From Podarcis gaigeae (Eukaryota): DNA of 64,000 bases. This document shows positions 1 to 64,000 of the stretch, in pieces (position 1 is the stretch's first letter; each line of letters starts with the position of its first letter). The stretch lies in assembly GCA_964106915.2 (NCBI GenBank), contig OZ066916.1. One strand, written 5' to 3'. Under the pieces are notes generated by a model. That model made no database searches. It was not told where the DNA came from and saw only the letters and a list, made by a program, of their open reading frames with translations. Both the position numbers and the translations under genes were made by a program.

Positions 1-1234
1 AGGACACTTAGCCGCAGACAGTTCAACTTCAAAGGCCTTGAGCAAGGTAGGCCTTGATTGGCATGTGACACTTACCCAGCCAGTAGAATGCGTGACACGT
101 AGCCAGGAAAGTGCCCATGGACTTGAGGACAGCCTCCCTTCTGTGACTGAGAATGGGAGAGATGGGTAAATGTGAAATGACAAGAGGAGTGACCTGGGGA
201 AGGAGAGATGTTGGCTATGCCTGTAAAGAGGAAAATCCATCTAGGAGCTCATGAAGGTCAGGACTGGGCATACAAGCACAGGGCCAGGTAAAGAGGCACA
301 AGGCAGCAGGAGGAAGATAGTGGTTTCATTGATAGGGGATGAACCAAATCAAATGGGTAGAGCTTATTTCAGCCTAAGAAACAAAATACCCTGCAAATTT
401 GTGGTGAATCATAATAGATAAATGGGAGGTGAGTCTATCTCTGTGTGTCTTATATATAAGCATTAATGTGGCAAATGCAAAACATAACTTGGGCTAGTAA
501 CTCTTTTCAGTATCAGTCCCCTCCCCTCTGTTCACATGGTACATGTAGATTTTTACTGAGGAGAAGACTTTCCAGACCTCTGTATTTCTGCCCTCATTGC
601 AGTGTGTGCCATGGAATATGGTAGGTGGCAGAATTGTCTTTATGCAGTACCATAAATATACATCCCTTAAGTTGGTAAGGTAAACTTTAATTAGGAATTT
701 TTGCATTCGTTTTTGGTACTATTAAAAGCTATCCTTTTACGCATTATGGCTTAATAAAGATAGCAAGGCAGAGTGACAGTGAAAATAAAACATATACACA
801 CCAGTGCCTTGCATTTCTGCCATAAAAATATTGCATACTATGAAGAAAAATAAATATGTAATCTGTCCTTAGCTTTTGCATGATAGCAGCAAGAGAATGA
901 TTGATATTAGGTTAGTCATTTATTGGTGGCTCATCTGTGTTTTATTTCTGATCCTGTCAGACTGAAAAAAACTACCGGTTTTATTAAACCTGGTGATGTA
1001 CTCCATACTTGTACTTTTATTACCAGTTTGAGAAGCTACAAAATATTGGCACTCTTTAATAACAAGCACTTGATGTTTCCTTGTGTCAGCAAATTTCTTA
1101 GATTAATACCTTCTGTTTGATTGATAGAAGCCTACTGTGCGTTTTATAAGGTTCTGAGGTACTAATTTCACAAGCCTGTTATAGTAAAACTTATGTGATT
1201 CCAAGTGTGTATGCGCATGCACACAGACAGATAG

Positions 1235-1262
1235 ACACACACACACACACACACACACACAC
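1235..1262. repeat. (CA)n microsatellite
   Basis: Direct reading. Confidence 0.9.
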
Positions 1263-4200
1263 TTTACTTGAATCACGACTTCCTTCTGTGCTGCACTGAT
1301 TAACTACAATATCTTCTTTTCTTCAAAACCCCTGGGAAGTTACCATTAGTTCTTGTCAATCAGACGGCTGTACAATCAAATATTGTTCCATGCTAGTCCA
1401 ATTCTTATTTCTATGAAATCGTATTTCTACGATTTAAGTTTATGAGTTTAATTTAAAAAAAAAAAATGTCACCAGTTTTACTGGATAGCAGAGCAGAAAA
1501 ACAAAACTGAAAGAAACAACATGCCGCCTTTTAACTTTAAGTTAAAGTTAAGTGTTATGCAAACTTGCTTGGAGAGCCATAATGCATTACTTTGTCAAAA
1601 TCATAGGTACCTCTAAATATTGTTCAGACTGCAAAAGCAAGTTACAGCACAAAAGGATGCCAACAGATTTATATAAGCAACAGAAGGATTAGAAAGATAC
1701 TGTGACAGTGCAAATTAATTGCAACTTTAGTGATGTAGTCCTCCTTATGACCCTTAAATTGGTGCTTCAGTAGCATAGCTGTAACTGGACACAATGTGCC
1801 CCCTTGTTATTATGTTACTTGTTAATCACACCATAATGATTCTCTGAGCAATATGCAATAAAGGTTTATTGATTGCGTCACTTTGGATGCATTTTGTGGA
1901 AAGTGGTATAGAAATCCTTAAATAAATGAAATGAATATCTATAGCTTTATTTTGGGCACTATATCCATAGCCTGGATAAGTATACAATTTGGGCCATAGA
2001 CATTTCCCATATACCTCCTTATTACCCTGTATATTCAAATACATATCTAACAGTGTTTCTAAAAATCAATAGATTCCTTATAATAATAAGCACAGTGCAT
2101 AACATTGTCTTGAAAAAAATTGTCAGCATTGCAGTGGATCACATTCTTAAACTACTATTGAGTTGTAGAAGCAGTAGCTTCACCTGTAACCACGTTTGCA
2201 ATTACATGCACACACACACAAGACAGGAGAGAGGGCATGTGCGAGAGAGCACCAGGTGTTTTGACACTAATATTAATAGTAACTCAAAGTCAAATGTAGT
2301 TTTCTAACTAGCTGTCTTTTTGACCACTTTAATTCATCACTGGATTGATAGAGATATAGGGCAATTTCCAGTTCTGTCCTCTCTGTTGACAGAAGACCAG
2401 CATTGGTTACCACCCAATGTAACAGAAATAAATATATTTGATATGACAGAAAGGTATGTTATATATTTCTGAATATTTCAAGTTGTAGTTTAATATGATT
2501 ATTCCCCAATTTATATTTTACAGGTTTGTCTGTTAATATTTTTTCAGTTGTATGCTGTACATTATATGCTGACATTTCACAGGCAATAGAGGAGTAAGTT
2601 AAAAGAAAGAAATGTGAATATACTTCTAAAAACCCTTTATTATGTAGGAGCTTGCGCTCTCTAAAGAATTTTAGCATGTGCCAGTGTCATATATTCTGAA
2701 CATTGGGTGCTTAAAAAGGGCATTGAGCTCTCACATTAAAATATTCATTGAGTGAAGGAGAAAGTGAGCTATAATAATCTTCTGATAGGGGGGAAATCTC
2801 AAAGCTGTGTTTGACAATAGAAGACTGGTGAAAGTGATCATCATTGCAAGGGATAGAGCCCAGGAGCAGGCTCTGCCTCTGCTACCCAGTTGAAGTCTAT
2901 AGAGAAAAAGAATACATTTAAATGCTGTGCTTTATTCCTTTCCAACTTTTCTCATTTGGCCAACACACATGTCTGTGGCCTTAATTGCTAGATGTGACAG
3001 TGCATTAGCCTGGCTGTCTCAGCTGCTCAGGTCTTTTATCAAATGCACTAAGACAGATGCTAAATAGTAAGTACTAAATTGAGATCTTTGATTCTCTTGA
3101 GATAGAGTTGATAAGAAGAAGCCCACTGGTGCTAATAAAAAATGTGACCCTTTTTACATTTAAGAGGAAGAAGTGGATAGTGTTTTAAGAAGCGATATAC
3201 TAGGAGATATATTCATTTTTCCATCTTTTCCATCTTTGTAGCATGGAGTTGAAATACTTACATTAGAGTTGAAGTACTAACACATTTCCAAGGATTAATT
3301 TGACCCAGAGTCTTCAGGACACAGACCTTTTCAGGACACAGAACTTCTTTCAGTATCAGAGTTAAGACTGAAAGATACTTTTAATACATAAGAATGACCC
3401 CCAAGTATGTGCCATGGTCAATGGCCTCCAATGTAAAATTAAGGGAAAGTTTCTGAGTCAGAAACTGTGACATGCAAGGTAGGCCTGTGCCCTAGTGCCT
3501 TAATATTCCATACCAATCACTCAGAATAGCCATAGAAGAAGACCTCTTAAATGTGTTTGAGGTTGCATTGCTTTGGTCAATAAATAATTCTAAATATGGA
3601 CCATATTTTAGCAAGGGCTAACAGGCCAGCAGCATGGGCCCTGTCTGTAGGCTCACTCTGAAGGAAGCCGGGACACTGGTAAAGGGTTCGTTAATCTTCT
3701 CTGCATTCTGAACAGCAGCAGAAACCTCAGTATTGAGCATTGCCCTTAGATACTGACTCAGGCAAAGGGCTCTTGGAAAGTGGCTGCAGATGGAGGAAGG
3801 ATGTTATTGGGTTTGGGAGTTATGCTAGAGTCCAGAAGGAACACCCCCACCCCAGTTGTTTATTCTTACTTTAATATTGGTAACATTGTGTGAGCATTCT
3901 GGTTATTCAGGACATAAATGTGAACAAAGACACTTCCGTGCCACTGACATTAGTCCTCCCACCTATTATAGATTGTTCCAAGCAAACAAGCAGTAAAAAT
4001 GGCCACCATGCATACATGGACAAAATACTGCCCTTTTTGACAACAAGCATGGTGGCTTGAGAATCAGGGCTTGCAGTAGTGTAGATGCAAAGGTTTTGAT
4101 CTCAGACACAAAACAACTCCACTCCTGCTGCTTTATTCGAAGATACGTGCTAATGTGGCCAGCAGTATTATGCACACTATCACTTTCCAAGATCTTCCAC

Positions 4201-6339
4201 CCATGTCTCCTATGGCTAATGGGAAATTGGGATTGTAATGCTAAAGAACCTACTTTTCTCACTTTACCTTTATGCCATCTCAAGTCTCTTTGAACCTGCT
4301 AGGGTATACAAGACATAGGATTGTGCTACTAACCACTTCAAAGGAACGCTTCTCTTCTGCCTTACTAATTTGCAAACTGAATTTTCCCACCATTCTTTGG
4401 ACTAGCTATCTTTTTCTTGTGTTCTGTGGCTGCTGCTTTGGCAATATTTGTGCTTAATAGTTAGTTAAGGATTTTATTTATAAATTGATTTCCTTTGGCT
4501 TTATTCATGAACGGAAATCAGATGAAAACTGACAGTAATGGAATTGATAAAGGTAAAATAAAGGTGCAGAAAACGACTGCTATAGCCTTATGAGCAGTAC
4601 ACCACAAGATTGACAGAACATTCCTATTCCCAGCTGCGGAAGCAGCTGGGCAAGGCAATGCATCAGTTCAATTGCTGCAATTCAAGTCCTGCCACTTATG
4701 CTGACCAGGTTGGAAGGTGGGGGATTAATTATTGCTGTATAAGTTCCAGGCTGGTGCTGCTGGATGCCCTAAGTCAAGTCCCCTTCAGGGAGATAGACCA
4801 ATGGAGCATCTTTAGATCCATGTCTGGCTCAGCTATACCACTGCCCTGCCCTGTAACTCTCTGTTTGGGAGCCCTATACTCCCAAGTATAGAGCACCACT
4901 GGTGGTAGCTTCTCAACCACCTACATTTTCAGCATGCCCCACAGAGCGACACAACCCCCCACTCCCCCTCTGCTGGCAGAGCCAAGCAGAGGGACAACTT
5001 CACATTTCCCTAGCCCCCTCCTCCAGCATCACAGATCAGGGTCTTAGGATTGCTCTTCAAGTTCTTTTTCAACAGTTTGAGTATGCATGTTGATGGAAAT
5101 ACAGAAGAATATTCAGGAATATTCAGGAAGTAAAGAAGGGATAAAAAAAACTATTAGTAGTAGATAAATTATTCTGCATCAAAATACCAACAATAGATTA
5201 TGTTGTTTTTGTTTTTTCCTTTCTTTGTAGCATGAGATACACAGACACAAATATTAGAGGGATTGGAAGAATATTTGAGGATAAGCTTAGAATTCAAAAT
5301 GAGACTTGGACTGAAAAATATTAAATGTAATTCAGCTGGGAAGAAGTTATATAAAGTAGAATTTATAAAGGAAACACAAAATGCTAGACGGGAATATGGT
5401 TTGCTAAGGAGATTATGTTTAGTGGACAGCAATCTGAACTATTTGGGTTTCAAAAAACAACAACATAAATGTCCTTTTGCATTGCATGGACAAATGTACT
5501 GGAAATGTCATTAGCACATCATAAATAGTACAATTTTTCTCAGCATATGTTAGGTTTCTGCTAGAATAATACATCCAGCATTTGCAAGCTACACCTAGGA
5601 CACATAACTGAGATCTTCAGATATTTATGGTTTACATTTTTTACATACAGTGCAGTCCTGTGCATTTTACTCAGAAGTCAATCCCACCATACTTCTTTTG
5701 ACTTGCTCCAAGAGAAGTAATATTCTCATTTGCAAGTTGCAAACAAATAATGGCCTGGCTCAAACATAATGTTAAGCCATGGGGTGAAGTTCAATATTCC
5801 ACTCATCTAATTATTCCATTTGTGGAAGCATTGCAGCTTGCCAAATGAAACTATCCCATCTCTCTTCCTCCTGCGTACTTTTCTGTAGGTTCTCCAGACC
5901 CAACCATGAAGCCAATTGCAAAAGGAGAAGAACAGAAGTGTGTGACAGAAGTCCTTCTTCAGTGCTTCTGCTGATGGGGCTGGTTTGTTTGTCCAAAAGC
6001 TGCCAAGCAGCTTAATGATAGTTTGCTTACTGCTAGCTAACAGCATTCTGAAGCCATGCTTTGCTGTTGGCTTATGAGCCTTGGTTTGTTTTATCTATGG
6101 CTTGGGGTTGTGTCAAAACCCAACATCTTTCCTTAATAATGGCTTGCTTGGACATCACATCCCAGATGCTCACCAACTTGCAATAACGGGCAACAACAGT
6201 TGCAAAACTAAATGAACTTTGGAGAAACAATGGGGTTGTAATCCACATAAATCATAGGCAGAGTAGCCCCATTAAAATCAATTGACATCACTGGCTTCAG
6301 TCCATTAATTTGAATGGATCTATTCTGAATAGAACTTAG

Positions 6340-6746
6340 CAAGGGTGCCATCTCACTCTCAGGATTGTGGGTGCCTGCTGCCACAACGTGGACGTGCGAC
6401 GTCACATGCACGTACCTGCATGTAGTGCATGTGATGTCACATGCATTATATGCAGCTCTGTGTGTGTGACATCACACATCTGTGTTGCGGTGGCCGGCAG
6501 CAACTCCTCTTCCACTTCCTCTCTGCAGCCAGCAAGGAACCCTTTTCTGCATCTGAGGTCCCCCTTCTCCGGAAAAGGGTGCCTCATTTGCTGGCTGCAG
6601 AGGGCAGAGCTGAACTGCTTCTCTCCTGGAGGCAGTGCCGCCGCCGCCTGACGGCTATTCTCATTGACTTCGTGGGTGTCCGGCTCCCACAATTATATTC
6701 TTGTGGGTGCCCAAGCACCCACGGCACCCTGGATTTGGCTCCTATG
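6340..6746. mobile_element. Non-autonomous hAT DNA transposon (MITE)
   Basis: Perfect 8-bp TSD GAACTTAG at 6332-6339 and 6747-6754. Degenerate TIRs CAAGGGTGCCA / TGGCTCCTATG. GC-rich interior. Confidence 0.8.
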
Positions 6747-7129
6747 GAACTTAGTTGGGCACAATCCATGGTTTCATTGACTGACTGGGACTACTTGTGA
6801 ATATTCCTTATACAAACCATGACTTAGTTTGTAGAATGTCATAATACCACGTAAAAGAAATGTTGGTGCTACTAAATTTGTACAGTATTACAATGAAGTT
6901 TCAAATAAACAGATCCCCTCCCCATCCCTTTTTGTTTACAAATGCTAGGACACAAAATACAACTCCCCTGATCCAGCAGGAAAGACCTGGAAACATATAT
7001 AGTCTTCATGCTCATCTTTACCATATTGAACTGGCTGGCTGTGTCTCTTAAAGTGATCCATATATGTTAGTGTGCATCATTCGTTACACAGGACTACAAC
7101 TGGATCAGGGGCAATACTTTTTCTTAATA

Positions 7130-7371
7130 CAGTGGTACCTCGGGTTACATATGCTTCAGGTTACATACGCTTCAGGTTACAGACTTGGCTAACCCAGAAA
7201 TAGTATCTCGGGTTAAGAACTTTGCTTCAGGATAAGAACAGAAATCGTGCTCTGGTGGTACGGCGGCAGCAGGAGGCCCCATTAGCTAAAGTGGTGCTTC
7301 AGGTTGAGAACAGTTTCAGGTTAAGAACGGACCTCTAGAACGAATTAAGTACTTAACCCGAGGTACCACTG
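7130..7371. mobile_element. Tc1/mariner (pogo/Tigger-like) MITE, copy 1
   Basis: TIRs CAGTGGTACCTCGGGTTA / TAACCCGAGGTACCACTG with TA on both sides. Near-identical copies at 57819 and 63241. Confidence 0.92.
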
Positions 7372-8044
7372 TAAAGTAAGTGGGAACCCAAAGCTTAGGA
7401 AAGGAATATTGGCTGTTTCAGATCTTTTTCTTTATGTTCTATATCAAACGATTGTTCAGCCCTGTACTCACATATCTGGGAGTAAATCAGACTTAAATCA
7501 ATGAGACTGACTGCTGAGTAAACATGGTTAGTATTAGAGTTTAAGGGTTGTTATTGTTCAGGTTTAATTGAGTTTTAAGAAGTAATAAAAATGCTTTGGG
7601 GACCATCTGATTAATAAAAATCTGATATACAAGTATGTTTCACTGTTTATTTGATTTTTGTGTGACTTGCACATGAATCTTCTATACAGTTCTATTCAAA
7701 ATGCAATTAATTAAAGAGATTGTTTGGTTCCCAAATGGATGTTTATCTGTTACACAATTAAAGAACACCAGATGGAGGGGAAAAATAACTTTGCTGACAA
7801 ATGTGACTCTATAGTAAAGCCAGCTTAATCAAGCCAGTTGATTCACAAATGGAAACTTGCACAAATACGAATAGCCTGAACAGTTTGTTTTGTAAGTTAC
7901 ACTTGCCCTCAGGCAACTTTGCAATATTTAAGTGCTGAGCAGCTATGAGGATCTAAGCTAATGTTTAGGGCTAAAGGAATTTAGTGAATCAATAGGCAGA
8001 GCTGGTTTAACTGATGAATGAAACTCTCTCACACCCCATATAGT

Positions 8045-8325
8045 AATATAATAATAATTTATTATTTATATCCCACCCATCTGGCTGGATTTCCCCAGCT
8101 CCTCTGGGCGGCTCCTAACAGAATATTAAAAATGCGATAAAACATCAAACGTTTAAAACTTCCCGAAACAGGGCTGCCTTCGGATGTCTTCTAAAAGTCA
8201 GATAGTTGTTATTTCCTTGACATTTGATGGGAGGGCATTCCACAGGGTGGGCGCCACCACCGAGAAGGCCCTCTGCCTGGTTCCCTGTAACCTCACTTCT
8301 CACAGGGAGGGAACCACCAGAAGGC
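8045..8325 (-). mobile_element. L2-clade LINE 3' fragment
   Basis: Reverse complement of the 3' part of the L2 copy at 39990-40771, including the ALFREV ORF end and the ATT-rich tail. Confidence 0.88.
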
Positions 8326-9076
8326 GCAGGCATGTAGTGAGACAGAAGCAACCAGCATAATAATCTTGTGGTGTGCTCTGATAAAACACATACATACCAA
8401 TGCATGCTCACAAATGTAGGTTGGTTCAACTCAACACATACAGCTTTCTTGCCCTTGTCAGACAACTGAGGAATGCCCATAACAGTTGGAGAGAGCATGA
8501 ATGCCCACATGCTCCAAGGTCACTGGCCCAAATAGATATACCTCTGATATCCGCACATTAGATTCAGGATGAAGCAGAGCTATGCCCCTGGGAGATAATG
8601 TGTGATGAGCAAAGTAAGAAGAGTGGAAGAGGTCTCCCCATGACAATGTACCCAGCCCTCTGGGCTAGGAACTACACAAGAGGAGTCATCCAACATCTGC
8701 CTCTTCTGAACTTCAGAGGGATGGAACCCAGAAGACAGAAAGGAAAAGCACATATAAAAGGGTAACCCAATCAGTGAACAGAAAGAGTATAAGCAAACAA
8801 GGGCTCCTCCCCTACGCTGCCCACATGCAGGCCACATGTTCCACCACATCTTCACCAACAGAATGGCTCTGCTGATGGCATGTTTTGCCCATATATGTAT
8901 CATAGTAGCAGCATCTCTGACATTTTGCCAGCATAGCAGGGCTTCTACAGTATTCTATAGCTTTTCAGCCAGGGATTTTCAGTTTAGTATTGTACCCTTA
9001 GTTACTTATATTCCTTTATCATTTCTTTTAAGTATTTGTAAGTATTTGTATTACCTTACAAATCATGTTTTAAAAT

Positions 9077-9077
<1 letters not shown>

Positions 9078-9108
<31 letters not shown>
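9078..9108. repeat. (GTT)n microsatellite
   Basis: Direct reading. Confidence 0.9.
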
Positions 9109-10914
9109 AAGATTTAAGGTAGCATTTCTCCTTTATACCATATGCAGTAAATAAAGGCAAAACACTAAACAGACGCATGTAAAAATAAATAAATCATTTT
9201 TTAGCTCTTGGATAACAAAGAAATATGCTAACTTCTGTAAAAACGCAATGCCCTGTGAAACTTCCTTGAACACCTGTTAAATATTTGCTGTGAGACTCCT
9301 GAGTCGCCATTATAACTTTTTAGACGGGAGCATATTTTTATATGCTGTTTCATACATCTGCCTATAGGAATATATGCAATACATGTGACTGGTGGGCCTA
9401 TTTAATGTCATGTGAGAAATATTCATCAAGTAAAACTAGTAGTTGTGTAAATTATGCTTAAGCGGTCTGAGACAGCTTGCTTCCTCGATTTTAATGTTTC
9501 ATTTATAAGTATGGAATTTAAAAAATGGTTTAGAGTATGTAGTCACATAACATTGTATTTTTTGGAAAATGCTTTAGTACTAGTCTCTTTAAATGATGGG
9601 ACTAATGATACTCCAGGAAAAAAAGCATAAGGACTATACTAGCTAATGTGGGTGCAAAACTGAATTCCTATTTTAGTTTCTATACTGCCCTTCATTTGAG
9701 GATCATTTGAGGGTGGTTTACCAAAAAAAGGGCAAAAATAAATGTTATAAGCTTTTGTAAAAATATTGCCTTGAAGGGAGACGTGCATATAAGGAGCCTC
9801 ATGTTTCACATGATTAAGTCCCATTGTGTTGTATTGCTTTCTCCAGTTCTCTCTCTCAAGGGCTAGTTCTGTCCCCTCAGTTTATGTCCTCATTTGGGCA
9901 CACTGGCCCGTCTGCTTATTTGAGATATGACATTTGAAACCAGCCCATTAGGGTTCATTGTATAGGAGATAAGAAGAAAATGAGCTAACGTTTGTTCTTT
10001 GCACTCATTTAGCTTCTAACCAGATGTGTGAGATTTTCAGTGATTCTAAGACTGTTAGCCACTAACTTCCAATTAATCTAATTTGCATTAACTGGAATAG
10101 TATTATAATTTCCATTTTGCAATTGCGATGATTCACAGAAGAATCAAGTCACGTCTCTCTTTCTTAGCTGTGACTTTCTGCAAAGTGAACAGCTTAACTG
10201 TAAACTGCTCTAGTTATGCTTCATTATATAGTTTTGCCAGTCACAATCTTGAAAACTGTTTGGTTTTTCCCCTTGCACAACTTTCCCCTCCCACGACATC
10301 TTGCAAACTAGTTTTGAAAATCCTCTGTTTTAAAAGCAGAATACTATCCAGCTTACTGTTCAATAAATCCCAGACTTTGCCCCCAGTTTTGCACTTTTAA
10401 TCATGACTAAGACTGCAATCCTATCCCCACTTACCTGCGAGTAAACCTGATTAAATCCAATAGAACTAAACATGATTTGGATTTCACTATAATGCTGCAA
10501 TCCTGTGCACATTATTTTGGAGAAAATCCCATTGACCTCAGTGGAATTTACTACTGAGTAGGATAGGGTTGCATATAGGAGAGGGTTGCATATTTTTGCT
10601 CTCGCTACTTTTTATGGGGCATGACCCTGAAGTGTGTAGTTTGCAGAGCTATAACTTTAGTTATTCCGAATAGGATTCCTCGCAAGAATCCTTTGTTAAT
10701 GCTTTGTTAATTTTTTATTCAGGAGTTTTAAACTGAGATGCCATTTTGGATGCAACTTTTTGCCTATGCAATACTGCCCTGAAACATGCGGGTATAGGGT
10801 GGTGTATAAATTCAACAACAACAACAACAACAACAATACACACCTCCCCTGGAATTATTATTATTATTATTGAATTTATACACCACCCTATACTCACAGG
10901 TCTCAGGACATTAA

Positions 10915-11266
10915 GGGATGTGGGTGACGCTGTGGGTTAAACCACAGAGCTTAGGGCTTACTGATCAGAAGGTTGGCTGTTCGAATCCCCGTGACGGGGT
11001 GACCTCCCATTGTTCGGCCCCTGCTCCTTCCAACCTAGCAGTTCGAAAGCATGTCAAAGTGCAAGTAGATAAATAGGTACTGCTCCGGCGGGAAGGTAAA
11101 CGGCATTTACGTGTGCTGCTCTGCTTCACCAGAAGCGGCTTAGTCATGCTGACCACATGACCCAGAAGCTGTACGCAGGCTCCCTTGGCCAGTAAAGTGA
11201 GATGAGCGCCACAACCCCAGAGTTGTCTGCAACTGGACCTAATGGTCAGGGGTCCCTTTACCTTTA
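10915..11266 (+). mobile_element. Sauria SINE, full length
   Basis: tRNA-like head with B-box-like GTTCGAATCC, characteristic body (AGCAGTTCGAAAGCATGTCAAAGTGCAAGTAGATAAATAGGTAC) and ACCTTT-type tail. Near-identical to 41676-42026. Confidence 0.92.
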
Positions 11267-11289
11267 CCCTGGAATTATATATCTTTACT

Positions 11290-11433
11290 CAGTACTTTTT
11301 TTAAAAAAAATGTTTAGGGTTACTCTCATTTACCTACTCATATTGAAATACTGCCCCTCAATGAGGCCAAACTTGGATTCACAAAATGTTTAGGGGTATG
11401 CGTATCCCTGTGTACCCCCAGAAAAAAGCACTG
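11290..11433. mobile_element. hAT MITE (CAGTGCTTTTT-type TIR)
   Basis: TIRs CAGTACTTTTT / AAAAAAGCACTG. TSD TCTTTACT / TCTGTACT (7/8). Inverted relative of 42312-42486. Confidence 0.8.
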
Positions 11434-11858
11434 TCTGTACTACCAACTCCCAATGTACAATTTACCTCCTCTCCTAGTACCAATTCCCAATGGGTATATC
11501 ACCTCTAATGTGTGCTAAATTTTATGAATAATTATTCACAGATTATGCACCTGATGGTTAACATTTTCATTTTAAGTCTGTTTTAAGACTGCTCATGAAG
11601 TGAAATGCCATTGCAAACAAAATCATGTGTATTCATTTGAAAACCACCTTGTGTTTCCTATACCTGCTAATTCTCCATCAAGAAAAACCCTGGGACAAAT
11701 ATTCCATGGAAAACACTGACAGTGAATGTTTGACATTGGTGACATGTGGCACTCTGATTTCTTAGCCAATTTGGTTAAATCTCTAATTTAATCACAAATG
11801 TATTTCTTGATACAGACAAATTTTGTGTGATGGGTTTTTAATTTATTATTTTTTTTAG

Positions 11859-11993
11859 GTGAAAGGTCCCCCAGCAGCAGGAGCATTTAAAGAAAGACCA
11901 ACAAAGCCTACAGCATTTCGCAAGTTTTATGAGCGAGGTGACTTCCCAATCGCCCTTGAGCACGATACAAGAGGAAACAAAATAGCCTGGAAG
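11859..11993 (+). CDS. PACRG: PACRG internal coding exon (orthologous to mammalian exon 2), 135 bp, phase 0/0
   Basis: T-rich tract plus AG at 11857-11858 and GTAAGT donor at 11994. Translates without stops as [45 protein letters not shown], which matches the remembered PACRG segment ([43 protein letters not shown]). Confidence 0.96.
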
Positions 11994-13222
11994 GTAAGTC
12001 AGGGCGCAGCTGTGACAGCCAGCTGCGCTTATTGAAGTGACATCTCTCATTGCCAAAAAAACGTAGGCTTATAAGTAAATAAAGTGGAGTAATTTCTTAG
12101 CAAATAGAAGATGGTGGGAGAGCAGTTAGAGAGTGGCCTCCTGAGTCAGCCATCTACCTTGGCTAACAATTAAATTATATGCTGCAAAAAAGGAAAATGA
12201 CAGAGTTGCTTTGCCTTAGAGAATTGTCTCCCGCTCAATTCATCTCTATTTTTATGAGGACCTGGCAACCCAGCCTATTTCAGGCAGTCCATCAAATGAT
12301 GGAAGTGGCTGGATACAGTGAGCAGCAGCCATTTATCTCCCCCCAAATTTCACCTTCCTGCAGGACAGTTCCAAATGGAAGCTTTAATTACCTAAATGGA
12401 TAGGTCAAGATTGCCTGCTCCCTTGAAATGCAGAGCAGAATACAAACGAAGGCAGATTCTCATTCCACGGCTGCACTCCCAGTCTGCAGCATATGTCAGA
12501 CAGCGTAATCGCTGTCATACGTGCCCCTGTTAGAGGCTGACCTCCACTGCTGAAACCATTATGGTTCCGACATCTCTGACAAAAGGTTAATTGGCTTCAA
12601 AATAAATGTATTGCCTAATGACTTCATTCTAATGCAGCAGTGTTTCTCTCTAAAAGGCTTGGTGATGTTATTTGTAAAACTTGCCAATCTTTTAAGTAAC
12701 TAGAGCAGGCTTTTAAATTTAATTTGAAAAATGAATGCTGATCTTTAACCTGCTCTTTCTATTTAATTATTTTGGTTATCAAAGAATGACTTTCCTTTTA
12801 TGTATGTGTGTGTGTGTTGGGGTGACTGTGTGTCTCTGTATGCAATTTATTGGGCTGGGTTCAGATTTTTCTGGAAACAGAATAAAGGATAACCCAAAAA
12901 TTGGGCATTCTTTGAATGAGGGAGAAAAGACCTAACTTATTATTTGGATGTTTATGTGGGTCCTGTTGAAAATGACCTTAATTTAAGCTGCTGTAGTTTT
13001 GTTAATAAAAACAAAAACAGATATGACTAGTAGGGTCACTGAGTGAATAATATTTACTGTATTATTTATGAAATGACTAAACAATTTGTTATGTACAAAA
13101 CATATCAAACAATTAGATCCTACCTGCAAGTTTTTAATATAATTTAATGGATGCATTTGGCTCCGTTTTTAGATGGGCACAACTAATGATCTAACAGAAA
13201 ATTGAATTTCTGCTTGACATTA

Positions 13223-13445
13223 CAAAAAAAATTCCTTCCAGTAGCACCTTAAAGACCAACTAAGTTAGTTCTTGGCATGAGCTTTCGTGTGCATGCTTCA
13301 GGTGCTTCGTGTGCTTCAGGTATCTGAAGAAGTGTGCATGCACACGAAAGCTCATATCAAGAACTAACTTAGTTGGTCTTTAAGGTGCTACTGGAAGGAA
13401 ATTTTTTTGTTTTGACTATGGCAGACCAACACGGCTACCTATCTG
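13223..13445 (+). mobile_element. Penelope-like element remnant (inverted pseudo-LTR palindrome)
   Basis: 74-bp inverted arms at 13223-13296 and 13336-13409 (3 mismatches), then GCAGACCAACACGGCTACC. Flanked by the 13-bp direct repeat CTGCTTGACATTA (13210-13222, 13446-13458). Contains a hammerhead core. Confidence 0.82.
13319..13358 (+). ncRNA. Minimal type I hammerhead ribozyme motif (Penelope-associated)
   Basis: Stem I GGTAT(13319-23)/ATATC(13354-58), CTGAAGA box (13324-30), stem II GTGTG-CATG-CACAC (13332-45), GAAA box (13346-49), palindromic AGCT in place of stem III. Predicted cleavage after C13353. Confidence 0.72.
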
Positions 13446-13466
13446 CTGCTTGACATTAGTAACAGA

Positions 13467-13668
13467 CAGTGGCGTAGCGTGGGGGGTGCAGGGGGGGCCG
13501 GCCGCACCGGGCGCAACATCTGGAGGTTAGGGAAATCCACGGGTTAGGGGGCGCAAATCCACGGGTTAGGGGGTGCAAATCCACGGGTTAGGGGGTGCAA
13601 ATCCATGGGTTAGGGGGCGCAAATTACTGGCCTTGCCCCGGGTGCTGATAGCCCACGCTACGCCACTG
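13467..13668. mobile_element. hAT MITE with internal 22-bp tandem repeats
   Basis: TIRs CAGTGGCGTAGCGTGGG / CCCACGCTACGCCACTG. Perfect 8-bp TSD GTAACAGA (13459-13466, 13669-13676). Confidence 0.92.
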
Positions 13669-14844
13669 GTAACAGAGTAACAACAGAAGAAAACTTTGTT
13701 TTTACTTCCATGGTGGTAACATGCCATCCATTTTATAAGAAAAGTCACGTAGTAGATCATTGAAGATATTGTAATGCATGCTTTCTTGTATGATTGCATG
13801 TTACTGATTATATAAAGTTTTATATGAATATTTATATGACACTATCAATTTATGCTTAATTGGTTGTATCCAGTAATGGCTTAAATGAGCAGAAGCATTT
13901 TCCAGTGAAGGCAGAGGCACAATTAGATACATCCAATATGTTTTATTTTTTTCTTAAGGCTTATGATCAATACAATAATACATTTGATTTGAATGAATGC
14001 ACAAAGGAAAGGGAATGCAGGGGAGAAGTGGAGAGAAACAGGAATACAAGTATGAAAACAGTTTAACTGAAGTAGATAAGTTTTAAGATTTTTTAAAGTA
14101 TTATTTTAAAGGGGGGAGCAAGGAGATGCACAGAACAATAAGAAATAACGGGTTTCTTCAGTATATTTAGTCACTGTTTTCCAGTGATATTATGTTACCT
14201 TGTCCTAGGCTGCAAATGCCAGCAAAAGGTAATAAAGTGGGAAGCACCATGTACAAGCTACCGTTTAATCCTATGGCGGGCCCAGCATCTACCTTGACAT
14301 CATCTGATGAGCTTCTGGCTCCTTTGCATACTTTATCCATGCATGTGACAGAGATTAAGGCCTTAACAAATGTGCTGCAAGTCTCAGGGGGGAATATCCA
14401 GCACAAGGTGGGAGTGGAGAACCAAGAGCAGCAAGCCTCATCTGCTTTGAAGACCTTACAGGCCTGCATTCCAAGATGGCAAACCTGAAGGGAGAAGCTG
14501 CAGGAATAATCTTTGTTTGGTGAAGGTGAGACAAGGAGCAGAGAGAGGGCATTCTACTACTTTTGTCCGAGAGGTGCTTGCTCTCCTGGAGAGATATGTG
14601 TTAAGAGTATGCCCTGGTTCCTCTGTCTAGAGGCAAAATTTGCCTTAGGGCCATCCTTGTGAAATTCTTGTGTTCCCCTTATGAAGGAGGATTTGCTGAG
14701 CTGGGTGTAATAAAAGAGTTATCTTGGGGGGCACTTAATGATGTAATTAGGATTTCCCCTGATTAGCATAATAGGCACAAATAGCTTTCACAGGGCATGA
14801 AGAATGAATGGCACAGGAAAGAAATTTGACCTTACATTCAGTTT

Positions 14845-15200
14845 GTTGTTCTTTCTTTGGCAACCACTTATAGCCGAGTAAGATTGCCTTCCATGAAAAC
14901 GGTCTTAACATTGAGTCCATAAGTGACTGTGGAGGCCAATTCTGGATCCGTACGTCCTTCCACCAGTGGGGACATAGTTTTTTGGGTGGGAGTTGATCAT
15001 GGTGAAGGTTTGTCACACGTGCCTTCCTCTTAGCACGTTTCTCCTTTGTGCCCTGAGCCCACAACACCTCTGGTAATGGCTGTTCCCCAATTGGAGCATT
15101 CGCAGGCCAGTGTTTCCCAGTCATCAGTGCTTATACTACATTTTTTTAGATTGGCCTGGAGAGCATCTTTAAACCTGTTTTGTTGTCTACCAGTATCTTT
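14845..15200 (-). mobile_element. RTE-clade LINE 3' fragment
   Basis: Minus-strand peptides RFKDALQANLKKCSISTDDWETLACECSNW and EKRAKRKAR...LCPH resemble an RTE ORF C-terminus with a decayed C2H2 finger. Frameshifted. Confidence 0.75.
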
Positions 15201-16079
15201 TGTCTGAGTCACAAGAAAAGGCTTAAGACATTTAGAGACCTGTCAGCTGCAGAGGACTGTTTGCTAACTCTCAATCTAATCTGGGCACATCTAGACTGAA
15301 GAATGAGATAGCAGAGACCTCGCTGATCTGATGCACCTATTTCAGGGTATGCTTTGTGTGTATGTTAAGAGGTTTACTTGCTCCTCTGTTGCCTTCCCTG
15401 GCTGGCTGCAGGGCTGTGAGGGGATTTGTAGGACAGCATTCTTTCTCCCGAGTTCTTTCCCTTGTCATTGTGGAGCAACACAATGAGGAGACCTGTGTTA
15501 TCCACATGACCACATTTTCTGTTCATTCCATTGTTGCTGCCGTGCAATGCAGTGAGGAGAGTTGTGTTATTAGACTGGACAATTTGTTTCCTGGTGCTGG
15601 GTTTTTATTTCTGTTGGTTTCTAACACAGTTCCCTTCTACAAGCCCTTGCTTTGTGGTGTGACATGCTGTTGTTAATTGTATGTGTATACAAACATATAC
15701 CTGAAATGTGCAGTAAGGGAACAACTTTGGACTTTAAACTGCACTTTACCCAACATAAAATTGTATTCAGAGTGCACTGGACCCCTCACTGACTTTACCA
15801 AAAAGACATTTCAAGTGTGGACAAATGCTGGTACTGTGGCACATCTCCAACACCTTAAGTACACGTGATGTGGTCCTGTCCAGTGGTAACTCTCTTCTAG
15901 TCATAGGTCTGCACATGCATTAATCTAGTTCTAGAGATTTTTATTTTATTTTTGTGGATGTTAATGTAATGTTGAAAAATATTCTGGTATTTAAAAGAAA
16001 AAGAAAGATATTCTGGTCCTATGGGACCTCACTAAAGAGGAATGAAGTTGGATCCTATAGGCACTGATGATGACAAGAA

Positions 16080-16860
16080 TACCCATTCCCTGGTCTAGCT
16101 GAGGGTCCACAAATTTACACAGCAGCTTCAATTTTCAGAGCAGGTTTCACAGGCAAAACAAGTTATGTGCATCTTGTTGCCCATTGTATAGTGGTTGGAG
16201 AATGTGTTAAGAGTGGAAGTATATGAGTGGGCAACTTTTCACAGGCAGCAGCAGGACAATGTATTCTCTGACATTTCCCCTATCCCATCACCCTAGAATA
16301 CTTAAAAAAAGCTTTTGAGCCATGCATAAATTTTCCTTGAGCTTCAGCGTTCAAATAAAATGTAACTTCAAACTAGCAAAGTCTCATGCTAGAGGAACTT
16401 AGGAGGTATTTTCTTGAATTCTCACTTCCACCTGCACCCCCCCCCCACTCCATTCAATCTCCCTCACTCCAGGAAAACCTTCCAGAGCAGATTTTCAGGG
16501 GGCATAGCAAGGATCAATAAAAATAGTCTCCCCTCTCTCTTATGAGTGGAGTTTCACTCTCAGTAAATCTTGATCTAAGCTTTTGAGTTCCTTCATATTT
16601 TGGGAACATTGGTTTGTCTTTTGTGTGTGGGCATGAAGGTGGGAATATGTGCCTGATCAGTCATGGGTTCTGGAGGGTGCAAAGAGCAACAGAAAGTGTT
16701 TTTTTTAAAAAGGCAACAGCAACCACAAAGCTCCAAAACCAATATAAATCACATTACAGAAATATAAATGCACATAACTTGTTTTGCCTGTGAAACCTGC
16801 TCTGAAAATGGAAGCTGCTGTGTAAATTTGTGGACCATCAGCTGGACCAGTGCATGGGTA
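16080..16860. repeat. Long inverted repeat (93-bp arms, 595-bp spacer)
   Basis: 16080-16172 matches the reverse complement of 16768-16860 with 5 mismatches. Confidence 0.92.
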
Positions 16861-18860
16861 CATGTGTGCAGTGATCATCTAGGCACCATAGAGAGTCTGA
16901 CATGATGTGTAGAGTTCTGTGTAAGCAGTTGGATAAGCGGCATTTGCACAACCACATTTATTTGTAGAAGTTAGTCTTACGAAATGAAGGACTAGCAGGA
17001 TAGATGGGGGAAAATGATACTACGTTTGCCACAAATATTTCAGGATTCACATAACTATGCAATATATCACCATTTTGTTATTGTCCTCTATTTTTTCATT
17101 CTCTTTGTATGTGATGCATTTCATGATTCATTTTGCACTTGGTTAGTCAGTGTCCCCGCCCCCCACCGCCCACCTGCCATCTAGCTCTTGCAGTGATTTT
17201 TTTGTAAGAAGATGAACATTACTAATAGTGTGGCTACAAAAATCTTTTCATTCAAGGGTGGTAGGATGTTGAGTGGCTCCGAGGAAAGACTACAAACCAT
17301 CAAATATCTCTCCCTTATTAACTTTATGTTTTTGCTGATCAGTGGGACATTTTATAGAGTTGAAAGGCAGTAGGGTTCTCTCCCCTCACCCTTTGGCTGT
17401 AAATACAGCCAAAGGGCATGCTCTTCCATTTAGTTCAAAGTGAAATGCTTCTAATCAATTCTTTTTTACTTTTGTAAGTGCTTTTGTATGTGTTGATCAA
17501 TTTTTGAAAATCAATATCTATTGATTCTTATAACTTTCCACTGTTGTTCAATTATTTATGAACCCTGTTTCCAATATAAAATAACTTGAAAGCTCCTGAA
17601 ATGAATATTTAGTTGAACAAAAACAAGAGTCTTGTGCCCCCTTAAAAGCTAACTGATTTTATTCTAATGTGGTTTCCCTCGCACAATATGAATTAGCTAT
17701 TAATTAATTTGGTTTTAGATAAATTATGTTGTTTCCCTTGCACATTTCCATATAATGTCATAATTGAACACGAATATATATAGAAAGTTAACGTCTGTTT
17801 TCCAGTGTTCTCAAAACTTCTCCTGTGGTTTAACCCCTTAGGTTATAGTCACTTACCTGGAGTTAGCCCCAGTAAACAGATCTGAGTTTAGGATATTGCA
17901 ACCAAAGTCTGCTATCCTGTAACCACTTGCCCAGGTGTAAACCCCATTGAACTCAGTTAGACTTACACATGAGTAGAGATTTATAGTGCTGGAAGTGAAA
18001 TCCTCAAAAAATGGTGTTGAAAGGCTTATAGATCAGAAGTCTTTTGAAAAAGGAAAGAAATGAAGCAGTGCACTTACTCAGCAGCAGTATTTTCTTACCT
18101 CTTCAGATATAATAAAAACAGGCTGTGATCCATAGAAACAGAGATACAAGACTTGTAATGCAACAGGAAGGGAAATGCTAGAATAAATACAGTTTCCTCA
18201 CCTTGGAACACAATGTATCATTTCCTCTGTCTTTAGCTGATGCTTCCTCAGAGCAGCTGCCTCAGGTGTTGTGGAAGCAAACACACATAAGCAGATTTGA
18301 AAAGAGTGTGCTTGATAGTGTCAGTCCATGCAAACAAAATTCTCTGCAGTTGCTCTATGAACAATTGTTGCAATGTCCCGGTGTTTCTTTGCCGTATCTG
18401 TTTTTCTTATAAGCATACCAAAATTACTTTAGCGCATAAACTGGCTAGTTCCCTGACTTCTGCAATTTGTATTGTAAAATCATTTTATTTTATTTTATTG
18501 TCTTGCAAAATCAAACAACAGTGATTCAGTGCAGATGAATTACCAATCCAATCTTGAATAAGATAACTAAGGGCAAAATTTAGATTTTATTTATCTATAT
18601 TATTTGACAAGATGTATATATACCACTTAATCAACAAAAACAATTTAAGCAGTTTTCATATAAATATAAAATATTCTATAAAAATTCTAATGAAATCAAA
18701 GTTTAAAAACAAATTGGCAAATAAATAAATGAAGCAAATCAGCAAATATACACAATAAAGATACATGTTAAAAGTGCATGTTGCAATTATATGTGGATAA
18801 GAGTGCATCATTGGGTTTTTTTTTAATGTATAATGAATTTAGGAAGGCCCCATTTGTAGG

Positions 18861-19295
18861 TGTAATGGTTCTAGGGGTTGCTCGTGCGTAAGCCGGTGCC
18901 AACACCTGGCTGGGTTGCCTGAGTGAACCTTTTCTGTCCAGACAGCCACTCACCCGTGGCTGTCTCAATCGCTGGCAGAATCCGTCAGTGGGTGCTTCTT
19001 GAACTTCTTCCAGCAAGGAAGCTCTTTGACGCCTAGTCTCCTCCTACTCTCCCTGCGCGGAAGCCTTCTGCGCAAGGAGGGTGTAGGCAGCAGAGGACCC
19101 TTACTCTCCCCGCTGGTCCCCAGCAAGGAGTCATGGGACCGCCTCGCCAATTCCCCCATCTGCCCCCCTTCTCCACTGGTGCTACGCTGATGCTCTTCCC
19201 CAGAAGATGGGCTGCCTCTCCCCATCCCGGGACGCTCTCTGGAATCCCTCTGGAGCCCGCTCTCTCCCTCCTGCCCTGATGGCAGTTCCCAGACA
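18861..19295. mobile_element. Solo LTR (Gypsy-like)
   Basis: Begins TGT, ends ACA, perfect 5-bp TSD GTAGG (18856-18860, 19296-19300). Sharp GC-rich block. Confidence 0.75.
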
Positions 19296-19556
19296 GTAGG
19301 CTTGACTTTAGCTGTTAAAACCCTTAATTGCTTCGGTTCCTGGAAATATTATCTTTTCCCATATATAATGTTAAGGTCAATAGATAAAGCATTCATAATT
19401 TTTATCTTCCTCAGATGATGGTGGCGATTCTCTGAGTGGATGTTTCATTACATGTCCCAGCAATATTATACAATGAAAGAGGGAACAATCCATCAAACTG
19501 AATATTTCTGACATAACTGAAAAAATTCTATACTATCTATAGAATTCAGAGTAATT

Positions 19557-19664
19557 AGGGAAGTTTTTAATGACTGATATTTTAATTATTTTTAAATTTT
19601 TGTTGGAAGCCACCCAGAGTGGCTGGGGAAACCCAGCCAGATGGTCGGGGTATAAATAATAATA

Positions 19665-19705
<41 letters not shown>
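19557..19705 (+). mobile_element. L2-clade LINE 3' end with expanded (ATT)n tail
   Basis: CCCAGAGTGGCTGGGGAAACCCAGCCAGATGG...GGGTATAAATAATAA is shared with the 3' end of 39990-40771. Confidence 0.85.
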
Positions 19706-19706
<1 letters not shown>

Positions 19707-20840
19707 GCTTGGCACTAATGATCACAGGAGGGTTTAAAAAAATAAAAAATAACTATTCATCACATCACCATCATTTTTGCTGTCTGAGGCTCATAGAACT
19801 TTCTCTTCTTCTTTAGGGATGAATGTGATCTATGATATGATATGAGTTGTCTTGGCCCATTTTTTCACTGGCAGGAAGTTATCTCTTTTCGAGAATGCAC
19901 CTTGGGGGCTGAGACAACCCCCTCAAGTTCTGTTTCCTGCCAGCTCCACTGCATGTTGCATTGCAGACACGGCAAAAGAGGCGGGAACGCCATATTGGAA
20001 GGGATTTCGCCCCCATTTGTTATTCCTTATTTGTTTATTCCTGGCTTTCCTTCCGCTACTCCTGCTGGCTTTTCACTCTCCCCTTTCTTCTTCTTGGCAT
20101 CCAATTTTTCTTGGCTTTTAGTTTAGGGCTTTTGAGGGCCCACCGGCTTTTGGATGTTCTAAGTGGAGGGGAACAACTTGGAAAGGACTTCAGCAAGGTG
20201 GAAAGGGCCTGTTTTTGGAAAGCAGAGCTGTTTTTGGAGATGGATCTCTTTAGTCTCATCAGGAAAATGATTGGGAACTCAGGCTGCCCATGCAGGGGGA
20301 TCTGTTTCCTGAATCCAGCAGCCAGTCACCCTGGTCACAGAGGTTATGGGGACCTAAAAAGTCAGCTCCAGCGGTTCCAGTGCTCCCTGAAATCTGGTAA
20401 GCTGTGAAAGGGAGAAAGGGAGACCGCTCATGTCTCCCCTTCCCCCCTGGGATGCTTCCATTTCCCTCTGGGTGGCTCGTCTAACTGGAAGAGGCCCTGG
20501 GTCTACCCGTAGCCTTCCCTGCTTGACCCAGGCCCATCAGGAGCCCTTCAACAGGGGCAGCCATAGGGGGAAGACCTCAAGGAAGCATTCATAGTTGCAA
20601 CACACTGTTCATTCTTTCCCATTCTTTCATATTTATAATTCAAAACACTGAATGAAATGTCCTTCCTACCTCCTTAAGTAAAGTACCATATTTGTTAAAA
20701 TAGTGACACATCAATCGATTTAACAGTTGAATAATTTGTTTCTCCTAAAGAACAAAGGATGTTGCCTTGGAAATGCCTATATTTCTTTTTCTTTTAATAA
20801 TGGACTCTGTTAAAAGTTGACTTCTGGCTGGTAGGAGAGA

Positions 20841-20861
20841 GTGTGTGTGTGTGTGTGTATG

Positions 20862-20918
<57 letters not shown>

Positions 20919-20920
20919 AT
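20841..20920. repeat. Compound (GT)n-(ATGTAT)n microsatellite
   Basis: Direct reading. Explains the VYVYVY and HIHIHI pseudo-ORFs. Confidence 0.9.
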
Positions 20921-23146
20921 GGCCTGTAAAGGGAAGTGGATAGTTTACCTGACTTTTTTAGTGAACAGCAACAATTTCTCAATTATTAATTCTTCTGTGT
21001 TCATCAATACATGTGGTTTATCTAGCATTGTAGAGAAATTGCAGTGTTTTAGAAGCCGATTCTGTGGTTTTGTTTCTTGTTTACAGAATTCAAATCCATC
21101 CTCTTATCTGATGCAAATTGTCATCTCTTGAAACTGCACAGAGTGAAAACCTCCTGTATCAGAAATAGCTTTAATTTAAATTTGTTAAATGACCTCTGAA
21201 AAATAGATGATTTTTTTCTTCTGCTGAATGGGCTGGTGCTCTCTGCCTGTATAATTTATGTGAGAAATTAGTGCAAATGGTTCACTTTTATGGAGCTGTG
21301 CTGCTTGTAGCAAGCCTGCAGAAACAATTTCCCCCCAAGCCTCCATCTGTTCTTCAAACCGGGGCATATGCCATCTCATCGAGCTTGAAAGTCAACTGAT
21401 TTATAACTCCTGAAAAGTGCATAGATTGAAAAGAAAGGTCGGCTGCTGCTCTGTGACAATGATTTGTTAGGCACTTGGATAAAGACAATTCACATTACTA
21501 TGGACCCAAGGGGAAACATGCAGTGTTATAAGCTTCAAAATGTGGTAGATTGGCAGCCAGGAGGAAAACAAATGGCCCCTCCTCTTTCAGTTAAAACAGC
21601 TACCTCTTCTCCAAAAAGGAAGAATGCCTGGCAGGTAACTGGTAGCATTGGGGCGACATCTTGTTATCGCAGTGTGCTTCAGACCTGATAGCCTTTTCTC
21701 CCCCAGCTACAAAGGCTGCCATCTACAAGTGTCTGAGCTTGTTGCACTCTAATCTTTAAACCGCACACGGAAGCATCAGTCTTGAAAGAGCTGCTTGCTG
21801 CTTGTCAGGAAGTAAATTTCTCTTCAGTGCTACCTATGGAGCTTTGATAAATTTTTCGATTCTGCCTTGGAGGTGAATCCAAAGACCTGTCCCAATTAGA
21901 AACATAATGAATGGCTTGGTCTCTGTCCTATCAGCAATCATCCCCCTTCCTTTTACTCAAGGGCTACAAAGAAAGAAAACAGTTTGGCAGGTAGCAAACC
22001 AAATGAAATTGACAATGTGACCATCAGGAAAATCAATGTGTGTTTGATGTTTTCATTTGCGCTGGTGCAAAACTGTCTATTCTGATGTGACACTATTAGT
22101 GGAAGAATGACTTCCCAGATCACTTTAATCTCATACTGCTTATATTTTTTAATCACCCTATGCTCTCCTGGTGTTCGTACATACAACAGATTTTAATCAG
22201 CCACATTGTGTCTCTTCTAAAGGCATGTAAGAGAAATGTGATACCATAACTGCTTCTATATTGTTGCAGTCTACAGTCATAGTGTTGTATTATACAACAG
22301 AAGATATCCAGACCCTATTCTCTTGGGCAATGATAATTTCCAAATGCTCTTTTAAGTGTATTTTAGTAAAGGAGAAACTGGGCAGGTATGTTGAATTGGT
22401 TATCAAATGAATCCATTCACTTAGATACAATACTATCTTTATTATTAGGAAGGGTTGGCCTTTCCACACAAGATAATGGCGGGGTAGAGATGAAGGAAGA
22501 AATAGGTGTCTGAATAGTGTAGCAAGCCTTTTTAAAGTGGCAGGGGCACCATTTGGGCTGTGCTTCAGACAGCAAAATGTTTTATGCCAGCACTGCTACC
22601 AGGCAACCCAAAGTGCAGTAGTTTTTAGGAGACAGCATCATCATTTAGCCTCTCGAGAGTCTTAGTCTGTGTTGTCCTGATGTTGGAGTGGTCCCCCAGG
22701 ATTATGTGTTAAATTAATTTCGCGGATATCAGGGAAAAGCATGGAAAGGCTGTTGTCCCTCGTTCTTCTCTCCCCCCCCCCCCAAAGTTCATAAAACAAT
22801 GACTGTAGCATTCTACTTTGCACTTTCAGACTTGTGAAAGCACAATTAGCAAGAGAATCCATTATAACTGACGAGGCCACTATGATTCTCACCATTTCAT
22901 GGCAACTTTTCTCCTGCCTAGAGCAGGTGTCTTTTGCCTATCCTTGAACTCTTCATCATTCATATAGGACATTTGGACTGGCACTTTATTGCTGGAATTA
23001 CAGCTGCTGATGCATTTGACCAGGGTTGAGAGTGTAAGCAGGTGCCATAGTATGTACAAGACTACATAATTAGTGTTGGCAGTGCATCTTTAAATTAATG
23101 CTGCAAGAACCACAAAGAGTTGGCCACTGCTGTTGCTTGAGAGAGA

Positions 23147-23661
23147 CATAGGCGCCGACTCCATGGGGCCTGAGGGGGCCCGAGCCCCCTCAAAAATTCG
23201 TTTGGGGGGGCTCTGCCCCCCCAATAATTTAAGAAAATTATTAGTTATATTATGCTTTGTAAAATCACAAAATTATGTTGGTATTTTTTATTTTCCTTGT
23301 TTGACGATAGTTACCTTTTAAAATACATTCAGTAATGAGTTAAAACAAAGCCACTCCCGATCTAGAGAAGGGGTGGGGTTGCGGGCTCTCGACCCATCAA
23401 CAATCTCGCGGGGCTGGCGTCAGCCCCGCGAGAAGCGGGGATTCCCCCATGCTCATTAATATTCACCGCCCATGGCGGCAGCCAATTGGCTGCCGCAAAG
23501 GGCGGGCCCTCACAGGTTCACTTAACGTTGGGGCAGCCCGGGGCTCGCCCCTTTCGTTCCCCCAGCAGCAGCGGTTTGGAGGTCTTGGGCCCCCCCAATA
23601 TTTTTTATAAGTCGGTATGGACCCCCGCCTCCCCAATATTTTTTATAAGTCAGCGCCCCTG
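23147..23661. mobile_element. Non-autonomous hAT transposon with CpG-rich core
   Basis: TIRs CATAGGCGCCGACT / AGTCAGCGCCCCTG. 8-bp TSD GAGAGAGA (23139-23146, 23662-23669). Subterminal direct repeat CCCCAATATTTTTTATAAGTC x2. Confidence 0.85.
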
Positions 23662-24364
23662 GAGAGAGACAGAGTCATACTACCTCTGTCTTCATGAGCA
23701 AGATGGGATTAGAATTCCTCTTTAGAAAGGGAGTCTGGCCCATATTCCCCCAGTCAGAAAATGAAATATTCACTGTTTTGTTCTCAGCCTGAGAACAAAG
23801 CCAAAAGGGATAGCAATAGTTTGCTTCCCACTGTTGTGGCAAAGTGAAGGGCTTTACTACAGACATTATAGCTGCATTAAACTACTGCTGTTCAAAAAGA
23901 TAAGTGCAATTCACCTCTGGTTTCCTAGGAATGTACAAAAAAAGTTGATTGGTGCATTGCTTCCTTGCTGTGAAGCAATTTGCTGGGCAGGCATCAGAAT
24001 GTAAGCACTGCCTTGCTGAATCACACCAAGGGTCCAGCATTCTGTTTCCTACGTGGACCATTCAAATGTTTCTCAGAAGCTCACAATTACAACATAAAGG
24101 CAATAGACACCTTCCTTGGTTTTGTCCCCAGCTTCTGGTACTTACAAGTATACTGCCTCTGAGCATGGAGGTTTCAGCTTGTAATCATAGTCTAATTCTT
24201 GTATAAAATATTCCAGCTGCCAGTTACCATCCCATTTTGCAACTTAATTATGCTCTGAGTGCAGAAGCATGTGTGTGTGTGTGCGCGCGCACACACACGC
24301 ACATTTGTTCCCCAAATTGGTGAGGTTCACTTGTCCACAATGAGAAACTGAGCCTTTAGTGTCA

Positions 24365-24510
24365 TCACCCTGTGGTGCAATAGGTCCATGTGTCTGGCTG
24401 TTAACCAGAACATTGGTGGTGCAGTGTTCTGTGGGCAGTTACTTCATTGCAGGGGGTTGAATTAGATAACCCTCGGGGTCCCTTCCACCTCTACAATTCT
24501 GTGATTCTAC
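24365..24510 (+). mobile_element. Decayed SINE with CR1-type 3' tail
   Basis: TTGCAGGGGGTTGAATTAGATAACCCTCGGGGTCCCTTCCACCTCTACAATTCTGTGATTCTA is a CR1-type 3' stem-loop plus TTCT(A/G)TGA tail. The head is degenerate and tRNA-like. Confidence 0.65.
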
Positions 24511-26089
24511 AACCTGTGGAACACCCTGCCAGTAGAGATTCTGCAGGTGCCTTCCATGTCAAATTTTAAAATGAAAACTTTTCTGTTCCTCCTATGCATG
24601 CAATTAGCAGCACATCCCCCACAATGGTCTACTGATGTTTGAGGTTTGTTTTTAATTATTTTGCTTTTAACCTGTTTTTAATTTTTTATGATTTGACTGT
24701 ATGGTTTTGTGGTTTTATATTGTTGTAACGTTTGCTATTAGTATGTCAGATTCTTTATGTGATATTAAACACAGCATAACTTTACTGCAGTATTACAAAG
24801 AAAACAACTGAAGGATTGATTAAGGTAATCTCTACATTCAACAACCATCTAACAATCCTTGACAAAAACTGTACATGTTCACAGTTTATCTTTTTATATT
24901 TCTGCATAGTTGTATAGCAGGGTATCTGATCAGTCATTTCTTTCTTCTAATTTGTTGCAGTATCAAACAAGAAATGTGTTTGCAATAATTTTAAGGCATA
25001 ATCACTAAAAACTTATTTAGTGTAATGAAATAAATTATGTGCTGGAGGACATATTAGATGCTTGAAAATTGGTATCACAGTTATAACCCAAGGCTAATGA
25101 ATTAACAAGTTATATTTTAATTAAGTACATATTCAAATTAAATGCTCTAATTAAAGTGTCATGAGTCTGCCCTGTTTCCGTGGGTGATTTTTTTTTTAAA
25201 AAAGGATATTATTCATGGGCAGGGAAGTGTACCCTGTTTAAGGAGTTTTTTGTATTATTTTTTCACAAAGTGTTGCAAAACAGTCTGTGGCCAGAAATAT
25301 AAAATGGTTGGTAACAATAATGATCACTAATGTTCAATGAACATTCCCCCCCTAAAAGTTATGTTTGATATCTGCTAAATCAATAATGTCACTTGCATGG
25401 GATTGCTGTGATACTTCTGTTTCCAGCTAGAAGCACATAACTGGACCAGAGGTCATGTTTAGTTAATAGGAAACATGGAGGTCACATTGCAAGTTATGTT
25501 GCTATTATGTGGTACTGTGTGCAATGCAACAAGCTGTCTCTCTCTCTCAGTGTCTGAGTGTGATTTTTGCTACTGTACTTAATGTCTGGACTTGCATTAA
25601 GAGCTGATTTGTGTGACATATGGGTAGCAGGAGGAACTCTGTGTTGTGCAGAAAACTTTGCATCTAATTTAAAATACTGTTTTTACCTGGCCACTGGTCC
25701 CTTCACACAGACCATTCAACATTAATACAACAACAACAACAACTTCAGGAACCCAGCAAACATTGTGCTACCACTGTGTGCACTTAGCCCCACAGCCATA
25801 GGTAAGTTAGGGATAGGTAAGTTAGGGACAGCTCTGCTGGGATTATAGCAGGACTATACATATTCTTTATATGTATTTGGTGGTGCCCTGTATTCTAACA
25901 TTCAAAGTAGCTAGAGCCAGCAAGTGATATACTTTTGAATGACTAGCACATGAATTTAACTTTGCTTTATCCATAAAGTGCCTAATGCATATGTTGTTCT
26001 AGCTGTGATGCTTCAAGGTCCTTCCTGACCTGCCTTTTTCCTGCTTGACTTTTGACATATGGAATATTGGAGACATGGCGGTTGCCATT

Positions 26090-26570
26090 CCCAAAATGCA
26101 TTAAGCAAAAAATAGTTCAAAAATTGAATTGTGCCATCATACTTTTGTTCAAGGAATGGAACAAAAGTCACTTTCAGAAGTTTAGATCAATAAGTCATTT
26201 ACCAGTTATATATAAGATTTTCACAAAAATACTAACCAACACACTTCAAGCAATTCAGATACAATCCACTAAGGGAAAAGCGGGCTTAGAAGCAATTACA
26301 GTACTTTCATCCATTTCTAAGATGCCCATTCATTATTCCCAAGATTCAATGAAAATGTATTACCATTATATTTACAGTTCATCCATTATAATGTAGCAAG
26401 TATAATGTCATATGTGGGGAGAGGAAATTAAGGGAATCTAACCGAGTGTACTAGAATGCTGCAACAGAGACATAAAGAAAATAACATTAAAAGAGGATTA
26501 TTGCAAGTGCATAAAGTATCTCAAAAATTCTTCATACTGGTATTGGAAGAAGATAAATGATTCTATTTTG
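26090..26570 (+). mobile_element. Old non-LTR (RTE-like) reverse transcriptase relic
   Basis: Peptide IILLFKEWNKSHFQKFRSISHLPVIYKIFTKILTN resembles the LINE RT motif IILLFKKGD...NYRPISLL...YKIFTKIL. A decayed IKRG...QG..SPKLF-like stretch lies near 26480-26530. Confidence 0.65.
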
Positions 26571-28414
26571 GTGAAAAGTAATCTCCCTGCCCCAAGGAGT
26601 TGATCCAGAATCTTTCAATTCATGAATTCACTTTTCAGTAGTCTGTAAATTGTACATCAATGTAAATTAATTAGTCATTAGAGAATCCATACAAATCAGG
26701 TGCACTGATGTTTATACTTCAGTACATGTAGAATGATAACACACAAGCACAAAAATTTATATAGTTGAATCAGTGACAAAGTAAATGAATGTAATAAGAA
26801 CTTTGACATTTACATCATGCTGCATTGCACATTAATTAAATTCTGCAAATTCAAATTCTGAATAGTCATGTCAGTGATACTTTTAATGATGACATCTGCT
26901 TAACCCAGCTGATTTAAAACAACCACATCAGCAACAACATTATGTCTAGTGTGGAACACATCCAAGAATTAAATTGAAGTAAGCAGAGGCTTAGCTTTAA
27001 AGATGAACTTGACTAAAGCAAAGCAATTTTAGCAAGCTTGTAATACAGCTTATAAATGCTAGCAATTTGCAAATGAAATAAGCCAACAATTTTGAGCAGC
27101 ATTTTTGACAATTCATGGAACATGGCTGAATAAAATCCAGACATCAAAACCTGAAGATTTGAGTATTTTTGGAATATGATTATGTACAACAATAGAACAA
27201 TATCATTTTGCTTAAAAGATTATGAAATTATTGTGAAGTCTGACAGGTATATAACATCATAACTTTTCAGACACTTTCACACTGCACACAAATATATGAA
27301 AAGTTGTATGGCTATGAAAAGGTATAAATGAATCAAACCCCAGACCAAAGTATGCAATCTCAGCTCAAGGACTGAGACGTGAATGGCTAAACATAAAATA
27401 GGAACCTCAGTCAAGAATGTGCAAAAAAGTACTTTGAACCCTATGGAAGAAAATTGAGTTCTAACAAGGTTACCCAAATGTCTTCAGTCAGCGTCCTTGT
27501 TTGACTAAATGTTCATGATACCATATGAAAGTTATTGCAGCATATGCATTTATTATAGATACCATTATGAAATTATATTTTTTCTAACAATCTTTTGGCC
27601 CTTGTAGTAATTCTAAAAGATATATCTCATCTCTGAGCAATTACGAGGAGTTAAATTTTACATTTTCTGCATTTTCTTAAGATCTCACTCTTTTGATCCC
27701 AGAGAAAAAAGAAAGAAAAATAATCTTGTCTCACTTAAAGAAATCTCTCAGAGGACAGGTTAGAAAATTGTTAAATTCAGTCACCAAAGTGAATGAAGCA
27801 TAGTTAGCAAGAGGCTGTTGAATAATCAAGATATTTCTTCCCAGTTAAGCGGAATCCAACTGTCCAAATTAATAACCTTAATGAGCCCAAAGAGGCATTT
27901 TTCTCTACACTAGTTTTTAAATTAATGTTGGATTCCTTCTTTGCAGGATTTAGATTAAAATATAGACTAATTTTTACAGGAGTTCACTTGAACTGAAGCT
28001 TCTGTTGTCTGTTGGCTAGAAACTATAGTGGGCTGTTTCCATTTGTTTTCTTTCACTCTTGGCAGGCTCTTTGCGCTAGCACAAGCTTCCATGAACAGGA
28101 AGGCAGGAGATGATTTCTGTATCACTTGTCTCCTTGTTACCTCCCATGCTTTCCCAAAGGGTCTTTAATCAAATGAGTAATAGTGAATCAGCAGCAATCA
28201 CCTCCTGTTCCATTTGTGGAAGCCTCCACTGAATGAAAGAGCTTTCCTTGAGTAGAAGGGTACAACTGGATACAACACTTTGTGTTTTAGTTTTCATCAA
28301 AGCAGCAGCAGACAGAGAGTAGTGTTCTCACAAGTTAAAGGCCATATTTGTTCCTCAGTTGCATCTCAGATCTGTTGATAGCAATGATACACATTAATTT
28401 GTAACTGTTAATAC

Positions 28415-28939
28415 TGTTGTGAGTTTGGGGGATTAGTCTGTATGATGCCTGAGTCACTTCTAGTTCCTGGATCCAGTAAGGGTTAAAATCTAATGGAGAA
28501 TTCAATTGTTGAATTAGCCAAGCAAGGGTTGTAGTTAAAACCTAAGTCTGGTTGTCAGAATAACAAAGGAAGCTGCTCTGTGCTAGAGAGCAAATGGTGG
28601 GCTCCCCTTTCTCACCTGCCTGGTAGTTAGTGGAAAGGACAAAAGCCAGGGCAGTTGTGAGCTGAGGGCTAGAAGCAGGCAGAAGCCATTGAGTGAGAGC
28701 CATGCTTGATTTCTGTTTGATTCCAAAGCTGTGATCATGGGAGAATCGAGACCTTCTGGAGTGTCAATGCCATGAGCCCTTCCATCTTAGGCTCAGGTTG
28801 TATATATGTGTAAATAAACCATATATCCGAATGACACCACAGTCTCCACCATCCCTCATTCTAAGGAAACCGAACCCTGGGTAGGTGCCTGGAACTCCTG
28901 GAATCTCTCACTGCTCAGAGATTGGGGTGGCATGCAACA
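28415..28939 (+). mobile_element. Solo LTR
   Basis: TGTTG...CAACA terminal inverted repeat, 4-bp TSD ATAC (28411-28414, 28940-28943), AATAAA at 28813-28818. Confidence 0.8.
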
Positions 28940-29100
28940 ATACTTTATCATCTTTTCAGGAGTCATGTGTCAGATTTCTGTTGTAGATTGTTTTATGTCT
29001 GACTGCTAGAAAATGGAATATTAGTATAATCTAAGGATGAAATCTGTCTCTCATTCCTGCACAGCTGCAGCTTAAATAGACCCCTCACACCTTCTCAGCT

Positions 29101-29452
29101 GTTGTTGTTGTTTGGTTGTTTAGTTGTGTCTGACTCTTCGTGACCCGATAGACCAGAGCACGCCAGGCACTCCTGTCTTCCACTGCCTCCCGCAGTTTGG
29201 TCAGACTCATGTTGGTAGCTTCGAGAACACTATCCAACCATCTTGTCCTCTGTCTTCCCCTCTCCTTGTGCCCTCCATCTTTCCCAACATCAGGGTCTTT
29301 TCCAGGGAGTCTTCTCTTCTCATGAGATGGCCAAAGTACTGGAGTCTCAGCTTCAGGATCTGTCCTTCCAGTGAGCACTCAGGGCTGATTTCCTTAAGAA
29401 TGGATAGGTTTGATCTTCTTGCAGTCCATGGGACTTTGTTGGCAAGGTGATG
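29101..29452 (-). mobile_element. BovB (RTE) LINE 3' fragment
   Basis: Minus strand encodes RQRTRWLDSVLEATNMSLTKLREAVEDRSAWRALV, typical of the BovB ORF end. (CAA)n tail. Candidate TSD TCAGCT. Confidence 0.9.
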
Positions 29453-29579
29453 TCAGCTTATCATTGGTAACTCTTAGTTAGCTTGCAGACTAGAGTGCTA
29501 GGGAAGAGAGGTAGTCTGGGTGAGTATGTGGAAAACACAAGCAACTGGGCTCTCTTTCTTAGTATGTATGTACAGTATG

Positions 29580-30010
29580 CATGTATGTATGTATTTTCTA
29601 TATCACCCTTCTTTCTAAAAAAAGCCTAGGTCACCATACAGCAAAGCAGCAAAAGAATTACAATTACAAAAGCATTAAGAATATCTAAAAACATTTTAAA
29701 AACAGCCACATATCCTCACAGCTAATCATTTCATTCTTGCCAGAAACAGTCATCCAACGTCTGGGTGAACAGGAATGCTTTAAAATTCTTCCAAAATGTT
29801 AGTAACGAGGGCAACAGGTGCACTTCACCAAGGAGGGCATTTCACAATTACCCAAGAAGGCCCTATTTTGAGTCAGTGCCAAGTGGGTAGCCCCCACAGC
29901 AGCGTCCCCAACAGGGCCTCCCCTGCCAGTCATAGGGCCTGAGGTGGTTCATACTGAGGGAGGCACTATTGTAAGCACTTGGGTCCAAAGCTGTTTAGGA
30001 CTTGGACCAT
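29580..30010 (-). mobile_element. Older L2-like LINE 3' fragment
   Basis: Degenerate similarity to the young L2 3' region (GGAGGGCATTTCAC...AAGAAGGCCC..., CCAAAGCTGTTTAGGAC). Confidence 0.5.
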
Positions 30011-30094
30011 CTTCAAGGGCACATACAAGTGCATTAGAGTAGTTCAGGAAGGAGGCCTTAAGAAAGAAAATATATTGGTAAGCTTTGGACAGAT

Positions 30095-30266
30095 GCGCTC
30101 CTCTGATTTTGCCAGAAGCAGCTTAGTCATGCTGGCCACATGACCCGGAAAAACTTTCTGTGGACAAATGTCGGCTCCCTTGGCCAGTAAAGCGAGATGA
30201 GCTTTGCAACCCCAGAGTCATTTGTGACTAGACTTAACTGTCAGGGGTCCTTTACCTTCACCTTTA
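30095..30266 (+). mobile_element. Sauria SINE, 5'-truncated
   Basis: GCCAGAAGCAGCTTAGTCATGCTGGCCACATGACCC...GGGGTCCTTTACCTTCACCTTTA matches the 3' half of the other two copies. Confidence 0.85.
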
Positions 30267-32231
30267 ATATAATTGCAGTTCATAATTCTTTAATATGTAC
30301 ATTCCGCAAGAAGATATAAAAACACAAACTTGCAGTACAAATATCATATTATTTGTTTGATATGCCACCTTGTTTGCTAACCTTACCTTATTGTGTGAGT
30401 TTTCATGGATAAATATTTTCACTGTAAGATATTTGAAGCGCAAATGAACTAATAATGCAGCTTATAGTGATACTAGTTGATGAAGCTAAGGATAGTCAAC
30501 CTATACATTTCTGATATGCTTGGTATAATGTTAAGTGTAAAAATACTCCAGGCTTAAGAGATTTTCCAATCTAACTAAAGACTGCTGTGAATGCATCATC
30601 TTTTTATTCCTGTCCCAAGACTGTTTAAAATATTAGTGGGGAAGTATCCCTTCAGAATTCAGGAAAGCCAGCTCACTAACACTAACTCCTATATTAGCTC
30701 TCCCTTTTTAGCTTTTTCTTTTTAGAAACACATTATTAAAAGTAAACATTTACCTTTTAAACAACAAAGGTCTTAAAAGATATGTGATTATTTAAATAAA
30801 AATTCTCCATACCTGACATTTAATGTGCCACTAAGACTTTCTATTCTTAATCCAAGTGGTTGTAAAACACATTCGGATATTAAAGTGGGATCCAGCTCAG
30901 GTCATTGTTCTTCAAAACTCATATTTTCTCACCTAATTTCCTCTGCTTTGGCAAAGGATTTATCTGGATTCCTTTCAGTGCTTGTTTTTAAGTCTCTCCT
31001 GCTGGAGCTTTGATAAGAAATATTAAAGGAGGGGGAGACTTTGTCACCATTAGATGGCTCACTATGAATGTGCTTCTGATGGCACCAGTAATGCCCCCCC
31101 CCCCCCGCTTTTGAAGTCCCCGCTGTGGCGATTGTTTTCAACAGTGCATGACTCATTCACAGGAAAAATGCCCAAGTTCTAGAATAGTAAGAGACCCAGG
31201 TCTTGCTCCAGGGACAGTGTTCCCAAACTGCAGCCGAAAGCAAAGAGTTCTATTTGCCTCCTGTTACTGCTGGCTCCTTTGTTTCTTGTGTCCTTGGCAG
31301 AAGCTGAAAGAACTGGGCTTGTAAGGCTCGGGTCCTGTTGTGCCACTTCAAGAAATAATAAGCCATTGTCTTCATTAAGCAAGCCTTGTTTTAGCAAACA
31401 GAATCCAAATGCTTGAAATGGGAACTTAAAAAAAAAAAGAGTGAGAGAAAGAAAGAGAAAGAATTAAATCAGGACTGCTTTGCAAAATTCCCTAGAGAAA
31501 ACCGCTTTTTGTTTCCCTTTCTTAAATTGCCGCTTAGTGAGAAGATTCATATTCAAATAGGATAGGGTTGTGAATTGGTCGTTTGCACATTCTCATGCAC
31601 CCAGGAAGTCTATGATTATGGCTAATTACAATGCCGAATGAAATACTAAAAAGAGCGCTCAATCAAATTGTTGTTCATGCATGAGGTAACTCAGGCCAGC
31701 CAATGGAGGTGTGATTTTTGGTAATTACAAACAGTGTGGCGAGTTGAAAATAGCTTAGTAAATCTATTCAAGACAAAATAAGGCCTAATTAATCACTCTA
31801 GGTTCTGAATTCCCAGATGATCAGCATGCTCTATTCATTTTGGTGCTCTTTTACCAGACTCCATCTACAGGAGATGAATGCCTCCCTCCTTACTGCCTAC
31901 ATTTTTGCCGGCTAGAGCAATGCAACTGTTTCAAAGTACTTGGAGCTTTCATTTGTACTGCAAACTATTTTTACAGCTAGGAGATGGAATGCTAGAAAAA
32001 TAAACACAGCAATATTTGCTGTGTATTGGAGGTAATGTTACTGTGAGATGTTATCTGACATTTATTTCAGTGTGAAATGGAGGAGACTTTTGGAAAGTGT
32101 AGAATTCTGTTCAGCTGCAGCTGAATGTTTTGCCTTTTTCTTTCAAATATACCATTTAATTTGTGTTTCTAGTATGTTGTAGCAAGATACATGTTGCCAT
32201 GTATCTGAATTCAGTACTAGAACACTATGGG

Positions 32232-32328
32232 AAATAATAAAAATAATAATTTATTATTTATACCCCGCTCATCTGGCTGGGTTTCCCCAGCCACTCTGGG
32301 CAGCTTCCAACAAAGTATTAAAATACAG
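32232..32328 (-). mobile_element. L2-clade LINE short 3' end
   Basis: TTTATACCCCGCTCATCTGGCTGGGTTTCCCCAGCCACTCTGGG is the reverse complement of the L2 terminus. Confidence 0.82.
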
Positions 32329-32987
32329 TGTTATGTTTATATTTTTTATATTCATAAAGATAATTTCTGATATTTTAATAACATAATTTAGTCACATACA
32401 ACATTTACATTTTAAAATAAAGGCAGGCTAGTAGATAAGGGATAAAACATTTACAGCACAATTCTATACATGTCTACTCAGAAGTCATCTTATTGAATCA
32501 ATGGAATTTACTCCCAGGTAAATATATATATATATCACAGTCTTAATTAGATATGATGGTAAGCTTCTTCTTTTTTAAGGAATTCTGATACCTCAATTCC
32601 CACTTTCAGATTTCTTCTTTCATTATCAGTTTGATTTTTCCTTAAAATAATTCAAATACTCTATGTATCATTCTTTTTGAATGACTAAAAACATCTTAGA
32701 TAGACAAGGTGATGCATTTTTAAAGAAACCTTCTTGCCTGCAGTTGATTTTTTAAAAAGGCTTTTGCCTAGGACTGCATTTTAAAATAAAATACACAAGA
32801 ATGCAATATTACACCCACCTCTTACCTGGAAGTAGATTCCGCTGAACTCAATGGGGTCTACATCTGAAGTAGACATGTATTGCAGTGCACTGTAAAACTT
32901 TAAGAGCATGCATCAGTGTCTGCTTTATCATTCAGCTTCCTCCTCCTTCCATGTTCACATGCTACACTGATATGTCATTATTTTAGT

Positions 32988-33140
32988 CATAAGACCATAA
33001 GAAGAGCTCTGCTGGATCCAGGCCCAAGGTCAGTCTAGTCCAACATCCTGTTCTTACAGTGGTCAATTAAATGCTTATAGGAAGCCTGAAAGCACAACTT
33101 GAGTGCTCAGCGGTTGTCATTTCCCCAAAACAACTGTTTG
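32988..33140 (-). mobile_element. CR1-type LINE 3' end (old)
   Basis: CATAAGACCATAAGAAGAGC...CTGCTGGATC...TCTAGTCCAACATCCTGTTC has an 8-bp tail repeat typical of reptile CR1 3' ends. Confidence 0.6.
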
Positions 33141-34977
33141 TTTGCTGCCCTTTTATGGTACTCCAGAATCTGACCATACCTAATGGTGGAACCAGCTCTC
33201 GTTCTCATGGAATCAAGGAATAAGAAAGAAAGAAATCTGCTTGTGCAGTTTGGTGCAAAAAGACAATGCATGTACAAACCTATTATTTGGATATGTTTAA
33301 TTTCCTTGTGCAAGCTACTCAAGAGGAAAAAGCTTCTTTCTGATGGCAGAAGGGAATCTCTAGATTTTGGCCTGTGTTGATGAGATTACAAATGGTGGTC
33401 CAGTTCATATGTAACGCTAAGGCAGACCATAATTACATGTGAATGCATGAGCATGCAGGCACTCAGAATAAAAACTGAGGCTGCTTCACTCTTTCCCCTA
33501 ACCATTCTGTTACTGTGCTAAACCATGAATTGGCTTAGCTTGTGGTTTGTCTTCTCCGGATGAACTACAAGCTGTAAACACAAGAACATACCTTATTTAT
33601 AGCTTTTGTTTTGTCTGGAGTGAGATAAACCATAAGCCTTGGTTCAGATGTAACCCAAACTAGCACAGCCACAGTGTGACTGTAGATTGACTTACCGTAT
33701 TTACTGTAGGTAGCCACACACTCATGAGTTAATTTGAAGCCATGGTTTTGCATGTACTGTTACATGCAAACCAGGCCACTGACAAAAACTCTGATTTTTC
33801 TAGTCCTTGAGAGCGGTTAATAGAGGGAAGAAAATAACTGAAATTGCAGGATAGTATTTATATTAAATAATATAGATCCTCCATGTATCTAGTGTGCGCC
33901 CTGGATAGGATTTTGGCCACTCAGACAGAGCACATGGAGTCAGCAGCAAAATCAATGTATTATCTTCATTTCAAACATTTTAAGTATTGGTTCTCATTTT
34001 TTTCTGCATACAAAGGTAGTTAATTGATTAAATTTTGTACAAAATGCAGCATTTTGTAAATATACAAATTTTAGGATAAGCTCCTTTTCTGTCCAGCTAT
34101 GTAAAAGACTGTAAGCTGCAGAATAAATGGCATTTATTTTCAACCTTTAACCTTTGGACCAGTAATCTGTCCACTAATCTCCTCTGGGACTACTTCTAAC
34201 ATTCCATACATGTCAGCAGTTTCAGTCAAATCTCTTATATACCACAGGCAGGGGGGAGAGGGGAGGGTTTTTTTGGCTAATATGTGGATCAGATAAAAAT
34301 GGATTGAAAATTTATACTTTTGCTATCTGTTCTTTTTCAGTGAGAAGTCTCCCTCTCCTCCTTTTTTTTATCTCTGCAATCTTGTGAACTGTCAGGGCCA
34401 GAAATGAGAAGGCTCTAGACTCTGGAGATGCAGGAATAAATAAAAAGCACAGGTCCAGTAAACTTTTTTTAAAAAGCCTCTATGTTTTCTCTCCCCCAAA
34501 ATATGGTATGACCTATACAACCCACTCATAATCTTGCTGCTGTAAAGCTGCTGTCTCCTGATCTTCCCAACTGAAAAACAATGTGAACAAAATGCTTCCT
34601 CCTTCTGTGTCTGCATGGCAATGCCTTTCATAAATATTATATACTAAAGCCTCACAGAATAATTGATAGCCATTTTTAAACTAAGGTTTAAGGTAATAAA
34701 ATTGGCTAGGAAGAAAAGGGAGGAGTTATGTTGCTGGTTTGATGCTACACTCAGTATAAACCAAGTCAGGTTTATTAAAGTGGCCATTTTTTTTTATGGT
34801 GGCTATTAATAAGTTGCAGAAAGACAGAATGCTACATGTGGTGGAGGTGTTGTTCCATGACTATTTTATAAAACACCTGCTTCTCTGATTGACAGGCTGC
34901 TTGGCCAAACTCTTCTGTGCCCCAAAGTATTATTGTGGCAAACTGTTAATGCTGTATAAATAACTGGAGTAAGAGGA

Positions 34978-35152
34978 AGGGCCATACATAGGTCAGTGAT
35001 CAAACACATGCTTTCTGTGCAAGGTTGAATCTCTGGCATCTTTGGGTAGTGCTAGGATTGTGAAAGATTCCTGTCTGGAACCCTGGAGAGCCACTGTAGA
35101 GATAGTACTGGGCTTGGTGGACTAATGCTCTGACCATGTTTATAAGGCAGCT
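34978..35152 (+). mobile_element. Squam3-like tRNA-derived SINE (decayed)
   Basis: GGGCCATA...TCAGTG head, then CCTGTCTGGAACCCTGGAGAGCCACTG...TACTGGGCTTGGTGGACTAATG...TATAAGGCAGCT body. Confidence 0.65.
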
Positions 35153-37470
35153 ATGAGTGGTATAGTACCTAGTAGTCTAGATCTGTGTCAAGCTGGATGT
35201 CCTTAGGGTGATTGTTATAATTTCTGAGGCCTAGGATCTCAAATATAGAATATGACACCCTAGAAACAAGTGTAATACTTTCTGTAGCATATACTCCTTA
35301 TAGAATCCTGAAAAACCAAGGTCTTATTTTTAAGCAAACTATTAAGGCTCTAGTCTAGCCCCTTTGTAAAGTCTTCCTTACATGTTTCTCAGTGGAATCC
35401 ACCAGGGGGTGTGCTAGCACAGCACAGCCCCTTGCAAATCTGGAAACGTGGGAGAATGCCCTTTAGGGGAGAACAAAAGCACATCAATTATATTCCTATG
35501 AGGGTGTTGTTTCATGCAGCTTCTGAAATTGGTGGTTTGGTGTCTGCTTGCTTAATTGTGTGGCAGCAACTTTCAGACAGATCAAGCCTTGTACATACGT
35601 GTCATTGTTTTGGAACAGATCTAGAACCTAACAAACATTGGAATTTCCACCCTCTCTTTATTGAAAAGGATGCATGGTGCTTGCATTTAATGCAAAGCAA
35701 TCATGGAAGAGTCAAGGCTGCACTTGTGAGCAGACTGCTCGTAATAAACGGAGGGGTTTCATAACGTAATTTGGTCCTTTAGCTTTTATAGGCTGAACAT
35801 CATACCAATGACTTAAGGTTTGAACAAAAGAAACACCAACGTTGGTATTTAGATCAACATATAATTATACTTTGTAAAGGAAGAATAACACAATTGATAG
35901 TGAAGGAAAGGCTCATAAATTTTAGTCTTTTGAATATTTTCACAGCAGTAAAAAATTATATATGGTAACTTTTCATGTCATATATCTGCAGTTTTGGCCG
36001 TCATACAACAACTGCAGTTAAGTGATTATGTCACAAGCAAACCTGTTTTTCCATGTTACAGACATTTAGAGGGCAGGATTTATTTTTCATACGCATATTT
36101 GTGGACATGTGCACTTTCATTGAACTTGGAAGCTATTCCAAGTATTTTGTTTTTTAAACTTTCTCCTGCACACCCCACCCTACCCATGGGCTTGCATCTG
36201 CCATGTCACTGTAATACTTCATGTGTAAACTCAGTCTGAGGTTATAAAAACAATAACGCGTAAACTCCACTAAATCCAAAGAAACTAACTTGAAGGTGTA
36301 AGTTCTTGATAGTCTTTATTTATTTAGCATTTCTGTTTCACTTCTTGGCTGCCAAAAGCAGGGAACAATAAAAAAATCATTTGTGGAAAAACATACTAAA
36401 ATTATTTCTAAGCCAGATACACAATAAAGAGCAGAACCTAACAAAATGGTAAAACAATGCATTTCAGAGGATCATCCTACCATGGAGCAACTTTTCAGAG
36501 AGCTGTAACAGGGGCTGGAGAATATTACCTTCTCCCCCTTCTTCCAGCAGATACCCTGGGAGTAGAACTCCAATTATGAGACTCCTAGATCCACCCCACA
36601 CTATAATGCCAATGGGAAAGTGACCAGCTTCTCCTGCCATAGAACACATTGAGGGTGGTGCATACTAAGTGGCACATGTGTCTGGGAACAGGACAGCTTC
36701 ATTCTCTCATATTTTCCACCTAAGGGTCTTGAAGACTGTTATTTAGGTTCTACTGGCTAGAATCTAGATCATTTTGGATCATCCCTTCTTCTTGCATTTT
36801 ATTATATATGTGTTGAGGCTTGTATACCACTCCAAGTACCACTTGCAGTAGAGAGCTGCAGCTGACAAATGTTGAAAATTAATGAGAATGAATGCTATTT
36901 TGACAGCTCAGTGTGGAGTGTCATACCCAGCTGTTGCTGTACTTGTTGAAGGCATGAACAGCCATGTGCAACAGCATTCCACCCAGGATAATTAAGAAGA
37001 CCAACAGCTGAATTTTCCCTTATGACTGAATGTATGTTACACAACCTAACAGGAATTGACATGCACTGGTTGCATGGTAACCTACAGCTGCTCCAATAAG
37101 AATATCCTTCAGCCAGTGATGAGAAGTAAAGGCATCTTGAAGTTTTAAGCACGGTCAAGTGGAAAGTGAGTTAGCTCTGCTGAAACTCTACTAAAGCCGG
37201 GAACAGACAAACCATATAGAAAGAGTTTGTCATCACTGAGTAGAGAACTAGGAAATAGGGAAGCCAACGGCATAATGAAGGAAGGAAAGTGACTGGGCCA
37301 ATATTATATAAGTGCTCTCAGCCAGTCCACAGTACTGACCAATATCTTCCTTTGCTGCCTTGCAAAATTTGTTACAAAGAATACTTAACATTTGCCACCT
37401 TTTCCTATGTGAAGAGCCCCTTTTGAATCACCACACCTTACTACAGCTTTACAAATAGCAACTTTTTCAC

Positions 37471-37672
37471 ATTTACATCCTACCTTTACTCTAAGGAGCT
37501 CAAATTGGCATACATAGTTCCCATTTTATCATCACAACAACTCTGTGAGGTAGGTTAGGCTGAGAGTGAGTGATTTGCCTGAGGCCATCTGGTGAGCTTC
37601 ATGTCTAAGTGGAGATTTGAACCCTGGTCTCCCAGGCCATGGTCCAGTATTCCAACACTACATCACACCGGT
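37471..37672 (-). mobile_element. MIR/CORE-like SINE
   Basis: CCCATTTTATCATCACAACAACTCTGTGAGGTAGGTTAGGCTGAGAG...GATTTGAACCCTGGTCTCC resembles a CORE domain plus a B-box on the minus strand. Confidence 0.7.
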
Positions 37673-39989
37673 TCCTTTTAGTAGATGTAGATAAAATGGC
37701 ACCAATGGAGACTCTAACTTCAGGGCTGGAATGAATTAACAGAAGAGTTGCATCAGAAGGTCATAGGGAAAGAATGAAGCATCCCTCCCCTCTAACAACA
37801 TCTTCACTCCAAATTGCCCTCTCCTGAAATGGCTTTTCTCTAACAAAAGCAGCTGTTTGGGTTTTGTGGTATGTATGTGTTTTCACTGTTTAGTTCCTCA
37901 ATAAAACCACCAAAAAAGAGCAAAACTTTGAGATAACAGAACTTATGTGGAATGGCAAATATAGAAAGAGCTCCTTTTTTTGTTGTTCCATAGGCTGTCG
38001 TATCGGAAAGCTTGTATCCAAACTTTTTATGTAATACATGATATTATCTATCACAATAGAAATGTGCTTCTGAAAATGGCGATTAAATTAATGTTGGTGA
38101 TATGCTTTGTAAAAGCAATTGTCATAATGTCATGATTAAAATCTTTAATTTCCCATTAGACATATTCTCAGGAAAAGAAACAGGAAATTGTTGTCTGTGA
38201 TAAGTATACACAAAATGCTCCTTTGTATTTCCGTATTGAGGAACGCATTCTTAAAACCACAGTACAGAATGGGATGATATTTGAGTCATTTTCATTTGTT
38301 GTGACATAATATATTACAATTCTTAGAATAATTTGTGGCACAAGGGTGAACTATGCATTTATTTTCAGCAGTAGGAAGAATGGATTAAGCTTAAGTGGGA
38401 CAATTCCTACATATGGCACTTACAGATTAATGTGACTTCTGATATCACATTTCTGTATAACTCTAGTAAATTTGATCATAGAGATATATTGAACTAGATA
38501 ATTTTTCAAAAGTGTTTTGGTGTGTGTGTTTTTAGAGCAGCAGCCTTCTATTCCAATACAGTACATTTTGGTTTTTCATGTTAATTCCCTGTTCCAATCA
38601 GGTAGCATAAGTAAACATCACTTGCTGGATGAGAAAACACACATTCAGATAGGTGCTGTGCTTATAAGTGCTGCCTGGATCCAGCGCTGAGACTGTGATT
38701 GCTCTCTTCAAAATCCTTGAAGGTAGGAAGAAGTCCTCTTCTTGGACTTAGTTCCTCCTTCTTCTAAAAAACAGCCGAGTAGCATAATTATGAGGTGTCT
38801 GACTGAGCTGAATGCTAGCAGCCATGACAGCTTTAAGCATACATATTTGAATCAGGGCCCACAGCTTCCCCTTTTGAAATGATCCAGTTTGTATGTGCAA
38901 GAGCCATTTTTGTACATCCGAGCATCCTTGGATTCCTGAACATGAGCATGAAAGTCACATTTTTTCACTGCTTTGACCATTGAGTTTCCACATGCGCTGG
39001 CTTGTTTAATCAAGTAAAATTGCCCTGTCCTTGTCACCAGAGACCCATCTTCCTGATCTTTCCTACTCTAATCTCACTAGTGCTTTCTGTTCATTGATAC
39101 TGAAAGCTCCTCTTTCATGTTCCACTTCAATAATCTTTTAAACCTGTACTCTGACATTGACATGATTATTTTATATTTGTCAATTACAATTCCACTATAA
39201 TTTTATATAATGTGCCTGTCTGTTGTGGGACATCTCTAATGGCAAAAACCCTCTTGTTGAGCAGTAGTAGGCCTCAGAATGACTCTCTCTGTATAGTCTA
39301 GAGGTCTTTAGATTGTGTATATAAAAAGGAAGCTAAAGCCCCCCTCCCCGCAAGTTTGTGTGTTAACCACAACTGTAGGGAAGTACAAGAACCTTATTTA
39401 CTGCACAATCCTACCAAGAAATAATTATCATTAAGTTCAATGGGAAATTTCCCCAGGTAACTGTATGTATGTCCCAAGACAGATTCATATATAGGCTTGC
39501 AGATTTCGTAGATTAAAGTGTGGTTTTTTAGAATGAAATTTGGATTCTTGAGTAAAAATAGATTTTATATCTTGCATTTCTTAGGACTATGGACCAACAG
39601 GTTTTGATTGATCAGTGCTATTCTTGGGAATGGGATTCTGTTACATAGTAGATAGAGATTCAGAAATTCATTTTCAGCAGTTTTTTGAAAAAAGGTATTT
39701 TCTTATATTAAGTTCAGGGTTTACCCAGGGTATAAATGTCTTAGGCTAGTTGTACTTGAAAGAAACTGACTTTACCTCCAGAAAAATATTCAAGATGTAG
39801 TACAACCTCAAGGGGCAAAATATCATGTTGCTGTATTTAACTGCCTCCTCCTCCATTCCTGAAACCTTTCTATATTGCATGGGGAGGATAGGTTTGTTTG
39901 TTTTTGAACTTTATAGCATACTGCTCCCTGACAATAAACCTCTCTCTAGGACAGCCTCAGTAGTTAGGGATCTGGCATTCTCCTGCCCC

Positions 39990-40771
39990 TTGTGGGGGAT
40001 TCCCTGGTCCTGAATGGGGTAACTGTGCCCCTGAAGGACCAGGTGCGCAGCCTGAGAGTCATTTTGGACTCACAGCTGTCAATGGAGGCACAGGTTAATT
40101 CTGTGTCCAGGGCGGCTGTCTACCAGCTCCATCTGGTACGCAGGCTAAGCCCCTACCTGCCCGCGGACTTTCTCGCAAGAGTGGTGCATGCTCTAGTTTT
40201 CTCCCGCTTGGATTACTGCAATGCGCTCTGCGTGGGGCTTCCTTTGAAGGTGACCTGGAAACTGCAATTAATTCAGAATACGGCAGCTAGATTGGTGACT
40301 GGGAATGGCCGCTGGGACCACATAACACCGGTCCTGAGAGATCTGCATTGGCTCCCAGTACGTTTCCGAGCACAATTCAAAGTGTTGGTGCTGACCTTTA
40401 AAGCCCTAAACGGCCTCGGTCCTGTACACCTGAAGGAGCGTCTCCACCCCCATCGTTCAGCCCGGACACTGAGATCCAGTGCCGAGGGCCTTCTGGCGGT
40501 TCCCTCATTGCAAGAAGTGAGGTTACAGGGAACCAGACAGAGGGCCTTCTCGGTAGTGGCGCCCACCCTGTGGAACACCCTCCCTTCAGATGTGAAGGAA
40601 ATAAGCAGCTATCATATCTTTAAAAGACATCTGATGGCAGCCCTGTTCAGGGAAGTTTTTAATATTTAAAGCTGTACTGTTTTTAACATTTGATTGGGAG
40701 CGGCCCAGAGTGGCTGGGGAAACTCAACCAGATGGGCAGGGTATAAATAATAAATTATTATTATTATTATT
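39990..40771 (+). mobile_element. Young L2-clade LINE, 5'-truncated, with an uninterrupted 225-codon ORF2 C-terminus (39992-40669)
   Basis: Peptide with VHALVFSRLDYCNAL, LQLIQNTAARLVTG, HITPVLRDLHWLPV, RAFSVVAPTLWNTLP, all hallmark L2 ORF2 motifs. Followed by a 3' UTR and (ATT)n tail. Confidence 0.93.
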
Positions 40772-41675
40772 TCCCTCAAACTATACCTTCAATATTCCTT
40801 AACTCAACCACACTTAGTGTCCCATAGGCTTCCCCACTCCCCTGTTTCTTTTTAGGCTCCCAGCCACTAATGTCATCCTCCAGGATACGGCATTCTATTC
40901 CTGTTCCCTGCCAGCTTTTTCTCCCCAGCACCCTGTGGGTGTGGGTGGTGCCATTTCGGCTGCATAAGGACCTGCACTCAATGAATTGAGTTTACTATTA
41001 GTAAATGGTGATGACAAGTGAGGACCTGCAACAAATATTGTCCTCAGCCCCCTAACAGAAGTGCAGCTCCTTATGCCTTAACCAGCCTGGATCATGAGCC
41101 ATATAAAATTGTTTGGGGCTCACATATGATATTTTCCCATCTGCTTGTAATATTCTCCTGCTGTGCTGTCCAACTGTAGACCTGGTTTATTGCTATATAG
41201 TTGGTCATATATACTAAGTATAGCATGGGAAGTGCTATTTTTAACTTCATGATGTACATCCCACTTACCACAATGCTCTCCTGTAGGATACTAAGCTGCT
41301 AAGGGCAAAAGCAGGCCAACCCCTCCCTCTCCCTCTTCATCCTTCCCTACCCCTGCATTTCAATTGAGATTTTAAATCTATGACCAAGAGAAGCTGAGCC
41401 ATGGAGTATTCAATTTCTAGACTCATTCAGTCCTTACTGACTTCTTGTTCCTTTAACCCTCAATTCATCCTCTCTGTTCCAGGGTGAAAGTGACAGCTGC
41501 TCATAACAAACCATGGATAAATCTAGGATTATAGCATAGTTGTGACTTGAAAGCTGCATGGGTGGATTTTGGTGATATGGTGCCCCGAGAGAAGACATTT
41601 GGCACTTCCCCCAAATTTTCATAATAATTCCTTTTGGTACAGTTTACCTGTATGAATATAGGTATTACTACTACT

Positions 41676-42026
41676 GGGACATGGGTGACGCTGTGGGTTA
41701 AACCACAGAGCCTAGGACTTGCTGATCAGAAGGTCAGCGGTTCAAATCCCCGTGACGGGGTGAGCTCACGTTGCTTGGTTCCTGCTCCTGCCAACCTAGC
41801 AGTTCGAAAGCATGTCAAAGTGCAAGTAGATAAATAGGTACCGCTCCGGCGGGAAGGTAAATGGTGTTTCTGTGCGCTGCTCTGGTTCGCCAGAAGCAGC
41901 TTAGTCATGCTGGCCACATGACCCAGAAGCTGTACGCTGGCTCCCTTAGCCAGTAAAGTGAGATGAGCGCCGCAACTCCAGAGTCATCCACGACTGGACC
42001 TAATGGTCAGGGGTCCCTTTACCTTT
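41676..42026 (+). mobile_element. Sauria SINE, full length
   Basis: Same head, body and tail as 10915-11266. Flanked by TTACTACTACT on the left and TTACTGCTACT... on the right. Confidence 0.92.
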
Positions 42027-42031
42027 TACTG

Positions 42032-42066
<35 letters not shown>
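42027..42066. repeat. (TAC)n microsatellite at the SINE 3' end
   Basis: Direct reading. Confidence 0.9.
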
Positions 42067-42067
<1 letters not shown>

Positions 42068-42311
42068 TGCACCCCTCTGCAGCACCCTAAATCTGACAGC
42101 TGCATGTCCATTCCTACCCAACTCACAAAACAAAGAACAAAGGCATACATTCCTCTCTTCAGCATTCAGAGTGACCCCAGAGATCCTTCTCCAGACAATG
42201 AGATGAGTTAGTTTAGTCTTTTCTTATCTATCTGCCCACAATAGTCCATAGCAATTTTAATAATGATTGTTGTATTTACTTTCTCCATTGTAGCTCACCC
42301 TAAGGTCTAGG

Positions 42312-42486
42312 CAGTGCTTTTTTTCTGGGGGTATGCAGGGGTACGCATACCCCTAAACATTTTGTGAATCTTTGTATTTTTGTCCATTTACTGTATTTAT
42401 TTTCCCCAATTTGAACTCTAAAATGGTGATTTTCTTGAGTCAAAATGAGAGTACCCCTAAACATTTTTTCTACAAAAAAAGCACTG
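42312..42486. mobile_element. hAT MITE (CAGTGCTTTTT-type TIR)
   Basis: TIRs CAGTGCTTTTTTT / AAAAAAAGCACTG. Perfect 8-bp TSD GGTCTAGG (42304-42311, 42487-42494). Confidence 0.9.
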
Positions 42487-43036
42487 GGTCTAGGGACGAA
42501 GGATGGGGAAATGAATTATAAAAGTAATAAAATTAATAGGTCCTGAATCTCACAGTGTGGTTTTGCAGTTGGGTTCAATATTTGTTTGTTTTTAAATTTA
42601 CAATCTTATGTGTTTCTCCAGGCCTAAGAAGTCCCCTGTGTAGCTAGAAACGACCACTGTAGTTGGGTAGATCCATTTCTCTTCCAAACTCAAGAACTGA
42701 AAATTGCTATTACAAGTAATAATATTTCAATATGTAAGTAGGCTTCTGACAAGCAGAGATAGTTATTGTAAGATAATTTCATTCCCATCATCAGCAATTA
42801 TTATTATGCCAACGTTTCATCTTTGATCCATTTTGAAAGAGCGGGGAGCTAAAGACAAGACATTGCAAATGTGGGCATCTAATGCTATGGCTGCTGTGTT
42901 AAATCACATGGAATTGAAGTTGGAGAAGGAATTAAACTGATTACTCTGCTCATAAAACAGTAGTTGCATTAATACAACAAATATTTTATTATAGAAATTA
43001 TGGTAAAATAATGGCTGATTTTCTGTGTCATTGTAT

Positions 43037-43061
43037 ACACACACACACACACACACACACA
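43037..43061. repeat. (CA)n microsatellite
   Basis: Direct reading. Confidence 0.9.
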
Positions 43062-46000
43062 ATTATGAAAGGTGCATCAGATATTACACACTTTTAAAAC
43101 ACCTGCAGCTCTCCAATTATAATTTTCCCTCTTTGCACCACTCTTTTAATCTCTCCTTTTTCTTTGCATGTAAAGGCTGAAAATGCAGCATGTTTAAATT
43201 GTGCCAGTAGTTAAAAATAGAAATTGGTTACATCAAACAATTCTCAGCTGCTGCTTTAAGCAATAAAAAAGTGATTTATAACTTGTTAACCTGGATCTCA
43301 TGGATATCCTTTCAGTAATAATGTGTGTAGACTGTTTACTGTCTAAATCAGACTTGTCAGAGAAATACTCTAGTGATTTTTTAACGTCAGACTGAAGGGA
43401 AGCATTCTGCTATGTTGTCTGATTATGCAGTCCAGAATGGCTGTTTCCCTTCGTATAGCTGCATATTGAATAGGAGTAACAAAGCTTACACTCTTCAGAG
43501 CTTTTATGAACATTTTATATCATGCCTGTGATTGTTGCTTATATCAACATACCTCAGGTATCTTGATGGGATATTATAGGGGTTATTTCTTCTCCCAAAG
43601 CTACTGTGGTGGTTTTTTTTAAGTACTTTATGATATTCTTTTTGCATTTCTTGCACTCCCCCAAAAATTGCCCTATGATTTTGTTATATTGTGAAGTGCT
43701 GCTATACAGTACTTTGATCAACTGTTGGTATTTTTGTGTGAATGTAAACAGCAACAATAAACAACTTAACAGTGGCACAAAATTTTATGGCACTGAATAA
43801 AAGTCATAAAACCCTATTAAAGAGACTCCAGTAAATGTCAGAGAATTGGCAGACTTTTTAGAAGAAAATTACTGGGCACAATTGCTCAGATATCCAACTA
43901 AATTGGAAGATTAAAATGTATATTACTTTGAGGAAGAATTGTCATAAACACTTAATGTTAGATGCTTGGAATTAACTTTTCTTGAAATATAAATGAAAAG
44001 TGTTGCCTGCTACCCTATCTAGTTCCAGTGCAAAGTCCCAATCTTCCAGTTCTCGTTAAGCATCCTTTCCTTTGGTTATTGCTGTGCTACTTATCTGTGC
44101 TAAATAGCAGAGCCAAATCCAGAAGTCCATATTCAGAAGTATCATTAAAGGGACTCAAAATAAGGAGGAAATAAATACATCAGGGTTTTGTTCACTGTGA
44201 AATGTGTTACTCACCCCACAGTGAAGATAGAAGAAATGTACACAACATCAAAGACATAACAAGAGATGCACATTACTAAAAATGGCTTAAATGGGGGGGG
44301 GGGGGAGAGAGAGAATTGTTGTCAGTGGGTAAGAATATGCTTTGAAATTGTATTCACTAAGTACATAAAGCTACAGCTGCCAAAATGGGCAGAAAATAGA
44401 ATGCACCAGATGCAAAAGATGAAAAGCTTGCTGTTTCTGCTTTTACTTAAGTCACCTTTCACTCTTAAAATCCAGTGTTATGAGAAAATATTATGTGGTC
44501 TGCTCCTGTGCGTTTGATGCAGTGTGGTGAAGCTGTGCTTGGCACTGCTTGAAGTGGTTCATTATTTCTTGGGTCAGCAGAGGAAAGATGAAGACAGTGG
44601 GAAGGACTGAATACATTAATGCAGCTTGGAAGGACAAACTTCCATGGGCAGGGCAGCAATGTTAGCACCAGACTGGCTGTGCCAGTGCTCCTGCCCCAAT
44701 CCAGTCCTCATAATATTTAGCAATGCTGGTATCTGGAGTGCAGCTCTGCCCTACCATAGTAGCTACTACTAATGCTGACCTTGCATGTGCAGAATCTCAT
44801 TTTACATCAGAGCTTTACAAACTGTTGCAACATATTAGTGTGTCGGCTTCAGTGTGTAGGGTGTCGCACAACACTCTTATAAGGGTTTTGTTTAACCTCC
44901 TGCTTGCTCGTAAAACTGAACTACTGTGTCGCAAAATGAGGCATGTCTAAAAAGTGCGTCACCAACATGAAAAGTTTGGAAAGCTTTGTTTTACATTACA
45001 ATCTAGAGAGTTAAACTTCTTTTGAGGGGCAGGATGACATTTGATCCACAATTTATCTAAGCATTACAAGCAGGATACATTCATATCCTGAACCAGGTAA
45101 TTGCAAAGTTGGTGACAGGCATTTCAAAGTGCAAGAAGCATGACGTAACATGGAAAGGGGCAACATTCCTCTTTTATGAGAATCGGCAAAGTAGGAAGGC
45201 ATGGGTGGACTGGGCTCATCAGACTCTGAGTGTTCAGAAATGGCTTCAGATCTATCTCCAAATGAAATGGAAGATCAGAAACCAACCTCTGCAAGTTCTT
45301 CAGTAGTTTGTTATAAGGAGCAGCTGTTGAGAATAATTCAAACCATAGGAGTTCAAGTCTCTGAGCCTCCAGCAGATGAGAATGACCCAGTTTTCCAGGT
45401 CTGGGCTTCTGGGGGAGCCAGTCACTGAATATCCTGGATAGCAGCATAACATGCCTAAGACAAGCGCATGATTTTTAAAAATAAGCGTTTTATTCTGAGC
45501 CTTTTTTGTTTTTCAGTCATGATTTGTTTTTCTCTTGTTTGAGAGTATTTTGTCAATGATTTGTTGCTGGGATTGATATAAATAATCATTTGTTATTCAT
45601 GAACCTCAGTGTTTAGTGAAGCCTAAAAAAAAAAACACAACAAGCCAATGCATATATTACTTAAGGTGGTGTAACTACACTGCAGTTCATATTGAGATAT
45701 GATTTTGTCATGAACCTCATGTTGGGCTTACAAATTTAAACCTGGTTGTCTGCCCTGATTATATTTTGTATGCCTGATGCAACCAGCTGGCCTGTAATGC
45801 AGGTGTGAGTTAAGATTATTTCTTCCTTCACTGGTTTTGTCACTGCACTTCTAGGCAGTGTTATCATTTCTGAATCTTATTATTCATTAGGGTTTATGCC
45901 TGCAGTTGTAACACACCTGAATCTCCCATTGATTTCTATAAGCTGTTGTATCTTTAGGATCTTTGAGGCCCTTTGATAGCACTTTCAAAATCTGAGCCTG

Positions 46001-46204
46001 GATTTGATTTTAGCATATCACTCTTTTAAGACAAATATGAAAGTAAAGTGGTAATGTTAACAATCTAATAGAAAGTCATTTAAATTATTTATAAACAAAT
46101 GAAAATGACCACCTCCCAGTGGTGCAGCAGTAAAACTGTTAAGCACATTTGCAAAGCTGAGCAGAGTCTGGTCGGGTATGATTTCAAATTGGATGGGGTA
46201 CCAT

Positions 46205-46279
46205 GTGTTGAGATTCTTGCCTTGCAGGGGGTTGGACTAGATGATCCTCAAAGTCCTTTCCAATTCTATGATTCTGTGA
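46205..46279 (+). mobile_element. CR1-type 3' tail (LINE or CR1-dependent SINE)
   Basis: TTGCAGGGGGTTGGACTAGATGATCCTCAAAGTCCTTTCCAATTCTATGATTCTGTGA. Confidence 0.7.
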
Positions 46280-46727
46280 AAGTGAATTTACTTGTATTTT
46301 GGACAGAGACTTTTCCCTAATATAAACAGATATGTATAAGTACTGAGATTTAATAAAAACTTTTAGGAATTATTTTTGCAACATAACAGCAGGGCAAATC
46401 AGTTAGCAAGAGATTTCATCTTTGACTCAAATCTAACAGTGCTGTGATTTTTAAGATAATCTTTTAGGAAAATTTGGGACACACAGAATGTACTGAGGGT
46501 TAATGTGGAGAACCAAATCAAAGGATATGATCAAGAAGGAGGCATAGAAAAGGAGACATGTATTTCTGACAGCAACCACCCAGAACGATCCTTTTTATTA
46601 CTAGAGACATTAAGGGAGTTGCTAAAGGAGTTTCCCATATTCCCCAATTCATGCTTCAGCACACAAAGTTGAGGAAGCGAAACCAATGTGAAGAACATAC
46701 AATACACCATGGGACTTGGAACACCAG

Positions 46728-47056
46728 TAATAATAATAATAATAATTTATTTATACCCGCCCATCTGGCTGAATTTCCCCAGCCACTCTGGGTGGCTTCC
46801 AATCAAGTGTTAAAAACAATATAGCATTAAATATTAAAAACTTTCCTAAACAGGGCTGCCTTCAGATGTCTTTTAAAGAGAAGATAGCTGCTTTTCTCTT
46901 TGACATCTGGTGGGAGGGCGTTCCACAGGGCGGGCGCCACTACCAAGAAGGCCCTCTGTCTGGTTCCCTGTAACCTCACTTCTTGCAATGAGGGAACCGC
47001 CAGAAGGCCCTCGGCACTGGATCTCAGTGTCTGGGCTGAAGGATGGGGGTGGAGAT
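46728..47056 (-). mobile_element. L2-clade LINE 3' fragment
   Basis: Reverse complement of about 40440-40770, with an (AAT)n tail at 46728-46746. Confidence 0.9.
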
Positions 47057-47194
47057 CAGTATGACTCTGATCTTTGTGTGAACTGGAATACCAATGCGTA
47101 GCTCATGATTCTGAGCACCTGCCATGTGGACATCTGCCATGTGTTTTGTGGGCAGCAGAACCAATGACTTCCCCTTTGCATTGTTACTGAAATG

Positions 47195-47438
47195 TAGGCT
47201 TGCCATACTTCAGGAAAACTCCTGACATGTCCTGGTTTTCGGGTGTAAAAATGGCATTGGGGGAATTTTGCCGAATTGGCAAAATATCAGGGAAAACCTA
47301 GATGTACAATGCGATGGAAAAAGCGGTGGAAATAGCTCAGAAAGCTTAAAATCACTATTTTTGGGTTAGGTTTCCTAAGAAAAACTCAACAACTTTGCAG
47401 GCGTCAGGAATTTAACTATTTGAAATATGGCAACCCTA
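47195..47438. mobile_element. hAT MITE (TAGGGTTGCCA-type TIR)
   Basis: TIRs TAGGCTTGCCATA / TATGGCAACCCTA. TSD CTGAAATG / CTGAAACG (7/8). Confidence 0.82.
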
Positions 47439-50400
47439 CTGAAACGGGACTCTATCCTTTGTGCTCCCTAAGAGTTTTTTGCAGGACCAAATCATCTATT
47501 TGTGACTGCCAACAAACCTATTGTGTGAGATTCAGACAACCATGGGAAAAGTCCTGGATTCCAAGTGACAGCACAATGCTTCACCTACAATTTAAAATAA
47601 TAATGAGTGAAAGGGAGGCTCCAGCAATTTCCTGTGCCAGATAAGGCAGACCTATTCTCCTATACTTAGTGAAATGGGAGTGCGAAAAATATCTTGCTTT
47701 GCCATTGTCCATGCTAGTGCTCATGTTTATCTATATTAGCACAATTGTGAATGAGTGTTTTCACCTCTTCCAGTCTTGTAATTGAAGGAAAGGGAAGTCA
47801 TGTTGTGTACATTCATTCATTTCGAAGTCAGAGTGGCTGTGAAATTGGCTTCATTTGGTTTTGGGGAGAAGAATGGAGCCACAGCATAATAATGGAGTAG
47901 GAATGAAATAGTTCATTATAACCTGTTTACACTGTGTGTACTTTATTTTTAAAAATCAGAACTATATAACTTGTTTGTAGTTTGTTTAGATGATAGTTTT
48001 GAAGGGTCCAAAAAAAAATAACTATGCTCCTATATAGCAAATCAGTCTTTCCTTATAATACCGCTTTCTGCAACAGAATCCTTGAAAGTAGTTTGAGCTT
48101 GATGAAATTTTCTTATTTGTTTAAAGTTATCTGGACAAAACTGTAGACTTCCCACACAATTTTCTCTGACAATTTCCACTTGAGTGATAATAATATAGCT
48201 CCATCCCACACTTTTAAAAGTTGAAAGACAAGCAGGGAAGATTTGCAATGAGCTAGACATTTTAAACGCTATTGAAGTGGCAATCCTACATACACTTGCA
48301 AAAGGAGTAAGCCTCATTGAACCCAGTAAGACTTACATTTGAAGAAGTATGCATAAGATTGTATTGCTATTTGTTACATCTGTTTCAGCATTTTAGCTCT
48401 TGTTTTTCAGCTGCTTCATAAGAGCAAAGTTGGAAACTAGATATCAGGTGGTGTGGATAGTGCCTAGGGGCTGAGGATGTTTTCATCAATAGACATAGTT
48501 TTGCATCTGTGCCTGGTGACCAATCAGTCATTATATTTCTGAGGAGAAAAGCATTTCCCTCATTCTTTTTTTCGGTCAGTGGCTCTTGGCTTCTCAGTTT
48601 GCCATTGAAGCTTTTTCTTGCCCTGCTGTAGCTTTTTCAGCAGCCTTCATCAACCTGGCACCCTCCAAATGTTTTGCACTTCAACTTCCAGGGATGCTGG
48701 GACTTGTGGTCCAAAATATCTAGAGCACACCTGTCTGACAAAGGTTCTTATGCAGTGACACACTGCTTCTTCTTCTCTGTAATGGTGGCATGCTACAATT
48801 TGGATGCTACAGGCGGGATTCAACGAAGTTGTTGTTTGCATGGAATGAAGTCCACTTGCACAACAGAACTTTTCTCTTCCTTCCTTCCCCCTAAATCTGC
48901 TCTGGAAGGTTGGGGGGGGGGAAATCCAGAACAGGTTTAAGGGGCACAGGGGTAAAGGAGAGCGTGGAAAAGTGACGTTTCATGAGTGGACCTCATTTTC
49001 CAGGTGCATACCCCACTTAGCGCGTCATTGAATTCCACCCTATGCACTCATTGGCTGTAGTTAAGAACAGATGAGACTGAATGCCTGTGGAATTCCTTTC
49101 AAGCTGTGTGTTTCTGTGATGCCTTAATATTTGACATCATATTTGTGAGGGTGACTCGAAAAGAGTGGAAATGTCGTAGATGGATTGGAATAGGCCCAAA
49201 GCAAATTTGGAGGAAAGAAAATTAGAATGTTGCTAGACATCCTACACAGTAATTTTAGGAAATGGACAGTATTAATTTAATGGAGGCAGGTGAGATTTAT
49301 TTCCTCTTCTATGCCAGCAGTTTTTTATATGCCCTTTTGCTCTCCTGCCACCAGCCTATGTTTTTGTTTGGTTATTAAAACATGGTTAGTTCTTTGAAAG
49401 GCTGTGAGCTTCATGTAATAGAGTTGATACTAAGCATATGACAAAATCTATATTGGTTAACAAAAAAAATGTAATTTAGCAAATGCATCTCTTAATTGTT
49501 TAAATTTGCAGATCTAAGCTTGGAATGTGTGTCACAATTCTGTCCAATGTGCATAAAGAAAGGTTGCTAAATGCAAAAAAAAAATAACAAATATTGAGCT
49601 AAATTTGAGGCCTGAGACCCTGGCCAAAGAGATCTCCTGCTGCTGCCCCCTGCCATTTGGCAGTGATTCCATCCTGCTTCCTCTTCCTATCCCTTGTTCT
49701 AGACTGGATATTTATACTGACTCTGGAGATGAAACTGCAGGTCTGTTGGAGTGTGTTGCTGTGCAGTAGCTCTTAAGGTCTCATGTGTGGCTTTAAGATT
49801 GTGACCATGCAGCTTCCTTTGAGAATCAAACTGTATATGTGGTGATTTCCAAGATGAGGAGACTGGCTTGTATTCATACTCTTCGCCATGAAATATTGCA
49901 GTATTTACCAGAATAATCAAATTCAAGAAAGAACATCTTAAGGAAAGTGCTTAATTTTAGTCTCTCTTGGAATGTAGCAATGCCGCATTGTAATGTGAAC
50001 AATAAAATATGCTGCATTGTATAGAGATTACAGAACTTTACAATCCAAATTGCTGGGCAATTATATCTAAAGTGTCCTGTAAATGTTTTCTTTTTCATAT
50101 TTAAGAACTATTTCTTACCATTTTCCTTTCGTACGCAAATTATTTTGTCTGCTGATTTTTATGAATCTGTTTCTCCTCTTCCCCCTCTTTGTGAGTACTG
50201 TTTGTCTGAAATTCCTGGCACGATGGCATACTTCAGAGCTTTCTCCTTTGCAGAGCCCCACAGAATCTAATTACAATTAAGGCTAATTTAGCCTACACCA
50301 CTAATCCTCTGAGAGATGGAATGTGTCCAAGTTCTTTACTTTTCAGTCCATCCTGACTAAAGGCCAATTCACATGACCCTTGTCCTTGTGACGAGCCTCC

Positions 50401-52421
50401 TTGTTTTCAGTCCTAACTTCAAAATATATTTACTGTGAAGTGGCCCTGTGATTGTGAGTCGTTTCATCATGACCACAGCTTTGCAACCAACATTTGGAAG
50501 GTTTGTGATTGGATTGCAAAATTGTGGTCTGTCTTGTGCTCAGCCTATTCATTTGACAAGTTCACCACAAACATGTTTGGAGCCTGAATTGAAAACAACT
50601 GGCACAAGGAAAATATCCCTATGACATTACCAAGGCTTAATATTTTGGTGACACATGAGAGTTTAGGGGCAGGCGACTGTGGGACACCAGTATCTCCCCC
50701 TACTTCACCCAAGATACCCCTTGCCACCCAAAGTGACTGGGGCAATCATCTTGAGAATGATTGTTAGTGATCACACATTTTCATTGTGTATTGGGTGTGT
50801 GTCTGCCTGCCTGAATGTGTGTTTGCACCCACACCTATGCCTCTACGTATCTTTCCAATCTGCTAAGTATGTGTATAGCCATGCGCAGGCTACTTTTCTC
50901 TCCCCCTACCCTGTGTGTGTGTGTGCATCTGCTAGCATGCAGACCTTGAAGTCGTGGTGAACTCTCAATGTGGTTTTTGAGCTCCAAAAGATTTGCTACT
51001 TCTGCCCTAAACCATATTCACATTGTAGGTGATTTGCTATCCTTTCTCACTGTGGCCTCGGGATCTCTCCCAAAGGAAGTGAGTTAAACCAAGACTGAAT
51101 AAAAACAAAAGTTTTAATGTTAGAGAAAAGATGTTAAAGGATTCAACAGTTCAAACATTTTAACTTTCCATTAGCCTGAACTGGTTAGTAGCTGTAATGA
51201 TACTTCACATTTCCTCCTTCAGTTCTAACACCTACATAAACGTAGGTTTGTGCAAGTAGAGAGATACCAATAACGTTTTCAATGTCAAGAAGTAATTCTG
51301 ATCATGGCAGGATAATAGTGTGGGTGGAAACTTAAATACATTCAAAGGTTCCATTTGTGACTTTGCTAAAGTTAAATAAGTTTTCCCCCTCTAGGGTCCA
51401 TTGAATGGTCTGGGAGCTTCTGAGGCTATAACACTTACTGAAGTTATGGTCAGGGTTCATCTATGGTAGGAGGTTGACGAGGGTTACATTTTGGGTGGTC
51501 TGATTATACAGAAGTTCTGACTTGAGCTGTTTGGATGGGAATGTTTTAAGGAGTATTTTTTTCTTTCTGCTAAAAGATGGTGTAATGAGCTAGACATTTT
51601 AAATGCTATTGAAGTGGCAATCCTACCTACACTTGCAAGGGAGTAAGCCTCATTCAACCCAGTAAGTCTGACTTTTTATAAAGTATGCATAGGATTGTAC
51701 TGTTATTTGTTATATCTATTTCAGTGTTTTAACTATCCATAGTTACCCATATTTTGCAATGCACTTCTCCAACCAATAGTTACAACAATACCACAGGGGA
51801 AATTTTTAGTGAAAATAATACTCAGAATGGCATTGCTTTAGGGAAATCTGTTTGCATGAATATTAGTCATATAATAATTCTTTATTAGGAGGAATTCACA
51901 CTAAAATTCTGGTGAATTTTCATGAGGATTAAAAAAGAAAATCCACAAATGATTGTAGAATTGCTGTAAAATGTGGACAACTGAATTAAGATTGGAAAAA
52001 TGAGAACTTTGAGAGAACCAAAATTGACATATCTTTCTATCCGTAGTCATAACTAACTTGTCCACTGATTTCAGTAGGTATAGCCTGAATGTGACTTGAA
52101 TTGGGTTCAAACCAATGACTTTATTACTTCATTTTTTTAAATGAAGTAATGCAAGAGACAATGTAGTGCTTAACTTTTTTGGGCTTGAGACAGCAATGAA
52201 GCAGTATATGTGATGCTTCCCTAGTGCACATGCAGTAGCTCCATTCATCTTTATTAAGAGCTTTGTCTTCTGGTCCTTTGACCCCAATAATGTTTCACTC
52301 AATGCATAAACATAAATGTCTCTTAGTGACACTGAATTTCTGGTTTGGTGTGTCTTCCTTCCTTTCTATAGGGTGCCCACCTACAGCAGAATACCATTGT
52401 AACAACAGATTTGCATAGGGG

Positions 52422-53450
52422 AATCATAGAATTGTAGTAGAGCTGGAAAGGACCATGAGGGTCATCTAGTCTAACCCCTGCTATGTAGGAATCTAAAGCA
52501 TCCATGACAGGTGGCCATCCAACCTCTGCTTATAAGTCTCCAAAGAAGGAGAGATCATCACCTCCTGAGGGAATCTGTTCCTCTGGTGAACAGCCCTTAC
52601 CATCAGAAAGTTCTCCCTTTTTTGCAGCTTGAAGCCATTGGCTTCATTCCTACCCTCTGGAGCAGGAGAAAACAAGCTTGCTCCAGCTCCCTACAGTTGT
52701 TGGCTACTTGCGTATACTCTTCTTTCATGATTTCCCCTTTCTTCCATTTCTTATACATACCCTTCTTAAATCTCAGCTCATCTGTAAGCTCCTTATGTAG
52801 CCACATGGGTTTCTTTAGTTGCCTTCCATTTTTCTTTCTAGTTGGAATTGTCTGCATTTGCGCCTTCAATATTTTGCCTTTAATATTTTGCTCATCCACC
52901 TGCGGTAATAAGATATCAAACACACCAGAAATTAAGGGCACAGTGGTTGTGGTTCGAAGAATATATGAACAAACACTGCTCTAAAGATAACATGCTGATA
53001 TGTTTAGACTAAGCTTGTAAGGTGACTTGATGTTATACCATAATAGTACTATAAAAGAAGTAATTACAGAGATAAATGATATGCAATGTAAATAAGAACT
53101 TAAATGACTCAAAGATGACGAGTGCTGTTGGAGGCGAGTCAAATGGGTGTGGAACTTCATCCTTTTTTCTTTCTTACCCTTTCCCTTTACTATCTTTGGG
53201 TTTGGGGGTTGAGTGTGTGTACCTTATTGTTTGTTTGTTTGTAAATATGCTTAAATAAAACATTAAAAAGAAGAAGAAAGAAACGCCCATCCATCTTTGA
53301 CTCCCTTCTCTCTGAGTGTTTCTGACCATGGGACTTCTCCTAGAAGTTCCTTAAGCTTTTTTGAAATCAGCCTTAAGTCCAGAGTGCATGTCCAGCTATA
53401 CTCAGCTTTCTCTTGCCTTTGTATCATGAAATCCAAGGAAGGTAATGAGC
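52422..53450 (-). mobile_element. CR1 LINE, internally deleted and interrupted
   Basis: CR1 3' end at about 52422-52690 (FKLQ..ENFLMVRAV..PSLETYKQRLDGHLS plus TTCTATGATT tail). It joins directly to an ORF2 linker peptide ILKAQMQTIPTRKK...PMWLHKEL (about 52690-52880). The upstream continuation LKELLGEVPWSETLREKGVKDGWAFL lies at about 53280-53450. Confidence 0.85.
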
Positions 53451-56252
53451 ACATGTGCATTCTGTGTATAGAAATCCATAGTCTTTGTCTATAGCCTTTT
53501 TAGACAGAGAGATCTGCAGTCCTCTGTCCCCTTCTAATATCACACCTCCCTGTTCTTTCTCTTATGGAAGTTCCTCTCCCATAAGTGAATGGTTCCTATT
53601 GAATTTTATGGAATAATCCTAAAGGGCTGTACTTAGGAAAGATTGTTGAGGTGAAAGCAAAATATGCAGTCTCTTGACACCATCTTATCTGTGTACTAGG
53701 TAGGACAACATTTGCTTCCACCTTACCAATTTATTTGAGGACAGCTCTTTTATATTATTCCATACTCAATAACAACCATTGATTTCTATGGAGGAAGGTA
53801 GAACTGAAATCTGAAACATTCTTAAGCTGGAGACAAACCCTGATTCTTTTTGCAGGGGCAACAGGATTCCCCCCTCCATCCCAGTAGCTCCACTGATTAC
53901 AGTTATTTTACTTTGCTCCAAATAGTCATGGGACAATTCCTGCTCCTATTCATTTTCATGAGAGAATCCATTATATTATTTATGTACACTTCATTTGTAT
54001 TTTATGAATAACAGAAAGGAGGCATGAAAGCCAAAGTATTTGTGGATGGGATAATTTTTAATGTGGGAAGAGAAGGACATTTACACAAAACTATGAACCC
54101 ATTTATAATGCAGCTGTATTTTAGATTCTCAATTTATTGGAAAGTGATCAAGTTTTATCGCCAGTTGTCTTGTTTACTAGTTGACGTTGTAGTTTCTTAT
54201 TTACAAACACAACAGAAACACAAGCCTCTCTCCATATAAAATGGTGTTATATTGTACTCACAAACATAATAACTTGGCATATAAAATTTTACAGTAAGGC
54301 ACACAGAATTAGCCTGGAACATATAACTCATGTAGCACGTATTTGGTTTTTATTCACAGTTGTCATGCAAGAAAATACTTTTTTCCTGTTGGTCAAAGAC
54401 CAAAAGCATTGTGGAGTTCTTAAATATTTGCATATTTGGTTTACATTGCAGAATGTTTGGGGGAAAATATCAACTAATTCAGAAATCAGTGTACCAAAAG
54501 ATAAGTTTCCTTCCTTATGTCTTATTGCATTCTAATACATCACCCAGCAGTACCTTCTTTGAAAAGTCTTCTGTGCATCAGTGTATCATTACCTGCACTG
54601 CATTCTTTATATGAAAAGGTTTGGTTTATATAAAAATCTCCTATAATTATCTTCACACACTTCTAAAATTAGTAAAACCTGCAAAGACAGTTTAATTGCA
54701 GAGGACAGAATATTTCAAATGAAAATATGCTTGAAGTTCAAGAACAACATGAAGACCCCAAAAATACTTTGACTTTTAGAGTTTTAATATGGTTACATAA
54801 AATCAACTATATAATTACAGTCACTAGAGCTGTTAGGGTTTAGAGATGCACTTGAGATTTTTTTTCAGCAGCTGATGGTTAAAAGAACTTCAGTTAGTAT
54901 TGATTTGCTTAATGCATTTTGTGGATTTTTTTGCATGTATGTTTTATTGTTGTAAAATGCTTTGTTATACTTTTTCACATACAGGAAAAGGATGTAAGTT
55001 TTTTGAAAAATAAATTAAGACATTAATAGCCTGCCTGGAGCTGTAAGGTTACATGATTGACAACATGCCTGCTTTCTCTTCCTGCTGTTGTTACACCAGT
55101 GAATGTCAATCACTCACGTTAAACAGGATAATAATAATGGCAATGCTGTCTGTTCTTAAATCTTAATGCAGATTTTAAAGCTACTCTGAGCAGCTCTTAA
55201 ATGTGGATAAATCTAGGCAAAGGAAATGGTATTATGAGGTGACAAAAGTTTGGAAAACATTGGCATTTATATAGTGTAAGAACATAGCAGTGAAATGCAG
55301 TATTAGAGACCCTTTTAATTAGGGTGGATGGAAAGGACTTTATATTTGGACGTGTTACTTTATAAATGACCCAGGAGGAATCATGGAATCCAAGAGTACA
55401 TCCCTGTTCTACAGCAGTGAGTGAAATAAGTGGCAAATCAGTAGCAAAAGTGCAGTATTAGTTAGCATATTAAATCAAATATAGGTGCTGGATTTTAGAC
55501 TTGGCAATAATATCTTTTGGAAATGATTGAAGTGTAGAGGCTATCCAAATGCAACCTTTCTCTAGCATATTAACCTTTCACAGTATGCTGCCATATCTGC
55601 CTCTGATGTCAACTTTGGCTTTGGTCGTATATCGCTTTACCTGGGAGCAAGCCCCACTGAATTCAATGGTGCTTACTTCTTAGACATGTAGAGGACTGCA
55701 CTTGCTAATACCATGTTCTGTGGATCTGTTGCAACAGGTGACATGCCCTGTGCAATTCCTAACCTTTCATTTGCTGGCATGGGAAGTCTTAGGGAAATGA
55801 CAGTGATTGCATACTTTCTGACAAAAAGACTGGAGATCGACAATTGCTTTTTCAGAGTGTTGAAAGCAGAATTATAGAGGCAATGTGTCCTGTGATATAC
55901 ACACTAATTTCATTTGTCAAAGCTACCAGCTTTGCTCAAACAATCTTTGTAGGCTTTTTGAAGTACTTCAAAACCTTGCATATCCTGTAAACAAAGACAT
56001 ATGTGAAGTGTGTATACACACCAGTGGTGCTTCAATGTTTGCTTGAAAGCTGTTGTAACTGTGCCAGTCAGTTTCAGCAGCCCTCAGGAATATGTGGTAT
56101 TTATCTGGTCTTGGGTACCTGTTCTGGTTATGGGAAGAGGGTCACAGAACAGTGCAGCTGTGTGATTAATTAATATATTTGCCACACTTTAGTTATCTCA
56201 ACTTATAGACGTTGTAAAGGAACTACCGTACATTTCCACACAAATTGATGTA

Positions 56253-57019
56253 CCGTATTTTTTGCTCCATAGGGCGCACCGGACCATAAGGCACACCTAG
56301 TTTTTAGGGGGGGCGGAATAAATAAAAAAAACTGTATTCTCCCCCCCCCCAGCCCCAAAGAGCAAAGAAGCCAAGACAGCGAGTGGGATCCATCCCTCTG
56401 GCTGTCTTGGCTTCCTCTTTAGCCGTGCGCAGCCTCTCCCGCCAGGAGAGGCTGCGTGCGGCTTTGGCAGAAGCCAAGACAGCGAGCAGGATGGATCCCG
56501 CTCGCTGTCTTGGCTTTGTTTTTAGCCACGAGGCTGGGGCGGGGGAAGCCCAAGCTTCCCCCGACCCCAGCCCCCAGAACAGGTCCGGGAGTGGTGGCAA
56601 GGTTACGCACAGCGTTGCCACCGCTCCCGGAGCTTGCGGGGCTGGGGGCGCGCTCCAAAGTCTTTCAGATAGCTGCCTGAAGCCCGGGGAGCGCAGTGGG
56701 AGTTGGCGCTGCGCTCCCCGGACTTCAGGCTGCAGGCTGCTATCCACAAGCCTTCGGAGCGCGGGGGGAACTTCTGCTGCGTTCCAAAGGCTTGCGGATA
56801 GCTGCGGATAGTGCGCACCGACCCCTCTCGCTCTCCAGGCTTCAGCGAAAGCAACGCGAAGGCTGGAGAGCGCGGAGGGAGCTCTCCCTCTGCGCTTCGG
56901 AGGCTTCAAGTTGCTATCACTGAAGCCAAGGAGCCTGCATTCGCTCCATAGGACACACACACACATTTCCCCTTCATTTTTGGAGGGGAAAAGTGCGTCC
57001 TATAGAGCGAAAAATACGG
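56253..57019. mobile_element. Tc1/mariner superfamily (pogo/Tc2-like) non-autonomous element, GC-rich
   Basis: TIRs CCGTATTTTTTGCTCCATAGGGCGCAC / GTGCGTCCTATAGAGCGAAAAATACGG. TA TSDs at 56251-52 and 57020-21. Confidence 0.9.
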
Positions 57020-57099
57020 TAATAAAAATTTTAAATGAAATGCAGATTTATTTGGAACAGTGTAAACTGGATTGGAAGCTTGCAGGGAGATGGTGCTGA

Positions 57100-57622
57100 C
57101 AGTGGCATCGCAAGGTGGGGGGGGGGCGGTGTGCCCCGGGTTCCACGTCTGGGAGGGTGACAAGGCGGCACCCTGTCGGAAGCTTATCCTGCCGCCCTGG
57201 CCCGGGCACAGTGGCGTGAGCAGCCATTGCGCCACCGCAGCCGCAAGCAGAGGCTCCTGCCACCGTCTGTACAGCTCTTGGGCGGTGCCGGCGGCAAACC
57301 ACTATGTACAACACATGCGCGGCGCTGCATGCATGCACTGTGCATAGCAACGCCGCACATGCGCTGTACATAGTGGTTTGCCACAGGCGCCGCTGGAGCG
57401 CCATATGGACAGCAGTAGGATCCCTCCTCCCCAGCTCGCCATAAGCGGCTCTTGCTTGGGGTACTTGGGAGTTGTGGGGGTGGGGGCGCAGGGGCATAGG
57501 AAGGAGGGGTGGACATGCGGCGCCCGCCTGCGACTCCCAAGCCTACCCCGAGCTGTTGATGTGGGGGGAGGGGTGACAAAAAAAATCCGCACCGGGTACC
57601 ACCTGGGCTTGCTACACCTCTG
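57100..57622. mobile_element. Non-autonomous hAT element with internal palindrome
   Basis: TIRs CAGTGGCATCGC / GCTACACCTCTG. TSD GGTGCTGA / GGTGCAGA (7/8). Confidence 0.8.
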
Positions 57623-57818
57623 GGTGCAGATATTTACATTTGCAAGTTTCAACCGGCCCACTGTGGCAGTGACGTTAATTTGGGGTGAAGCAGAAAAAAA
57701 CGGCCGACAAGGAAAGGATTAAGCTTTAAGCACCATATTTCTAGCTTCACCACGCACACACATACAAAAAGATTACTGCACATATTGGAAACAAAAACAC
57801 AACTATAAATTCTAGGTA

Positions 57819-58060
57819 CAGTGGTACCTCGGGTTACATACACTTCAAGTTACATACGCTTCAGGTTATAGACTCCGCTAACCCATAAATATTACCTCAG
57901 GTTAAGAACTTTGCTTCAGGGTGAGAACAGAAATCATGCTCCGGCGGCTCAGCAGCAGCAGGAGGCCCCATTAGCTAAAGTGGTGCTTCAGGTTAAGTAC
58001 AGTTTCAGGTTAAGAACGGACCTCTGGAACGAATTAAGTACTAAACCTGAGGTACCACTG
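57819..58060. mobile_element. Tc1/mariner (pogo/Tigger-like) MITE, copy 2
   Basis: TA-CAGTGGTACCTC...GAGGTACCACTG-TA. Near-identical to 7130-7371. Confidence 0.92.
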
Positions 58061-59975
58061 TATATACCTCTATTTATGGTCTCATAATACGTGTTTTACA
58101 TTCAGCAAGTTCTCATACCACACAGTGGATCTTATAAAGTCAGAACTCATGAACTATATATGGTTTTATGTCTCATCATTAGTCTTTTATTTATAGGATA
58201 TTCTGGTTGATCTTATAAAATGTGATTGAAGTTTATGCCATAAGAATATGTAAGATTATAACATATTGCAAGACTTGTGATTTTTCATTTCCACAGATTC
58301 TGTGGAAAAAATATCTAAATATGCATAGGATAACTTACACTTTGTGATCTATACCTTTGGAGTCCTTTTAATAAAAGGGGAATTCACATTAAATAAATTC
58401 ACAAACAGGTGTCATCAAAGGCAAGGTGATCTATCACATTAAAGGATTAATCCCAAGGAAGTTCCCTAATCCAGCTCTTTCAATTTAGTCTTAAAATATA
58501 AATATGCAACCCATCCACTGAACAGAGTATTGGTACATACAGACAGGTGCCTGGCTTTATCAGAAATATACAGCTAAGGCAGCACTTGCAGACAATCTGG
58601 CCCTTTGAGATTTTTCTTTATTTTGCAAAACTTACCTTCTCTGAAAAGGAATACTTATGTGATCAGAAGTATCTCATCCTTTTGATATACAGTGGTAGAA
58701 AACACAATTTGTGACATGCCAATTTAATTCAGCTCTCATAACAACTTGTAAGAGATAAGGAGGTTGTCAGAAAGATACCATTGGATGTTCAGGGACTGCT
58801 TTTGAAGTTTCTCTGAACTGACAGCTAATAAGAAGCTCTCTTTGATAAGTTATTTTTGAATGTACATACATTCTACTGTTATGTTTGATTTTCATCTAGA
58901 AGATGTTTTAACTATGTGCTTTGTTTGGTGTCTCTAATGTAAAATCAGCTACCTAGCTGAAACTTTGTTAATTTCCTTACATATTTTTCCTAGTGGGATT
59001 TTTGTTTAAAATACACCATGTAGAAGAAGACAGGAACTCCACATTAAAAGTGATACAGTGGAGCAGCATTGAAAGTGTTTGGTTTGATAGCCATGTATAT
59101 TTTCTCTAAAGATATTAAATTGTAGGTATACAACATAAGATGCATCAAATATTTGGTTTTACAGTCAATCAAAAAGTGTTAATTTTGCCTGCAAATCAAC
59201 TTCATGAAAGATGTTGAGTATAAAATGCAGAGGCTCATTGCTGTTGAATTCATTGTGGATAAGAGGACTGGGCATTGCAAAGAGCAGGAGGAATAAGATC
59301 TTGCAGGTGCTGAAGTGGAGTAAATTTAGGACCAGCTGGTTCTGTCCTGCTTCTTTGTACAGTGTTTTAAAAGTTATTGTGTGTAGGTTTTTTCTGTGTC
59401 AAGTGAACACCTTTAGCATTCTTTTCTCCTATGTGGTAAAACTAATATGCTGAGAAAGCTAAAACAATTCTATGATTCTATGAACTTTTCTTATCTGCAT
59501 AACCCTGAAGGCGCTAGGGTATCTTTACATCCATTTAAAGCAATGGAGGAGAGGAAGGAGACTTCATTTTGGTGTGAGTTGATTTGGACCAAGAGTTCCA
59601 CAAGAAGTGCCTACAACTTGCTTTTTAAATTAGCAATTTAAAAAGTAGTAACAACAAAGCTGTATCTTAAGGGCATATATAGCATTTTACATTGAAAGCC
59701 AAGTAAAAAAGCAAGCTTTGTTAAAGGATAGGTGCATTTTGTGCCTAGAATGTATTATGCAATTTTGAACACAGAGATAGAATTTCTGTAATTATTCTGG
59801 CTGCACTACATATACACTCACAGAATTACAGATAATTTTGCCAGGGTACAAATAAGCAGGAAGCCAGGAGATAATGGCATAGGACTGTGGAGAAAGGCTG
59901 ATGGAAAGGGACAGCAGTGAAACACTATCCGATGAAAACTTAGTAAAGATGCATTTGGTTTCAGAGGGTGATATC

Positions 59976-60105
59976 CAGGCCTTTTTTCAGCAGGACTTCT
60001 GTGGAACTCAGTTCCAGCATCTCTCAGGTGGGTGCCATTGCCATTCTAAAAGAGCAAGGGAGGTGTTCATTTCCGCCACTTCTTTTTCTAGAAAAAATGG
60101 CACTG
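59976..60105. mobile_element. Short hAT-like MITE
   Basis: CAGGCCTTTTTTC ... GAAAAAATGGCACTG ends. TSD GTGATATC / CTGATATC (7/8). Confidence 0.6.
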
Positions 60106-60170
60106 CTGATATCCAACATTAAGGCAATTCAGAGTAGATTCAGATCATTGGACTTAAGGCAATTAAGTCT

Positions 60171-60519
60171 GTTGTTGTTGTTGTTTAATCGTTTAGTCAT
60201 GTCCGACTCTTCGTGACCCCATGGACCAGAGCACGCCAGGCACTCCTCTCTTCCACTGCCTCCCACAGTTTGGTCAGACTCATGTTTGTAGCTTCAAGAA
60301 CACTGTCCATCCATCTCGTTCTCTGTCATCCCCTTCTTCTTGTGCCCTCAATCTTTCCCAACATCAGGGTCTTTTCCAGGGAGTCTTCTCTTCTCATGAG
60401 GTGGCCAAAGTATTGGAGCCTCAGCTTCATGATCTGTCCTTCCAGTGAGCACTCAGGGCTGATTTCCTTAAGAATGGATACATTTGAACTTCTTGCAGTC
60501 CATGGGACTCTTGAGAGTC
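60171..60519 (-). mobile_element. BovB (RTE) LINE 3' fragment
   Basis: Near-identical to 29101-29435. (CAA)n tail on the minus strand. Candidate TSD AAGTCT (60165-70, 60520-25). Confidence 0.9.
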
Positions 60520-63240
60520 AAGTCTACTCAGAGTGATACATGGATTTCACACAGAATGTTTCACATGCTTTTCTTTTCTGAACCATGTGGGTAAAAACAA
60601 AGGGCATTTTCCAACACTGCAGTTTTTAGATATGTCTAAGGTTTTTAATTGTAGATCTAAAAATACAAGCAGGTTTTTGAAAACATTTATGTCTTGCAGG
60701 TTTACTCAGCAGAGAGTGACTGTTAGCTTCAGCACCTTGTTTGTTTGTTCTTCTGCCAAAAAGAAGGGAGAAGGAAATACTGTAGTGGGGGGGGGGGGGA
60801 GTCATTCTGCTCATGCAGTGACTTATTTGGAATGCAACCCTTATAATCTAAAAGACACGATGCAAAGGGAAAAACAGGTGAGGAGGACTGAGAAAAAACA
60901 AAGTGATACACTGATTCTTCTTGTAATGACCAGCTGGGATGGAAATAGTTCAAGTAGCCTGATGGAATGGCTACTGCTGGATGACTGATGAATGAGAAGA
61001 AGAGATATAGGCAGGTGCTTTTACACTCAGACATAAACCTAGGTTTGCTACTATATTATTTTTGAAGTTGCAATTTGGCCACAAAAGGTATTTGATAAAC
61101 AGGAATGGAGGCAAATTAGTCAAGGGTTAGGAAAAAAGGGAATAGAACAGTGCAGCGATCTCTTACAGATCAGCTTATAAAGCTGTTGATCCTCTGGTGT
61201 ATTGAAAACCTTGGCTTGATCTAGACACATCAAAGTGTTTCAGTTTAAAGCCTTGTAAATTTAAACAGGGAAATCAGGTAGAGAAAAACAGAACTCCACA
61301 TTACCATCTGGTGGCATAATGTTATATTGTACACACAACGCATATAAATTGTTTTTTCTTTACCAGTCTAGCTGAGTCCCTGGTGTAAGTAGCTCCACTC
61401 TCAGAGGAGGAGGAGGCGTACTTTTGGGTGCTTTCAGCTGTGTAGCATGGAGGAGTGTGCATGTAACCTTTCTGCTCTGACTTCTACACAAAGAGGGAAT
61501 GGATCTGAGCGATGCCTCTGAAACACAAAAGCAGCCTTTAATCAAGAGCCTAAGTGCTGTGTGGAGTTCATGCAAGGGCAGAGGATGCAAACACTCCTGT
61601 ATATAACATGCATTTTTGTAGCTACCAAACATTTTTGAGTGTAGCATAGTGGATGGAGTCCTTGCTTGAAAGTAGAACAGGGAGACATGGGCTTATTGTT
61701 ACAACGAAGGGTATGATTTTTAATTATTTCCTTCATATTTCTGTAAACAACTGGTGATTTCGTGACATCTCTCAGAATGTAATAGAGACAAAGAGAAGTA
61801 ATAATTTCAGTTTCTTTAAACTTAATTTGAATCAAGAAACATTGCATTGATTTTACTAGCATAAAAATAGGTCATTAGACCTTCAAGCTGTCCAGCTGCA
61901 CAGAGTGTCATAGATAAGCAGTGAACTGAACACTGAGAATCCATATCCAGAACTCCACAGTTTTGACTGTGTCTCAGACAGCACACCATTTCACACAGCT
62001 GCTTTTATTTCAGAAGGTTTATATAGCTCATAATTATTTTTAAACATTTCTGCCATATACGGTGTACTGTCAACAGAATTATCTATGAAGAGTGTATACA
62101 TATAGTCATCAAAAGAGTAACATGATATCTGCTATCTGAGGCGTTATGTTTGTGTTTGGAGACCAGGATAACACCAATGATTCAAAAGATTCTTCTGTCA
62201 AGAGAGAGAGAGAATGAAAGTTTGGGTAAAGTTTATATTGAACTTTGTGACAAGTTATATTTACTATCAACATGATGTCTCCAAAGGAGACAGTAAAGGT
62301 CATATCATTGTAATGGCATGTGTGCCTCTGAAGGAAAAGGCATGTCATCATATGTCACACCTGCCTTAAGTTTATAACATAGCATCTTAGTCTCAAAAGC
62401 CAATATAACAGGTGTGTGACATATCTTTCATTTCCCTGACACCCCTGGGAGGTGACACACAAAACTGAATCCTGCACCAATAGAATATCCTTAAAAAACA
62501 CACAAATGAAATGTGAGAAAGAGGCTGCATCAATCCAGGGTATATACGTGAACTGAAATTTCACGTATCCCTTCACCCCATCAACTACCTCCCCTAGTTC
62601 AAGAAGTGTTTGCAATCTCTAACTCATTTCTATTCTTTTCCTTATTCTGTCTTCATGATGAAAACAAAACAATGCAGAATATTTGCTAGTTGCCTATTTA
62701 CTAGCCATGCCTGCTTTTCACAAATTTGCGGTTTCCCCTAGAGACTTTTTTTAAGTGTGGGAGGAAACCGAAACCCACCCATAAATACATCCTTAGAAAT
62801 ATCATAGCTGGGCTGACCTGGAATAGCCCAGTGTGTTCTGTACATGATATGTTTTTTTACTACAGAAGGGCTGGTTCCAGAGAGTGTTAGAATTAAGCAA
62901 GATCCTGCCCAACAGCACCATCACTCTGCACTAAGCATTCAGCAAGTTGAAAAGATTCTTAGTTTACATGCCCTCCACAAAAATAAATACTGCTCAGGTA
63001 TAGAAAGTTGTGTACAATACGTGTTTCATTGTAGGAAGTGGGGCCTCAGAGCAACTGTACACCTATTAATAAACCATTTGCTGTTTTTAAAAAGTCTGCT
63101 CTTGACTAGGTTTTGGGCTGAAATACTTGCTGTAGCTTCAGAATTATATACGGCACCATTTCCTTGGAAAGTGAAGGCACCACTTTAAAATTATGGCCTT
63201 GCCCCCACCCCCGGCGCTCCAGTTATTTCACAAAGATATA

Positions 63241-63454
63241 CAGTAGTACCTTGGGTTACAGAAACTTCACGTTACAGACACTTCAGGTTACAGACTCCAC
63301 TAACCCAGAAATAGTACCTCAGGTTAAGAACTTTGCTTCAGGGTGAGAACAGAAATTGTGCTCTGGCGGCGCAGCAGCAGCAGCAGGAGGCTCCGTTAGC
63401 TAAAGTAGAACGGATCTCCGGAACGAATTAAGTACTTAACCCGAGGTACCACTG
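63241..63454. mobile_element. Tc1/mariner (pogo/Tigger-like) MITE, copy 3, with internal deletion
   Basis: TA-CAGTAGTACC...GAGGTACCACTG-TA. Lacks the GGTGCTTCAGGTT..AACAGTTTCAGGTTA segment present in copies 1 and 2. Confidence 0.9.
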
Positions 63455-64000
63455 TATATTTATTGTCCATGCCAGTTTGCTATGTTTAATTTTAGTTCTG
63501 GAACTGTTTTCAGTTTTCCCGTTTGGTATCTAAAACATTTCCCAGCAATAGTTCCCAAACCAACACATTAACAAAGCTGTAATTAATAATGTTGGAAATA
63601 AATGATAATTTCTTATCGTTCTTTCTTCACATTTTTAATAGTAATCAGCATTTATTGTGCAAAGAAAATGTGACTAATTGAGCAAGGTGGGAGGTGACAT
63701 CAATTCAAAATGCTTAAAATAAGCTGAAGAACAAGAAAACACAAATTACATGAAAGCTTCAAGCACCCAGGGAATTCAAAAAAGTTTCAGGCTCCACAGT
63801 ATCCTTTGCAGGTCAAAGGTTATTTAACTCATGCCCATTTTACATACAAGCTTGATTAATGCTTGATCTAGTGCAAGGCTATCACTATTTATTTGTACTA
63901 TGAATATTTTACAAGGAGGGACAAATTGACTGCCTGCCTGCCTAGCAGTACAGTATATTAAATACCCTCCCTTTTGCATAGAATCCAGTTGAAGTTTTGT

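Follow-up and report, generated by a model that had tools for sequence, protein, structure and literature searches.

The hammerhead ribozyme motif at positions 13319–13358 of the window (the whole 64-kb stretch of DNA that was analysed) is real and not a chance match. With a probability of about 0.88, it is best read as a passenger in a fold-back copy of a Neptune-type Penelope-like element (PLE), predicted to sit caught inside a 75-bp hairpin of the PACRG pre-mRNA, where it likely never cuts. For PACRG itself the most likely consequence is no effect, the insertion being one young dead-end stub among thousands.

The motif is a minimal type I hammerhead at 13320–13358 on the + strand, with the architecture given in PMC4209133 (excerpts of this and of all papers cited below were used). 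Stem I consists of GTAT at 13320–13323 and the strand at 13354–13357 (ATATC being 13354–13358), and is followed by the CUGAAGA box (13324–13330), a bulged A13331, stem II (GTGTGCATGCACAC, 13332–13345, closed by G13332–C13345) and, at 13346–13348, the GAA of the GAAA box. A palindromic AGCU (AGCT in the DNA, 13349–13352) replaces stem III, and the predicted cut falls after C13353, where a UH triplet is present. In PLE pLTRs, minimal hammerheads have a helix II of 6–7 bp, a helix I of 4 bp, no helix III, an unpaired base after A9, a G10.1–C11.1 pair and a palindromic 15.2–16.2 (PMC4209133, excerpts); the boxes, the bulge after A9, G10.1–C11.1, the palindrome and a helix I of 4–5 bp were all found here. 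Both catalytic boxes, stem II and the AGCT palindrome agree in coordinates and letters with a preliminary description of this DNA.

Detection was based on a strict descriptor (stem I of at least 4 bp, CUGANGA, optional bulge, G–C-closed stem II, GAA, palindrome and UH), which gave one match on the + strand and none on the − strand of the window, and no match in 200 Markov-1 control windows. In the one family sampled, 223 of 233 descriptor matches among fetched homologous loci were one single sequence. A loose two-box pattern was not above chance (12 matches, 6.7 expected); CTGAAGA...GAAAGCTT at 63724–63760 fits this pattern, lacks a stem II, fails the strict descriptor and is probably a chance match. 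A covariance scan against Rfam, put forward earlier as a check, found no hammerhead family up to E=10 at this locus or in a native copy, and returned only sub-threshold miRNA-like matches to the hairpin; such a miss is expected because the motif has no stem III.

Stem I had been described as 5 bp with one G-U pair. The letters are correct (GGTAT at 13319–13323), but the family stem I is 4 bp, GTAT/ATAC, and the first base, G13319, lies outside it: this is a junction base, with T at the same place in native copies. T13357 is a private C>T and the sole difference from copy L027 across the 126 nt of the sense arm; C is found at the equivalent position in about 99% of family depth. A 5-bp stem I as a designed feature was thus rejected, as it arises from the junction G plus a private mutation.

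Family identity was established from longer copies. The same pLTR end lies downstream of a GIY-YIG ORF in L027, and in L140 it accompanies an 813-aa open frame with RVT_1 (PF00078) and GIY-YIG (PF01541); the hammerhead lies within the PLE pLTR in L027 and in L140–L144. Because the single ORF has an RVT_1 reverse transcriptase (RT) and, at its C terminus, GIY-YIG, the element is an endonuclease-positive PLE, and the earlier assignment to the Penelope-type minimal type I hammerheads is borne out by this linkage. A CX4CXXC linker (CNKPRCQLC) between RT and endonuclease occurs in both L027 and L140. From this linker and the vertebrate host, which fits the distribution of Neptune, we infer that the element is Neptune-type. 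Linkers of the form CX2-5CxxC are common to Neptune and Nematis PLEs (PMC8557442, excerpts). Exact 31-nt cores number 11,411 genome-wide (5,699+5,712), and exact copies of a 26-nt tail motif number 8,075. At L140:3582–3650 an older, diverged stub of this kind (87% identity, with G12>A and C17>U) precedes the 813-aa frame by about 160 nt. G12, a CpG position, is the commonest mutated core base (9 of 126), as would be expected in the absence of selection after insertion.

The motif begins 1,326 nt past the end of a 135-nt PACRG coding exon (11859–11993, + strand, AG/GT flanks, open translation), in keeping with the distance of about 1.3 kb noted before. This exon matched Pfam ParcG with E 2e-6 over 45 aa, and measuring on to the following ParcG exon, at G000:C3:70441902, gives an intron length of about 59.9 kb. 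Exact cores are expected 0.45 times per 59.9 kb, and a hammerhead in the PACRG intron is what chance placement gives. No second hammerhead copy was found in the 64-kb window, which covers the intron bar its last ~8 kb.

The core sits in a 223-bp fold-back insertion (13223–13445) flanked by a 13-bp direct repeat, CTGCTTGACATTA, on the + strand at 13210–13222 (left copy) and 13446–13458 (right copy). An inverted arm at 13222–13296 (− strand, element +20..+94) is 96% complementary to 13336–13410 and lacks the CUGAAGA box; with no descriptor match on the − strand, the earlier claim that a complete core exists on the PACRG sense strand alone is upheld. Between the arms, a junction filler (13297–13318) is made up of short slipped pieces of the element, and comparable fillers occur in sister copies. 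CTTCAG at 13314–13319 is able to pair with CTGAAG at 13324–13329, and therefore the first catalytic box can be blocked. The extra G at 13319 on the + strand, before element +4, is probably cap-derived or untemplated. Then follows the sense arm at 13320–13445 (+ strand, element +4..+129), the 5' end of a Neptune-type PLE transcript with part of the pLTR and a one-sided tail of 35 nt (13411–13445, + strand). Within the tail, the ATG at 13418 (MADQHGYLS) is the likely ORF start, because in longer copies it continues in frame into MEGTTLSR.

The contig of related organism F joins 13222 directly to 13669, an empty site, and organism F therefore has neither the stub nor a neighbouring MITE; by this comparison the insertion is young and lineage-limited. 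The MITE (202 bp, 13467–13668, with 17-bp TIRs, an 8-bp TSD GTAACAGA and 22-bp internal tandem repeats) is presumably hAT-like, going by its TSD length; it is separate from the ribozyme element and was inserted 8 nt past the Penelope TSD. In X2 and X4 the contigs pick up again at 13669, past 39 unaligned letters, an indication that these two also lack the MITE, which may be polymorphic.

Folding was assessed by equilibrium prediction, and the penalty for a hammerhead-ready state was calculated with stems I and II forced and the core left free. The + strand region is predicted to fold as a single hairpin (−151.5 kcal/mol, z −19), a near-perfect 75-bp helix 1.2 kb from the PACRG donor site. The predicted penalty was 1.2 kcal/mol for the isolated 40-mer, 3.4–8.4 kcal/mol with the filler only, 23.7 kcal/mol for nascent RNA ending at 13358 and 32.2 kcal/mol for the whole insertion. 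The prediction has the 75-nt arm, which is transcribed earlier, base-paired with G12-A13-A14, with the cleavage site and with the 3' strand of stem I, and beating the ribozyme fold by 24–32 kcal/mol. The preliminary description had offered silencing by the upstream arm as one outcome, and this is the best reading of the penalties. Its other suggestion, that nascent PACRG RNA cleaves itself or acts in trans, found no support, given that the arm is made first, that the window has no second copy and that monomers are inactive in vitro (PMC4209133, excerpts). Self-cleavage in PACRG is unlikely because the arm is predicted to outcompete the fold and because a relative's copies are edited and read through the cut site; taking cis and trans together, a working ribozyme in the PACRG pre-mRNA is improbable.

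Cleavage of the nascent intron RNA after C13353, as a monomer or cis dimer and with an effect on splicing or transcription, would draw on all core nucleotides being intact on the sense strand, on an isolated 40-mer predicted to fold with stems I and II, and on co-transcriptional kinetics, which might let the local fold form for a short time. A point against the trapped-core reading is that the hairpin could be loosened by proteins or by A-to-I editing. The blocking arm nevertheless precedes the core and sets the penalty of 23.7 kcal/mol already at 13358, a cis dimer would have no partner copy in the 64-kb window, and minimal hammerhead monomers did not cleave in vitro while dimers cleaved little (PMC4209133, excerpts). 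In Anolis, the Poseidon hammerhead needed the element's protein in order to cut, and RNA-seq showed no ends at its site (PMC11167929, excerpts). We consider cis cleavage extremely improbable.

Action in trans, in which the intronic core would join a second Penelope transcript through AGCU and either cleave that RNA or be cleaved itself, is very improbable. Thousands of identical cores exist in the genome and the family sequence is transcribed in a relative; against this, the core is predicted to be already engaged in cis pairing, the dimer of lowest predicted energy is held together by the 14-nt palindrome of stem II and not by AGCU, and a 4-bp intermolecular stem III is no match for the 75-bp helix. 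It is also highly unlikely that the hairpin was co-opted by the host as a regulatory dsRNA for PACRG, as an ADAR or splicing element: a near-perfect 75-bp helix does lie 1.2 kb from the donor site and family hairpins are edited, but the insertion is young (1 difference in 126 nt), is absent in organism F, and is one among thousands of similar stubs with no sign of conservation.

Family RNA was followed in raw reads of related organism E, taken from four runs of two studies (6–12% of each run was read). The reads were placed on copy L152 and pool all copies of another species rather than the PACRG locus; L152 itself has no hammerhead, and read ends at +1/+4 or +38 are beyond its reach. At +66 (window 13382) A>G was strand-specific, with 0/282 against 88/295 in X23 and 3/272 against 133/242 in X24, and +67 behaved like +66; in genomic arms A>G at +66 was found in 0 of 135. 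Because the change is strand-specific in RNA and absent from genomic arms, family stubs form dsRNA in cells and are edited. In loose-end consensus groups of 62, 33 and 82 reads the catalytic GAAAG was read as GGGGG, and read groups of 121–300 ran unbroken across the cut site. At L152:1406–1441, and in the loose ends at 1426, hyper-editing includes A13, A14 and A15.1 of the core; editing of these bases would disable the hammerhead.

Element coordinates were numbered with +1 at the A of TCAGT. Native copies carry TATATAGAAG, then 20 nt, then TCAGT, so that +1 sits 30 nt past the first T of the TATA motif; L027:1475–1515 (element −30..+11) has a TATA-like box at −30 and TCAGT as an initiator-like motif. 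The hammerhead occupies element +4 to +41, with the predicted cut at +37/+38. For the scoring of insertion ends, tail matches on contig C1 were taken in order of position and without regard to their 5' end, the first 100 listed being used; 100 distinct tails, each with 400 nt or more upstream, were scored. The 30 homologous loci gathered first were kept out of the junction statistics because they had been picked by similarity to the window junction. The 5'-most point of either arm fell at −4..+6 in 51 of these 100 tails, at −41 or still more 5' in 25 (for some of these the 400-nt span set the limit), at −40..−5 in 3, at +7..+36 in 15, at +37..+40 in 2 (both +38) and beyond +40 in 4.

Junctions at +4 number 3,420 genome-wide, and among the first 100 listed a G precedes +4 in 76 (P 3e-18 against one third), with TG in 39, AG in 34 and CG in 3. 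We infer from these sequences a capped transcript starting at +1 to +4 and an extra C placed opposite its cap; cDNA snap-back on stem I could account for some of the G excess (the TG class, 39/100). Since G13319 belongs to this class of G before +4, the fifth stem I pair is a junction product. An intron acceptor (TTTCAG/TGTAT), as in D. virilis, was considered; a start site fits better because the bases before +4 vary without a common upstream exon. At the other end, tail arms end at +130..+135 in 80 of the 100 listed tails, and of 51 inverted arms scored, 43 begin near +91..+97 (approximate positions, the scoring limit being 97). These two clusters match the pair of internal RT start sites delimiting the tail in excerpts of PMC11167929. 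Thirty copies extending past the tail have an in-frame MADQHGYLSVTGTMEGTT start. Many copies among L145–L173 jump from about +175–200 back to +1..+4, forming short head-to-tail tandems, and in L154, L161 and L165/166 the unit is repeated, with two complete hammerheads about 170–190 nt apart. By their sequence such tandem copies are retrozyme-like and in principle able to dimerise in cis.

Thousands of near-identical copies allow 5' junctions to be counted base by base, and this was done at +36..+40 by requiring two non-consensus bases in front. Raw matches at +36, +37, +38, +39 and +40 numbered 32, 32, 66, 25 and 25. Because raw counts mix in microhomology joins, all five positions were reclassified after identical 80-nt contexts were counted once (28/32, 28/32 with 30 fetched, 55/66, 25/25 and 25/25 distinct contexts). 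Insertions without any arm further 5' then numbered 5, 6, 28, 8 and 9, an excess at +38 with a Poisson P of 2e-9 and a binomial P of 5e-7; once five palindromic joins that could be read as either +38 or +39 were removed, 23 remained (P 1e-6, binomial 4e-5). About 0.5–2% of insertions are of this kind, as were 2 of the 100 listed tails.

We give an even chance to this peak being a fossil of rare in-vivo cleavage of template RNA after C37, which would affect roughly 1 in 100 insertions, most others coming from a capped uncut transcript. A process at the DNA level could have made the same peak, whereby cDNA reaching +4 folds back on the stem I copy (ATAC on GTAT) and the loop is trimmed, or the fold's edge makes RT pause. 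Of the 55 contexts at +38, some 17 are indeed a left arm reaching +4 joined at ATAC, and the stem I edge coincides with the scissile bond in every hammerhead. However, at least six multi-arm insertions (L191, L201, L204, L207, L210 and L226) have every arm ending at +38 to +40 with no arm going further, clean +38 junctions do not share the excess of G in front (5/32, against 76/100 first listed at +4), and a 4–5-bp DNA stem around a 30-nt loop is weak. We place the DNA-level origin somewhat below even odds. In searches of the main texts of open-access papers, neither the +38 junction excess nor the cap-like G was found.

If cleavage of the template did produce the peak, this would be in-vivo evidence that a metazoan PLE minimal hammerhead cleaves, and the peak should depend on the catalytic core. 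The minimal hammerhead would then be a rare self-decapping switch at the transcript 5' end, not a cutter of tandem precursors, because competence of the fold is predicted solely for RNA that begins at +1 to +4. Native RNA starting at +1..+4 had a predicted penalty of 1.2–1.4 kcal/mol and read-through RNA, in which UUCAG pairs with CUGAA, one of 3.2–4.5 kcal/mol, a gap that lies within prediction error. Pairing of the upstream UUCAG with CUGAA only in read-through RNA would be a possible built-in switch.

The proposed course of events, which would account for a trapped passenger in PACRG, is as follows. Element RNA would start about 30 nt after the TATA box, at +1 to +4, so that the hammerhead would take up the initial ~42 nt of a capped transcript. 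Reverse transcription would be primed internally by the PLE protein, near +130–135 and near +91–97, and RT would run off the uncleaved 5' end and add a C opposite the cap. Both cDNA products may then be joined via snap-back or microhomology into a hairpin stub, with the inverted arm arising from twin priming or serial snap-back. During PACRG transcription the inverted arm would emerge first and pair with the core, and at the family level such hairpins would be ADAR substrates.

By sequence, the motif and the insertion match the described PLE minimal hammerhead and the inverted-copy-plus-tail form. Exapted intronic hammerheads of amniotes (HH9/HH10 type) have a canonical, monomer-active fold and are conserved at an orthologous site. 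An exapted hammerhead of that type was rejected here, as there is no stem III, no Rfam match and an empty site in organism F. Non-LTR retrozymes have tandem units with at least two complete hammerheads (10.64898/2026.07.22.740005, excerpts), and this type was set aside for the PACRG locus with its single core. Minimal hammerheads are mostly dispersed single copies from truncated PLEs, including fish Neptune and elements of turtles and snakes (Cervera and De la Pena 2014, PMC4209133, excerpts). The motif described here is identical to these in architecture; no evidence of cleavage in vivo is reported in the excerpts of that paper, and the +38 junction excess would be indirect evidence of cleavage. 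The function of PLE hammerheads is called unclear (PMC8557442, excerpts).

Inverted-copy insertions of endonuclease-positive PLEs (Craig et al. 2021, PMC8557442; Adineta Pen2a, PMC3846280; excerpts of both) share with this one the inverted arm, the TSD, the one-sided tail (30–40 nt there, 35 nt here), a TATA and Inr-like motif in the pLTR and the first ORF codons in the tail; here, a stub without the ORF body is the commonest form (71 of 100 listed tails with an inverted arm). In Anolis carolinensis Poseidon, RT initiates internally at two sites bounding the tail, uncleaved RNA is the main template and in-vitro insertion does not need the hammerhead (Frangieh et al. 2024, PMC11167929, excerpts). 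The two internal RT start sites and the uncleaved template are shared. The present element differs in being Neptune-type by its zinc-finger-like linker, in a hammerhead lying about 60 nt before the likely ATG where that of Poseidon lies over the ATG, and in a small cut-site peak among genomic copies, whereas no RNA-seq ends were seen at the Poseidon site. Penelope has been named a massively edited repeat in lizard, with over 40,000 sites (Porath et al. 2017, PMC5625713, excerpts); editing is common to both, there without a link in the excerpts to fold-back stubs or the hammerhead core. A self-contained hairpin in each stub would be a simple explanation for this heavy A-to-I editing of Penelope in lizard.
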